Shown: piece after piece, positions 1 to 11,944 of the stretch | How the letters are laid out: each line of letters starts with the position of its first letter | How positions within the stretch are numbered: the first letter of the stretch is position 1 | Source of the DNA: a virus | DNA: 11,944 nucleotides | UHGV virus genome: UHGV-0306691 | Strand: one strand, 5' to 3' | Translations under genes and position numbers: made by a program | Notes under the pieces: generated by a model | Database searches by the model: none | What the model was told of the DNA's origin: nothing | What the model saw: only the letters and a program-made list of their open reading frames with translations

Positions 1-263
1 GGGGGATTACCAAAGGCAGCACCTTTAAGCTCCGCAAGACGTTCAGACCAGTCATGCGCCAGCGCGTTGTCTTCCGCAGTGTAATAAGCGGCACATTTGG
101 CGTTATCACCATCAGTGAACAGATCCAGAACAAACGGGCCAAACAGGGTGTTAATTCCCCAGAAAATGTTGTCCGGCGTGCGCCACTGATCGCCCACTTC
201 CTTCAGTTCATGGGCTGGTTTGTTCCGCAGCTCCACCAGCGCCTGGCAATATTTATTACTCAT
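1..263 (-). CDS. Phage Dam-type N6-adenine DNA methyltransferase, N-terminal part (gene continues beyond window start)
   Basis: Reverse-strand translation from ATG (complement of 261-263) gives MSNKYCQALVELRNKPAHELKEVGDQWRTPDNIFWGINTLFGPFVLDLFTDGDNAKCAAYYTAEDNALAHDWSERLAELKGAAFGNPPY..., with the W-x-TP motif and the (D/N)PPY catalytic motif of N6-adenine MTases. Start ATG overlaps the stop of the upstream gene (TAATG). No stop in window, so absent from the ORF track. Confidence 0.6.
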   Translation of the reverse strand, partial: MSNKYCQALVELRNKPAHELKEVGDQWRTPDNIFWGINTLFGPFVLDLFTDGDNAKCAAYYTAEDNALAHDWSERLAELKGAAFGNP

Positions 264-751
264 TAAGCCCCCACGTAATTCCCTGACAGATACCACTCTT
301 CACCCGATGCAGCGCGCTTGCTGCTTTTCCGTAAGCACCGCTCACGATGCGCCAGAAAATTGTTTCGTTCTGGCTGGGAGTGGCTTTCACGGAATGCCGC
401 CATCCACACCGTTGCAGCACGACGGTATAAGCCCCTGGACTCCAGTTCTTCCGCCTGGCGGGTCAGGCACAAAATCACCCGCGGGTCGTTAGTGCCGACA
501 TAGAAATTGCGCACAGGTCTGGTTTCACGAACTGGTTGTGGTTCCGGCTCCTGCGCTCTCTCAGTCAGGCGTGGGAAATGTCTGCGTGTATCTCCTTCAC
601 AACGGTGAGCCACACGCCCACTCTGACGTAACTTGCTTGCTGACTGCAGAACGCGCTGCCGTGAGTAACCAGCAAAAGCATCCGCAATGTCTCCGGAAGT
701 ACACCCCGGATGGGCTTCAATGAATTTCTGAACTTCATTCAAAAGACTCAT
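263..751 (-). CDS. Putative transcriptional regulator, N-terminal winged-helix-like region and C-terminal PerC-like motif (162 aa from ATG at 751; ORF track extends to 757)
   Basis: ORF 263..757; internal ATG at 751 is preceded by AGGGGG with 5-nt spacing, 2 nt after the O-like stop. C-terminal segment AEELESRGLYRRAATVWMAAF resembles the PerC/Pch family motif (E-x-[KR]-G-L-[WY]-R-R-A-A-x-x-W) as I recall it. Sits where lambda has P. Confidence 0.45.
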   Translation of the reverse strand: MSLLNEVQKFIEAHPGCTSGDIADAFAGYSRQRVLQSASKLRQSGRVAHRCEGDTRRHFPRLTERAQEPEPQPVRETRPVRNFYVGTNDPRVILCLTRQAEELESRGLYRRAATVWMAAFRESHSQPERNNFLAHRERCLRKSSKRAASGEEWYLSGNYVGA

Positions 752-753
752 GA

Positions 754-1746
754 TCACCCCCTGAATCCTGCCGGGATCTGGCTGTAGTCCACGTTGTCGT
801 AACTGGCTTTGAAGTACGGGTCTTCATGTTTTTCTGTGTGCGTGCTGACGGACGGCGATAAGCGCAGGGAAAGCTCATCCCATTTTTCCCGCAACTTCGA
901 CGGGCTGAGCACGTTACGGCACCAGAACGGATCGCGGCTGACGCGGCTGTACATCTCGCAGATTTGTTTGTGAGTACGACCATCCTGCACACACATCAGG
1001 CGAATTTCGTTTGCCCATGCTGTCCAGTTCGGTTCTTTGGGACGAACCACCTCGCCGTCACATTCGGCGGCCTGCTCGTACAGGGCGATGATTTTTTTCC
1101 AGAGCCACTGTGCGCAGGTCAAATCATCCTGCGTTCCCCACTGGCGCTTTTTAGGGCTGAATACAACCGCATCAGGATGGCGAGTTAAAAACTCCTGTTC
1201 AGCCGTTTGCGTGTCCGGTTGCGAAGCGTCCGGACGAGAAGAGGTTTTATTCTCTGTAGTAATCTCTGTTGTATTCTCTGTAAGATCATTGGGCCATTTT
1301 GACCCGATGACAGCGTGTCGTTTTGAACCAATGGATCGTGTCATTTTGCGCCCATCCATCAGGTCACTTTGACCCGATGGAGAAGTGCATTTTGACCTGA
1401 TGGATTCGTTCACTTTGACCTCTTCTAAAAGCTCACTTTCATAGTTGATCGTGTAGAAGTTGGTCATGTCACGCTTCGATTTATTGAGTTGCTCGCGACG
1501 CAAAACCCCAAGTGATTTCAGGCTTGCAAATGTGCGTTTCAGAGTGGACTCTGACCAGAACGGAAACTGCTCCAGCCACTGTTCTGTCGTGTTATAAACC
1601 CAGCGAATTCCGCCATGCTCAGTGCCTGAATTCGTTTCATTCAGCCAGTAATGAAGCTGCTGCAACACAATTGCCTCATTCAGACCAATACGGCATGCAA
1701 GATCACGATTTATCACAATGGGCTGGGATGTCATTAACAGGCTCAT
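754..1746 (-). CDS. Replication initiation protein, lambda O-like (ori iterons inside the coding sequence)
   Basis: 330-aa ORF, RBS GAGGT 5 nt upstream of ATG. Position after cro/CII-like genes and six ~17-bp direct repeats at ~23-bp spacing inside the gene (1295-1420) are the hallmark of lambdoid O genes. Low-complexity linker with codon repeats (TENTTEITTEN). Confidence 0.75.
   Translation of the reverse strand: MSLLMTSQPIVINRDLACRIGLNEAIVLQQLHYWLNETNSGTEHGGIRWVYNTTEQWLEQFPFWSESTLKRTFASLKSLGVLRREQLNKSKRDMTNFYTINYESELLEEVKVNESIRSKCTSPSGQSDLMDGRKMTRSIGSKRHAVIGSKWPNDLTENTTEITTENKTSSRPDASQPDTQTAEQEFLTRHPDAVVFSPKKRQWGTQDDLTCAQWLWKKIIALYEQAAECDGEVVRPKEPNWTAWANEIRLMCVQDGRTHKQICEMYSRVSRDPFWCRNVLSPSKLREKWDELSLRLSPSVSTHTEKHEDPYFKASYDNVDYSQIPAGFRG
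1295..1420. repeat. Origin of replication iterons: six direct repeats, consensus ~CAyTTTGACCnGATGGA, period 23-24 bp
   Basis: Copies start at 1295, 1319, 1342, 1365, 1388 and 1411 (last one partial): cattttgacccgatga / cgttttgaaccaatgga / cattttgcgcccatcca / cactttgacccgatgga / cattttgacctgatgga / cactttgacc. Followed by a moderately AT-rich stretch 1421-1500. Lies inside the O-like gene, as in lambda ori. Confidence 0.65.
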
Positions 1747-1915
1747 GACCGACCTCTATTTCCCTGAATTTACGACGAAACTGTTCGAGCGGACTGAAGC
1801 ATTCATGTTCATAGCCTTCACGGAGGTAGATAACCCGTTGTGTTTCCGGCTCCCAACGAATGACTCTGACGGGCACTCCGTAGTGATCTTTGAACCAGCG
1901 GTTAACTTGTCGCAA
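1703..1915 (-). CDS. Small hypothetical protein (70 aa, TTG start); alternative to or overlapping with 1756..2094
   Basis: Strong SD (AAGGAG, 6-nt spacing) before TTG at 1915. Product [46 protein letters not shown]... has a globular-looking composition and resembles small prophage proteins I recall as DUF4222-like (uncertain). Overlaps the O-like start by 44 nt and the 112-aa ORF by 160 nt in another frame. Confidence 0.3.
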
Positions 1916-2094
1916 AGGACTGTCTCCTTCTGCCGGTTGAAATCACCCACAGCCCACTCTGCAAATCTGTGGGTTACAATTTCCCTGTCACCTGGTACAT
2001 TCACTGCATAGCAATACTCCACCTTCGCTTTTCCACCCGGTACAGGAAGCGCAATCAGTTGCGAGCGACGGTAGTGTGTTGTTAAACTGTTCAT
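1756..2094 (-). CDS. Hypothetical protein (112 aa), translationally coupled between the CII-like and O-like genes
   Basis: ATG overlaps the stop of the 196-aa gene (ATGA at 2091-2094) and ends 10 nt before the O-like ATG. N-terminal half looks protein-like; C-terminal third (S/N-rich) looks like out-of-frame sequence, so the true coding frame here is unresolved. Confidence 0.35.
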
Positions 2095-2681
2095 GCGTTA
2101 GTTTCTCCACAACCAGAAGCAATCGACGCCACGACGCCCGGAGCTGCACACTCGCGGGCGTCATTACTTTCTGAAATGCAAAAAATTTTGTAGACCAGTG
2201 CTGCATGCTCCTGGAGCTTCGAAATTGAGAGATACAGTTCGTCGTTAATTGCTGTCTTCTCATGCGGTTCCACTACACCGTCTTCGATTGCTGAACGAAT
2301 CTGTCTGGAATAACTGCCGATCTGTTCAATGACTTCCAGCAGACGCTGGTTAATATCGGCGTTGTCCACATCCTCGACGTCAGGAAGAGACACAAAGACG
2401 CCATTTGCAGACTGCGCCACAGCGTCAGCAATGAAGTGAGTGCCACCAGCACGTTGCAAAATCATTGCCCATCCCAGCGGGAAAATCTGATCACCATCGG
2501 CACGAAGGCGGTTAAATAATGCGTTCTCTGTTACATCCAGCCAATCAGCTGCTTCAGCGTAACCACCCGGCAACGTTGCGATAGTTTTTCTGACAGCTTT
2601 CACGTACCACTCAGGCTGTTTTTCTACTTTCCAGTGATGCTTACCCACGGCTATCTCCTTAAAACTGTGGTTACTTTCCAT
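2091..2681 (-). CDS. CII-like / YdaT-family phage regulatory protein (196 aa)
   Basis: Immediately downstream of the cro-like gene with an 11-nt overlap, the position of cII in lambdoid phages and of ydaT after ydaS in Rac-type prophages. Family assignment is by context and general resemblance only. Confidence 0.45.
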
Positions 2682-2919
2682 CTGATAAGTCTTTAATCTT
2701 TTGAAAAATATCTGGACGTAATTTTTCTTTTGATACGCCAGTGGTCATTTCAATGAATATCGAAAGCTTTGCAGGGGGACGCTTTTCTCTGTTCAACCAG
2801 TTCCATACATGTTGTTGCTTTACTAAACGACCACTGCTGGCTGTGAGCTTCCGAGCCAATTCTGATTGACCACCAGCCAGAGCGATTGCCTCTGATAAGG
2901 CTAATTGCTCAGGTGTCAT
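2671..2919 (-). CDS. cro: Cro-like HTH DNA-binding protein (YdaS/Cro family), 82 aa
   Basis: Divergent from the cI-like gene across the operator region. AGGAG SD 6 nt upstream of ATG. Product contains IALAGGQSELARKL HTH-like segment and C-terminal LRPDIF motif typical of YdaS/Cro-like proteins as I recall them. Confidence 0.65.
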   Translation of the reverse strand: MTPEQLALSEAIALAGGQSELARKLTASSGRLVKQQHVWNWLNREKRPPAKLSIFIEMTTGVSKEKLRPDIFQKIKDLSDGK

Positions 2920-3056
2920 AGCTTTCTCCTATCTGTAAGTAGTAAAGTTGTTGATAACTTCGATTATACAACTACAACAACTTTTATCACAACTTTTAGA
3001 TGTTGGAAAGCTAAAACATAAAGTTGTAACCTCAATAAAAACGAGGGGGATAGGTT
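2920..3056. promoter_or_regulatory. OR-like divergent promoter/operator region between cro-like and cI-like genes
   Basis: Leftward promoter: perfect TATAAT on minus strand (complement of 2963-2968) with TTGTGA -35 at 18-nt spacing (complement of 2987-2992), about 37 nt upstream of the cro ATG. Repeated operator-like motifs: TAAAGTTGT at 2943-2951 and 3019-3027; AAGTTGTTGATAACTT (2945-2960, palindromic ends); ACAACTTTTAGATGTTG at 2989-3005. Confidence 0.55.
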
Positions 3057-3743
3057 GTGAAAACATTGGCAGATAGACTAAAAAGCGAAAGAGAAAAAGC
3101 AGGAATGAGTCAGGCGCAACTAGCTGAAAAAATTGGACTTTCACAACAATCCGTAGCAAAAATCGAGAATGGAGAAACTCAACAGCCTCGGAAAATTAAA
3201 GAGATTGCTAAAGTGTTAGGGGTTTCTCAAAAGTGGTTGCAATTGGGCATTGAGGATAACGCGTCTTTCCCAGACCTTGTTGTAAAGGAGGCTGAAAGTA
3301 CAGCATTAGATCCTGACATTTTTGCAAACATTCCTGTCCTGGATGTCGAGTTATCAGCGGGTAATGGATGTTTGGCTGAAATAGTTGAATCAACTGTAGA
3401 CTGGTTCCCGCTAAGAAGGATTGATTTAAGAAAAGCTGGTGTATGTGTCTCCAATGCAAAGATCGTAAAAATTTGGGGTAATAGTTTACTACCTGTACTT
3501 AACAATGGAGATTTTGTTGCTGTTGATGTTTCCCAAACAGTTCCTATTCGTGATGGGGATCTTTATGCTATACGTGATGGCGTATTACTTAGAGTTAAAA
3601 TATTGATCAATTTACCTGACGGTGGTCTGATTCTAAGAAGTTTCAATAAAGATGAGTATCCAGATGAAATACTCACCTTCGAAGATAGGCGTTCCAGAAT
3701 TCACGTTATAGGTAGAGTATTCTGGTCATCGCGCACTTGGTAA
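3057..3743 (+). CDS. cI: cI-like prophage repressor (N-terminal XRE-type HTH, C-terminal LexA/S24 peptidase-like autocleavage domain)
   Basis: 228 aa, GTG start after GAGGGGG. HTH segment MSQAQLAEKIGLSQQSVAKIENGE; C-terminal domain with G-N-S (GNSLLP) and downstream Lys (LRVKIL) in the arrangement of the S24 Ser/Lys dyad. Divergent from the cro-like gene. Confidence 0.85.
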   Translation: MKTLADRLKSEREKAGMSQAQLAEKIGLSQQSVAKIENGETQQPRKIKEIAKVLGVSQKWLQLGIEDNASFPDLVVKEAESTALDPDIFANIPVLDVELSAGNGCLAEIVESTVDWFPLRRIDLRKAGVCVSNAKIVKIWGNSLLPVLNNGDFVAVDVSQTVPIRDGDLYAIRDGVLLRVKILINLPDGGLILRSFNKDEYPDEILTFEDRRSRIHVIGRVFWSSRTW

Positions 3744-3801
3744 TGCATCAAAAAGCATTCCTTCAGAAATTTAGTTTCTATTATTATCCGCCTTTTCAAT
3801 C

Positions 3802-3840
3802 TTCCTTCCGTGATTTGAGAGTTTCCAATCACGGAAGGAA
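3802..3840. repeat. Perfect 14-bp inverted repeat (TTCCTTCCGTGATT / AATCACGGAAGGAA) with 11-nt loop, downstream of cI
   Basis: Arms 3802-3815 and 3827-3840, directly visible. No flanking T-tract on either strand, so not a canonical intrinsic terminator; could be a processing site, protein-binding site or structure-dependent terminator. Confidence 0.5.
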
Positions 3841-3929
3841 AGTATCCCTTGTGTAATTAAAAGCGCATCGTCCATACAACCTCCTTTTTTGATAATCCTT
3901 GCCCTCATTTCACGTCCGTCAAAACCACA

Positions 3930-3983
3930 TAAAGTTGTTGACAACAACCAAAACAACAACTAGATTACAACTTAAAGATGTTG
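3930..3983 (+). promoter_or_regulatory. OL/pL-like rightward promoter with operator motifs shared with OR
   Basis: TTGACA at 3938-3943, 17-nt spacer, TAGATT at 3961-3966. TAAAGTTGT (3930-3938) overlaps the -35; ACAACTTAAAGATGTTG (3967-3983) matches the OR copy at 2989-3005 in 16 of 17 positions. Placement downstream of cI, pointing into the early-left operon, mirrors lambda pL. Confidence 0.5.
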
Positions 3984-4076
3984 CAGTAACGAACAGGCAG
4001 GACGCCCACGAAGTAGCCGCCGGTGGCGTATGAATGACCGGATGATTCGTTAAATACTATGTGTAAGAGAGCGCAA

Positions 4077-4280
4077 ATGAACCGTTATTTCACATGCTCG
4101 TTTTGTGGCGCAAACGAGCTGCAGGCAAAAAAAATCATCGCCAAAGGCGGAAAAGATGAAGTTGCTATCTGCTCTGAGTGCGTAGTCTTGTGTGTCGGGG
4201 CATTAATCAATATCAGCACAACTATTCAGTTCACACCAAATGAGAATGCGCCTTTAGATGCGCGGAAATCTGGAGGTTAA
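4077..4280 (+). CDS. Small protein with ClpX-type C4 zinc-finger (ClpX N-terminal zinc-binding-domain-like), 67 aa
   Basis: CSFCG-x18-CSECVVLC matches the ClpX ZBD signature (E. coli ClpX: CSFCG...KLIAG...YICDECVDLC), including the K-[LI]-I-A-[GK] segment. ATG at 4077 preceded by AAGAGAG; first gene after the pL-like promoter. Confidence 0.6.
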   Translation: MNRYFTCSFCGANELQAKKIIAKGGKDEVAICSECVVLCVGALINISTTIQFTPNENAPLDARKSGG

Positions 4281-4369
4281 AGAACAAAATGAAAGTCCAG
4301 ATTTTAAACAATAACTGTGAAGTCGTTTGGGCGTAAAACATGACCGCGCGTAGACCAAGGGAGGAAAAA

Positions 4370-4546
4370 GTGGGAATAGTTAGAAATCAAGCAGATATAT
4401 TGAAAATCAGCTCTGAATTGCTTGGAGTTTTGAAAAGTGAGCTCACCGCACATGGCATCGAGCCCACTGACGAAAATTTAAGTTGGGTTTTGTCGATTAT
4501 TCAACAATCACTCAAGCCCAGCCTCAGCAAACTTTTTATCGAGTAG
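4370..4546 (+). CDS. Hypothetical small protein (58 aa, GTG start)
   Basis: GGGAGG SD 5 nt upstream of GTG 4370; the ATG at 4340 has no SD. Helical-looking product. 3' end overlaps a convergent minus-strand ORF by 39 nt. Confidence 0.3.
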   Translation: MGIVRNQADILKISSELLGVLKSELTAHGIEPTDENLSWVLSIIQQSLKPSLSKLFIE

Positions 4547-4699
4547 TGCTTCGAACTTATCGTAAAGCTTGCTTATGTCGTCTATCGGGTTTTCTGACGT
4601 ACTGTAATTTTTATCTGATGTCATGGCAGCAGTCTGATATGCAGTGTGAGTCTTAACCGATAGTTGGAATAAATAAAGAATTTTTTCTTCTTTGGTCAT
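4508..4699 (-). CDS. Hypothetical small protein (63 aa), antisense-oriented within the early-left region
   Basis: ATG (complement of 4697-4699) preceded by AAGGAAA SD; product MTKEEKILYLFQLSVKTHTAYQ... Convergent with and overlapping 4370..4546. No family recognised. Confidence 0.3.
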   Translation of the reverse strand: MTKEEKILYLFQLSVKTHTAYQTAAMTSDKNYSTSENPIDDISKLYDKFEALLDKKFAEAGLE

Positions 4700-4939
4700 A
4701 ACTATTTCCTTCTTGGCTATATGAAAACACCAAGATACCACCGAGCCTGAAGTGGTGAAAAGACAGGCACATAACAGCTAAGTATTTTCAACCAGAGAGA
4801 ATCCTTAGCGTTGTGGTGAATGCGCAGGCTGATGCGCGAAAGACATTGCAGCTATTGCGGAAAAGAGCTGTTCGGCGGGGCAATTAAACGCCCGTGAGAG
4901 TCTGAAATAACCGCAAGCCGGAGATCAGCACCGGTCACC

Positions 4940-5003
4940 ACAACAGCCACTGCTTTGGCGGTACCAGTTTGTACACTTGCTTCCGGCTGGTACCGCTCTT
5001 TTT
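4940..5003 (+). ncRNA. Putative DicF-like prophage sRNA ending in an intrinsic terminator
   Basis: TTTGGCGGTACCAGTTT (4954-4970) matches 16 of 17 positions of the DicF core as I recall it (UUUGGCGGUAUCAGUUU). 10-bp terminator stem (4958-4967 / 4987-4996, 19-nt loop) followed by UCUUUUU (4997-5003). Lies in a ~400-nt non-coding gap (4742-5140) inside the operon. 5' end is approximate; identification is from memory, not a search. Confidence 0.4.
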
Positions 5004-5092
5004 ACAAAACAGAGAAGAGCATCACCGGACGACGGGCTCATAACCCAATCCACCCGGGCGGCTGCCACCGCAGGTGTTCTTCTCTGTTTTGT
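5004..5092 (+). other. Long RNA hairpin (about 20 bp stem, 49-nt internal region) immediately 3' of the DicF-like terminator; candidate RNase III processing site
   Basis: 5004-5023 (ACAAAACAGAGAAGAGCATC) pairs with 5073-5092 (GGTGTTCTTCTCTGTTTTGT) with two G-U wobbles and no mismatches; verified base by base. Located upstream of the yfdP-like start at 5141. Confidence 0.45.
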
Positions 5093-5140
5093 GGAGAAAC
5101 CAACCGACCTTGCAGGGTCGATATGATGAGGAGCAGCAAA

Positions 5141-5503
5141 ATGGCTAGCGAACGCAGTACTGATGTGCAGGCATTTATCGGGGAGCTGGACGGCGGCGTA
5201 TTTGAAACCAAAATCGGCGCAGTTCTCAGTGAAGTCGCTTCCGGTGTGATGAACACGAAAACCAAAGGTAAGGTCTCGCTCAACCTGGAAATCGAACCGT
5301 TTGATGAGAACCGTGTGAAAATCAAACACAAACTCTCATATGTTCGCCCGACTAACCGCGGGAAAATTTCCGAAGAAGACACCACCGAAACGCCGATGTA
5401 TGTCAATCGCGGTGGTCGTCTGACTATTCTGCAGGAAGACCAGGGACAATTACTGACTCTTGCCGGTGAACCTGACGGAAAACTCCGCGCAGCAGGTAAT
5501 TAA
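5141..5503 (+). CDS. Hypothetical protein, YfdP-like (120 aa)
   Basis: ATG at 5141 preceded by GAGGAG; the ORF-track extension back to 4955 covers the structured RNA region and is unlikely to be coding. Length and position upstream of a 274-aa gene match K-12 KplE1 yfdP as I recall it. Confidence 0.5.
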   Translation: MASERSTDVQAFIGELDGGVFETKIGAVLSEVASGVMNTKTKGKVSLNLEIEPFDENRVKIKHKLSYVRPTNRGKISEEDTTETPMYVNRGGRLTILQEDQGQLLTLAGEPDGKLRAAGN

Positions 5504-5568
5504 TATCGTTCTTAATTAACTGATTATTTATCTCATCACTGAATATCTTTATATAGTGAGGACTTATT

Positions 5569-6393
5569 ATGTCTCAGAACTTAGACGCAACCGCAATTAA
5601 TCAAATCCATGCCCTTATTTCTGCTCAGGGTGTTAATGAAATTATCAGTAAGATTGGTGCCGATGCAGTGGCATTGCCTGAGAATTTCCGCATTCATGAT
5701 CTGGAAAAATTTAATTTAAATCGCTTCCGTTTCCGTGGTGCGCTTTCCACTGCCAGCATCGATGACTTTACCCGTTATTCTAAAGATCTTGCAGATGAAG
5801 GCACCCGCTGCTTTATCGATGCTGATAATATGCGTGCCGTCAGTGTACTTAACCTGGGTACTATTGATGAACCAGGTCACGCAGATAACACCGCCACCCT
5901 CAAACTGAAAAAGACAGCACCGTTCTCTGCCCTGTTGTCTGTTAACGGCGAGCGTAACTCCCAGAAGTCACTGGCAGAATGGATTGAAGACTGGGCCGAC
6001 TACCTTGTGGGCTTTGATGCTAATGGTGACACCATTCAGGCAACCAAAGCGGCTGCGGCAGTCCGTAAAATCACAATTGAAGCAAACCAGACCGCTGATT
6101 TTGAAGACAATGACTTCAGCGGCAAACGCTCTCTGATGGAGTCTGTCGAAGCGAAAACCAAAGACATTATGCCAGTGGCATTTGAATTTAAATGCGTTCC
6201 GTTTGAAGGCCTGAAAGAACGTCCGTTTAAATTACGCCTCAGCATTCTCACTGGCGATCGTCCTGTACTGGTTCTGCGCATTATTCAGCTGGAAGCAGTG
6301 CAGGAGGAAATGGCTAACGAATTTCGTGATCTGCTTGTTGAGAAATTCAAAGACAGCAAAGTAGAAACCTTTATTGGTACTTTCACCGCCTGA
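5569..6393 (+). CDS. yfdQ: YfdQ-like protein (DUF2303 family), 274 aa
   Basis: Clean ORF with GAGGA SD 6 nt upstream. Length identical to K-12 YfdQ as I recall (274 aa) and followed by an HD-domain gene of YfdR length. Homology not verified. Confidence 0.55.
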
Positions 6394-6521
6394 TTTCATT
6401 ACTGCAAATGCCCCTGCGGGGGCATTTATGGAAACGTAATTAACTCAATAATCACCGGATGGTGAGAGCTTCCTTTTAGCAGAATTCAGCGCGGTGCAGC
6501 GCATATAAAGTGGAGAACGAA

Positions 6522-7058
6522 ATGTCATTTATTAAAACTTTTTCCGGGAAGCATTTTTATTATGACAAGATAAATAAAGACGACATCGTGATTAACGATA
6601 TCGCAGTTTCCCTTTCAAATATCTGTCGCTTTGCAGGACATCTTTCACACTTCTACAGTGTCGCCCAGCATGCGGTGCTTTGCAGCCAGCTGGTGCCGCA
6701 GGAATTTGCTTTTGAAGCGTTAATGCATGATGCAACAGAAGCATATTGCCAGGACATCCCCGCGCCACTGAAACGCCTTCTTCCTGACTATAAACGGATG
6801 GAAGAAAAAATAGACGCCGTAATCCGTGAGAAATACGGGTTACCTCCTGTTATGAGCACGCCAGTGAAATATGCCGATCTCATTATGCTGGCAACCGAAC
6901 GCCGTGATCTCGGGCTTGATGATGGCTCTTTCTGGCCTGTTCTGGAAGGTATCCCGGCAACAGAGATGTTCAAAGTTATTCCACTGTCGCCAGGCCATGC
7001 CTATGGGATGTTTATGGAACGTTTTAACGAGTTATCGGAGTTACGCAAATGCGCATGA
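6522..7058 (+). CDS. yfdR: HD-domain phosphohydrolase, YfdR-like 5'-deoxynucleotidase family (178 aa from ATG 6522)
   Basis: HD-domain metal-binding motifs: H in SVAQHAVLC and HD in LMHDATEAY. ATG 6522 has GGAGA at 5-nt spacing (the track start at 6510 is a GTG without better context). The 178-aa length matches K-12 YfdR as I recall. Confidence 0.65.
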   Translation: MSFIKTFSGKHFYYDKINKDDIVINDIAVSLSNICRFAGHLSHFYSVAQHAVLCSQLVPQEFAFEALMHDATEAYCQDIPAPLKRLLPDYKRMEEKIDAVIREKYGLPPVMSTPVKYADLIMLATERRDLGLDDGSFWPVLEGIPATEMFKVIPLSPGHAYGMFMERFNELSELRKCA

Positions 7059-7591
7059 ATGTTTTCGAAATGGAAGGGTTTCTTCGCGGGAAATGTGTAC
7101 CGCGAGATCTGAAAGTGAATGAAACAAATGCTGAGTATCTGGTGCGTAAATTTGCTGAAGCGGAGGCTAAGATTTCGGCGTTTGCGGCGGAGAATGAACT
7201 GGCTCGTAAGGCGGTTCAGGCATTCTGCGATGTTGTTGGCGACAACACCGAGGTTATCGCTGAGGAGGTTGGGCGAGATGGCGTTCTGGTTATTTTGGAG
7301 GCCATGAAAGTAACAGGAAATATGCCAGCCACCGACGCTTTCCTGGCTGAAATACGTGCGGAGGCACGCAACGAGGGGATTAACTACACCGCAAGCCGCC
7401 TTGCTGCCGCTTTCAACCACGGATTTATCAATAAGTCTTTACGTGAAGTTTTCGACGTTACACGCATGATTCTGTCAGCGAAAGAAGAGTTGGCTAATGA
7501 ACCGCACCCAATTGATGGCCTGTCCGGTGAATATGCGGAGAAATCCCTTGAAGAATGGGCGGAACAGATTCGCAAAGGAGTTCAGTCATGA
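7049..7591 (+). CDS. Hypothetical protein, YfdS-like (180 aa); paralog of 8095..8493
   Basis: Start overlaps the upstream gene end; stop overlaps the next start (ATGA at 7588-7591). N-terminal ~45 aa nearly identical to the product of 8095..8493 ([41 protein letters not shown] vs [42 protein letters not shown]). Confidence 0.55.
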   Translation: MRMNVFEMEGFLRGKCVPRDLKVNETNAEYLVRKFAEAEAKISAFAAENELARKAVQAFCDVVGDNTEVIAEEVGRDGVLVILEAMKVTGNMPATDAFLAEIRAEARNEGINYTASRLAAAFNHGFINKSLREVFDVTRMILSAKEELANEPHPIDGLSGEYAEKSLEEWAEQIRKGVQS

Positions 7592-7821
7592 GCATCCGAA
7601 CTGAACATGGATTTGGTCCGTCAACGGTCGAAGTCGAATGGCTTGATGATTGCCCTAAGTGCCAGCACGGCAAAGCCAAGGTAACAGGATGGTCGGTAAC
7701 CAAAGATTCTTTGTGGGCGGGTGATGAGGCCGTCTGTTCCAAATGCGGTCACAAAGGCGAAATCGATGCTGATGGAGAGAATGCCTGGGTGGAATGGGAC
7801 GAAATCGAGGAGGCACAATGA
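7588..7821 (+). CDS. Small zinc-ribbon protein (CPKC ... CSKC), 77 aa, possibly YfdT-like
   Basis: ATG 7588 overlaps the upstream stop (ATGA). Two CxxC pairs (CPKCQHG ... CSKCGHKG) suggest a zinc ribbon. Acidic C-terminus. Confidence 0.5.
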   Translation: MSIRTEHGFGPSTVEVEWLDDCPKCQHGKAKVTGWSVTKDSLWAGDEAVCSKCGHKGEIDADGENAWVEWDEIEEAQ

Positions 7822-7933
7822 GCAATATCGACCTGCCGCTCAATTTATTCAGTAAGAGCTATGCGATACAAGCTAAAAAAACTCGATGAAGAAAGAGCAG
7901 GCATACGAATAAATTAACAAAGAGGAATTTACC

Positions 7934-8098
7934 ATGAGAGGACTTGCATACAATCCCGGCATTCTTCCGGCAGAAATGATTATTCGCCAACGCGTAAAGC
8001 CAATGCCATCGAGAGAGGAATTGCTTAAGAGAAATTCTTTTCCATCAGTGAATCAAAACAAATATCTGAATGCGATGTGGCGGAGTGGTAAGAAATGA
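7934..8098 (+). CDS. Hypothetical small protein (54 aa), translationally coupled to the downstream paralog gene
   Basis: AGAGGAA SD upstream of ATG 7934; no internal stops (translated by hand: [54 protein letters not shown]); stop overlaps ATG 8095 (ATGA). Below the ORF-track size cutoff. Confidence 0.3.
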
Positions 8099-8493
8099 AA
8101 CAAATGACACTAATTGAGATGGATGGTTTTCTGAAAGGCAAATGCATCCCACGAGATTTAAAGGTTAACGAAACAAACGCTGAATATCTGGTGCGTAAAT
8201 TTGCTGAAGCGGAGGCCAAGTGCGCGGCGCTGGCTGCTGAAGTTGAGGCTGTGAAATCAGCACATCAAGATGCTGTAAACACCATCATGTATACCGCCAA
8301 TCGAACGGGTGTTTTATACACAGAGAAGGCAATTCAAATGTCCTGCAAAACCCCGGCCACCGACGCCTTCCTGGCTGAAGTGCGGGCGCAGGGGGTAGAG
8401 ATGATGCGCGAACATCCATCAATCAAACTTTGCTCTTTGACGCACATATGTGACGAGTTAGCCGCCCAGCTTCGCAAAGGAGGCAACCAGTGA
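8095..8493 (+). CDS. Hypothetical protein (132 aa), diverged paralog of 7049..7591
   Basis: Shares the N-terminal domain and an internal [10 protein letters not shown][IV]RA motif with the 180-aa protein; a 51-nt patch (8170-8220) is about 94% identical to 7121-7171. Stop overlaps the next gene start (GTGA). Confidence 0.55.
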
Positions 8494-9242
8494 GCGAGAT
8501 TAACTATCAGGCACTGCGTGAGGCGGCACAGAACGCGAAAAATTTAGGTGGGATTAAGAATTACAAGCGAGGCGAGCAAGCTGTTGCCGAATTTAAGTCC
8601 TTGATAACGCCACATATTGTGCTGGCGCTTCTGGAAGAACGGGAAAGAAACCAGCAATACATCAAAAGCCGCGACCAGGAGAACGAGGATATTGCGCTAA
8701 CGGTAGGGAAGCTGCGTGTTGAGCTTGAGGAGACAAAATCAAAACTCAACGAGCAGCGCGAGTATTACGAAGGTGTCATCTCGGATGGAAGTAAGCGCAT
8801 AGCAGAGTTGCAGACAAAATCTGCACCAGATTCGTTTGGCATCATCGGTGAAAATATTCGAACACAGGATAATCGAATAACGTCAGATCCTATGTTTTGT
8901 GTGTATCAAAAGCGCGAAATCGTTGTTGATGCTGATTATGACTATGACCGGATTGTCTGGGTTGATGAAGATGGCAATGAAGCCAATAAACTCCAAAGTC
9001 GTCGTCTCGAACTACTTCATGAAAACTTTCGGGAGCCACCAGAAAAATGGCGGCGCGTTGCTGTGAAAGATATTGATGAATTCGTTACCTGCTGTTTCAC
9101 CGAACAGGGTTGTAAAGATTACCTAGCAGTCAATGGTCACAATCTTCGATTGCCATTTATATATGTAAAAAGCGGTTTCAGGAACGCTGAATATATCGGC
9201 ATAAGAAACTGGCTTGCTGGCATTCGCATCAAAGGAGAGTGA
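8490..9242 (+). CDS. Ead/Ea22-like protein (250 aa, GTG start)
   Basis: AAGGAGG SD 6 nt upstream of GTG 8490. N-terminus (I)NYQALREAAQNA resembles the conserved N-terminus of Ead/Ea22-like prophage proteins (xIDYQALREAAE...) as I recall; a coiled-coil-like middle; position in the early-left operon is consistent with lambda ea22. Confidence 0.5.
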   Translation: MSEINYQALREAAQNAKNLGGIKNYKRGEQAVAEFKSLITPHIVLALLEERERNQQYIKSRDQENEDIALTVGKLRVELEETKSKLNEQREYYEGVISDGSKRIAELQTKSAPDSFGIIGENIRTQDNRITSDPMFCVYQKREIVVDADYDYDRIVWVDEDGNEANKLQSRRLELLHENFREPPEKWRRVAVKDIDEFVTCCFTEQGCKDYLAVNGHNLRLPFIYVKSGFRNAEYIGIRNWLAGIRIKGE

Positions 9243-9243
9243 T

Positions 9244-9531
9244 ATGGCAACTTTGCAGGAATTAATCGACCTGACGCCAGAACAGGAAAAAGCGTGGAAT
9301 CGCCTTGTGAAGGCTGTAAAGGATTTCAGGGCAGCCGGAGGAAAGTTTTATAGCGTCCTGGACACGCTGAGCGCATACAACGGCGAGCACGTTGCCAGCA
9401 TTGATAACGATAAGGGCTACCACACTGCAAGCGTCTATATGCCTAGCATTGATGCGCCAGGGCTAACCAGTTGGGCTGATGATTGGCACGGCATCACGCT
9501 GAAAGATGGCGTTGAAGTGGATGAGGACTAA
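9244..9531 (+). CDS. Hypothetical protein (95 aa)
   Basis: ATG 9244 one nt after the upstream stop, preceded by AAAGGAGAG. The ORF-track extension to 9214 overlaps the previous gene without an SD. No family recognised. Confidence 0.45.
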   Translation: MATLQELIDLTPEQEKAWNRLVKAVKDFRAAGGKFYSVLDTLSAYNGEHVASIDNDKGYHTASVYMPSIDAPGLTSWADDWHGITLKDGVEVDED

Positions 9532-9534
9532 CAC

Positions 9535-9894
9535 ATGACCACTATTACCAATAAGAAACAGTATCCCAGCGAGCAATATCTTAATGAGCTGATCACCAAC
9601 ATAGAGTTTGCTGCAAGGGCACCAGTTGAAGTCGTGAGAGCGATGGCAGCAGAGCTACAGAAGCGGCGCGAAGCTGATAGTGCAGAACCTGTAAGCCAGG
9701 CTTACAAGTTGAACGCGCTGGATGGCAACTCTCCGGTAACTCCGGATGGTTGGGTTATGGTTCCTAAACAGGTAACGCCGGAAATCAGCAACGCGATAAA
9801 CGTTGTGGGTCAACGCTGTACATGCGGAAATTGCTCTCAGCGGTTGTGGGATTTATTACTCGACGCCACACAGCAAGGAGTTAACCGTGGCTAA
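9535..9894 (+). CDS. Hypothetical protein (119 aa) with C-terminal CxCGNC motif
   Basis: Clean ORF starting 4 nt after the upstream stop; in operon context. No family recognised. Confidence 0.5.
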   Translation: MTTITNKKQYPSEQYLNELITNIEFAARAPVEVVRAMAAELQKRREADSAEPVSQAYKLNALDGNSPVTPDGWVMVPKQVTPEISNAINVVGQRCTCGNCSQRLWDLLLDATQQGVNRG

Positions 9895-10171
9895 CCTGCA
9901 ACTTGCCGTTAAAGGTGAATACTTCGATGCCATGATTCGCGGAGAGAAAACGGAAGAGTATCGCCTGTGTAATGACTACTGGAAAAAGCGCCTCGTTAAC
10001 CGTAAGCATGACCGCCTGATTATCACAAAGGGATATCCGAAGCGCGACGATTCCAGCCGCAGAGTTGATGTTCCGTATGACGGATATGAAGTGAAGACAA
10101 TCACACATCCGCACTTCGGTGATAAACCGGTAAAGGTATACGCGATAAAGGTAAATATCGGCACTGAATAA
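9887..10171 (+). CDS. ASCH/PUA-like domain protein (94 aa from GTG 9887)
   Basis: GEKTEEYR matches the ASCH GxKxxExR signature. GTG 9887 is preceded by GGAG and overlaps the upstream stop by 8 nt; the track start at 9803 lies deep inside the previous gene. Confidence 0.45.
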   Translation: MANLQLAVKGEYFDAMIRGEKTEEYRLCNDYWKKRLVNRKHDRLIITKGYPKRDDSSRRVDVPYDGYEVKTITHPHFGDKPVKVYAIKVNIGTE

Positions 10172-10196
10172 CAATCCGCACAACACAAGGTCAAGA

Positions 10197-10436
10197 ATGT
10201 TCAGAGTGATTTACCCTAACACCTGGTACGTCGACCACCACGGCACTCCCTGCAAAATCCTGCGTTCCACTCACAACAAAGTTCACTACATCCGAAAAGG
10301 CAGAACATGTATCGCCAGCATGTTCCGCTTTAATCATGACTTTGAACCTGTGAATAAAGCTGACGCAGATCGGATAGCTGAAGAGATCGAAACAGCAGAA
10401 CACATTAAGAAGTTACGTGCCATACGCAGGAAATAG
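10197..10436 (+). CDS. Hypothetical protein (79 aa)
   Basis: ORF in operon orientation with a weak SD (AAGG). Basic C-terminus. No family recognised. Confidence 0.4.
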   Translation: MFRVIYPNTWYVDHHGTPCKILRSTHNKVHYIRKGRTCIASMFRFNHDFEPVNKADADRIAEEIETAEHIKKLRAIRRK

Positions 10437-10575
10437 AAAAATTGATAAATTCAATACTGCATTTCTCAGCATTAAATTTATCTCTATGACCAGTCAAGAG
10501 ATGTACCTGCCATGAGCTTAATATCATGTCAGATATATCGGTCACAAACTCCCTCAGCAGCTAAGAGGAGGACAA

Positions 10576-10812
10576 ATGTCTCGACTAATCACTTTACAGG
10601 ACTGGGCTAAAGAAGAATTTGGGGACTTAGCACCAAGTGAGCGAGTTCTGAAAAAATACGCGCAAGGGAAAATGATGGCCCCACCCGCTATAAAAGTTGG
10701 TCGCTACTGGATGATTGACCGAAATTCCCGTTTTGTAGGAACGCTTGCAGAACCGCAACTCCCAATAAACGCAAACCCAAAACTCCAACGGATAATCGCT
10801 GATGGCTGCTAG
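10576..10812 (+). CDS. xis: Excisionase (lambda Xis-like)
   Basis: Strong SD AAGAGGAGG. N-terminus LITLQDWAKEE...KKYAQGKMMAPPAIKVGRYW parallels lambda Xis (LTLQEWNARQ...VRRWVRECRIFPPPVKDGREY). Overlaps the integrase start by 11 nt, as in lambda xis-int. Confidence 0.6.
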   Translation: MSRLITLQDWAKEEFGDLAPSERVLKKYAQGKMMAPPAIKVGRYWMIDRNSRFVGTLAEPQLPINANPKLQRIIADGC

Positions 10813-11944
10813 ACCCCGATCTCACAAAATCTCTATACCCAATTTATATTGCAAATTAGATAAGCGAACCGGAAAGGTATATTGGCAATACAAACATCCA
10901 CTATCCGGTCGTTTTCATAGCTTAGGAACTGATGAGAATGAAGCAAAACAAGTTGCTACTGAAGCAAATACCATTATTGCTGAACAACGTACCCGACAAA
11001 TATTAAGCGTCAATGAGCGTCTAGAAAGAATGAAAGGCAGGCGCTCAGACATTACGGTGACAGAATGGCTTGATAAATATATTTCTATCCAGGAGGACAG
11101 GCTGCAACATAATGAACTAAGACCCAACTCCTATCGGCAAAAAGGCAAACCCATTCGTCTTTTCCGTGAGCATTGTGGAATGCAACACCTCAAGGATATT
11201 ACCGCACTTGATATTGCCGAAATAATTGATGCTGTAAAGGCTGAAGGTCATAACAGGATGGCGCAAGTCGTGAGAATGGTGTTGATCGACGTCTTCAAAG
11301 AAGCACAACACGCAGGACATGTTCCGCCAGGATTTAACCCAGCGCAGGCAACAAAACAACCGCGAAATCGAGTAAACCGCCAAAGATTATCACTGCCCGA
11401 ATGGCAGGCAATATTTGACAGCGTAAGCAGACGGCAGCCCTATTTAAAATGCGGGATGCTACTTGCTCTTGTCACTGGACAACGTTTAGGCGATATCTGC
11501 AATTTGAAATTCTCTGATATCTGGGACGACATGTTGCACATTACTCAGGAAAAAACCGGTTCAAAACTTGCTATTCCGCTTAACCTGAAATGCGATGCTC
11601 TGAATATTACCCTTCGTGAAGTTATATCTCAGTGCAGGGATGCTGTTGTTAGTAAATATCTGGTCCATTACCGTCACACTACCTCTCAAGCAAACAGAGG
11701 AGACCAGGTGTCTGCAAATACTCTTACAACGGCTTTTAAAAAGGCCAGGGAAAAATGTGGCATAAAATGGGAGCCAGGAACTGCGCCCACATTTCATGAG
11801 CAGCGATCTCTGTCAGAACGGTTATATCGGGAACAGGGTCTGGATACGCAAAAGTTGTTAGGTCATAAATCCAGAAAAATGACCGACCGATACAATGATG
11901 ATCGTGGTAAAGACTGGATTATCGTAGATATCAAAACAGCATAG
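10802..11944 (+). CDS. int: Tyrosine site-specific integrase, lambda Int family
   Basis: 380 aa. N-terminal arm-binding region (RSHKISIPNLYCKLDKRTGKVYWQYKHP vs lambda RRSHERRDLPPNLYIRNNGYYCYRDP) and catalytic-domain motifs in lambda order: TGQRLGDICNLKFSDI (Arg), FHEQRSLSERLY (His-x-x-Arg), LLGHKS, DRY (Tyr nucleophile). Stop codon is the last triplet of the window. Confidence 0.9.
   Translation: MAARPRSHKISIPNLYCKLDKRTGKVYWQYKHPLSGRFHSLGTDENEAKQVATEANTIIAEQRTRQILSVNERLERMKGRRSDITVTEWLDKYISIQEDRLQHNELRPNSYRQKGKPIRLFREHCGMQHLKDITALDIAEIIDAVKAEGHNRMAQVVRMVLIDVFKEAQHAGHVPPGFNPAQATKQPRNRVNRQRLSLPEWQAIFDSVSRRQPYLKCGMLLALVTGQRLGDICNLKFSDIWDDMLHITQEKTGSKLAIPLNLKCDALNITLREVISQCRDAVVSKYLVHYRHTTSQANRGDQVSANTLTTAFKKAREKCGIKWEPGTAPTFHEQRSLSERLYREQGLDTQKLLGHKSRKMTDRYNDDRGKDWIIVDIKTA

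Follow-up and report, generated by a model that had tools for sequence, protein, structure and literature searches.

Prophages of one lambdoid type encode a single replication protein with no loader or helicase beside it, which raises the question of how the E. coli replisome is recruited. Direct repeats lie inside the gene of this protein. A first-pass annotation, made from the sequence alone, had proposed that these repeats are the origin of replication. The stretch of DNA analysed here (11,944 bp of virus genome UHGV-0306691, hereafter the window) comes from a lambdoid E. coli prophage of the SfII / SfIV / mEp460 / CPS-53 type, covers the early region of this prophage and, at the far end of the window, has an integrase gene. 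It contains:

3057..3743, plus strand: cI-like repressor gene
2963..2992, minus strand: predicted pR-like sigma-70 promoter upstream of the cro-like gene (promoter scan, 10/12 match, consensus match only)
2671..2919, minus strand: cro/YdaS-like gene
2091..2681, minus strand: CII(CP76)-like gene
1756..2094, minus strand: gene of 112 aa (orf112), function not assigned
754..1746, minus strand: replication initiator gene, 330 aa (N-terminal winged-helix domain, linker encoded by the putative origin, C-terminal domain)
263..757, minus strand: PerC/YfdN-like gene, downstream of the initiator gene

Thus, the gene order is cI, pR, cro, cII, initiator, and judging from its position the predicted pR-like promoter would give a transcript passing through cro, the CII-like gene, orf112 and the initiator gene, hence through the putative origin. 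No P-like helicase-loader gene follows the initiator gene, its place being taken by the PerC/YfdN-like gene, and neither helicase, loader nor primase is annotated in the complete 42.9-kb genome of the relative mEp460_4F5. An RNA or tRNA explanation of the repeats was rejected, since neither Rfam families nor tRNAs were detected within the window. DnaA boxes and IHF sites were absent near the repeats, and their window-wide counts corresponded to chance.

The open reading frame 754..1746 that had been said to house the repeats is real, and the array occupies its linker-coding part, between the regions for the N- and C-terminal domains. The annotation described six 17-bp iterons with a 23-bp period at 1295-1420. 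Six slots are indeed present, but one spacing is 24 bp and two slots are degenerate, so that only four match the full 17-mer well; the sixth 17-nt slot extends the array to 1427:

1295..1427, minus strand: iteron array of six slots, spacing 24/23/23/23/23 bp, coding-strand core GGTCA-AAR-TG(Amc)
1295-1311: slot 1, 2 mismatches to consensus
1319-1335: slot 2, 3 mismatches to consensus
1342-1358: slot 3, 5 mismatches to consensus, weak, left half only
1365-1381: slot 4, 0 mismatches to consensus
1388-1404: slot 5, 0 mismatches to consensus
1411-1427: slot 6, 4 mismatches to consensus, weak, left half only
1355..1381: near-perfect palindrome of 27 bp, TCCATCAGGTCA-CTT-TGACCCGATGGA, composed of slot 4 and its left flank, arms 11/12 complementary

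With up to 3 mismatches allowed, the proposed consensus CAYTTTGACCNGATGGA has 5 matches in the whole window, all inside 1295-1404 (one of them, at 1355-1371, on the opposite strand), against a mean of 0.20 in shuffled windows, none of the 200 shuffles having reached 5. A 23-bp period was registered by TRF at 1364-1421, and the repeat search gave five in-register copies plus a sixth. Every one of the six slots contains the 10-bp core CAYTTTGACC, which reads GGTCAAARTG on the coding strand, or a sequence close to it; this core is the part of the iteron conserved among relatives. A seventh slot considered at 1434-1450 was discarded because its core is not conserved in them. Read along the coding strand, the core GGTCA-AAR-TG passes into a weaker TGAmc arm, forming a semi-palindrome around an A-tract (logo GGTCA-AAR-TGAmc), whose arms are complementary at 5/5 positions in one slot, at 4/5 in two and at 2-3/5 in the remaining three. 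In the palindrome at 1355-1381 the GGTCA/TGACC arms are complementary at 5/5 positions, and its counterpart was found in three relatives (L005, L009 and L015); this element is a candidate high-affinity site for a dimer. Elsewhere in the complete 42.9-kb mEp460_4F5 genome the core motif is absent. With one mismatch allowed the core occurs 8 times genome-wide versus 7.1 expected by chance, which means that the signal lies in the clustering of exact copies and not in their total count.

The repeats might be a by-product of a low-complexity peptide linker or of replication slippage, having no function as DNA. The linker peptide is indeed hydrophilic and partly repetitive (SIRSK, SIGSK, VIGSK; TENT, TEIT, TENK), and the equivalent peptide of plasmid pSK41 is dispensable (PMC5703833). 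However, 23 bp is not divisible by 3, and this period spreads the slots over all three reading frames (2,1,0,2,1,1), so that a peptide repeat cannot explain the array. The annotation had ascribed a repetitive peptide to the linker as a whole, which is correct for the three frame-1 slots (SIRSK, SIGSK and VIGSK) but not for the others, translated in other frames; the repetitive peptide is a partial side effect of the DNA repeats.

Selection at the DNA level was estimated in close relatives, gathered from one-genome-per-species contigs and from phage records. The close set comprised ten genes with N-domains 53-100% identical to that of the window (E. albertii, E. ruysiae, Citrobacter, Enterobacter, Raoultella, Izhakiella, Trabulsiella), and in all ten the core is the same and six slots sit at unchanged offsets within the gene. 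In the codon alignment the mean pairwise identity at the third codon position was 0.82 for the iteron cores and 0.95 for the adjoining tract of 12-mers described below, both above the value for the structured N-domain (0.52); when third positions of the N-domain were resampled, neither 0.82 nor 0.95 was reached in any of 20000 trials. Such conservation shows that the repeats are under selection as DNA, not as peptide. The by-product explanation is further opposed by the persistence of the cores across phyla although the encoded peptides differ, and by the genes of TP21-L and L016, where a short repeat with a 10-11-bp period rotates through differing frames inside a single gene. It is strongly disfavoured, and we leave it only a minimal probability.

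Indications as to which protein recognizes the repeats came from natural exchanges between related phages. Over positions 260-1250 and 1741-2653 SfII and SfIV are ~97% identical to the window, while between these segments there is no similarity. Their initiators have the C-terminal 160 aa in common with the initiator of the window, but the N-domain is Pfam HTH_36 (E 4e-11), and the array is another one, with a 15-bp period and about five copies of the coding-strand unit TCAAAATCTGACSCR. The reciprocal combination is found in Citrobacter and Enterobacter relatives (L009-L014), which carry the N-domain of the window, six slots and the 12-mers, but lose similarity to it at 1248 and have Phg_2220_C instead of its C-domain; for L009 similarity to the window exists only from 1248 upward. 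C-domains of the YfdO type, Phg_2220_C and DnaB_2 occur in combination with one and the same N-domain family. As judged from these alignments, the joint at about 1248-1250 is used both ways in lambdoid phage exchange, and the moving unit is exactly the N-domain with the iterons and the 12-mers:

1251..1740, minus strand: exchangeable origin-specificity block (N-domain, iterons and 12-mers)

Since the neighbouring genes of SfII/SfIV are unchanged, it is the N-domain alone that tracks the repeats; by the same comparison, the N-domain, but not the C-domain, is inherited along with the iterons. The suggestion that this locus represents a distinct specificity class is borne out by the SfII/SfIV pattern, where another N-domain and another repeat array stand between flanks and a C-domain that are ~97% identical.

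These data also bear on the idea that the repeats are bound not by the N-domain of the initiator but by another protein, for example a host factor or the CII-like or PerC-like regulator. The CII-like gene and the gene of 112 aa (1756..2094) adjoin the initiator gene and could be co-inherited with the repeats; yet in SfII/SfIV both neighbouring segments (1741-2653 and 260-1250) stay ~97% identical although the repeat array differs, so the N-domain alone changes together with the repeats, and distant phages with wholly different neighbours retain the pairing of N-domain and repeats. Recognition by another protein is therefore very improbable in our estimate. It should be noted that adjacency of the N-domain and the repeats is by itself enough to produce co-inheritance at short evolutionary distances.

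The initiator protein falls into three parts, of which the linker joins two domains:

1423..1746, minus strand: predicted DNA-binding domain at the N-terminus (winged helix, fold type RepA_N / DnaD-NTD), about aa 1-108
754..1242, minus strand: C-terminal domain, about aa 169-330, YfdO / PHROG 2357 type

The whole protein matches PHROG 391 ‘replication initiation O-like’ (E 9e-102), and its residues 2-170 match PHROG 6493 ‘DnaD-like helicase loader’ (E 3e-35). It is 98% identical to ‘Primosomal protein I’ of mEp460_4F5; the DnaT identity implied by this RAST label was rejected, as none of the searches run supported it. The whole initiator has no Pfam match at E <= 0.01, DnaD_N and Rep_3 included, and no NCBIfam match. 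When the N-domain was compared with Pfam at E <= 1, only sub-threshold Slx4 and Cdc6_C appeared, with PF04492 (Phage_rep_O) absent; RepA_N (PF06970) matched neither the protein of the window, even at E <= 1, nor any of 44 family members. Sequence searches of the PDB, performed with the single protein and with a profile, gave nothing better than TFIIE (E 0.3), and 4PTA and 4PT7 were not found by the profile. As neither Pfam nor NCBIfam provides a family, the name ‘O-like’ given to the gene by the annotation cannot be claimed by homology. It suits the function and the layout, but there is no Phage_rep_O match and no P-like partner gene, and we use it as a functional analogy.

The N-domain was modelled as a winged helix with a pLDDT of 85.7, and the model of the whole protein shows this single winged helix, a disordered linker and a helical C-domain. 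On the strength of this model the N-domain is assigned to the replication-initiator winged-helix fold of the RepA_N / DnaD-NTD type. The type of C-domain found here is restricted to Enterobacterales and bears a weak resemblance to DnaD-CTD or G39P. Presumably it is a host-replisome recruitment module: with no helicase, loader or primase annotated in mEp460_4F5, it must recruit the machinery of the host.

Downstream of the iterons in the coding direction, and adjoining them, lies one more repetitive element:

1248..1283, minus strand: three tandem 12-mers in an AT-rich tract, coding strand ACAGAGAATACA / ACAGAGATTACT / ACAGAGAATAAA (TRF and repeat search)

With a GC content of 0.33 this tract is the lowest in GC within the initiator gene, and it is also the least stable 36-bp duplex of the gene (-41.3 vs -51.1 +/- 3.5 kcal/mol); the window as a whole has stretches richer in AT, and its intergenic regions are less stable. 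In the complete 42.9-kb mEp460_4F5 genome the 12-mer motif is present in 3 copies against 0.11 expected, none of them elsewhere. Clusters of CAGAGAnTA were found in 7 of 14 diverse family genes, compared with 0.0005 in shuffles, and in TP21-L and L016 the short repeat has the rotating 10-11-bp period already mentioned. The motif ACAGAGAnTAC, in 2-4 copies with a 10-12-bp period, is near-identical across E. coli, Pseudomonas, Staphylococcus, Bacillus and Deferribacterales, whereas iteron arms and C-domains vary freely; the DNA of the 12-mers is conserved more deeply than the iteron arms. This cross-phylum conservation is the most unusual point of the case. From its composition and position the tract is rather probably the DNA-unwinding element of the origin. 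Only tentatively, and with odds somewhat against it, one can propose that a very large family of initiators has this short tandem repeat as a conserved element of its origins, read by an invariant surface of the N-domain or by a universally conserved component of the host replisome. As an example of such a surface the motif GLNEA...QQ..W...FPFWS may be named, and the short repeat would probably be read as single-stranded DNA in the course of unwinding.

Taken together, conservation at third codon positions, co-inheritance with the N-domain and the adjoining AT-rich tract speak for the origin assignment made by the annotation. We estimate at about 80% the probability that the array serves the prophage replication origin as its initiator-binding part, placed within the linker-coding part of the initiator gene. 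An unlikely alternative is that the initiator binds the array mainly for control (titration, handcuffing, autoregulation or a transcription roadblock), while replication starts elsewhere in the phage genome. The palindrome at 1355-1381, which resembles the dimer-bound operators of iteron plasmids, was counted in favour of such control. Passages in PMC3401445 and PMC5397158 ascribe to plasmid iterons both initiation and copy-number control, cloned iterons of the lambda origin inhibit phage replication (PMC3349717), and in SPP1 a second site bound by gp38 is thought to stall replication forks (PMC6316719). A purely regulatory role is nevertheless opposed by the complete 42.9-kb relative, in which cores or 12-mers form no further cluster outside this locus, and by the conserved, least stable AT-rich repeat tract situated directly after the array, as is typical of an unwinding element. 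Moreover, lambda, pSK41 and SPP1 oriL, which have the same layout, initiate at the intragenic site (PMC7466680, PMC5703833, PMC6316719).

Assuming that the initiator binds the origin at the array, the following course of events can be proposed. Upon prophage induction the initiator would be transcribed from the pR-like promoter. Its N-terminal winged helix would bind the semi-palindromic GGTCA-AAR-TGAcc cores, which recur at intervals of 23 bp (about two helical turns); binding would probably be by dimers, with the palindrome 1355-1381 as the probable nucleation site, and a wrapped nucleoprotein complex resembling the lambda O-some would be formed. The strain might then be relieved by opening of the AT-rich 12-mer tract 1248-1283, one strand of which may be held sequence-specifically by the initiator in the manner of TrfA and RepE. 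Finally, the exchangeable C-domain would recruit the host helicase or primosome, a step suggested by the fact that the phage encodes no helicase, loader or primase. In the literature searched, neither this family of N-domains nor the origins of SfII, SfIV and mEp460 had been the subject of experimental work; binding, unwinding, the initiation site and the partner of the C-domain are what we infer.

An origin inside its own initiator gene is a design already well known from phage lambda and some plasmids, while the N-domain family stands outside the curated domain databases searched. Judged by its fold and by the style of its iterons, the system of the window comes closest, among known ones, to the RepA_N plasmid replicon (pSK41), and not to lambda. 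In theta replicons of RepA_N type (Firmicutes plasmids pSK41 and pTZ2162; Vibrio cholerae PLE RepA) the iterons are central in the initiator gene and encode the linker, just as they do here. Iterons of RepA_N type are semi-palindromes converging on a poly-A tract (PMC7145576), and those of the window are likewise semi-palindromic around an A-tract. The NTD of pSK41 RepA binds Rep boxes in the central part of the gene that encodes it, the origin-encoded linker can be dispensed with, and the C-domain is host-specific (PMC5703833). In the natural chimera pPR9 ~500 bp comprising the NTD and the origin were replaced by a pfam13730 NTD while the C-domain was kept (PMC5703833), an event of the same kind as that separating the window from SfIV; an exchangeable C-domain, with NTD and origin moving together, is a feature of RepA_N replicons seen here as well. 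The link is nevertheless one of fold, with no membership at the sequence level. The element of the window is not a plasmid but a lambdoid prophage having six sites in a strict 23-bp phase, a conserved tandem 12-mer tract and another type of C-domain. As to the second member of the fold type, the NTD of DnaD does not itself bind DNA (PMC7145576).

With the lambda type the window shares the gene order cI, pR, cro, cII, initiator, direct repeats inside the initiator gene, at its middle, with a spacing of about two helical turns, and specificity classes that arise via exchange of the N-domain together with the iterons. The polarity is also the same, since in the lambda origin the AT-rich tract follows the iterons in the coding direction. 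The iteron of the window is unrelated in sequence to that of lambda except for the stretch TCAAAA. Stx phages 933W and P27, which belong to the lambda type, have six iterons, and the origins of lambda and Stx phages sit in the central part of gene O (PMC7466680). Differences consist in the lack of Phage_rep_O (PF04492) and of a P-like helicase-loader gene in the window, and in its AT-rich tract, which unlike that of lambda is made of sequence-conserved 12-mers.

Two further systems deserve comparison. [quoted passage not shown] The C-terminal DDYLRPSTLF of G38P, a protein compared by motif only, matches DYLRPQTLF in the Phg_2220_C domain of L009, while G38P as a homologue of the N-domain was rejected (hhalign probability 0.2%). 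Furthermore, SPP1 possesses its own loader (G39P) and helicase (G40P), neither of which is present in this type of prophage. In iteron plasmids (F RepE, RK2 TrfA) phased iterons of ~22 bp adjoin an unwinding element with 8-mers or 13-mers, and in RK2 and F the iteron-bound Rep also binds these 13-mers/8-mers sequence-specifically as single-stranded DNA, both interactions being needed for melting (PMC10602881). The initiator of the window differs from these WH1-WH2 proteins in having one winged helix instead of two and no match to Rep_3, and its origin would lie inside the initiator gene, whereas that of WH1-WH2 plasmids is outside the rep gene.

The same combination of N-domain and repeats extends far beyond enterobacteria. 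Relatives of the N-domain were found in 111 phage records and also in 90 records of plasmids, which are mostly ~40-kb phage-plasmids. An exhaustive profile search gave 16,119 cluster representatives at 50% identity (12,769 of them at E <= 1e-10), many with the N-domain as two tandem copies, and no Pfam model matches the N-domain in the 44 members tested. Thus, the family comprises at least 12,000 clusters at 50% identity, lacking Pfam or NCBIfam recognition in the members tested. In every distant member examined, repeats of 21-23 bp come after the N-domain, their arms being lineage-specific and flanking an A/T centre, and the iterons in turn precede 2-4 tandem 10-12-bp repeats. This layout recurs in Bacillus, Staphylococcus, Pseudomonas, Burkholderia, Bacteroides, Flavobacterium and Deferribacterales, with iteron cores such as:

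Bacillus sp. L016: GTTCA-AAA-TGAAC
Staphylococcus phage 96: GGACA-AAA-TGGCC
Flavobacterium phage: GTGCA-GAAA-TGCAC (read from sequence)
Flavobacterium and Bacteroides phages: TTGCAA-AA-TTGCAA (consensus)
Burkholderia phage BcepMigl: CGCCGA-AT-TCGGCG

In several lineages both arms of the iteron are altered symmetrically, as would be expected of a site read by a co-evolving dimer. In distant phages the gene stands at the head of a replication module, with a helicase loader, a DnaB-like helicase, a DnaC-like loader or a primase-helicase coming after it; this first position was registered in phages 96, AF, BcepMigl, elemoE and SPP1, the last with G38P, whose own N-domain is not related. Within E. 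coli the 201-bp origin region was found in 1,836 of 5,426 complete genomes (about a third), in 226 at >=95% identity and in 1,613 at 80-90%. The gene is labelled ‘DNA replication protein O’ or ‘primosomal protein’ in phage records, and among the E. coli RefSeq matches listed almost always ‘hypothetical protein’, with one ‘phage O protein family’; no origin is annotated in the records inspected.

Exchange of the block explains the mosaic joint at ~1248-1250 as a product of lambdoid phage evolution. Although an origin-in-gene design of RepA_N-like type is regarded as rare in Gram-negatives (PMC7145576), the prophages described here extend it, at the level of fold only, to elements common in enterobacteria. 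The deep conservation of the 12-mers offers a testable handle on how origins unwind, and if they are indeed read by the initiator or the replisome, they would represent a defined and portable ‘unwinding and loading code’ for phage origins across phyla. More generally, the block of N-domain, iterons and 12-mers provides a rule for locating origins and predicting classes of replication specificity (incompatibility), applicable to thousands of temperate phages and phage-plasmids across phyla.

Two elements accompany the iterons inside the initiator gene.

Window 1248-1283, coding strand of the initiator gene: three tandem 12-mers, ACAGAGAATACA, ACAGAGATTACT and ACAGAGAATAAA, immediately after the iterons.
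Window 1355-1381: a 27-bp near-perfect palindrome formed by the central iteron and its flank, with arms complementary at 11 of 12 positions.

Relatives from Pseudomonas, Bacillus and Deferribacterales have a near-identical motif, CAGAGAnTA, behind their own iterons, repeated in tandem with a period of 10-12 bp; it is present as a single copy in Staphylococcus phage 96 and in the comparison loci L020 and L017. The reading frame of this repeat differs in some relatives. Conservation of the motif is deeper than that of the iterons. An equivalent of the palindrome was registered in relatives as well, and it may serve as a nucleation or dimer site separate from the direct repeats.

Sharp mosaic junctions lie at positions 1248-1250 and 1740-1741. 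In phages SfII and SfIV, which carry the same C-domain, similarity to the window of about 97% ends at 1250 and restarts at 1741, while relatives with another C-domain lose similarity at 1248. Since both groups break there, the same joint at 1248-1250 has been used in both directions. The block that replaces the N-domain in SfII and SfIV has repeats of its own.

SfIV (locus L002) 2124-2198, and also SfII (locus L004), coding strand: HTH_36-class block, with about five repeats of TCAAAATCTGACSCR at a 15-bp period.

These repeats overlap, giving GTCA...TGAC dyads, and A-rich stretches come next. Comparison with the iterons of the window revealed a GTCAAAAT stretch common to both; despite it, the N-domain of SfII and SfIV belongs to a different Pfam family from that of the window.

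Profile search detected two N-domain copies in many members of the family. Three loci from Deferribacterales and a Proteobacteria MAG (L019, L020, L021) encode proteins of about 790 aa in which the N-domain is present twice in tandem. Behind it come 5-10 iterons, repeated every 21 bp, and a long C-terminal region that contains Cys-rich motifs. In L019 there is, in addition, a weak, sub-threshold match to sigma-70 region 4. An Escherichia-type prophage initiator, 75% identical to that of the window in its N-terminal region, was found in contigs assigned to Veillonella parvula and Bacillota MAGs (L007, L008), and this assignment probably reflects a binning error rather than true host range.

Judging from the complete genome of mEp460_4F5 (L108), phages of this type have no evident replication protein other than the initiator; the genome annotation lists neither a helicase nor a helicase loader nor a primase. 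The gene that comes after the initiator is PerC/YfdN-like (window 263..757) and overlaps the initiator stop codon. One further ORF belongs to the early-left region.

Window 4059..4280, plus strand: 73-aa ORF encoding a C4 zinc finger of the ClpX type (Pfam zf-C4_ClpX, E 1.4e-10).

RefSeq features under the match to 700-1800 include a "DUF4222 domain-containing protein" beside the initiator. In Pfam, DUF4222 was matched only by ORF 10197..10436 (plus strand); ORF 1756..2094 (minus strand) gave nothing there and matches PHROG 1170, of unknown function. The RefSeq protein may represent a different ORF or start site from 1756..2094.

Among complete E. coli genomes the origin class of window 1240-1440 is represented by two common alleles, one at least 95% identical to the window (226 genomes) and another with 80-90% identity (1,613 genomes), the latter in keeping with the HannyBb / E. 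albertii type. In many E. coli genomes the C-domain is joined to other N-domain blocks.

Follow-up and report, generated by a model that had tools for sequence, protein, structure and literature searches.

Two pairs of 15-bp dyads as candidate operators of a 434-related lambdoid immunity region

Introduction

Co-crystal work on the phage 434 repressor showed that Gln28, Gln29 and Ser30 read bases 1-3 of the operator half-site and that Arg43 acts in the minor groove. The annotated record of phage 434 carries six operators, all of them 14 bp long and of the form ACAA-N6-TTGT, one of which has ACAG for ACAA. The 14-bp length of these operators and the conservation of their outer 4+4 bases have been described (PMC1636474). 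In CP-933P, a YdaS-family protein acts as Cro, and its footprint overlaps that of the repressor (PMC8630535). The region footprinted by PaaR2 and YdaS in this prophage conserves both direct and inverted repeats (PMC8630535).

The DNA described here (the window, 11,944 nucleotides of the virus genome UHGV-0306691) corresponds to the early region of an E. coli prophage, lambdoid and of the SfV/e14/CPS-53 kind. It contains an ordinary lambdoid immunity region, which is real and has a 434-like ancestry. A previous inspection of the letters, referred to below as the original prediction, had placed operator clusters on either side of the cI gene. The repressor, the promoters and the two clusters are compared here with those of related prophages and of the phages named above.

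Results

The genes for a cI-type repressor and a cro-like protein run divergently, and the short region between them that holds operators and promoters measures 137 bp (Table 1). Downstream of the cro-like gene in the PR direction, Pfam identifies a CII-like YmfL, whereas the region rightward of the second cluster encodes a ClpX-zinc-finger protein, yfdP/Q/R-like genes, an Ea22-like gene, xis and int. This gene context identifies the left cluster as OR and the right cluster as OL/PL. The original prediction had arrived at the same assignment, and it is borne out: OR fills the gap that separates cro from cI, OL is found at the early-left promoter, and the clusters overlap the promoters that had been named. 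The immunity region is 98-99% identical to that of E. coli K-15KW01, for which the RefSeq annotation shows an identical cI/cro-like layout, and the OR segment is present in 72 of 5,426 complete E. coli genomes.

Table 1. Features of the immunity region, in window coordinates. Offsets and counts refer to the 23 close loci described in the text.
Feature	Position	Strand	Sequence	Remarks
cro-like gene	2671..2919	-		82 aa, YdaS family (Pfam YdaS_toxin, E 3.6e-14); first gene in the PR operon
Lone half-site	2945..2951	+	AAGTTGT	GTTGT from 2947; roughly +5 to +10 of the transcript predicted from PR
Predicted transcript start	~2956	-		
PR -10	2963..2968	-	TATAAT	perfect hexamer, promoter scan
Lone half-site	2968..2972	+	ACAAC	abuts PR -10, in PR spacer; -21 from OR-c in 15/23 loci
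Lone half-site	2977..2983	+	ACAACTT	in PR spacer; -12 from OR-c in 17/23 loci, -9 in Providencia loci
PR -35	2987..2992	-	TTGTGA	18-bp spacer; alternative GTGATA at 2985-2990, 16 bp; overlaps the strong half of OR-c
OR-c (OR2-like)	2989..3003	+	ACAACTTTTAGATGT	dyad, 1 mismatch; abuts PRM -35, as 434 OR2 does
Probable PRM -35	3003..3008	+	TTGGAA	TTGGAA or TTGGAT in 23/23 loci, directly after OR-c
OR-a (OR3-like)	3013..3027	+	AAAACATAAAGTTGT	dyad, 1 mismatch; inside PRM spacer
Probable PRM -10	3027..3032	+	TAACCT	18 bp after TTGGAA, directly after OR-a
Predicted transcript start	~3039	+		
Lone half-site	3054..3058	+	GTTGT	overlaps the cI GTG start codon; +63 to +65 from OR-c in 14/23 loci
cI-type repressor gene	3057..3743	+		228 aa; HTH_3 and Peptidase_S24; GTG start codon
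OL-5	3924..3938	+	ACCACATAAAGTTGT	dyad, 1 mismatch; upstream of PL -35, one-base overlap (first T)
PL -35	3938..3943	+	TTGACA	promoter scan; TTGACA in 18/23 loci, one-base variants in the other five
Lone half-site	3956..3960	+	ACAAC	abuts PL -10; -11 or -12 from OL-6 in 20/23 loci
PL -10	3961..3966	+	TAGATT	promoter scan; TAAATT or TAGATT in 20/23 loci, always 17 bp after -35
OL-6	3967..3981	+	ACAACTTAAAGATGT	dyad, 1 mismatch; begins right after PL -10 and covers the predicted PL start
Predicted transcript start	~3973	+		
Proposed dyad consensus			ACAAC-TTWAA-GTTGT	
Proposed 15-bp form of the dyad			ACAACTTAAAGTTGT	

The repressor consists of an HTH_3 domain (Pfam E 1.2e-15) and a Peptidase_S24 domain (E 9.5e-14). 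Homologues that are 46-99% identical occur across Enterobacterales, and in 31 of them the recognition helix SQQS[VI]xKIE is conserved, residues Q30, Q31, K35, S143 and K181 are invariant, and the S-A-G motif (residues 100-102) is kept in most. The sequence thus combines a helix-turn-helix domain with a self-cleaving domain of the LexA/S24 type that has an Ala-Gly site and a Ser/Lys dyad. The N-terminal domain is similar to the 434 repressor (1per; phmmer E 1e-15, 45% identity over 66 aa), and the alignment retains equivalents of 434 Q28, Q29, S30 and R43, with Q33 changed to K35. Both the N-terminal homology and the Q28-Q29-S30 start of the recognition helix that mark a 434-type repressor are therefore present.

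The repeated strings on which the original prediction was built are confirmed to the base. In the whole window, TAAAGTTGT occurs only at 2943, 3019 and 3930 (expected number 0.10; none of 200 shuffles reaches three), and the 17-mer ACAACTTWWAGATGTTG is found exactly at 2989-3005 and 3967-3983. Six of the seven copies of AAGTTGT in 11.9 kb lie inside the two clusters, which make up ~1.9% of the window; a binomial calculated by hand puts the probability of this placement at ~3e-10.

A listing of all ACAAC/GTTGT elements pointed to a different repeat unit. The functional unit is better defined as a 15-bp dyad, ACAAC-N5-GTTGT, with the ideal form ACAACTTWAAGTTGT, in which the originally proposed 7-bp half-sites flank one central base (ACAACTT-N-AAGTTGT). 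When every 5-mer dyad with a gap of 0-14 bp was enumerated without bias, this dyad ranked first, with four occurrences in OR and OL and none in the other 11.7 kb. At ≤1 mismatch, ACAACNNNNNGTTGT matches exactly four sites in 11.9 kb, all in OR or OL (0.40 expected; 0/200 shuffles reach four), and could be used to annotate OR and OL in these prophages. Matches with two or three mismatches are at background level in the window, and neither OR nor OL contains a third full dyad at ≤2 mismatches. Similar dyads thus overlie PR/PRM, and a second set is located at PL, with two dyads per region and not three. Of the proposed 17-bp element, both copies are exact, but the unit is the 15-bp dyad: the last two bases vary at OL, and at OR they belong to a conserved TTGGAA, likely the -35 hexamer of PRM. 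The three TAAAGTTGT copies were also placed correctly; the one at 2943 is a lone half-site outside any dyad.

Other registers and palindromes were considered and rejected. The 434-type 14-bp register, ACAA-N6-TTGT, is not enriched (ACAANNNNNNTTGT at ≤1 mismatch has five matches in the window versus 7.6 expected, none of them a credible operator), whereas the 15-bp register holds. The 16-bp palindrome AAGTTGTTGATAACTT (2945-2960) is lost in the GF8 variant. The perfect 15-bp palindrome GTTGTTGACAACAAC (3934-3948) has the everted orientation, and only its GTTGT and TGACA are conserved, the rest being specific to the window.

The loci used for comparison comprise 37 from species-representative genomes and nine found by exact-protein look-ups. 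A close set of 23 loci, with repressors that are 57-99% identical, spans about 12 genera of Enterobacterales (E. coli, Citrobacter, Salmonella, Klebsiella, Serratia, Hafnia, Yersinia, Cronobacter, Plesiomonas, Morganella, Providencia and Proteus). A check for absence of the motifs from homologous immunity regions found them present. At ≤1 mismatch, OR-c, OL-5 and OL-6 occur in all 23 close loci and OR-a in 17, and there are almost no dyad matches outside these four positions. Relative to the start of cI, OR-c is located at -65 to -76 in 23/23 loci, and OL-6 starts exactly 43 bp after OL-5, again in 23/23. In 17 loci, OR-a starts 24 bp after OR-c; in six Providencia/Proteus loci, it reads AACACTTAAAGTTGT or AACACTTTAAGTTGT, with two mismatches, and is found 25 bp after OR-c. 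In the latter six, OL-5 is a perfect ACAACATAAAGTTGT. The perfect half of OL-6 changes side by lineage, giving ACAACTTAAAGRTGT in some and ACACCTTAAAGTTGT in others. Such swapping of sides, together with the two perfect halves of the Providencia OL-5, is what is expected of a symmetric protein-binding site.

The DNA between the operator sites diverges among relatives, whereas the dyads and the promoter hexamers are kept. Cro-like orthologues with the helix KQQQ[VI]WNW are encoded in 23/23 close loci and are co-conserved with the sites. A more distant group of loci, in which the repressor is ~47% identical, also has perfect ACAAC-N5-GTTGT dyads upstream of cI. In this group, the divergent gene encodes an unrelated 119-aa protein instead of the YdaS Cro-like protein, so that the motif tracks cI rather than Cro. 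Many genera have kept the whole operator set along with the repressor, so it is plausible that the operators determine the immunity specificity, which is the role that the original prediction had given them. For this family of prophages, the set of operators and the likely specificity of immunity are now defined in silico.

Promoters were called by a simple promoter scan, and the conservation of their hexamers was taken from an alignment of the related loci. The scan recovered the perfect TATAAT previously assigned to the leftward promoter of OR (reading from 2968 to 2963), as well as the perfect TTGACA of the rightward promoter of OL. The latter was said to be overlapped by an operator copy, and it does share its first base with the copy of TAAAGTTGT at 3930-3938. 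PRM is absent from the output of the scan and is thus likely to be a weak promoter. In the alignment as read, the PR -10 position keeps TAnnnT in Enterobacteriaceae-type loci (TATAAT, TATTCT, TATACT, TATCAT, TACAAT, TATATT, TATGCT), and the PRM -10 keeps it in 23/23 loci (TAACCT, TAATCT, TAGGCT, TAGTCT, TAATGT, TAAAAT).

In addition to the dyads, the clusters carry conserved half-sites that are perfect yet have no partner 10 bp away (Table 1). Counted from the first base of OR-c, the GTTGT at 2947 has an offset of -41 to -44, most often -42, in 20 of the 23 loci and of -32 in two, and it is absent in one; the 10 bp to the left of this half-site (2945-2951) are unconserved. In Providencia/Proteus, the -21 half-site is replaced by one at -33. 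Further copies of ACAAC at 3941, 3944 and 3953 are unconserved. Some of the lone half-sites form 9-bp and 12-bp direct repeats, and their offsets approximate multiples of the helical turn, with all of the sites in the core of PR or PL. Simple binding of a dimer to a dyad does not account for these elements, which may be weak operators filled cooperatively or sites for Cro. The distant group, with its unrelated 119-aa divergent protein, still has lone GTTGT sites, which mildly favours cI as the binder.

Just downstream of PL, its leader contains a 62-nt structured element (3989-4050) with an invariant core and two stems, in which compensatory changes are abundant (strong covariation). The element has no match in Rfam and is unannotated in the 53 phage records that carry it. 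An Rfam scan of positions 2500-4400 returned no family, only chance matches to a hairpin at 3799-3843. The element was also considered as an equivalent of HK022 put, and this was rejected since its covariance model finds nothing in HK022. The PL leader RNA may merit more attention than the operators.

The repressor is absent from the phage records searched, in which the best cI match is 45% identical but differs in its helix (SQPAIQK) and its operators. Among sequenced phages, the closest repressors are those of Stx1 phages and S.Kent 1-2-1, and both their recognition helix and their operators are different. The operator strings returned nothing relevant from the full-text literature searched, in which the coverage of subscription journals is thin. 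The specificity is undescribed in the sources searched and is related to that of phage 434.

Discussion

The cI-type repressor probably binds the 15-bp dyads as a dimer, occupying two at OR and two at OL, and shuts the early promoters. Binding, the order of occupancy, activation and the start sites are inferred in this model. At OR, a dimer on OR-c would cover the -35 hexamer of PR and repress leftward transcription of cro, the cII-like ymfL and the genes that follow. OR-c is also directly upstream of the weak PRM (TTGGAA-18-TAACCT), where the repressors of 434 and lambda activate PRM. Occupancy of OR-a, in the PRM spacer, would turn PRM off at high repressor concentration or when Cro binds. 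At OL, two dimers would bracket PL, one placed against its -35 and the other extending from just after its -10 across the predicted start, and the early-left operon ending in xis and int would be off. The lone half-sites that fall within PR and PL probably contribute further occupancy, weak and cooperative. Repression would end through RecA-stimulated self-cleavage at the Ala-Gly site, with Ser143 and Lys181.

A broader arrangement, in which the switch would be more than a simple three-dyad copy of lambda or 434, gives the lone half-sites a larger part. Each region would then consist of two dyads and an array of half-sites about one helical turn apart (0, -9/-12, -21, -33 and -42, counted from the strong half of OR-c), filled on one face of the DNA either by Cro or by an oligomer of the repressor whose DNA-binding domains are flexibly tethered. 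Taken together with a single specificity extending from E. coli to Proteus, and hence cross-genus immunity, this arrangement is rather unlikely to be correct in full.

There is a small chance that all of these sites, or just the lone half-sites, are mainly targets for another protein, such as the YdaS-type Cro, YmfL (CII-like) or a factor of the host, and that cI recognizes other DNA or only a subset of them. Direct repeats of 9 and 12 bp among the lone half-sites are unexpected for a symmetric dimer, Cro conserves its helix KQQQ[VI]WNW alongside the sites, and the CP-933P region in which PaaR2 and YdaS leave footprints keeps direct as well as inverted repeats (PMC8630535). However, the distant group keeps perfect dyads and lone GTTGT sites next to a gene for the unrelated 119-aa product, and the recognition helix begins with QQS and the half-site with ACA, in line with what is known for 434. 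We therefore prefer cI as the protein that binds the dyads.

Operators can be longer than 15 bp; those of P22 have 18 bp. A site of 17-18 bp, ACAAC-N8-GTTGN, is very unlikely here, even though ACAAC-N8-GTTGT at ≤1 mismatch is found three times in OR and OL and nowhere else in the window. In relatives, the outer GTTG is lost at OL-6 (GGTGTTA, GATGTTC, GTTGTTA), whereas the 15-bp register is kept in 23/23 loci, and the extra TG at OR is part of the conserved TTGGAA. The 16-bp CAAC-N8-GTTG and the 17-18-bp ACAAC-N8-GTTGT were both rejected, as their right arm is unconserved at OL in relatives.

Common descent of OR and OL, or gene conversion between them, with no role in binding, would explain the long identical runs that they share (e.g. 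ACATAAAGTTGT at 3016 and 3927) and the same A-to-G change in both 17-mers of the GF8 variant. It is hardly credible as the source of the motifs, given that only the dyad positions and promoter hexamers are kept from E. coli to Proteus, with repressors down to 57% identity, and the side-swapping of the perfect half is evidence against a simple shared ancestry. A hairpin role for the inverted repeats, whether in RNA or in single-stranded DNA, is most improbable: the 10-nt perfect inverted repeat 2944-2953 / 2975-2984, in which the GF8 change is apparently compensatory, was rejected because its extended complementarity is not kept in other lineages, no Rfam family matches, and its arms straddle the PR -10 and the predicted start, so that they are not on one predicted transcript.

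Dimeric cI on the dyads, the preferred reading, has its closest parallel in phage 434. The order of elements in 434, OR2, pRM -35, OR3 and pRM -10, each abutting the next, corresponds to OR-c, TTGGAA, OR-a and TAACCT here, and on this order we infer that OR-c is OR2-like and OR-a is OR3-like. In both systems, the C-terminal domain of the repressor is of the self-cleaving S24 type and PL has an operator cluster of its own. The operators had originally been considered unlike those of lambda and 434; this is right for lambda, to which they are unrelated, and for the length of 15 versus 14 bp, but 434 is a relative, as seen in the 45% N-terminal identity, the QQS residues and the ACAA start of the half-site.

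The differences from 434 are nevertheless considerable. The dyad here, ACAAC-N5-GTTGT, is 15 bp long with C as its fifth base, and Gln33 is replaced by Lys35. Two full dyads and lone half-sites are present in each region, whereas 434 has three dyads. PR is displaced by ~18 bp relative to the OR2-like site, and OR-c is found upstream of and across the PR -35, unlike 434 OR2, which sits in the PR spacer; the logic of PR repression may therefore differ. The PL sites bracket the promoter, 43 bp apart, and Cro belongs to the YdaS family and not to the 434 Cro family. Judged from these features, the system is a 434 relative with its own specificity, outside the 434 immunity group, and homoimmunity with 434 is unlikely because of the different operator length and fifth base.

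The resemblance to lambda is one of layout. Divergent cI and cro genes with PR and PRM, a CII-like gene after cro, and a PL that heads an operon ending in xis and int are found in both. The centre-to-centre distance of 24 bp between the two operators at OR matches the spacing of OR1 and OR2 in lambda, and lambda OR2 matches the site at about -43 of PRM. In contrast, the sequence and length of the operators are unrelated (17 bp in lambda), and lambda has three dyads per region instead of two. The cI mRNA made from PRM is leaderless in lambda, while the one predicted here has a ~17-nt leader with a Shine-Dalgarno sequence. There is no rexAB in this prophage, and its relatives have an antisense gene for a BRCT-domain protein in that place.

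CP-933P resembles this prophage in having a YdaS-family protein in the Cro position, divergent PR and PRM, and some repeats that are conserved in one half only (PMC8630535). It differs in its repressor, PaaR2, in its 18-bp palindromes GTTTAGTAA, and in being a cryptic prophage that bears a toxin-antitoxin system (PMC8630535). Among these systems, the repressor and operators described here would represent a natural variant of the 434 repressor-operator pair, in which the residues that read ACA are kept, Gln33 has become Lys, position 5 is C and the centre is one base pair longer, and such a variant could serve studies of specificity and indirect readout.

Operator variation among related immunity loci

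The immunity region of the window (2600–4300) has no match above 98.6% identity among 5,426 complete RefSeq E. coli genomes, so its source strain either lies outside this set or belongs to another species. A variant region of the type found in E. coli GF8 (locus L002), with a repressor 93% identical to that of the window, occurs in 48 E. coli genomes. Compared to the window, the GF8 locus carries an A-to-G change in the weak halves of both OR-c and OL-6, two of the predicted ACAAC-N5-GTTGT operator dyads. The two changes are at matching positions and convert GATGT to GGTGT in each dyad, and GGTGT is the commoner weak half in other genera.

The dyads extend to a distant group of nine loci (L016–L024) from Serratia oryzae, Budviciaceae, Leminorella, Pragia and Limnobaculum, in which the repressor is ~47% identical. 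Perfect or one-mismatch copies of ACAAC-N5-GTTGT are located upstream of cI, the repressor gene, in six of the nine. The divergent gene of this group, translated from seven loci, encodes an unrelated 119-residue protein and no YdaS-type Cro. A contig titled Pseudomonas lundensis I31 (L005) harbors an Enterobacterales-type immunity region with a repressor 69% identical to that of the window and an identical operator layout. The assembly may be wrongly labelled or contaminated; alternatively, the region may have been genuinely transferred.

The GTG start codon of cI sits within the sequence GTTGTG, which creates an extra GTTGT half-site. This half-site is kept in 14 of the 23 close relatives (repressor at least 57% identical) despite differing N-terminal residues of the repressor. 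Three Providencia loci (L008, L009 and L012) possess an additional one-mismatch dyad, ACAACTTT[TC]AATTGT, ~370 bp upstream of the cI start and beyond the 3′ end of cro, which could be a third operator region. A pattern scan of the window allowing up to one mismatch found no counterpart of this dyad beyond cro.

Features of the window described in this section
Feature	Coordinates	Strand	Remark
GTTGT half-site at the cI start	3054–3058
A-to-G position in OR-c (GF8)	3000
BRCT-domain gene deletion	3744–3925		start remnant and hairpin only
Hairpin beside the BRCT remnant	3802–3840		z −4.2
ATG of the BRCT remnant	3875	−	MDDAL... (MEDAL... in GF8)
A-to-G position in OL-6 (GF8)	3978
Leader element, conserved, RNA-like	3989–4050	+	in the PL leader, after OL-6 and before the ClpX-zinc-finger gene, whose ATG is at 4077
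Closing stem of the leader element	3989–3993/4046–4050	+
Inner hairpin of the leader element	4020–4024/4037–4041	+

Loss of a BRCT-domain gene

In nearly all relatives, a BRCT-domain gene of ~293 codons lies between cI and OL (compare 2625–3515 in L002, and L041–L049); it is antisense to cI and overlaps its 3′ end. In the window this gene is deleted, leaving the remnant of its start and a strong hairpin.

A structured element in the PL leader

The leader of PL, a predicted early promoter, contains an RNA-like structured element built around an invariant core, AGGCAGGACGCCCACGAAGTAGC. In an alignment of 40 distinct sequences, both sides are changed in 9 of the 14 pairs, and the covariation score is 0.564 compared to 0.147 in shuffled alignments, with none of 500 shuffles reaching the observed value. 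At least 120 IMG/VR contigs contain the core, as do 53 phage records (SfV, SfII, ST64B, mEp460 and ZF40 among them), none of which annotates it as a feature, and the element has no Rfam match. Among the sources searched with a covariance model, the four that have the element (the window, L001, L041 and SfV) gave one copy each; no copy was found downstream of PR, the other predicted early promoter, or in HK022.

The Klebsiella locus L043 lacks the element; its PL leader carries CGCTCTTTAACAA instead, at the equivalent position (~4240–4255), a sequence similar to the boxA consensus. This replacement hints that the leader element and a nut site can stand in for each other. By analogy with nut or put, the element may work in cis as part of the leader, causing antitermination or counteracting pausing.

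What the first reader, a model, noticed from the sequence alone, without database searches (positions are those of the whole stretch)
4077..4280. Stand-alone ClpX zinc-binding-domain mimic as the first gene of the pL-like operon
A 67-aa protein carrying the ClpX N-terminal C4 zinc-finger signature (CSFCG...KIIAKG...CSECVVLC) but no AAA+ module sits where lambdoid phages usually encode the N antiterminator. The ClpX ZBD dimerises and binds adaptors and substrates (lambda O and MuA are classic ClpXP substrates). A free ZBD could titrate adaptors or substrates or form heterodimers with host ClpX, for example protecting this phage's O-like initiator from ClpXP or re-targeting host proteolysis.
Basis: partly seen in the sequence, partly recalled or inferred. 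Interest (0 to 1): 0.6.

Follow-up and report, generated by a model that had tools for sequence, protein, structure and literature searches.

The report
Phage-encoded free ClpX zinc-finger domain
A lambdoid E. coli prophage carries, as the first early gene after its repressor-controlled left promoter, a 67-residue copy of the substrate- and adaptor-docking zinc finger of the host unfoldase ClpX with no motor attached. It most likely interferes with host ClpXP proteolysis, but it is optional cargo in a variable gene slot and not a replacement for the N antiterminator.

Summary
ORF 4077-4280 (+) encodes a 67-aa protein that matches Pfam zf-C4_ClpX (41 bits, cut-off 27). Its predicted fold superposes on the E. 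coli ClpX zinc-binding domain (ZBD) at 1.5-1.7 A, and there is no AAA+ module. It is under strong purifying selection. It is the first gene after an operator-flanked pL-like promoter.

RefSeq already names it 'ClpX C4-type zinc finger protein'. I found no paper that characterises it.

The gene is optional cargo. SfV has the same conserved leader and the same downstream sequence but lacks the gene. In about 115 related loci, the slot after the leader holds many unrelated small genes, and 13 of them are ZBDs. The gene travels with unrelated repressors and different replication genes. Its position therefore does not make it an N analogue or a guardian of one initiator.

The likeliest mechanism, inferred only, is a decoy for clients that dock on the ClpX N-domain. 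Free E. coli ZBD does this in vitro.

A side finding may be more novel. A roughly 66-nt leader RNA (about 3987-4052) shows strong covariation and has no Rfam match. It sits in early regions of diverse phages and in 34% of complete E. coli genomes, including K-12 e14.

The parts
3057..3743 (+). cI-like, SOS-cleavable repressor upstream of the operon
   Evidence: Pfam HTH_3 (1.2e-15) plus Peptidase_S24 (9.5e-14). RefSeq names it 'XRE family transcriptional regulator'.
3927..3984 (.). Operator-like repeats overlapping the promoter, shared with the cI-cro intergenic region (2943-3030)
   Evidence: Repeat families D1, D3 and D8 and inverted pairs I12-I14, for example TAAAGTTGTTGACAAC at 3930 against TAAAGTTGTTGATAAC at 2943. 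The palindrome GTTGTTGACAACAAC is read directly.
3938..3966 (+). pL-like sigma-70 promoter, TTGACA-17 nt-TAGATT
   Evidence: Promoter scan, 10 of 12 matches. It is the only + strand promoter-like site in 2600-5000.
3987..4052 (+). Conserved structured leader RNA. P1 pairs 3987-3993 with 4046-4052. A small hairpin pairs 3996-3998 with 4004-4006. P2 pairs 4020-4024 with 4037-4041 and has a conserved 12-nt loop. It is not part of the protein but defines the slot the gene sits in.
   Evidence: Nearly invariant across phages whose flanks differ. 11 of 15 pairs show compensatory changes, 90.5% of cells are paired, 0 of 500 shuffles reach the observed values, and slid controls give only 23-43% paired. 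The covariance model scores 94 bits at 3984-4059, with one copy per phage. No Rfam match.
4065..4071 (+). Shine-Dalgarno-like AAGAGAG, 5 nt before ATG 4077
   Evidence: Read directly. Homologues have AGGAG at the same place.
4077..4280 (+). Gene for the stand-alone ClpX-type ZBD protein (67 aa). Conserved core is residues 1-45 (4077-4211). Zinc-ligand codons are C7 4095-4097, C10 4104-4106, C32 4170-4172 and C35 4179-4181. The variable, low-confidence tail is residues 46-67 (4212-4277).
   Evidence: RefSeq WP_033545897.1 has the same start. PHROG 5259, unknown function.
4289..4336 (+). 15-codon stub (MKVQILNNNCEVVWA*) that matches the start of the SfV orf33-type gene (PHROG 3195). It marks the downstream edge of the ZBD cassette.
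   Evidence: DNA alignment with SfV, protein alignment, PHROG hit for SfV orf33.
4370..4546 (+). Next small ORF of the operon (58 aa from GTG 4370 after GGGAGG, or 68 aa from ATG 4340). PHROG 15476, unknown function.
   Evidence: The same ORF is the first gene after the leader in other loci (L009).
4508..4699 (-). Convergent small ORF (63 aa). PHROG 2605, unknown function.
   Evidence: RefSeq CDS WP_000159356.1. PHROG hit at 1.4e-33.

Best explanation
Shown: 4077-4280 encodes a free copy of the ClpX N-terminal zinc-binding domain, with a conserved 45-residue core and a variable, probably disordered tail. It is the first gene transcribed from the repressor-controlled early-left promoter, so it is made immediately after induction or infection and not in the lysogen. 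It is an exchangeable accessory gene in a hypervariable slot behind a conserved leader RNA.

Inferred: the protein folds and dimerises like the ClpX ZBD. It then competes with the three ZBD dimers of host ClpX for ligands that must dock there. These are adaptor tails (SspB XB-type LKxh motifs, RssB) and N-domain-dependent substrates (lambda O-type or MuA-type phage proteins, UmuD/D'). The result would be selective damping of N-domain-dependent ClpXP proteolysis or remodelling, while degrons recognised directly by the pore (ssrA-type) stay degradable. The benefit to the phage would be stabilising short-lived early phage proteins or blunting ClpXP-dependent host responses.

Identity and placement are about 0.95 certain. 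The decoy mechanism is about 0.4, and that is the confidence given for this explanation.
For: - Domain identity comes from sequence and fold. Similarity extends beyond the cysteines: CSFCG, the KK[IL]IA strand and ICxECVxLC are kept. F16 of the lambda O/SspB/RssB/TF-binding pocket is kept as the F in CSFCG. The pocket definition is from PMC7804408.
- Purifying selection acts on the core only. The tails are unrelated between homologues.
- Free E. coli ZBD in trans inhibits RssB-mediated sigma-S degradation (PMC7226468). Isolated ZBD binds XB peptides at 35-82 nM (PMC12373786). The ZBD is required for lambda O degradation (PMC7804408).
- Early-lytic expression follows from the promoter and operator layout.
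- The position is conserved in four different immunity regions: this window, Salmonella phages 118970_sal3 and F1055, and an E. coli Nissle prophage.
- Several other phage families hit the same query through the same ZBD stretch (PHROGs 20296, 12435 'protease', 6797). The representative search found hundreds of short stand-alone or tandem ZBD proteins. Free ZBDs are therefore a recurrent solution.
Against: - No binding or proteolysis data exist for this family, and I found no paper on it.
- The position equivalent to pocket residue I46 is variable in the family (A/T/V/I/K).
- The helix has lost the acidic residues of ClpX (D41, N44, D45 become V, V, G), and the loop between the zinc knuckles is 3 residues longer. 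Ligand specificity may therefore differ from that of ClpX.
- In vitro inhibition by free ZBD needed a 10- to 30-fold excess over ClpX6 (PMC7226468).
- The AlphaFold model has only moderate confidence (mean pLDDT 64), and no complex could be modelled.
- The gene is dispensable for this phage type: only 131 of 5426 E. coli genomes carry it, whereas 1844 carry the leader.
Confidence: 0.4

Rival explanations
1. The protein acts on ClpX itself rather than on ClpX's clients. It could form heterodimers with a ClpX N-domain or dock on the AAA+ ring, poisoning the trimer-of-dimers arrangement. Alternatively the variable tail could act as a handle that re-targets ClpXP to new substrates, making it an adaptor or anti-adaptor.
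For: The ZBD is a constitutive dimerisation module (PMC7226468 cross-linking; PMC7804408). The phage helix after C35 is more hydrophobic than in ClpX. The Nissle homologue (121 aa) fuses the ZBD to a C-terminal module that exists as a separate first-slot ORF in another phage (L048), which looks like a ZBD plus a cargo domain.
Against: Identity to E. coli ClpX ZBD is only 36-39%. ClpX N-domains are tethered at high local concentration, so exchange with a free monomer is unfavourable (inference). The tails are not conserved, and in this window the tail is short and of low confidence. Nothing was tested.
Confidence: 0.2
2. Counter-defence factor. The protein would block ClpXP-dependent activation of abortive-infection or toxin-antitoxin systems, much as T7 Gp4.5 does for Lon (own knowledge). 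It would be carried in a slot reserved for host-takeover or anti-defence cargo.
For: The slot after the leader is hypervariable and filled with small proteins of unknown function, and it is the very first early gene. The same leader heads the early regions of T5-like and T7-like phages. At least one E. coli defence system, CmdTAC, loses activity in a clpX deletion strain (bioRxiv 10.1101/2024.02.24.581848).
Against: The CmdA degron is a C-terminal Ala-Ala recognised by the pore, and such degrons do not need the ZBD (same preprint; PMC7226468 for ssrA). A pure ZBD decoy would therefore not block it. There is no PADLOC hit and no known anti-defence homology. This rival overlaps with the best explanation and differs only in which client matters.
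Confidence: 0.15
3. The ZBD fold is re-used for a job unrelated to ClpXP, for example a small zinc-finger regulator of phage development that binds nucleic acid, RNA polymerase or another phage protein.
For: Treble-clef and zinc-ribbon fingers are versatile, and JGI auto-annotation even calls one member 'Elf1'. zf-C4_ClpX domains occur in other architectures such as sigma factors (PMC11119718). The surface helix differs from ClpX.
Against: The only significant family match is ClpX ZBD, and it runs along the whole domain including non-ligand positions. The Elf1 model scores 12-14 bits against a cut-off of 29.8. Because the gene is optional, it cannot be a core regulator of this phage type.
Confidence: 0.2
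4. It is the functional replacement of the N antiterminator in this phage.
For: It occupies the first position after pL, and no N-like protein is found in the window.
Against: SfV, SfII and about 100 other loci share the same leader and early-left operon without this gene. The protein has no arginine-rich motif. The invariant element at that position is an RNA, not this protein.
Confidence: 0.03

Closest known systems
N-terminal zinc-binding domain of E. coli ClpX (PDB 1OVX, 2DS5-2DS8; Pfam PF06689)
   Same: Same fold (rmsd 1.5-1.7 A). Same C4 zinc site. Shared CSFCG, KK[IL]IA and ICxECVxLC motifs, with 36-39% identity over about 43 residues.
   Different: No linker and no AAA+ ATPase. The loop between the knuckles is 3 residues longer (KGGKDE against GPS). 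The helix is hydrophobic where ClpX is acidic. A variable tail follows. It is phage-encoded and transcribed from pL.
Isolated recombinant ClpX ZBD used as a competitor in vitro (PMC7226468; PMC12373786)
   Same: A free ZBD without the motor. It binds adaptor tails and inhibits adaptor-dependent ClpXP degradation in trans, which is exactly the activity proposed here.
   Different: That is a laboratory construct with the host sequence. Here the free domain is a naturally evolved, diverged, phage-borne gene whose ligands are unknown.
Phage-encoded modulators of host AAA+ proteases: T4 PinA and T7 Gp4.5 (Lon), lambda cIII (FtsH), lambda RexB (stabilises lambda O against ClpXP), SPO1 Gp53 (ClpCP). 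Listed from my own knowledge and not checked here.
   Same: Small early phage proteins that tune host ATP-dependent proteolysis.
   Different: None of them is a copy of the protease's own substrate-docking domain. Mimicry of the ClpX N-domain would be a different strategy.
Other stand-alone or tandem zf-C4_ClpX proteins in bacteria and phages (PHROGs 20296, 12435, 6797; 632 representative hits)
   Same: Same domain without an ATPase.
   Different: The enterobacterial prophage family is a tight clade of about 12 clusters at 50% identity, with its own signature MxxY[YF]TCSFCG...AKGGKDE.AICSECV and a fixed genomic position. As far as I found, none of these proteins has a demonstrated function.
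HK022 put RNAs (for the leader RNA next to the gene)
   Same: A structured RNA of about 70 nt immediately downstream of pL in an N-less lambdoid phage (PMC9378689).
   Different: No sequence or structure match: the covariance model finds nothing in HK022. There is a single copy per genome instead of putL plus putR. The architecture is an outer stem enclosing two hairpins rather than two side-by-side stem-loops. The function is untested.

Membership tests
Pfam PF06689 zf-C4_ClpX (ClpX-type zinc-binding domain) | Profile score above the curated gathering threshold | tested here: met
   41.4 bits against 27, E 1.3e-10, profile positions 2-34 of 39.
Pfam PF06689 zf-C4_ClpX (ClpX-type zinc-binding domain) | Four cysteine zinc ligands in CxxC...CxxC arrangement | tested here: met
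   C7, C10, C32 and C35 are invariant in seven family members. They align to the ClpX ligands called C14/C17/C36/C39 in the literature. The spacer is 3 residues longer.
Pfam PF06689 zf-C4_ClpX (ClpX-type zinc-binding domain) | ZBD fold (beta-hairpins plus a C-terminal helix) | tested here: met
   The AlphaFold model's top hits are 2DS5, 2DS6 and 2DS8, probability 1.00, rmsd 1.5-1.7 A, target TM 0.78-0.81. The next unrelated hit has E of about 2. Model confidence is moderate.
Pfam PF06689 zf-C4_ClpX (ClpX-type zinc-binding domain) | Zinc binding and constitutive dimerisation | not testable with these tools
   Needs metal analysis and SEC, cross-linking or AF-multimer. Only single chains from the window could be modelled.
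ClpX unfoldase (NCBIfam TIGR00382 / NF003745) | AAA+ ATPase module with pore loops and the IGF loop for ClpP | tested here: not met
   The protein is 67 aa. The equivalog models score 23-26 bits against cut-offs of 359-371 and match only residues 8-53.
Functional ClpX N-domain mimic or decoy | Binds ZBD ligands (SspB XB tail, RssB, lambda O or MuA type substrates) and inhibits their ClpXP-dependent turnover | not testable with these tools
   Only indirect evidence is available. F16 of the ligand pocket is kept, and the I46 position is variable (pocket from PMC7804408). The precedent is with the host ZBD (PMC7226468).
Lambda N-type antiterminator | Arg-rich RNA-binding protein that is an essential, conserved first gene of pL and acts at nut sites | tested here: not met
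   No N-family match for the finding's protein, the next two small ORFs (4370-4546 and 4508-4699) or the larger early-left ORFs up to 10171; ORF 10197-10436, xis and int were not scanned. The gene is absent from SfV and most relatives that have the same operon.
HK022 put antiterminator RNA (considered for the leader element) | Homology to putL or putR, and two copies (one after pL, one after pR) | tested here: not met
   Model R1 finds no match in HK022 20000-32000 and only one copy in each phage. No Rfam hit. Antitermination activity itself was not tested.

The most novel reading that the evidence does not exclude
A temperate phage has domesticated the substrate- and adaptor-docking domain of the host ClpX as a free early protein. 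It selectively switches off N-domain-dependent ClpXP proteolysis by molecular mimicry, which would be the first natural 'docking-domain decoy' against a bacterial AAA+ protease. It is one of many interchangeable host-takeover or counter-defence cargos loaded behind a previously undescribed, widely conserved early-leader RNA. That RNA may itself act on host RNA polymerase or on Rho, in place of N.
Probability: 0.3. Interest if true: 0.7.

Novelty: new member of a known kind. Interest (0 to 1): 0.48.

Why it matters
If the decoy mechanism holds, it would show a simple way for a virus to reprogramme a host protease: express only the protease's docking domain. It would also provide a natural, selective inhibitor of adaptor-dependent ClpXP activity that leaves pore-recognised degrons alone. 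That is useful for dissecting ClpXP client classes and for degradation-tag engineering. The gene is in about 2.4% of complete E. coli genomes, including the probiotic strain Nissle 1917, so experiments are easy to set up.

The comparative result also matters for annotation. Position after pL does not imply an N-like role in this phage group, because that slot is a cargo site.

The conserved leader RNA beside the gene is unannotated. It is present in a third of complete E. coli genomes (K-12 e14 included) and in unrelated phage families, and it is a good candidate for a new cis-acting early-transcription element.

Tried and rejected
- **SfV orf33 as a ZBD homologue.** It is not one. It only shares its first 14 residues with a stub downstream of the ZBD gene.
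- **Upstream ATG 4059 as the start.** Rejected because it has no Shine-Dalgarno sequence, and RefSeq and the homologues use 4077.
- **Rfam scan of the whole window at E <= 1.** Only chance miRNA hits on a palindrome at 3799-3843.
- **Single-sequence folding of the leader.** The z-score was +0.8 and the MFE structure was wrong. Only comparative analysis revealed the structure.
- **First hand-written dot-bracket.** It was off by one column and gave a null result. Corrected.
- **HK022 put homology.** No match.
- **Second (pR-side) copy of the leader.** None found.
- **K-12 Qin dicA-ydfA leader.** No element. K-12 e14 does have it.
- **PADLOC defence models.** No hits for the ZBD or its neighbours.
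- **Literature.** Searches for 'ClpX C4-type zinc finger', zf-C4_ClpX/PF06689, phage ClpX inhibitors, and the leader sequence itself found nothing relevant.
- **Primary structural papers.** Thibault 2006 PNAS and Park 2007 JMB are not held. Residue-level interface claims therefore rest on PMC7804408 only.
- **Co-inheritance with a particular replication initiator.** Rejected.

Full report
**1. What is in the sequence**

The window is the immunity and early-left region of a lambdoid (SfV / e14 / CPS-53-like) E. coli prophage. The layout is as follows.
- An O-position gene at 754-1746 (-).
- A CII/YmfL-like gene at 2091-2681 (-).
- A Cro/YdaS-like gene at 2671-2919 (-).
- An HTH_3 + Peptidase_S24 repressor at 3057-3743 (+).
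- yfdP/Q/R-type early-left genes, then xis at 10576-10812 and int at 10802-11944.

The region matches 16 complete E. coli genomes at about 99% over window 3000-5000.

ORF 4077-4280 (+) encodes MNRYFTCSFCGANELQAKKIIAKGGKDEVAICSECVVLCVGALINISTTIQFTPNENAPLDARKSGG. An in-frame ATG at 4059 has no ribosome-binding site. ATG 4077 has AAGAGAG 5 nt upstream. RefSeq (WP_033545897.1) and all homologues use this start.

**2. Is it a ClpX zinc-binding domain?**

Yes.
- Pfam zf-C4_ClpX scores 41.4 bits (cut-off 27, E 1.3e-10) over residues 6-40.
- NCBIfam ClpX equivalogs match only the same N-terminal stretch, at 23-26 bits against cut-offs above 350. There is no AAA+ module.
- The only PDB sequence matches are ClpX ZBD fragments and full-length ClpX.
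- An AlphaFold model (mean pLDDT 64, core blocks 70-81, residues 51-67 below 50) superposes on E. coli ZBD crystal structures 2DS5, 2DS6 and 2DS8 at 1.5-1.7 A. Target TM is 0.78-0.81 and identity is 36-39%. Nothing else comes close.
- C7, C10, C32 and C35 are invariant. The conserved core ends at residue 45, and the tails of homologues are unrelated in sequence and length.
- Between homologues from four phages, the core has nonsynonymous differences of 0.15-0.23 while synonymous sites are near saturation. This gives dN/dS of about 0.1-0.25, so the gene is real and under selection.

**3. Is it the first gene of a pL-like operon?**

Yes. TTGACA-17-TAGATT at 3938-3966 is the only + strand promoter-like site in 2600-5000. 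It is embedded in repeats, including the palindrome GTTGTTGACAACAAC, that recur in the cI-cro intergenic region. That is what one expects for oL and oR. The gene should therefore be silent in the lysogen and among the very first products after induction or infection. This last step is inferred.

**4. What comparative genomics adds**

*(a) The gene is already named.* RefSeq calls it 'ClpX C4-type zinc finger protein'. PHROG 5259 lists it as unknown function. It occurs in 131 of 5426 complete E. coli genomes and in four phage records. I found no paper that characterises it.

*(b) Its position is conserved but the gene is optional.* In Salmonella phages 118970_sal3 and F1055 and in an E. coli Nissle 1917 prophage, a homologue (about 55-65% identical in the core) is again the first gene after the repressor. 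SfV, however, has the same leader (window about 3990-4052) and the same downstream sequence, which is the start of orf33 and survives here as a 15-codon stub at 4289-4336. It has no ZBD gene between them. The ZBD gene with its own RBS is therefore a clean one-gene cassette.

*(c) The slot is hypervariable.* Among 126 occurrences of the leader core (IMG/VR contigs plus the reference loci already loaded and the window), 115 gave a callable first ORF. That ORF is a ZBD in 13 cases. In the other 102 it is something else, with many unrelated small proteins. The seven alternative first-slot proteins that were scanned have no known function: six fall in PHROGs of unknown function, one of which also matches DUF1391, and one has no match at all.

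*(d) The gene does not track one replication module.* It travels with repressors that are only 25-34% identical and with different O-position proteins. The 330-aa 'O-like' protein of this window has no Pfam match.

These data argue against the ZBD being an N substitute. They also argue against it being dedicated to one replication initiator. They place it among accessory early genes.

**5. Mechanism**

What is shown is the domain identity and the expression context. The rest is inference from ClpX biochemistry.
- The ClpX ZBD is the docking platform for SspB, RssB, trigger factor and substrates such as lambda O. A hydrophobic pocket around F16 and I46 is involved (PMC7804408).
- Lambda O is not degraded without the ZBD (PMC7804408).
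- ssrA-type degrons do not need the ZBD (PMC7226468).
- Isolated ZBD dimerises. When added in trans at 5-20 uM, it inhibits RssB-mediated sigma-S degradation by 0.6 uM ClpXP (PMC7226468, Fig. 1d).
- Immobilised isolated ZBD binds XB-containing peptides at 35-82 nM (PMC12373786).

The phage protein keeps CSFCG (including F16), the KK[IL]IA strand and ICxECVxLC. The I46-equivalent position is variable. The helix has lost the acidic residues of ClpX. The inter-knuckle loop is 3 residues longer.

I therefore rank the explanations as follows.
- A competitive decoy for N-domain-dependent clients is most likely, at about 0.4.
- Direct action on ClpX, as a heterodimer or adaptor, is at about 0.2. It is supported weakly by the Nissle homologue, which fuses the ZBD to a module that exists as a separate first-slot ORF in locus L048.
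- A counter-defence role is at about 0.15 and overlaps with the first. ClpX-dependent defence exists (CmdTAC, bioRxiv 10.1101/2024.02.24.581848), but it uses a pore-recognised degron.
- A function unrelated to ClpXP is at about 0.2.
- N replacement is effectively excluded.

**6. Comparison with known systems**

By sequence, ligand pattern and fold, the protein is a member of the zf-C4_ClpX domain family. It is not a ClpX. It would work like the recombinant free ZBD used as a competitor in vitro. In a broader sense it resembles phage-encoded protease modulators such as PinA, Gp4.5, cIII, RexB and Gp53 (from my own knowledge), but none of those mimics the protease's own docking domain.

Stand-alone and tandem ZBD proteins are common. 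The representative search gave 632 hits at E <= 1e-3, most of them short proteins with one to four repeats, and several phage PHROGs match. The architecture itself is therefore not new.

**7. Side finding: a conserved leader RNA (about 3987-4052)**

- *Conservation.* The approximately 66 nt between pL and the ZBD gene are about 95% identical in phages whose promoters, operators and downstream genes differ, and where synonymous sites of the adjacent gene are saturated.
- *Structure.* Ninety distinct variants, 45 of which were aligned, reveal an outer stem P1 (3987-3993 with 4046-4052), a small GGC/GCC hairpin, and a hairpin P2 (4020-4024 with 4037-4041). P2 has a conserved 12-nt loop, GGCRUAYGAAKR. 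The joining strand CCCACGAAGUAGCC is invariant.
- *Covariation.* 11 of 15 pairs carry compensatory changes. 90.5% of cells are paired against 72% in shuffles (0 of 500 reach the observed value) and 23-43% when the partner is slid. G-U pairs fit the + strand.
- *Distribution.* A covariance model finds exactly one copy per phage. It finds none in HK022 and none after pR. There is no Rfam match, and no paper holds the sequence. The element occurs in 53 phage records and in 1844 of 5426 complete E. coli genomes, and it is almost never annotated: a few phage records place a hypothetical protein or a repeat region over it. It is in K-12 e14 between ymfK and ymfJ.
- *Other phage types.* It also heads early regions of Gifsy-like phages, an Aeromonas phage, Pectobacterium ZF40, T5-like Providencia phages and the Autographiviridae phage Minorna, with P1 covarying. 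In the temperate phages it follows the repressor gene. I assume these early regions are transcribed by host RNA polymerase, which was not tested.
- *Interpretation.* Its place immediately after early promoters in N-less phages makes a cis-acting effect on elongation or termination (put-like in function, not in sequence) the leading idea. mRNA stabilisation or a processed small RNA are alternatives. None of these was tested.

**8. Verdict**

The mimic or decoy interpretation is plausible and has good biochemical precedent, but it is untested. The link to N and to the O-like initiator is not supported.

Interest in the protein is moderate. The neighbouring leader RNA is the less expected feature and deserves its own follow-up.

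Noticed in passing
window 3984-4059 (+); stems 3987-3993/4046-4052, 3996-3998/4004-4006, 4020-4024/4037-4041: A conserved, structured leader RNA of about 66 nt sits directly after pL and has strong covariation (11 of 15 pairs compensatory; 0 of 500 shuffles reach the observed values). There is no Rfam match and no paper holds the sequence. There is one copy per phage. It is present in 53 phage records, including lambdoid, Gifsy-like, T5-like and T7-like phages, and in 1844 of 5426 E. coli genomes including K-12 e14 (the ymfK-ymfJ leader). It is a candidate new cis-acting early-transcription element.
   Followed up: partly
window 4053-4340 and loci L006-L125 downstream of the leader core: The first gene after the leader RNA is a hypervariable cargo slot. 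It holds many unrelated small proteins, and the seven alternatives that were scanned have no known function (six PHROGs of unknown function, including the DUF1391/YdfA type, and one with no match). The ZBD is only one option (13 of 115). The window keeps a 15-codon stub (4289-4336) of the SfV orf33-type occupant.
   Followed up: partly
L005 6001-6366 (E. coli Nissle 1917 prophage) and L048: The Nissle homologue is 121 aa. Its ZBD is fused to a C-terminal module (…KLFKELLQLV.NLPDFGS.LAA…LLRLSAAL) that occurs as a separate first-slot ORF in another phage. This hints at a functional link between the ZBD and that module.
   Followed up: no
window 4775-4870: A non-coding block of about 95 nt, containing a CACCAC…GTGGTG hairpin, is nearly identical in SfV although the flanking sequence differs. 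It lies upstream (on the - strand) of the convergent small ORF 4508-4699 (PHROG 2605) and may be that ORF's promoter or leader.
   Followed up: no
window 3802-3840: A near-perfect 17-nt inverted repeat (TTCCTTCCGTGATTTGA / TCCAATCACGGAAGGAA) lies between the repressor gene and pL. It has no T-run on either strand. It may be a terminator or insulator for cI transcription. It produced the only (chance-level) Rfam hits.
   Followed up: no
window 7555-7821 (+): A second small cysteine-pair protein (88 aa, CPKC…CSKC) lies in the early-left operon, overlapping the end of ORF 7049-7591. It has no Pfam match.
   Followed up: no
window 7049-7300 and 8095-8340 (+): Two early-left ORFs begin with near-identical N-terminal segments of about 45 residues: (M)[36 protein letters not shown] and [39 protein letters not shown]. 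This is an internal duplication or a recombination module.
   Followed up: no
window 263-757 (-): The 164-aa ORF downstream of the O-position gene carries a PerC-type transcriptional activator domain (E 2.2e-8). This is of possible interest in pathogenic E. coli backgrounds.
   Followed up: no

Follow-up and report, generated by a model that had tools for sequence, protein, structure and literature searches.

DicF, a relative of the RNA considered here, is produced by Escherichia coli K-12 from the homologous position and is a proven trans-acting, Hfq-dependent regulator. Either termination or RNase III produces its 3' ends, giving 53-nt and 72-nt forms (PMC5069750), as the earlier note on this DNA had correctly stated. 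The residues of DicF that pair with ftsZ, both predicted and shown by mutation, are those of the loop and 3' arm; the 5' end is needed for the xylR and pykA sites (PMC5069750) and the 3' end for the manX site. A second relevant RNA is sRNA-17 of E. coli K1 RS218, which was found to be 193 nt long by 5' and 3' RACE (PMC7719688; Front Microbiol 2020;11:574833). It was called novel in that work, in which its relationship to DicF, its terminator and the structured element downstream all went unrecognised. Replacement of the sRNA-17 region (4835-4952 in the numbering used here) by a cassette raised yfdP expression 95-fold (PMC7719688 Table 1) and took yfdR from 0 to 8 reads, these being by far the largest changes in the transcriptome, and when sRNA-17 was provided in trans from a plasmid, the phenotypes in blood survival and invasion were reportedly reversed (PMC7719688).

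The window, i.e. the whole stretch of DNA that was analysed, comprises 11,944 nucleotides of the virus genome UHGV-0306691. We propose with good confidence that its positions 4940-5003 are the 3' end of sRNA-17, encoded in a locus homologous to dicF, with predicted targets that differ from those of DicF and with a mechanism involving termination and processing. A search of the literature on DicF-like RNAs returned nothing relevant.

Genomic context of the locus

The locus belongs to an SfV/mEp460-type lambdoid prophage, where it lies in the leader of the early-left operon, an untranslated stretch that separates the immunity region from yfdP-yfdQ-yfdR. The window is matched by mEp460, Stx2c and SfV-type phages, and its landmarks around the leader are as follows.

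3057-3743: gene for a cI-like repressor
3938-3966, + strand: PL-like early-left promoter (TTGACA, 17-nt spacer, TAGATT) within operator repeats, from a promoter scan
4737-4768, + strand: conserved leader hairpin element ACCACCGAGCCTGAAGTGGTGAAAAGACAGGC, common to SfV, L141, L224, L226, L233, L237 and L126
5103-5122, + strand: small hairpin just 5' of the yfdP ribosome-binding site, from the fold of 4900-5145
5141-5503, + strand: yfdP, the first gene 3' of the leader, from the RefSeq annotation of an identical locus
5569-6393: yfdQ, after yfdP and followed by yfdR

The repeats D3, D4, D5 and D11 are common to 2927-3030 (OR) and 3927-3985 (OL), and the PL-like promoter between the latter repeats is likely to be the source of the transcripts that enter the leader. 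For the strain of the window, we infer this source, because the region upstream differs from that of RS218 and mEp460 and because the promoter scan found no sigma-70-like promoter between 4700 and 4809. Upstream of 4809, sRNA-17 of RS218 and mEp460 has sequence of the TAAGTGCTCTCAGC type, whereas the window has the SfV-type GAGAATCCTTAGC. The primer sequences of the ArcA-bound promoter fragment of PMC7719688 are absent from the window, and 4600-4830 contains no GTTA repeats. The ACCACCGAGCCTGAAGTGGTGAAAAGACAGGC element marks a mosaic junction at which the region common to other phages starts, and in L126 a promoter-like site and operator-like repeats directly precede it. As a possible N-like antiterminator we considered the ORF at 4077-4280, the first after PL, which is annotated as a ClpX-type zinc-finger protein and does not have an arginine-rich N-terminus. 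The inverted repeat of the 5103-5122 hairpin was also detected on the - strand by the terminator scan.

The segment 4937-5140 is present in 2178 of 5426 complete E. coli genomes (about 40%), and classical dicF in 3968 of the same genomes (73%); the Stx2a and Stx2c phages of O157 are among the carriers. Classical alleles are followed by dicB, window-type alleles by yfdP. We also sought the element upstream of yfdP in the K-12 prophage CPS-53, where it turned out to be deleted, and K-12 transcriptome data are thus unusable for it. As classical dicF copies are themselves unannotated in many genomes, the missing ncRNA annotation in RefSeq is no evidence in either direction.

Identity with sRNA-17 and architecture of the transcript

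The elements of the transcript up to its terminator are listed here.

4809-5002, + strand: sRNA-17, from the primers and RACE ends of PMC7719688
4810-4818, + strand: 5' strand GUUGUGGUG of the closing helix of a variable upstream module, paired with 4937-4945 in the MFE and centroid folds
4937-4945, + strand: 3' strand CACCACAAC of the closing helix
4946-4956, + strand: predicted single-stranded linker AGCCACUGCUU, a candidate seed, mostly unpaired in the folds
4954-4970, + strand: core shared with DicF, TTTGGCGGTACCAGTTT, comprising a U-rich lead and the 5' arm of the terminator and equivalent to DicF nt 13-29
4957-5003, + strand: Rho-independent terminator in which 4957-4969 pair with 4985-4997 across a 15-nt loop, followed by the U-tract 4999-5003, from the fold

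The identity with sRNA-17 was established via the primer table of PMC7719688 (Table S2). The primers for the full-length RNA match 4809-4841 and 4971-5002 exactly, and the full-length, RACE, Northern and deletion primers together give exact, sense-consistent matches that also include 4937-4955, 4837-4857 and 4871-4920. Judged by these matches, the RNA of the window is the same RNA as sRNA-17.

The earlier note had predicted a terminator with a 10-bp stem followed by UCUUUUU. Both features are present, the latter at 4997-5003, in a stem that extends to 13 bp (G4957-U4969 with G4985-U4997) and includes 10 Watson-Crick pairs (4958-4967 with 4987-4996), with a free energy of -21.2 kcal/mol (z = -4.5). 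All of the approximately 60 distinct alleles at this position have a hairpin and a U-tract, with differing, covarying stems and a conserved UUGGCGG lead. The transcript that the note had asked for as a check was already in the literature: the published 3' RACE end of sRNA-17 falls in the U-tract, which shows that this is a working terminator. Like DicF, the RNA thus has a Rho-independent terminator with a U-tail as its 3' end.

At its other end, sRNA-17 starts at 4809, at the base of the GUUGUGGUG/CACCACAAC helix. This helix covaries across loci (GTTGTGACG/TGTCACAAC, GTTGTGGCG/CGCCGCAAC and GTTGTGGTT/AACCACAAC), and in Phytobacter prophages it is the acceptor stem of a tRNA predicted by ARAGORN. 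In the window, ARAGORN called no tRNA and the Rfam tRNA model had no match; the likeness to tRNA is limited there to the acceptor-like helix and a 13-nt identity with the anticodon arm of initiator tRNA, described below. A 190-nt form of K-12 DicF starts at the equivalent position of the helix and its 5' end depends on RNase III. Because that end maps to the same place, 4809 probably reflects processing and not the initiation of transcription. The linker that follows the helix forms a weak 3-bp hairpin across 4946-4955 in MFE structures. It contains GC↓UUU, which we take to fit the RNase E motif RN↓WUU and to represent a candidate cleavage site.

Relationship to DicF

In K-12 dicF (NC_000913.3 1649382-1649434), nt 13-29 read TTTGGCGGTATCAGTTT and are identical at 16 of 17 positions to TTTGGCGGTACCAGTTT, the DicF-like core that the earlier note had spotted. 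TTTGGCGGTACCAGTTT occurs once in the window, where approximately 0.01 chance matches with up to 2 mismatches are expected, and, like the DicF central core UUUGGCGGUAUCAGUUU, it provides at 4954-4970 the 5' arm of the terminator. The alignable similarity of the window itself to K-12 dicF is confined to these 17 nt, and the homology argument rests on bridging alleles from other genomes, to which the window adds the 17 nt and structural analogy. These sister alleles from IMG/VR have the core and terminator of the window with another upstream flank, and that flank is 85% identical (118/139) to the region upstream of K-12 dicF. They align to it with a single 19-nt gap, which covers TTATCAATTTTCTGGTGACG and removes the DicF 5' end. 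Unlike them, the window has had its upstream 130-nt leader module replaced. Alignment to the Qin copy of dicF, as had been suggested, therefore brings out a similarity to the dicF locus that goes beyond chance, by way of the sister alleles. The position in a lambdoid early-left operon, downstream of the repressor and operator region, is also that of dicF. By this evidence, the element and the Qin dicF locus have a true common ancestry.

The two RNAs nevertheless differ outside the scaffold. As claimed, CACCACAACAGCCACTGC, which precedes the core, is unlike the DicF 5' end UUUCUGGUGACG, and the 5' segment UUUCUGGUGAC, which in DicF follows the RNase E-generated 5' end and pairs with xylR and pykA, is absent, being covered by the 19-nt gap. 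Nor is the rest of the window RNA a functional DicF 3' half, to which it had been likened, since the terminator loop and 3' arm, which hold the ftsZ- and manX-pairing residues, are replaced as well and only the scaffold is common. The Rfam DicF model (RF00039) finds no match in the window at its gathering threshold of 48 bits, nor even at E<=10 on 4600-5300. It scores K-12 dicF at 76.7 bits and detects none of nine relatives of the window allele. Weak matches to other Rfam families on 4600-5300 (hairpin ribozyme, 17.5 bits; rydB, 13.7; sR32, 10.3) were rejected as chance. The proposed DicF-family variant is thus a relative of the dicF locus with an altered 5' region, but not a member of the family as the Rfam model defines it. 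As far as can be read from the alignments, it is a DicF-related RNA that has kept the scaffold (U-rich lead, GGCGG 5' arm, U-tail), lost the 5' seed and changed its loop and 3' arm.

Pairing energies were obtained by an accessibility-corrected window scan, plain RNAduplex-style folding having given unrealistically long duplexes. For DicF, nt 26-53 pair with ftsZ from -28 to -1 with a total energy of -8.9 kcal/mol (hybrid, -26.5 kcal/mol). For the window RNA, the best ftsZ site, with -4.1, is at -86 to -75 and thus not in the translation initiation region, for which the scan predicted no pairing. The target set of the window RNA is thus predicted to differ from that of DicF, as the note had surmised, with a weak ftsZ pairing and with the regions that pair with xylR/pykA and manX missing or replaced.

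A conserved three-way junction downstream of the terminator

The duplex that had been noticed next to the terminator is present (5004-5023 with 5073-5092, 20 bp with two G-U pairs), and it can be extended to 25 bp into the U-tract. It is more than an RNase III stem, as it closes a three-way junction that is conserved and has an invariant motif at its apex.

5004-5092, + strand: three-way-junction leader element with branch 1 (5025-5057) and branch 2 (5058-5071), from fold and covariation
5031-5051, + strand: invariant 21-mer GACGGGCUCAUAACCCAAUCC in branch 1

The hairpin 4999-5097 has a free energy of -49 kcal/mol (z = -8.2), and none of 200 shuffles is as stable. In an alignment of 33 distinct sequences (A2), 93% of the cells are paired versus 36-50% with slid partners, 12 pairs have changed on both sides, and none of 500 shuffles reaches the observed support. 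The stem has the length that RNase III needs (approximately 20 bp or more of nearly uninterrupted duplex) and, by analogy with K-12, is likely to be a substrate of that enzyme.

The 21-mer is invariant at every position, while the closing stem covaries. It contains GGGCUCAUAACCC, the anticodon arm of initiator tRNA, and 5034-5046 are identical to the anticodon stem-loop of the E. coli initiator tRNA (metZ nt 30-42, GGGCTCATAACCC). It is found in early leaders of Enterobacterales prophages and also, with unrelated closing stems, in phage regions of MAGs assigned to Planctomycetes, Acidobacteria, Deltaproteobacteria and others, where it adjoins capsid, portal, baseplate and lysis genes. As these MAG loci encode neither yfdP nor yfdQ, the 21-mer is not tied to those genes. 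In 763 kb of related loci, a covariance model (R1) detected no 21-mer hairpins beyond the exact-match copies, and none in the classical dicF-dicB loci searched. The Rfam families and the literature that we searched describe neither the motif nor a phage mimic of the initiator-tRNA anticodon.

It is tempting to speculate that branch 1, with its three G-C pairs and CUCAUAA loop, is an initiator-tRNA anticodon-arm mimic, and that the 21-mer, GACGGGCUCAU(A/U)(A/C)CCCAAUCC, is a phage motif spread across bacterial phyla, a proposal that we put forward tentatively and that may well prove wrong. If it holds, the identity across phyla would be explained by the engagement of a universal tRNA-fMet partner. 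Candidate partners would be the 30S P site with IF3, methionyl-tRNA synthetase, or PIN/VapC toxins that cut tRNA-fMet, in which last case branch 1 would act as a decoy. A functional initiator-tRNA look-alike would represent a new class of phage RNA element.

Alternative explanations

Could a short GC-rich terminator arm have come to resemble DicF by chance? The restriction of the window's own similarity to 17 nt would permit it, but the low number of matches expected by chance, the flank identity of the bridging alleles, the shared operon position and the analogous duplex downstream make this reading next to negligible. The converse, an orthologue of DicF that has kept its function and pairs with ftsZ mRNA to block cell division, would account for the 16/17 core, the terminator architecture and the place in the operon. 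The failure of the Rfam DicF model in the window, the replacement of the ftsZ-pairing loop and 3' arm and the predicted lack of pairing with the ftsZ translation initiation region leave it very unlikely. It is more improbable still that the region codes for protein, be it mEp460_036 on the - strand (window 4925-5068) or an N-terminal extension of yfdP. Mechanical ORFs do exist (4925-5329 on the - strand, 4955-5503 and 4977-5126 on the + strand), and some GenBank records have hypothetical proteins here. However, RefSeq leaves 4700-5140 unannotated, the alleles differ by replacements of whole segments and by indels of lengths not divisible by three, with base-pairing maintained throughout, and the 21-mer is invariant also at what would be third codon positions.

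Of greater weight is the possibility that the element acts primarily in cis, terminating or attenuating early-left transcription much as tL1 does after nutL and keeping yfdP-yfdQ-yfdR silent in lysogens, and that the RNA is a by-product that regulates nothing itself. Because the strongest effects of the published deletion are on the adjacent yfdP and yfdR, much of the biology of sRNA-17 could indeed take place in cis. In addition, relatives have an upstream boxA-like sequence, AGTGCTCT[C/T]..CGTTGTGG, as expected of an antitermination site before a terminator, and the terminator scaffold is conserved in all alleles while potential seed regions vary freely. Against a purely cis-acting element stand the reversal of phenotypes by sRNA-17 supplied on a plasmid and the proven trans action of K-12 DicF from the homologous position, and the two roles are not exclusive. 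We regard the by-product reading as unlikely overall, yet as one to be taken seriously, and retain that of a DicF-related small RNA that may act in trans.

Proposed mechanism and implications

For this DicF-related RNA, we propose that transcripts entering from upstream would mostly stop at the U-tract 4999-5003, thereby freeing the small RNA, whose 5' end at 4809 would be generated by processing at the foot of the conserved closing helix, as for the long form of DicF. Transcripts that read through would fold into the 5004-5092 three-way junction, and RNase III might then cut the 20-bp stem and part the small RNA from the yfdP message, in the manner of the K-12 duplex. Cleavage by RNase III or RNase E, or of an RNase P-like kind, is proposed here by analogy. 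The model predicts that the window RNA does not repress ftsZ, that it exists in a long form and possibly a short one, and that RNase III cleaves within 5004-5092. It also offers a simple cis explanation for the induction of yfdP in the published sRNA-17 deletion mutant.

Our analysis joins two literatures that had remained unconnected: DicF has a sister in sRNA-17, an RNA linked to virulence in meningitis E. coli and made from the corresponding slot of a prophage operon of the same kind. Counts of 'four dicF copies' in EHEC consequently miss a further DicF-related RNA. As for the diversification of prophage small RNAs, the terminator scaffold and flanks remain fixed, while cassette-like exchange affects the 5' seed segment, the loop and the upstream module of 130 nt.

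Comparison with known systems

Several described systems resemble this locus in part. The lambda N-leader, studied in the Court laboratory (EMBO J 2002), reportedly consists of nutL, an RNase III-sensitive hairpin and the N ribosome-binding site. Like it, the window has a long RNase III-type hairpin immediately 5' of the ribosome-binding site of the first early-left gene, and in relatives of the window a boxA-like sequence precedes the hairpin. In contrast to lambda, no N homologue was identified in the window, a strong terminator and small-RNA cassette lies between the boxA-like site and the hairpin, and the hairpin forms a three-way junction whose apical motif is invariant. Small RNAs such as 3'ETS-leuZ are released from the 3' trailers of tRNA genes, and here too a helix of 7-9 bp (an acceptor stem in Phytobacter) is directly followed by the DicF-like segment, which ends at the operon terminator. 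The module closed by this helix, however, is not recognisable as a tRNA in the window or in K-12.

The sRNA-17 locus of RS218 shares with the window an mEp460-like prophage, yfdP downstream and a 3' end at the same terminator. DicF of Qin shares the core UUUGGCGGUAYCAGUUU, from which the lead and the 5' arm of a Rho-independent terminator with a tail of five U are formed, as well as a long precursor of approximately 190 nt that starts at the same conserved helix as sRNA-17. It differs in that the window is devoid of 19 nt including the 5' seed, has another loop and 3' arm, and has yfdP in place of dicB. Finally, K-12 has an RNase III duplex at the position equivalent to the 20-bp stem: it spans 21 bp, begins 8 nt after the DicF U-tract and contains the reported 72-nt RNase III 3' end, whereas the stem of the window begins right at the U-tract.

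An sRNA in the unannotated leader upstream of yfdP

The window holds the immunity and early region of an SfV/mEp460-type lambdoid prophage, with the following landmarks:

2927-3030 and 3927-3985, operator repeats (repeats common to both)
3057-3743, + strand, cI-like repressor gene
3938-3966, PL-like promoter
5141-5503, yfdP, followed by yfdQ and yfdR (placed by way of an E. coli locus annotated in RefSeq and 99.8% identical)

In the RefSeq record of that 99.8% identical locus, 4700-5140 carries no annotation, and all the features described in the earlier note lie within this gap. The + strand RNA at 4809-5002 is sRNA-17, a 193-nt RNA of the mEp460-like prophage of E. coli K1 RS218 whose ends were mapped by 5' and 3' RACE (PMC7719688). 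The sRNA-17 primer table of that study matches the window exactly: the 'full length' primers fall at 4809-4841 and 4971-5002, the 3' RACE primers have the sense orientation, and those for 5' RACE, like the Northern probe, are complementary to the + strand. These positions and orientations fix the RNA with high confidence and place its 3' end at the terminator proposed in the earlier note, a hairpin pairing 4957-4969 with 4985-4997 in the fold, followed by UCUUUUU.

sRNA-17 is more abundant in stationary phase and repressed by ArcA, and its deletion improves survival in blood (PMC7719688). When a cassette replaced 4835-4952 in RS218, yfdP rose 95-fold and yfdR went from 0 to 8 reads in the transcriptome (PMC7719688), which points to a strong cis effect on the adjoining downstream genes. 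Any specific trans function of sRNA-17 can be proposed only with low confidence.

Several observations concern the surroundings. A conserved element, ACCACCGAGCCUGAAGUGGUGAAAAGACAGGC (4737-4768), marks the left boundary of a region common to many phages. In phage locus L126 it lies directly 3' of operator-like repeats and a promoter-like site. Between PL and the element, the window carries what looks like a moron insertion: a small zinc-finger ORF (4077-4280) and a gene on the - strand (4508-4699). In K-12 CPS-53 (L125, 5248-5604) the entire leader 5' of yfdP is absent, DicF-like terminator and hairpin included, and GATTTTGACGGGTCA-like tandem repeats adjoining yfdO take its place. Some phage records annotate a 47-aa 'hypothetical protein', mEp460_036 (JQ182728.1), on the - strand at window 4925-5068. 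This call, whose start codon is complementary to an invariant CAU loop, runs antisense across both the terminator of the small RNA and the structured hairpin; the gene is very probably spurious.

Kinship with dicF

The 17-mer TTTGGCGGTACCAGTTT (4954-4970) is present once in the window, with 0.01 chance matches expected, and is identical at 16 of 17 positions to nt 13-29 of K-12 DicF, the reference being the K-12 genome sequence. The DicF-like core of the earlier note is thus confirmed, and so is its different 5' region: comparison with K-12 dicF shows the DicF 5' end UUUCUGGUGACG to be missing from the window. The core alone is common to the window and K-12, the window's own upstream 130 nt being a third module unrelated to the others. 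An IMG/VR scan with TTTGGCGGTAYCAGTTT yielded more than 120 loci of two main allele types, type A being classical dicF and type B agreeing with the window in loop, 3' arm and downstream sequence. In about half of the type B loci, the upstream flank GTTGACCATACGCCTGAGTGACAACCCCACCACAACAGCCACTGC can be aligned to the sequence 5' of K-12 dicF, with 85% identity (118/139) across some 140 nt; a third allele (L032) is 86% identical to the K-12 upstream sequence. The alignment of type B with K-12 contains one 19-nt gap in type B, spanning TTATCAATTTTCTGGTGACG; this stretch coincides exactly with the RNase E site plus 5' seed of mature DicF. Types A and B are unalignable 3' of the U-tract, and the next gene is dicB (62 aa) after type A and yfdP after type B. 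Because bridging alleles exist, the operon position is identical and the architecture is shared, these sequence comparisons establish with high confidence that the window locus and the dicF locus descend from a common ancestor.

The authors of the sRNA-17 study reported no Rfam homologue and cited DicF only as another oxygen-responsive RNA (PMC7719688), and a later review handled the two RNAs apart from each other. We found no report of their kinship, and within the searchable literature the relationship appears to be unreported.

Proposed processing of the long form

K-12 DicF has two forms, one of 53 nt with a 5' end made by RNase E and one of 190 nt that needs RNase III for its 5' end, and no internal promoter was found (PMC10448788). 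The 190-nt form starts just 5' of GTTGTGG (about 3246-3251 of L003, which carries K-12 dicF), and the sRNA-17 start at 4809 is one base 5' of the same motif. GTTGTGG pairs with CCACAAC just 5' of the core. This closing helix covaries between loci (GTTGTGACG/TGTCACAAC, GTTGTGGCG/CGCCGCAAC, GTTGTGGTT/AACCACAAC) and encloses at least three unrelated modules, the interchangeable modules inside the GUUGUGG...CCACAAC helix being 60-190 nt long in relatives. For the module enclosed in Phytobacter prophages, ARAGORN predicts tRNA-Ile(aat), with the closing helix as acceptor stem. Directly 5' of the helix, relatives have a boxA-like AGTGCTCT(C/T)..C, of which the window has a weak version:

4798-4818 and 4937-4945, window, boxA-like site and helix (4810-4818 paired with 4937-4945)
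2210-2288, relative L225, corresponding region
1186-1264, relative L254, corresponding region

These features suggest tRNA-like processing at the 5' end of sRNA-17 and long DicF. Position 4809 would be a processing site and sRNA-17 would correspond to 190-nt DicF; cleavage at GC|UUU (4952-4956), a match to the RNase E motif, could give a short form, and RNase III might cleave the duplex that follows the terminator. Our confidence in this scheme is moderate.

A motif GAATGCGC..N..GATGCGCG(G/A)AA occurs twice in the window (4244-4267 and 4818-4841). The related GTGGTGAATGCGGCTGAGCGCACGCGG (L003, 3457-3490) lies 3' of dicF in K-12, whereas SfV and ST64B have it 5' of their DicF-like terminator; one small hairpin module has thus been shuffled between the two flanks of the small RNA, and this module may be boxB-like.

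A conserved three-way junction

The adjacent 20-bp duplex of the earlier note is present (5004-5023 paired with 5073-5092). In K-12, the entire dicF-dicB spacer is closed by a 21-bp duplex that starts 8 nt past the DicF U-tract, and the reported 72-nt RNase III 3' end of DicF falls within the 5' arm of this duplex; the two duplexes share their position but are unrelated in sequence. The window stem belongs to a three-way junction (5004-5092), which we aligned in 33 distinct versions from E. coli, Shigella, Salmonella, Klebsiella, Citrobacter, Enterobacter, Kosakonia, Phytobacter, Mixta, Erwinia and others. The structure covaries: 93% of cells are paired, versus 36-50% with slid partners, both sides have changed at 12 pairs, and 0 of 500 shuffles reached the observed values. 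The junction is a genuine conserved structure, a conclusion in which we have high confidence.

Branch 1 (5025-5057) contains an invariant 21-mer, GACGGGCUCAU(A/U)(A/C)CCCAAUCC (5031-5051), whose centre GGGCUCAUAACCC equals nt 30-42 of E. coli metZ, the anticodon arm of initiator tRNA including its three G-C pairs. A genome-collection scan found it in 41 species representatives, for the most part Enterobacterales prophages, and also in MAGs of Planctomycetes, Acidobacteria, Deltaproteobacteria and others (further loci: L227, L232, L238, L240, L257, L260, L261, L241, L134, L144). The MAG flanks are unrelated in sequence, yet form a helix in the same register (GCGATCGC/GCGATCGC, CTCCAATC/GATTGGAG, CCCGGCGGGT/GCCCGCCGGG). 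Across 22 independent contexts this closing stem covaries, with 83.6% of cells paired versus 27-54% when slid, and six different pair types at one pair. At the MAG loci the 21-mer has phage genes for neighbours (major capsid and head-tail connector, baseplate hub and spike, lambda-type portal, holin/endolysin), and neither yfdP nor yfdQ is among them. With a covariance model of the hairpin, each locus yields a single copy and classical dicF-dicB loci yield none; the hairpin matches no Rfam family, and its sequence appears in no paper of the searchable literature. A conserved three-way junction with an initiator-tRNA-like motif in one branch adjoins sRNA-17. Identity across phyla would be best explained if the motif mimicked the anticodon arm of initiator tRNA and engaged a universal partner, which we offer purely as a hypothesis.

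A mosaic cassette site

Some 60 distinct Enterobacterales alleles all have a strong hairpin, a U-tract and a conserved (U)UUGGCGG lead, with covarying stems and freely differing loops and linkers; the CCGUGA loop of K-12 DicF recurs in some Enterobacter, Kosakonia and Leclercia alleles. Terminator-ended small RNAs, DicF and sRNA-17 being two of them, occupy this position in the manner of cassettes at a common site. In E. coli this mosaic cassette site is widespread: the window allele is found in 2178 of 5426 complete genomes and classical dicF in 3968 of the 5426, and the window allele also occurs in Stx2a and Stx2c phages.

In other phages, very different terminator-ended cassettes occupy the same slot between CCACAAC and the conserved hairpin: GUCGGCGUC...GACGCCGAC in ST64B of Salmonella (L127, 1420-1506), GCCCAUCGCAUCGGUGGGC in LLS (L130/L131, LLS and Eeyore, about 1470-1510), and that of Kp4866-6 (L128, 1440-1515). 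Some have long loops with AGGAGG-like runs, and they are candidate undescribed small RNAs. A prophage with the window-type allele (L025) carries elsewhere an isrK-like RNA (58.9 bits) directly followed by a C4 antisense RNA (80.7 bits; Rfam, 9473-9661). Several RefSeq genomes (E. coli matches H151-H155) hold classical dicF, 100% identical over 106 nt, with no annotated feature, so missing ncRNA annotation is uninformative about the presence of an sRNA.

Comparison with DicF

K-12 dicF reaches 76.7 bits with the Rfam DicF model, which gives no match in the window or nine related loci, even at E<=10. According to published genetics, DicF pairs with xylR and pykA through its 5' end, and with ftsZ and manX through residues near its 3' end. 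In an accessibility-corrected duplex scan, DicF nt 26-53 (loop and 3' arm) pairs with ftsZ -28 to -1 at -8.9 kcal/mol in total (-26.5 hybrid); the best pairing of the window RNA with ftsZ reaches only -4.1 and lies outside the initiation region. As the window RNA has neither the Rfam match nor the target-pairing segments, the shared 17 nt, comprising the U-rich lead and the terminator 5' arm, are scaffold, not seed. The earlier note was right in outline to see kinship with DicF together with an altered 5' region, a terminator and a duplex of the RNase III type, although this is not a strict DicF. sRNA-17 resembles DicF in scaffold, position and biogenesis landmarks but lacks DicF's target-binding segments, and should therefore not be filed as DicF.

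Follow-up and report, generated by a model that had tools for sequence, protein, structure and literature searches.

YfdR of Escherichia coli K-12 (b2361), encoded in the cryptic prophage CPS-53, is annotated as a 5'-deoxynucleotidase and as a DnaA-binding protein. The second property was described by Noguchi and Katayama 2016 (PMC4776307), who isolated yfdQRST as a multicopy suppressor of hda-185. [quoted passage not shown] Multicopy yfdQRS or yfdQRT inhibited initiation both in vivo and in vitro; YfdR alone gave no initiation block, and yfdQ together with yfdS or yfdT was needed, at multicopy. Deletion of yfdQRST produced no replication or hydroxyurea phenotype, and the authors conceded that the effect might be an artefact of overexpression. 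The YfdR-DnaA account is taken up again in later reviews and in a 2025 eLife paper. The enzymology reaches us through citing papers: as Zimmerman et al. [quoted passage not shown] In the latter study, deleting yfdR left the CMP yield unchanged.

Four further proteins are relevant to the comparison. YfbR of E. coli (5'-deoxynucleotidase or dCMP phosphohydrolase; 2PAQ, PF12917) and YfdR are both reported as nucleoside-monophosphate phosphatases, but YfbR is encoded by a housekeeping gene and YfdR by a phage gene. Atu1052 of Agrobacterium tumefaciens (2GZ4) is a chromosomally encoded structural-genomics protein whose function has not been determined. DatZ of cyanophage S-2L (6ZPA) is a dATP triphosphohydrolase that acts within a base-replacement pathway. 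The pre-early Dmp protein of phage T5, a deoxynucleoside-5'-monophosphatase, offers a functional analogy only, being a phosphatase of dNMPs that a phage produces right at the onset of infection. It was rejected as a YfdR homologue, with an hhalign probability of 0.1%, no match to an HD Pfam family and assignment to PHROG 415.

The locus studied here lies in the virus genome UHGV-0306691, of which a stretch of 11,944 nucleotides (hereafter the window) was analysed. An intact gene of 178 codons for an HD-domain phosphohydrolase (178 aa) occupies positions 6522-7058 on the + strand. In the list of open reading frames its frame opens at GTG 6510, on the + strand, and ends with the stop codon at 7056-7058. 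A ribosome-binding site GGAG, read from the sequence at 6512-6515 (+ strand) and kept in K-12, precedes ATG 6522 by 6 nt, and this ATG is the start annotated for K-12 yfdR; the limits 6522-7058 given in a preliminary description are therefore exact. By BLASTP, the product is identical to K-12 YfdR at 175 of 178 residues (98%, gap-free), the differences being three conservative and common polymorphisms (K151N, S156A and E170D in K-12). At the DNA level, identity to K-12 is 98% across 700 bases that reach from the upstream spacer into the next gene. A megablast search found yfdR in 2971 of 5426 complete E. coli genomes, annotated as "yfdR: 5'-deoxynucleotidase". By tblastn, phage mEp460 (mEp460_4F5) encodes a YfdR that is 100% identical, and Stx-converting phages, SfIV and others carry copies that are 97-99% identical. 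Near identity over the full length and the order yfdP-yfdQ-yfdR on one strand both place the gene in the yfdR orthologue group. Given these protein, DNA, E. coli and phage matches, the gene goes beyond the label "YfdR-like" first attached to it and is yfdR proper. It is thus a known, annotated, widespread and partly characterised prophage gene, with nothing new in it.

The metal ligands expected of the HD superfamily are all present. Conservation was scored in an alignment of 63 YfdR homologues that share 40-68% identity (alignment A2). The first metal-ligand histidine, H50 (codon 6669-6671, + strand), sits in the motif SVAQH, is found in 63/63 homologues and aligns with VAQH of 2GZ4. The HD dyad H69-D70 (6726-6731) lies in the stretch MHDATEAYCQD (6726-6755) together with E73 (6738-6740) and D78 (6753-6755); these four residues are conserved in 62, 62, 61 and 62 of the 63 sequences, respectively, and both BLASTP and the profile alignment set them opposite H68, D69, E72 and D77 of YfbR. 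The last metal-ligand aspartate, D119 (6876-6878), belongs to the motif KYAD, is conserved in 61/63 homologues and aligns with KKAD of 2GZ4, while R36 is present in 62/63. The H...HD motifs that had been called clear are consequently confirmed, and a loss of metal ligands on alignment, which would have spoken against the assignment, was not seen: 61-63 of the 63 sequences keep each of H50, H69-D70 and D119. With 98% identity to K-12 YfdR, the PHROG 318 match, the size of the family and the intact alleles described below, chance is no explanation for the pattern. The hhalign alignment of the family with YfbR mis-registers the region of the first histidine, so the equivalences H50/H33 and D119/D137 were taken from motif order and from the 2GZ4 alignment.

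The HDxxE...D block of YfbR corresponds residue for residue to that of YfdR. Zimmerman et al. 2008 are said to have assigned H68-D69 of YfbR as the HD dyad, E72 as the catalytic glutamate and D77 as the sugar-binding aspartate. Beyond this block the two proteins diverge: similarity is confined to about 40-75 residues, YfbR is not recovered by phmmer, and the last aspartate follows the HD dyad by 49 residues in YfdR and by 68 in YfbR. They also differ at the residue after the invariant arginine. In the YfdR clade Arg36 is followed by Phe (56/63) or Tyr (7/63), whereas YfbR (R18-W19) and Atu1052 have Trp. This tryptophan was reportedly proposed by Zimmerman et al. 2008, by comparison with YfdR, to be the switch for deoxyribose selectivity.

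The gene is under purifying selection. A scan of viral contigs with the YfdR family alignment returned only near-identical E. coli prophage copies, which served for analyses of selection and synteny. Eighty IMG/VR loci yielded 67 full-length yfdR copies and 51 distinct alleles, all of them intact, with a mean pN/pS of 0.07; across the 38 protein variants from E. coli prophages the ligand residues and R36 are unchanged. These data bear on whether yfdR is a decaying passenger of a cryptic prophage with no current function, as its residence in the defective CPS-53 and the lack of a reported deletion phenotype might suggest. The selection data contradict decay, and yfdR is also carried by phages isolated as viruses (mEp460, SfIV, Stx-converting phages and ST64B) and, in the window, by a locus whose cI, cro, O, xis and int genes are intact. 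Hence we regard decay as highly improbable.

YfdR belongs to a very large family. An exhaustive HMMER search retrieved 22,772 cluster representatives at E<=1e-3, and PHROG 318 ("deoxyribonucleoside 5' monophosphate phosphatase") matches YfdR over residues 1-178 with an E-value of 4.2e-110. The curated profiles gave a different picture. YfdR scored 24.3 bits against the Pfam YfbR-like family PF12917 (cut-off 25.9; YfbR itself scores 258 bits), 17.0 bits against Pfam HD_3 PF13023 (gathering cut-off 22.5, residues 41-96 only) and 19.9 against the NCBIfam YfbR equivalog NF003009 (cut-off 122). In the profile search first suggested, the HD_3 and YfbR profiles thus match YfdR only below their curated cut-offs. 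The single solved relative recovered by phmmer is Atu1052 (2GZ4, E 2e-13), which also leads the matches to the A2 profile (3e-30, compared with 5e-6 for Lin2634, 3MZO, and 1.7e-4 for YfbR, 2PAQ). An AlphaFold2 model built on A2 has a mean pLDDT of 97.5 and an all-alpha HD fold, and Foldseek returned 2GZ4 as its only significant match. YfdR thus matches Atu1052-like proteins over its full length in both sequence and structure, although Atu1052 is only 25-26% identical, has several insertions and carries Arg-Trp where YfdR has Arg-Phe. Since the curated cut-offs were not reached and phmmer, Foldseek and the profile search all favour 2GZ4, YfdR is a small single-domain HD phosphohydrolase of the Atu1052/2GZ4 clade and no orthologue of YfbR. 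Separately, four homologues (P0122, P0127, P0130 and P0138) are 350-410 aa long and contain two tandem YfdR-like domains.

Several of these features would also suit a non-canonical substrate. This could be a dNTP, which is what DatZ hydrolyses, a nucleotide that is modified or damaged, or an immune signal derived from a nucleotide; the weak in vitro activity on dNMPs would then be a side reaction. The affinities for nucleotides, as quoted by the citing paper, are low; the closest characterised folds include DatZ (dATPase, phage S-2L) and OxsA; the best PHROG for YfbR is the phage dATP-triphosphohydrolase family 7076 and not 318; and beside the conserved arginine, YfdR and its clade have Phe or Tyr in place of the Trp of YfbR and Atu1052. 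Furthermore, a defence system triggered by m6-dAMP has been described in E. coli (bioRxiv 10.64898/2026.01.15.699771). However, this reading has no direct support. DatZ falls into PHROG 7076 and YfdR into PHROG 318, and the base-replacement pathway in which DatZ acts has no counterpart in the window. PADLOC profiles gave no match to YfdR or to six neighbouring proteins, YfdR has no anti-defence annotation, and in distant phages the gene is flanked by ordinary genes for replication and recombination. We therefore consider a non-canonical substrate unlikely. A role of yfdR in a defence system was rejected on the absence of PADLOC matches.

In the window, yfdR is the third gene of a conserved module. 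The first, yfdP (5141-5503, + strand), encodes a protein 98% identical to K-12 YfdP (PHROG 204) and occurs in 62 of 80 related loci. The second, yfdQ (5569-6393, + strand), encodes a DUF2303 protein (PF10065, E 8e-92) that is 99% identical to K-12 YfdQ. It lies directly upstream of yfdR in 62 of 73 related loci, with a constant gap of about 131 nt, whereas the gene downstream of yfdR varies between related loci. YfdQ is the constant upstream partner in enterobacterial prophages, and the published DnaA phenotype depends on it as well as on YfdR (PMC4776307). The yfdQ-yfdR spacer, constant in length in 64 related loci, holds a GC-rich hairpin (6407-6426, + strand; AUGCCCC-UGCG-GGGGCAU by RNA folding) that is identical in K-12 and is followed by a weak U-tract, UUUAU. 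The hairpin could be a weak terminator or a stabiliser within the operon; a terminator scan of the window did not flag it. The K-12 prophage shares with the window the start and ribosome-binding site of yfdR, the order yfdP-yfdQ-yfdR, the 128-nt spacer and its hairpin. In Salmonella phage ST64B the same module is kept between cI and int.

The gene after yfdR (7049-7591, + strand) overlaps the yfdR stop by 10 nt and shares only an N-terminal module with YfdS: the first 35 aa of its product are identical to K-12 YfdS by BLASTP and the sequence diverges thereafter, the common module being about 45 aa, and DUF551, present in K-12 YfdS, was not found in it. This gene and the one at 8095-8493 (+ strand) are paralogues with the common YfdS N-terminal module of ~45 aa and unrelated C-termini, neither with DUF551, and exemplify a domain-shuffled Ead/Ea22-type region. 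Homologues of yfdT, torI and intS were looked for in the window and not found. Compared with CPS-53, the module here stands beside an intact immunity region and other xis and int genes, and lacks the company of yfdT, torI and intS.

The surroundings of yfdR have a lambdoid layout. On the - strand lie an O-like replication gene (754-1746), a YmfL-type gene in the cII position (2091-2681) and a cro-like gene (2671-2919). The open reading frame at 3057-3743 (+ strand) encodes a cI-like repressor, annotated as an XRE/cI repressor in matching phages and genomes, and marks the immunity region that lies upstream of the operon. Next comes the one strong promoter-like site, TTGACA-17-TAGATT at 3938-3966 (+ strand; promoter scan score 10/12), a PL-like promoter amid operator-like repeats (3927-3984). 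These repeats, AAAGTTGTTGA(T/C)AAC, ACAACTT..AGATGTTG and ACATAAAGTTGT, recur in the cro/cI intergenic region at 2940-3030, as would fit OR and OL of a single immunity type. Downstream of the PL-like promoter the + strand carries, in order, a gene for a stand-alone ClpX zinc finger, yfdP, yfdQ, yfdR, mosaic Ead/Ea22-type genes, xis and int; yfdR is on the strand of the promoter and 2.5 kb downstream of it. The cI-like repressor, the PL-like promoter among operator-like repeats and the lambdoid layout with yfdR on the same strand support, as far as sequence can tell, the placement in an early operon offered by the preliminary description. Here yfdR is apparently carried by a lambdoid phage or prophage whose immunity region is intact.

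Other elements of the window were noted in passing. An inverted repeat just downstream of the cI-like gene (3802-3840), with 17-nt arms that are 94% complementary and a 5-nt loop, may act in termination or in protein binding. The gene that comes first behind the PL-like promoter (4059-4280, + strand) encodes a 73-aa protein that consists of the ClpX C4-type zinc finger only (PF06689, E 1.4e-10); on its own, this ClpX N-domain might compete for the adaptors or substrates of ClpX, for instance an O-type replication protein. A small open reading frame on the - strand (4508-4741), inside an early operon otherwise on the + strand, may be a moron or an antisense gene; a 63-aa version is a "hypothetical protein" in strain K-15KW01. 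At the right end (9550-11944), which has no CPS-53 counterpart (matches to TorI and IntS were not found), an xis-like gene lies at 10576-10812 and an integrase gene starts at 10802 and runs past the window edge. No complete E. coli genome covers at least 80% of the window, so the latter is taken as a mosaic phage. An Rfam scan of the window for structured RNA gave nothing at gathering thresholds.

Because the viral-contig scan gave only near-identical E. coli copies, distant genomic contexts of YfdR were drawn from six phage records. In Burkholderia phage vB_SBP9 the YfdR homologue adjoins a DNA ligase and a DNA polymerase. In Pseudomonas phage pAN its neighbours are a cytosine methyltransferase and an exonuclease, and the same operon has a YfdQ-family gene upstream; in a Vibrio Queuovirinae phage it lies beside a helicase and an exonuclease. 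These neighbours are consistent with a role in nucleotide or DNA metabolism. A bolder view makes the early yfdP-yfdQ-yfdR module a phage counter-defence or takeover device, in which YfdR would destroy a host danger signal or toxic nucleotide (e.g., a dNMP of the m6-dAMP type), or would keep hold of DnaA while acting, with the DUF2303 protein YfdQ, on replication intermediates or DNA ends; we give it little credence.

Whether DnaA is the target for which yfdR has been selected is a separate matter. In that case YfdR, YfdQ and a partner of the YfdS/YfdT type would occupy the Phe46 surface of DnaA domain I, block the docking of DiaA and DnaB and stop initiation at oriC during phage replication, the nucleotidase being vestigial; such host takeover is compatible with catalysis. 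The binding of His-YfdR to DnaA but not to the F46A protein and the inhibition by multicopy yfdQRS or yfdQRT (PMC4776307) favour it, as do the constancy of yfdQ beside yfdR in E. coli prophages and the position of yfdR in the early operon. On the other hand, the inhibition required multicopy and additional genes, and an overexpression artefact is possible according to the same paper. The window has no yfdT and retains only the N-terminal ~45 aa of yfdS, without the DUF551 part, so the exact gene set that inhibits initiation in K-12 is absent here. More than 20,000 clusters, Bacillus, Caulobacter and Rhizobium phages and Agrobacterium Atu1052 among them, show almost no variation in the catalytic residues; with a family extending this far beyond E. 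coli, a contact specific to E. coli DnaA cannot be the selected trait in those relatives. As the selected function, host takeover is therefore possible but doubtful. The initial suggestion that YfdR could block host initiation through DnaA agrees with what is published for the K-12 protein, with the caveat that YfdR alone was insufficient without multicopy yfdQ and yfdS or yfdT.

The best-supported reading is a catalytic one, since the catalytic residues are near-invariant across a very large and taxonomically broad family. We are confident, though short of certain, that YfdR is a phosphohydrolase of nucleoside monophosphates that depends on metal and is produced from the early leftward operon; DnaA binding is a further property reported for it. 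H50, H69, D70 and D119 would hold the metal ion or ions in this single-domain all-alpha enzyme; by analogy with E72, D77 and R18 of YfbR, E73 may serve as the general base, D78 as the binder of the sugar hydroxyl and R36 as the binder of the phosphate. The enzyme would most likely strip the 5'-phosphate from nucleoside monophosphates, with low affinity. The proposed assignment as a 5'-deoxynucleotidase agrees with the weak nucleotidase activity published for K-12 YfdR, as relayed by the citing papers, and with the metal ligands intact in the window protein. Expression, together with yfdP and yfdQ, would come from the repressor-controlled leftward operon during lytic growth or induction, and YfdR would probably serve the phage in its nucleotide or DNA metabolism; what it acts on physiologically and how the phage gains from it are our surmise. 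YfdR may also bind DnaA domain I and, when abundant, dampen host initiation with YfdQ and a third protein. Both the activity and the DnaA binding are reported for the K-12 protein and would extend to the window protein by analogy. Weighing against catalysis as the function are the low reported affinities, with substrate range and kinetics known from second-hand accounts, the unchanged CMP yield after yfdR deletion, the lack of a phenotype after yfdQRST deletion, and the scores for the Pfam YfbR-like, HD_3 and NCBIfam YfbR profiles, all under their cut-offs.

As a discovery, the occurrence of yfdR in this genome matters little: the gene already has a name and an annotation, is widespread and has been characterised in part. 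What YfdR and its constant partner YfdQ do for a live lambdoid phage is a question of long standing, given the weak enzymology in print and a DnaA effect confined to overexpression. In the window the module stands in what seems to be a working phage, next to int and xis genes and an immunity region that is intact, and this setting would be a better genetic background for the question than the defective CPS-53.

Follow-up and report, generated by a model that had tools for sequence, protein, structure and literature searches.

The stretch of DNA analysed here (the window; 11,944 nt) represents the accessory region on the early-left (pL) side of a lambdoid prophage from E. coli which is kin to the cryptic prophage CPS-53. 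Two of its genes, termed A and B, are considered below together with their neighbours and with several short tracts inside them:

6522-7058, plus strand: yfdR-like HD-domain 5'-deoxynucleotidase gene (phrog_318; weak Pfam match to YfbR-like proteins)
7049-7591, plus strand: gene A, 180 aa, from the list of open reading frames (phrog_614); yfdS-type head, patch and Eae-type tail
7049-7120, plus strand: head allele A, codons 1-24; 71 of 72 nt identical to E. coli K-12 yfdS
7121-7171, plus strand: patch, gene A copy; encodes 17 residues at the start of a predicted long helix
7136-7167, plus strand: perfect 32-nt identity with 8185-8216, inside the patch copies
7325-7351, plus strand: PATDAFLAE island of gene A; second shared stretch and crossover joint
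7566-7591, plus strand: codons of the gene A C-terminus ..QIRKGVQS, with the Shine-Dalgarno sequence AAAGGAG (7574-7580) and the ATGA overlap (7588-7591)
7588-7821, plus strand: gene for a zinc-ribbon-like protein of 77 aa, coupled in translation to gene A (phrog_4446; weak rubredoxin-like match; gene call in locus L178)
7934-8098, plus strand: DUF2737 gene (PF10930, E = 2.6e-31), the usual neighbour upstream of head B
8095-8493, plus strand: gene B, 132 aa, from the list of open reading frames (phrog_614); head B, patch and short tail with the end ..QLRKGGNQ
8170-8220, plus strand: patch, gene B copy; the common population allele
8353-8379, plus strand: PATDAFLAE island of gene B; second shared stretch
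8450-8530, plus strand: gene-boundary island, from the C-terminal codons of gene B through the Shine-Dalgarno sequence AAAGGAGG (8476-8483) and the GTGA overlap (8490-8493) into the first codons of the gene that follows
8490-9242, plus strand: 250-aa Ead/Ea22-like gene (PF13935, E = 2.3e-28, 99.9 bits)

Downstream of genes A and B and on the same strand are xis (10576-10812) and int (from 10802). The 250-aa PF13935 gene is the third mosaic coiled-coil gene in a row after A and B. On the upstream side the segment yfdP-yfdQ-yfdR-yfdS(5') of CPS-53 from E. coli K-12 matches window positions 5122-7152 with 97% identity over about 2 kb. The homology stops at 7152. Judged by its sequence, gene A is the K-12 yfdS head joined within the patch to an Eae-type tail.

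An earlier reading of this DNA, made from the sequence alone, held that both genes are stop/start coupled to their neighbours, and the codons bear this out. The stop codon of the yfdR-like gene (TGA, 7056-7058) overlaps the start of gene A, be it the ATG at 7049 or a conserved Met codon at 7055 which gives an ATGA overlap. The gene A stop (7589-7591) overlaps the ATG of the next gene at 7588, the DUF2737 stop (8096-8098) overlaps the gene B ATG at 8095, and the gene B stop (8491-8493) overlaps the GTG of its successor at 8490. This arrangement is a habit of the family: a 4-nt xTGA stop/start overlap ends 78 of 90 distinct family contexts, and in 76 it is ATGA or GTGA. The 3' end of the gene B type precedes at least 10 different downstream genes across loci.

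Both proteins match the profile of PHROG 614 (function unknown), A with E = 7.5e-78 over residues 1-179 and B with E = 2e-51 over residues 1-108. Pfam searches with A and B returned no family at E <= 0.01, PF13935 included (gathering score 27 bits); NCBIfam gave no match at the same threshold, and sequence searches of the PDB gave nothing meaningful. The exact gene A protein is deposited in the E. coli records OYA30265.1 and WP_249539915.1, and the exact gene B protein is encoded on 67 contigs, every one named E. coli. The names in use vary. Relatives of gene A are called Eae protein, YfdS family or ead/Ea22-like, and the head-B gene of E. coli TUM9803 is annotated as a YfdS family phage-associated protein. 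Gene A can be called YfdS-type, because its head is homologous to K-12 YfdS (b2362) and it lies directly after yfdR and overlaps it. An AlphaFold2 prediction from an 18-sequence alignment is all-helical with a long helix at residues 25-89, at a mean pLDDT of only 50 and a pTM of 0.32, a quality too low for a fold search. By sequence comparison A and B are members of one combinatorially mosaic family (YfdS family/Eae/ead/Ea22-like), which comprises at least 7,993 protein clusters. Its members consist of a head of about 24 codons, the 17-codon patch at the opening of the long predicted helix, coiled-coil and C-terminal modules which vary and are joined around the PATDAFLAE motif, and a ..QLRKG end whose codons include the Shine-Dalgarno sequence and the start overlap with the following gene.

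The sequence-only reading also described a shared N-terminal domain, a shared internal motif and a nearly identical nucleotide patch in otherwise diverged genes. All three are real. The motif is PATDAFLAE, preceded by M in A and by T in B, and beyond these elements a third shared island exists at the C-terminus. Overall, the genes are 58% identical over 131 aligned codons and have 68 residues in common. The ungapped N-terminal homology (7067-7191 and 8116-8240) amounts to 78% identity, yet the head codons 4-24 are identical in only 40 of 63 nt (63%), as against 48 of 51 nt (94.1%) in the patch. In a 51-nt sliding window over the codon alignment the identity is 0.94 in the patch, 0.73 in the PATDAFLAE island, 0.63 at the C-terminus and 0.31-0.47 elsewhere. 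Thus, divergence is anything but uniform and the plot peaks on the patch.

May such a patch arise by chance combined with protein-level constraint, i.e., as the most conserved peptide written in favoured codons? All 17 patch residues are identical and several codons are common ones in E. coli (CTG, GAA, AAA), as this explanation demands. The synonymous positions tell otherwise. Among codons for the same residue, 14 are identical and 3 different in the patch, against 5 identical and 14 different in the flanks (Fisher P = 0.001); the longest-run permutation gives P = 0.007 and the best 17-codon window, a post-hoc choice, P = 0.011. Under the codon usage of the window itself 6.97 identical codons are expected in the patch where 14 are observed (P = 3e-4), and codon bias as a cause is rejected by this formal test (P < 0.001). 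The equally conserved head residues (GFLxGKCxPRDLKVN) are synonymously saturated, with 5 of 19 codons identical against 7.45 expected, and 200 shuffles produced no pair matching the perfect 32-mer. Chance plus protein constraint is hardly credible.

Over 100 distinct relatives, gathered from collections of phages, genomes and metagenomes, place the two genes in context. They include two discrete head alleles, with identities of at least 90% inside a class and about 63-65% from one class to the other. Each is tied to its own upstream gene: head A is preceded by the yfdR 3' end in 44 of 44 distinct contexts, head B by the DUF2737 3' end in 60 of 63. A local duplication followed by drift is rejected, because the heads of A and B are linked to different upstream genes. 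The designation 'diverged paralog pair' in the sequence-only reading is therefore right only in a loose sense; two members of one shuffled family stand in series, and the part which implies duplication on the spot falls.

Among the relatives we observe different allele combinations, variable switch points and clustered ends of homology. In single-copy loci the common patch allele (0-5 differences from that of B) follows heads A and B as well as two additional head types. The exact 51-nt allele of gene B occurs in 62 other loci, practically all of them with one copy, and the 32-mer in 87 of the fetched loci; the exact allele of gene A occurs in no other locus. Head A with the common patch allele is present in several single-copy phages (L161, L081, L082 and the L090 group). 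L161, the Stx2c phage EH0430, combines head A with the exact patch allele of B and has no second head copy in its 6.9-kb locus. Tails are equally mobile. The tail ISALSEDHQKAIESI.. is seen on head A and head B, and the tail ..ENELARKAV.. follows heads of types A, B and x, PF13935 heads and two N-termini of other kinds. In gene A the B-like tract runs past 7171 into a tail which is found on B-type and other heads (L022, L096, P0001).

Painting of 37 informative sites located the switches from a-type to b-type sequence. They are at 7135|7138 in gene A of the window, at 7117|7129 in L081, at 7129|7135 in the 11 loci of the L090 group and at about 7099|7102 in L082. The L104 group shows mixed tracts, and five B-head lineages switch from b to a at about 7156-7160. 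Altogether, the head-to-patch switch points occupy at least 6 positions within about 70 nt. The ends of BLAST HSPs, in a histogram conditional on the choice of the fetched loci by their head peptide, cluster at 7150-7179 (57 ends) and 8200-8249 (59 ends), around the PATDAFLAE island of A (starts and ends at 7320 and 7360) and of B (starts at 8340-8359, ends at 8380-8409), and at the gene-boundary island (45 starts in 8450-8479, 43 ends in 8520-8539). Many phage matches to gene A start at query bases 121-130, i.e., at window positions 7169-7178. Two loci (L112, L187) are chimeras joined at the PATDAFLAE island, and in two others (L104, L116) head A is joined to portions of the C-terminal part of the 250-aa PF13935 protein of the window. 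Independent lineages thus show exchanges at different crossover points in one zone, and homology end-points cluster there.

The exact gene A protein is encoded on 7 contigs, and the full order A, 77-aa gene, DUF2737, B and Ead/Ea22 is present in 3 of the 4 places displayed, comprising one E. coli assembly from NCBI and two metagenome contigs from ENA; the fourth contig is too short. An assembly artefact is rejected, as the two-gene order recurs on several independent contigs. Of 5,426 complete E. coli genomes 3,622 match 7049-8493 in part, but not one covers 80% or more of it; draft assemblies and metagenomes do contain the arrangement. The source strain of the E. coli assembly GCA_002244065.1 is one carrier of this prophage. 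The patch copies are 1049 bp apart in direct orientation, so they are now a substrate for unequal exchange. One metagenomic contig (L177) joins window positions 7737-8216 to 7168-7628, and either part has a single mismatch. Its crossover lies inside the 32-mer and creates the B-head/A-tail junction of the two copies of the window. As a lone short metagenome contig L177 could itself be chimeric. This junction sequence had no match in IMG/VR and none in the JGI metagenomes. The A-head/B-tail junction pattern had 7 matches, all of them ordinary head-B or head-A genes; the pattern is not diagnostic because both head classes vary at 7129 and 7135. An exact look-up of two idealised chimeric proteins, including head A with tail B, the predicted reciprocal deletion product, found neither.

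The sequence-only reading had suggested a recent gene conversion between A and B. In such an event B would have donated a tract of about 30-50 nt to A, or the reverse, inside this prophage. The spacing and direct orientation of the copies, the perfect 32-mer in common, a gene A tract (7138-7167) of B type with yfdS-type sequence on its left flank, and L177, which suggests recombination between just these two copies, are in agreement with this proposal. Yet the allele of B is the population consensus, and single-copy phages possess head A with the common patch. Further, gene A has T at 7168 where B has C, and it continues into 'AAGATTTCGGCG', a continuation also present in L022 and the P0001/L177 lineage and, save for the base at 7168, in L096. 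The tract of A is therefore contiguous with its own tail lineage rather than copied from B. The absence of the exact allele of A from all other loci also speaks against a conversion. A converted tract should differ from that of single-copy relatives; here the single-copy relatives of both genes share it. Consequently, recent intragenomic conversion is improbable.

The same reading had offered a selected nucleotide-level element as its other explanation. Candidates would be an RNA structure, the target of a regulatory RNA, a protein-binding site or a dedicated recombination 'linker'. In its favour, in all six pairwise comparisons of four head lineages, one of them Salmonella-type, the patch is less diverged than the head and is synonymously the least diverged part: 10-16 of its codons are identical and 0-6 different, whereas the head has 2-9 identical and 4-13 different codons. 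But Rfam at E <= 1 has no match in the patch (two chance miRNA matches are elsewhere), RNA folding z-scores range from 0.09 to 1.03 for both strands of both copies with none beyond the shuffles, promoter-like sites are absent from 6400-9400 and terminator-like sites are at chance level. Other alleles do vary. The K-12 yfdS patch differs from that of gene B in 8 of 14 codons for the same amino acid. This divergence equals that of the head, which shows a stretch free to vary and under no intrinsic constraint. The FGELEAK alleles likewise differ at many synonymous sites, and a Pseudocitrobacter relative has AGA AAG where the patch has CGT AAA. A scan of species-representative genomes returned 14 loci only, too few for a deep test of synonymous sites in distant taxa. 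A selected element is accordingly very unlikely. Nevertheless, recombination and nucleotide-level selection both predict a low synonymous divergence, so some extra constraint on the patch may exist beside recombination.

What has most probably shaped the patch is recombination: we are rather confident that it is a homologous or homeologous recombination joint in a mosaic phage gene family. The sharing of the patch is real, yet it is ordinary phage mosaicism and a known kind of feature. The patch would be a short shared tract between two mosaic junctions. To its left, two old head alleles, each tied to an upstream gene, appear to have been joined to one patch allele by homologous or homeologous crossovers; to its right, different tails would have been attached. 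We infer this order of events. Gene A most likely originated from a crossover at 7135-7138 between a yfdR-yfdS-type cassette and a gene composed of head B, the common patch and the ISAF..ENELARKAV tail. The enzymology may have been host RecA or Red/RecT/Erf-type annealing of phage origin on tracts of at least 30 nt. No recombinase gene was identified within the window, and no Chi site is near the patch, the three of the window being on the minus strand at 233, 2443 and 2870.

Lambdoid mosaics are known to contain 'hits' of >90% identity with 'shoulders' of 64-70%, produced by homeologous recombination (Martinsohn et al., 2008; PMC2327257). The patch looks like such a joint, a 94% tract with a 5' shoulder of 63-71% (63-65% for the head) in an unrelated background of 31-47%. 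As in most published cases there is only one shoulder (PMC2327257, PMC3945230). The minimum for Red-beta recombination is about 30 bp (De Paepe et al., 2014; PMC3945230), and the perfect 32 nt are just above it, a comparison of length only. Two properties are different. Published hits have a median of about 400-500 bp, whereas the patch has 51 nt and is intragenic; and instead of a single transferred block it behaves as a recurrent joint, reused by many independent exchanges.

A second likeness is with the Ea22/Ead proteins of PF13935. Their genes are described as mosaics, in which an N-terminal segment is followed by a coiled coil and by C-terminal domains that vary (PMC10834534), and lambda Ea22 is pro-lysogenic (PMC10834534, PMC7093339). 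Genes A and B have the same location in the pL operon upstream of xis-int (exo-xis region) and may resemble them in build, with a short N-terminal segment leading into a long helix or coiled coil and with C-terminal domains that can be interchanged. A direct link is provided by P0087-P0120, in which the tail of A is fused to PF13935 heads. Unlike Ea22/Ead, A and B have no PF13935 match and their head is a different module.

A third comparison is with K-12 YfdS in the yfdQ-yfdR-yfdS-yfdT cluster of CPS-53; the yfdS gene is reported to matter for H2O2 tolerance (PMC4776307). As there, the start of gene A overlaps the yfdR stop, and yfdP, yfdQ and yfdR are upstream. From codon 30 onward, K-12 YfdS (120 aa) has the patch allele FDALEAK and a DUF551-type tail, in contrast to the common patch and Eae-type tail of gene A (180 aa). 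The two tails are unrelated.

The idea of exchange at gene boundaries has its root in the modular theory that Susskind and Botstein put forward. For the lambdoid phages the boundary-sequence proposal is reportedly that of Clark et al. 2001 on HK620. The proposal, as cited, holds that lambdoid modules are exchanged through short conserved tracts at the borders between genes (reference 9 of PMC2327257). The boundary island of gene B (..QLRKGGNQ, AAAGGAGG, GTGA) with its many different downstream genes resembles them, and the patch has the same role intragenically. Unlike boundary sequences, two of the joints are inside a gene and coincide with conserved peptide motifs. For this reason protein function and translational coupling, rather than selection for exchange, may account for their conservation.

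One may speculate further. Head and patch together might act as a recurrent 'adaptor' which generates new head/tail combinations of an early-expressed effector family; the 32-nt direct repeat of the two copies would drive duplication or deletion and chimeric proteins, and L177 would be the first trace of it. We consider this a long shot. If true, it would amount to a low-grade diversity-generating arrangement under second-order selection, operating within a host population.

The locus reveals no new kind of element. At single-base resolution it shows lambdoid phages exchanging portions of genes, beyond whole genes, with three short conserved islands as reusable joints: the N-terminal patch, PATDAFLAE, and the C-terminal peptide with its Shine-Dalgarno sequence and overlapping start. 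For annotation this means that a single set of parts has, in its various chimeras, received the names YfdS, Eae and Ea22-like. Functional work on the exo-xis/ea region should consider that a head goes along with the gene upstream of it and a tail with the gene downstream. The family is also well suited to stress-testing assemblers and recombination detectors.

The window derives from an E. coli lambdoid prophage and spans its immunity and early-left region, with two related genes, A and B.

Gene order in the window
3057-3743, plus strand: cI-type repressor gene
between the repressor gene and the yfdQ-like gene, plus strand: yfdP-like gene
5569-6393, plus strand: yfdQ-like gene (DUF2303)
ending at 7058, plus strand: yfdR-like gene (HD phosphatase)
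7049-7591, plus strand: gene A (180 aa)
7588-7821, plus strand: zinc-ribbon gene (77 aa)
7934-8098, plus strand: DUF2737 gene
8095-8493, plus strand: gene B (132 aa)
8490-9242, plus strand: Ead_Ea22 protein gene (250 aa)
3' of the 250-aa gene: several small genes, then xis (10576-10812)
from 10802, last in the row: truncated integrase gene

The stop/start coupling of both genes to their neighbours is borne out by four of four overlaps in the sequence. The yfdP-yfdQ-yfdR-yfdS(5') segment of the K-12 cryptic prophage CPS-53 is 97% identical to window 5122-7152. Exact matches of proteins A and B are on record from E. coli. Of the four contigs displayed with an exact A protein, three have the five-gene order of the window, among them an NCBI E. 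coli assembly that is 99.8% identical over 8.5 kb. The closest genome, GCA_002244065.1 (L178), is 99.8% identical to the window as far as 9549; 3' of the 95-aa gene the sequences part ways (L178 from 8487, the window from 9535), L178 continuing with dATP/dGTP pyrophosphohydrolase+DUF551, Rv2179c-like and PyocinActivator genes, the window with small genes and then xis-int. This is a further mosaic junction in an otherwise near-identical prophage.

The near-identical 51-nt patch noticed in the sequence-only reading is confirmed. Positions 7121-7171 of A and 8170-8220 of B agree in 48 of 51 nt, including a 32-mer without mismatch (7136-7167 = 8185-8216). Sliding-window identity peaks here at 0.94; the shared internal motif PATDAFLAE reaches 0.73, the C-terminus 0.63 and the background 0.31-0.47. 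Outside the patch the shared head, i.e., the first 24 or so codons, is 63% identical. Where A and B encode the same residue, 14 codons are identical and 3 different in the patch, against 5 and 14 in the flanks (Fisher P = 0.001; run-length permutation P = 0.007). Under the codon usage of the window the patch should have 7.0 identical codons and has 14 (P = 3e-4), whereas the flanks are at or below expectation. Protein constraint combined with codon bias is therefore insufficient, and is ruled out as an explanation of the patch.

No support was found for a selected nucleotide-level element, as had been proposed, and such an element is improbable. The patch has no Rfam match and no promoter, terminator-like sites are no more frequent than by chance, and folding energies of both strands of both copies do not differ noticeably from those of shuffles. 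Synonymous-site divergence is lowest in the patch for every pair among four head lineages, which recurrent exchange or constraint would produce alike. The K-12 yfdS patch differs from that of B at 8 of 14 same-residue codons, a divergence as large as that between the heads of A and B (10 of 14 codons), and a Pseudocitrobacter relative has AGA AAG in place of CGT AAA. Thus, the stretch is free to vary, and the shared patch is one allele spread by exchange.

We retrieved 160 of the >580 IMG/VR loci in which the head peptide is encoded, together with 14 from species-representative genomes and several that were annotated or exact matches; 106 distinct ORFs were compared for head, patch and tail. 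Every fetched IMG/VR locus, with 3 kb on each side, has a single copy; of these sources, only the window has two. Codons 1-24 fall into two discrete alleles. Head A has at least 92% identity to A of the window and about 65% to B, and follows directly on the 3' end of yfdR in 44 of 44 cases; head B follows that of DUF2737 in 60 of 63. Two more head types exist (L096 and L137), the former matching protein P0074, named from Salmonella by its sources. All four head types are followed by the common patch allele, which differs from B's copy at 0-5 positions. In the alternative alleles, FDALEAK (K-12 yfdS type) and FGELEAK, 9-17 of the 51 positions are different. Identical tails recur on different heads: the ..ENELARKAV.. 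tail of A is also joined to head B, the Salmonella-type head, PF13935 heads and two unrelated N-termini, and other tails include an HNH-like domain and the C-terminal portion of the 250-aa protein encoded in the window itself. Segment 7049-8493 has partial matches in 3,622 of 5,426 complete E. coli genomes, in up to 6 places per genome, and is present as a whole in none of the 5,426; this demonstrates how finely ea-region genes are shuffled.

Painting of 37 sites which separate K-12 yfdS-type (a) from common head-B sequence (b) uncovered clean switches, the position of which differs by lineage.

Switch points between a and b sequence (window coordinates)
gene A of the window: between 7135 and 7138
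L081: between 7117 and 7129
L090 group (11 loci): between 7129 and 7135
L082: between about 7099 and 7102
L104 group: mixed a/b tracts
five head-B lineages: b-to-a switches near 7156-7160

BLAST against window 6500-9300 gave 279 distinct HSPs, whose end-points cluster in four places. There are 57 ends in 7150-7179 and 59 in 8200-8249; end-points cluster at both PATDAFLAE islands, and the gene boundary 8450-8530 has 45 starts and 43 ends. Many matches of gene A in a public phage collection start at query bases 121-130, where the patch ends on its 3' side. At PATDAFLAE, L112 joins another middle segment to the C-terminal half of A, and L187 joins head A and an A-type middle to a B-type C-terminus. 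The family genes end in an ATGA or GTGA overlap in 76 of 90 distinct contexts, and a shared ..QLRKG C-terminal end precedes at least 10 different downstream genes. In yfdS-type genes of E. coli ECMA0423 (L174) and Shigella flexneri SFBU1023 (L175) unrelated sequence lies upstream of ..KVNETDAEY.., with the junction at the 5' edge of the patch; these may be truncated or fused pseudogenes.

How did gene A acquire its patch? Its 51-nt allele as a whole is unique, yfdS-type as far as 7135 and common-type from 7138. 3' of the patch it reads GGCTAAGATTTCGGCG, matching L022 and P0001/L177, lineages which bear other heads. Most simply, a crossover within the patch would have produced it, one parent being a cassette of the yfdR-yfdS type and the other a gene with head B, the common patch and an ISAF tail. 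Gene conversion by the neighbouring copy, as suggested earlier, need not be invoked and is improbable: the allele of B is the population consensus, exact in 62 other loci, and the Stx2c phage L161 combines head A with B's exact patch, having one head copy within its 6.9-kb locus.

The best protein match to A, P0001, consists of head B and the tail of A. Its sole contig, L177 (ENA ERZ27227884 k141_35389; 941 nt, metagenomic), fuses window 7737-8216 to 7168-7628, each side having one mismatch (SNP) and the switch point lying inside the perfect 32-mer. Along the contig come the zinc-ribbon 3' end, a spacer, DUF2737, head B, the patch, tail A and the zinc-ribbon 5' end; the 1049-bp unit lying between the patch repeats is thus circularly permuted. 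Such a junction would be expected if the prophage lineage had undergone unequal crossing-over (tandem duplication) or if the unit had been excised as a circle; it is only suggestive because L177 is one short, possibly chimeric contig. L179 and L180, from samples with adjacent ENA accession numbers, have the window's own arrangement. The reciprocal deletion product (head A and tail B) was not found by exact protein look-up.

The patch is probably a known kind of lambdoid recombination joint. It shows the 'hit with shoulder' pattern described for homeologous recombination of lambdoid phages (PMC2327257), and its 32-nt perfect identity is close to the 30-bp minimum quoted for Red-beta (PMC3945230). 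It differs from published cases only in scale and reuse, being a 51-nt intragenic tract used in many independent exchanges. That it is a recurrent adaptor which, once duplicated in one operon, goes on generating chimeras appears doubtful to us. Chi sites (GCTGGTGG) occur three times in the window (233-240, 2443-2450, 2870-2877; shuffles predict 0.24), all minus-strand on the pR/replication side; the scan of the window found none near the patch.

A and B match phrog_614 and no Pfam or NCBIfam model; relatives are annotated as YfdS family, Eae or ead/Ea22-like, and a function can be putatively assigned by family only. Published work on the neighbourhood reports that yfdQRS or yfdQRT, when overexpressed, inhibits the initiation of replication, that YfdR binds DnaA and that mutants of yfdS are sensitive to H2O2 (PMC4776307). 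Ea22 has been described as a mosaic with a short N-terminal segment followed by a coiled coil and by C-terminal domains that can be interchanged (PMC10834534). A and B appear similarly built, their helices being predicted: the AlphaFold2 model is all-helical with a long helix (residues 25-89) starting at the patch, at a mean pLDDT of only 50.

Other repeats are present. The 13-mer AATGAAACAAATG occurs out of frame at 7118-7130 (N-E-T-N codons), where A's patch begins, and at 8094-8106, the start of gene B (ATG AAA CAA ATG). This is probably chance because its first T is C in other head-A genes. In A it starts an out-of-frame ORF of 62 codons (7119-7307). Inverted repeats at 5004-5092 (25-nt arms with 84% complementarity and a spacing of 39 nt; upstream of the yfdP-like ORF or within its start) and 6393-6440 (22-nt arms, spacing 4 nt; immediately 3' of the yfdQ-like gene) are possible operator or terminator-like hairpins. 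Four 23-nt direct repeats (CATyrGGyCAyTTTGACCCGATG-like; 1287-1402) within a 330-aa replication-initiator-like gene (754-1746, minus strand) look like the origin iterons of a lambda O-type gene.
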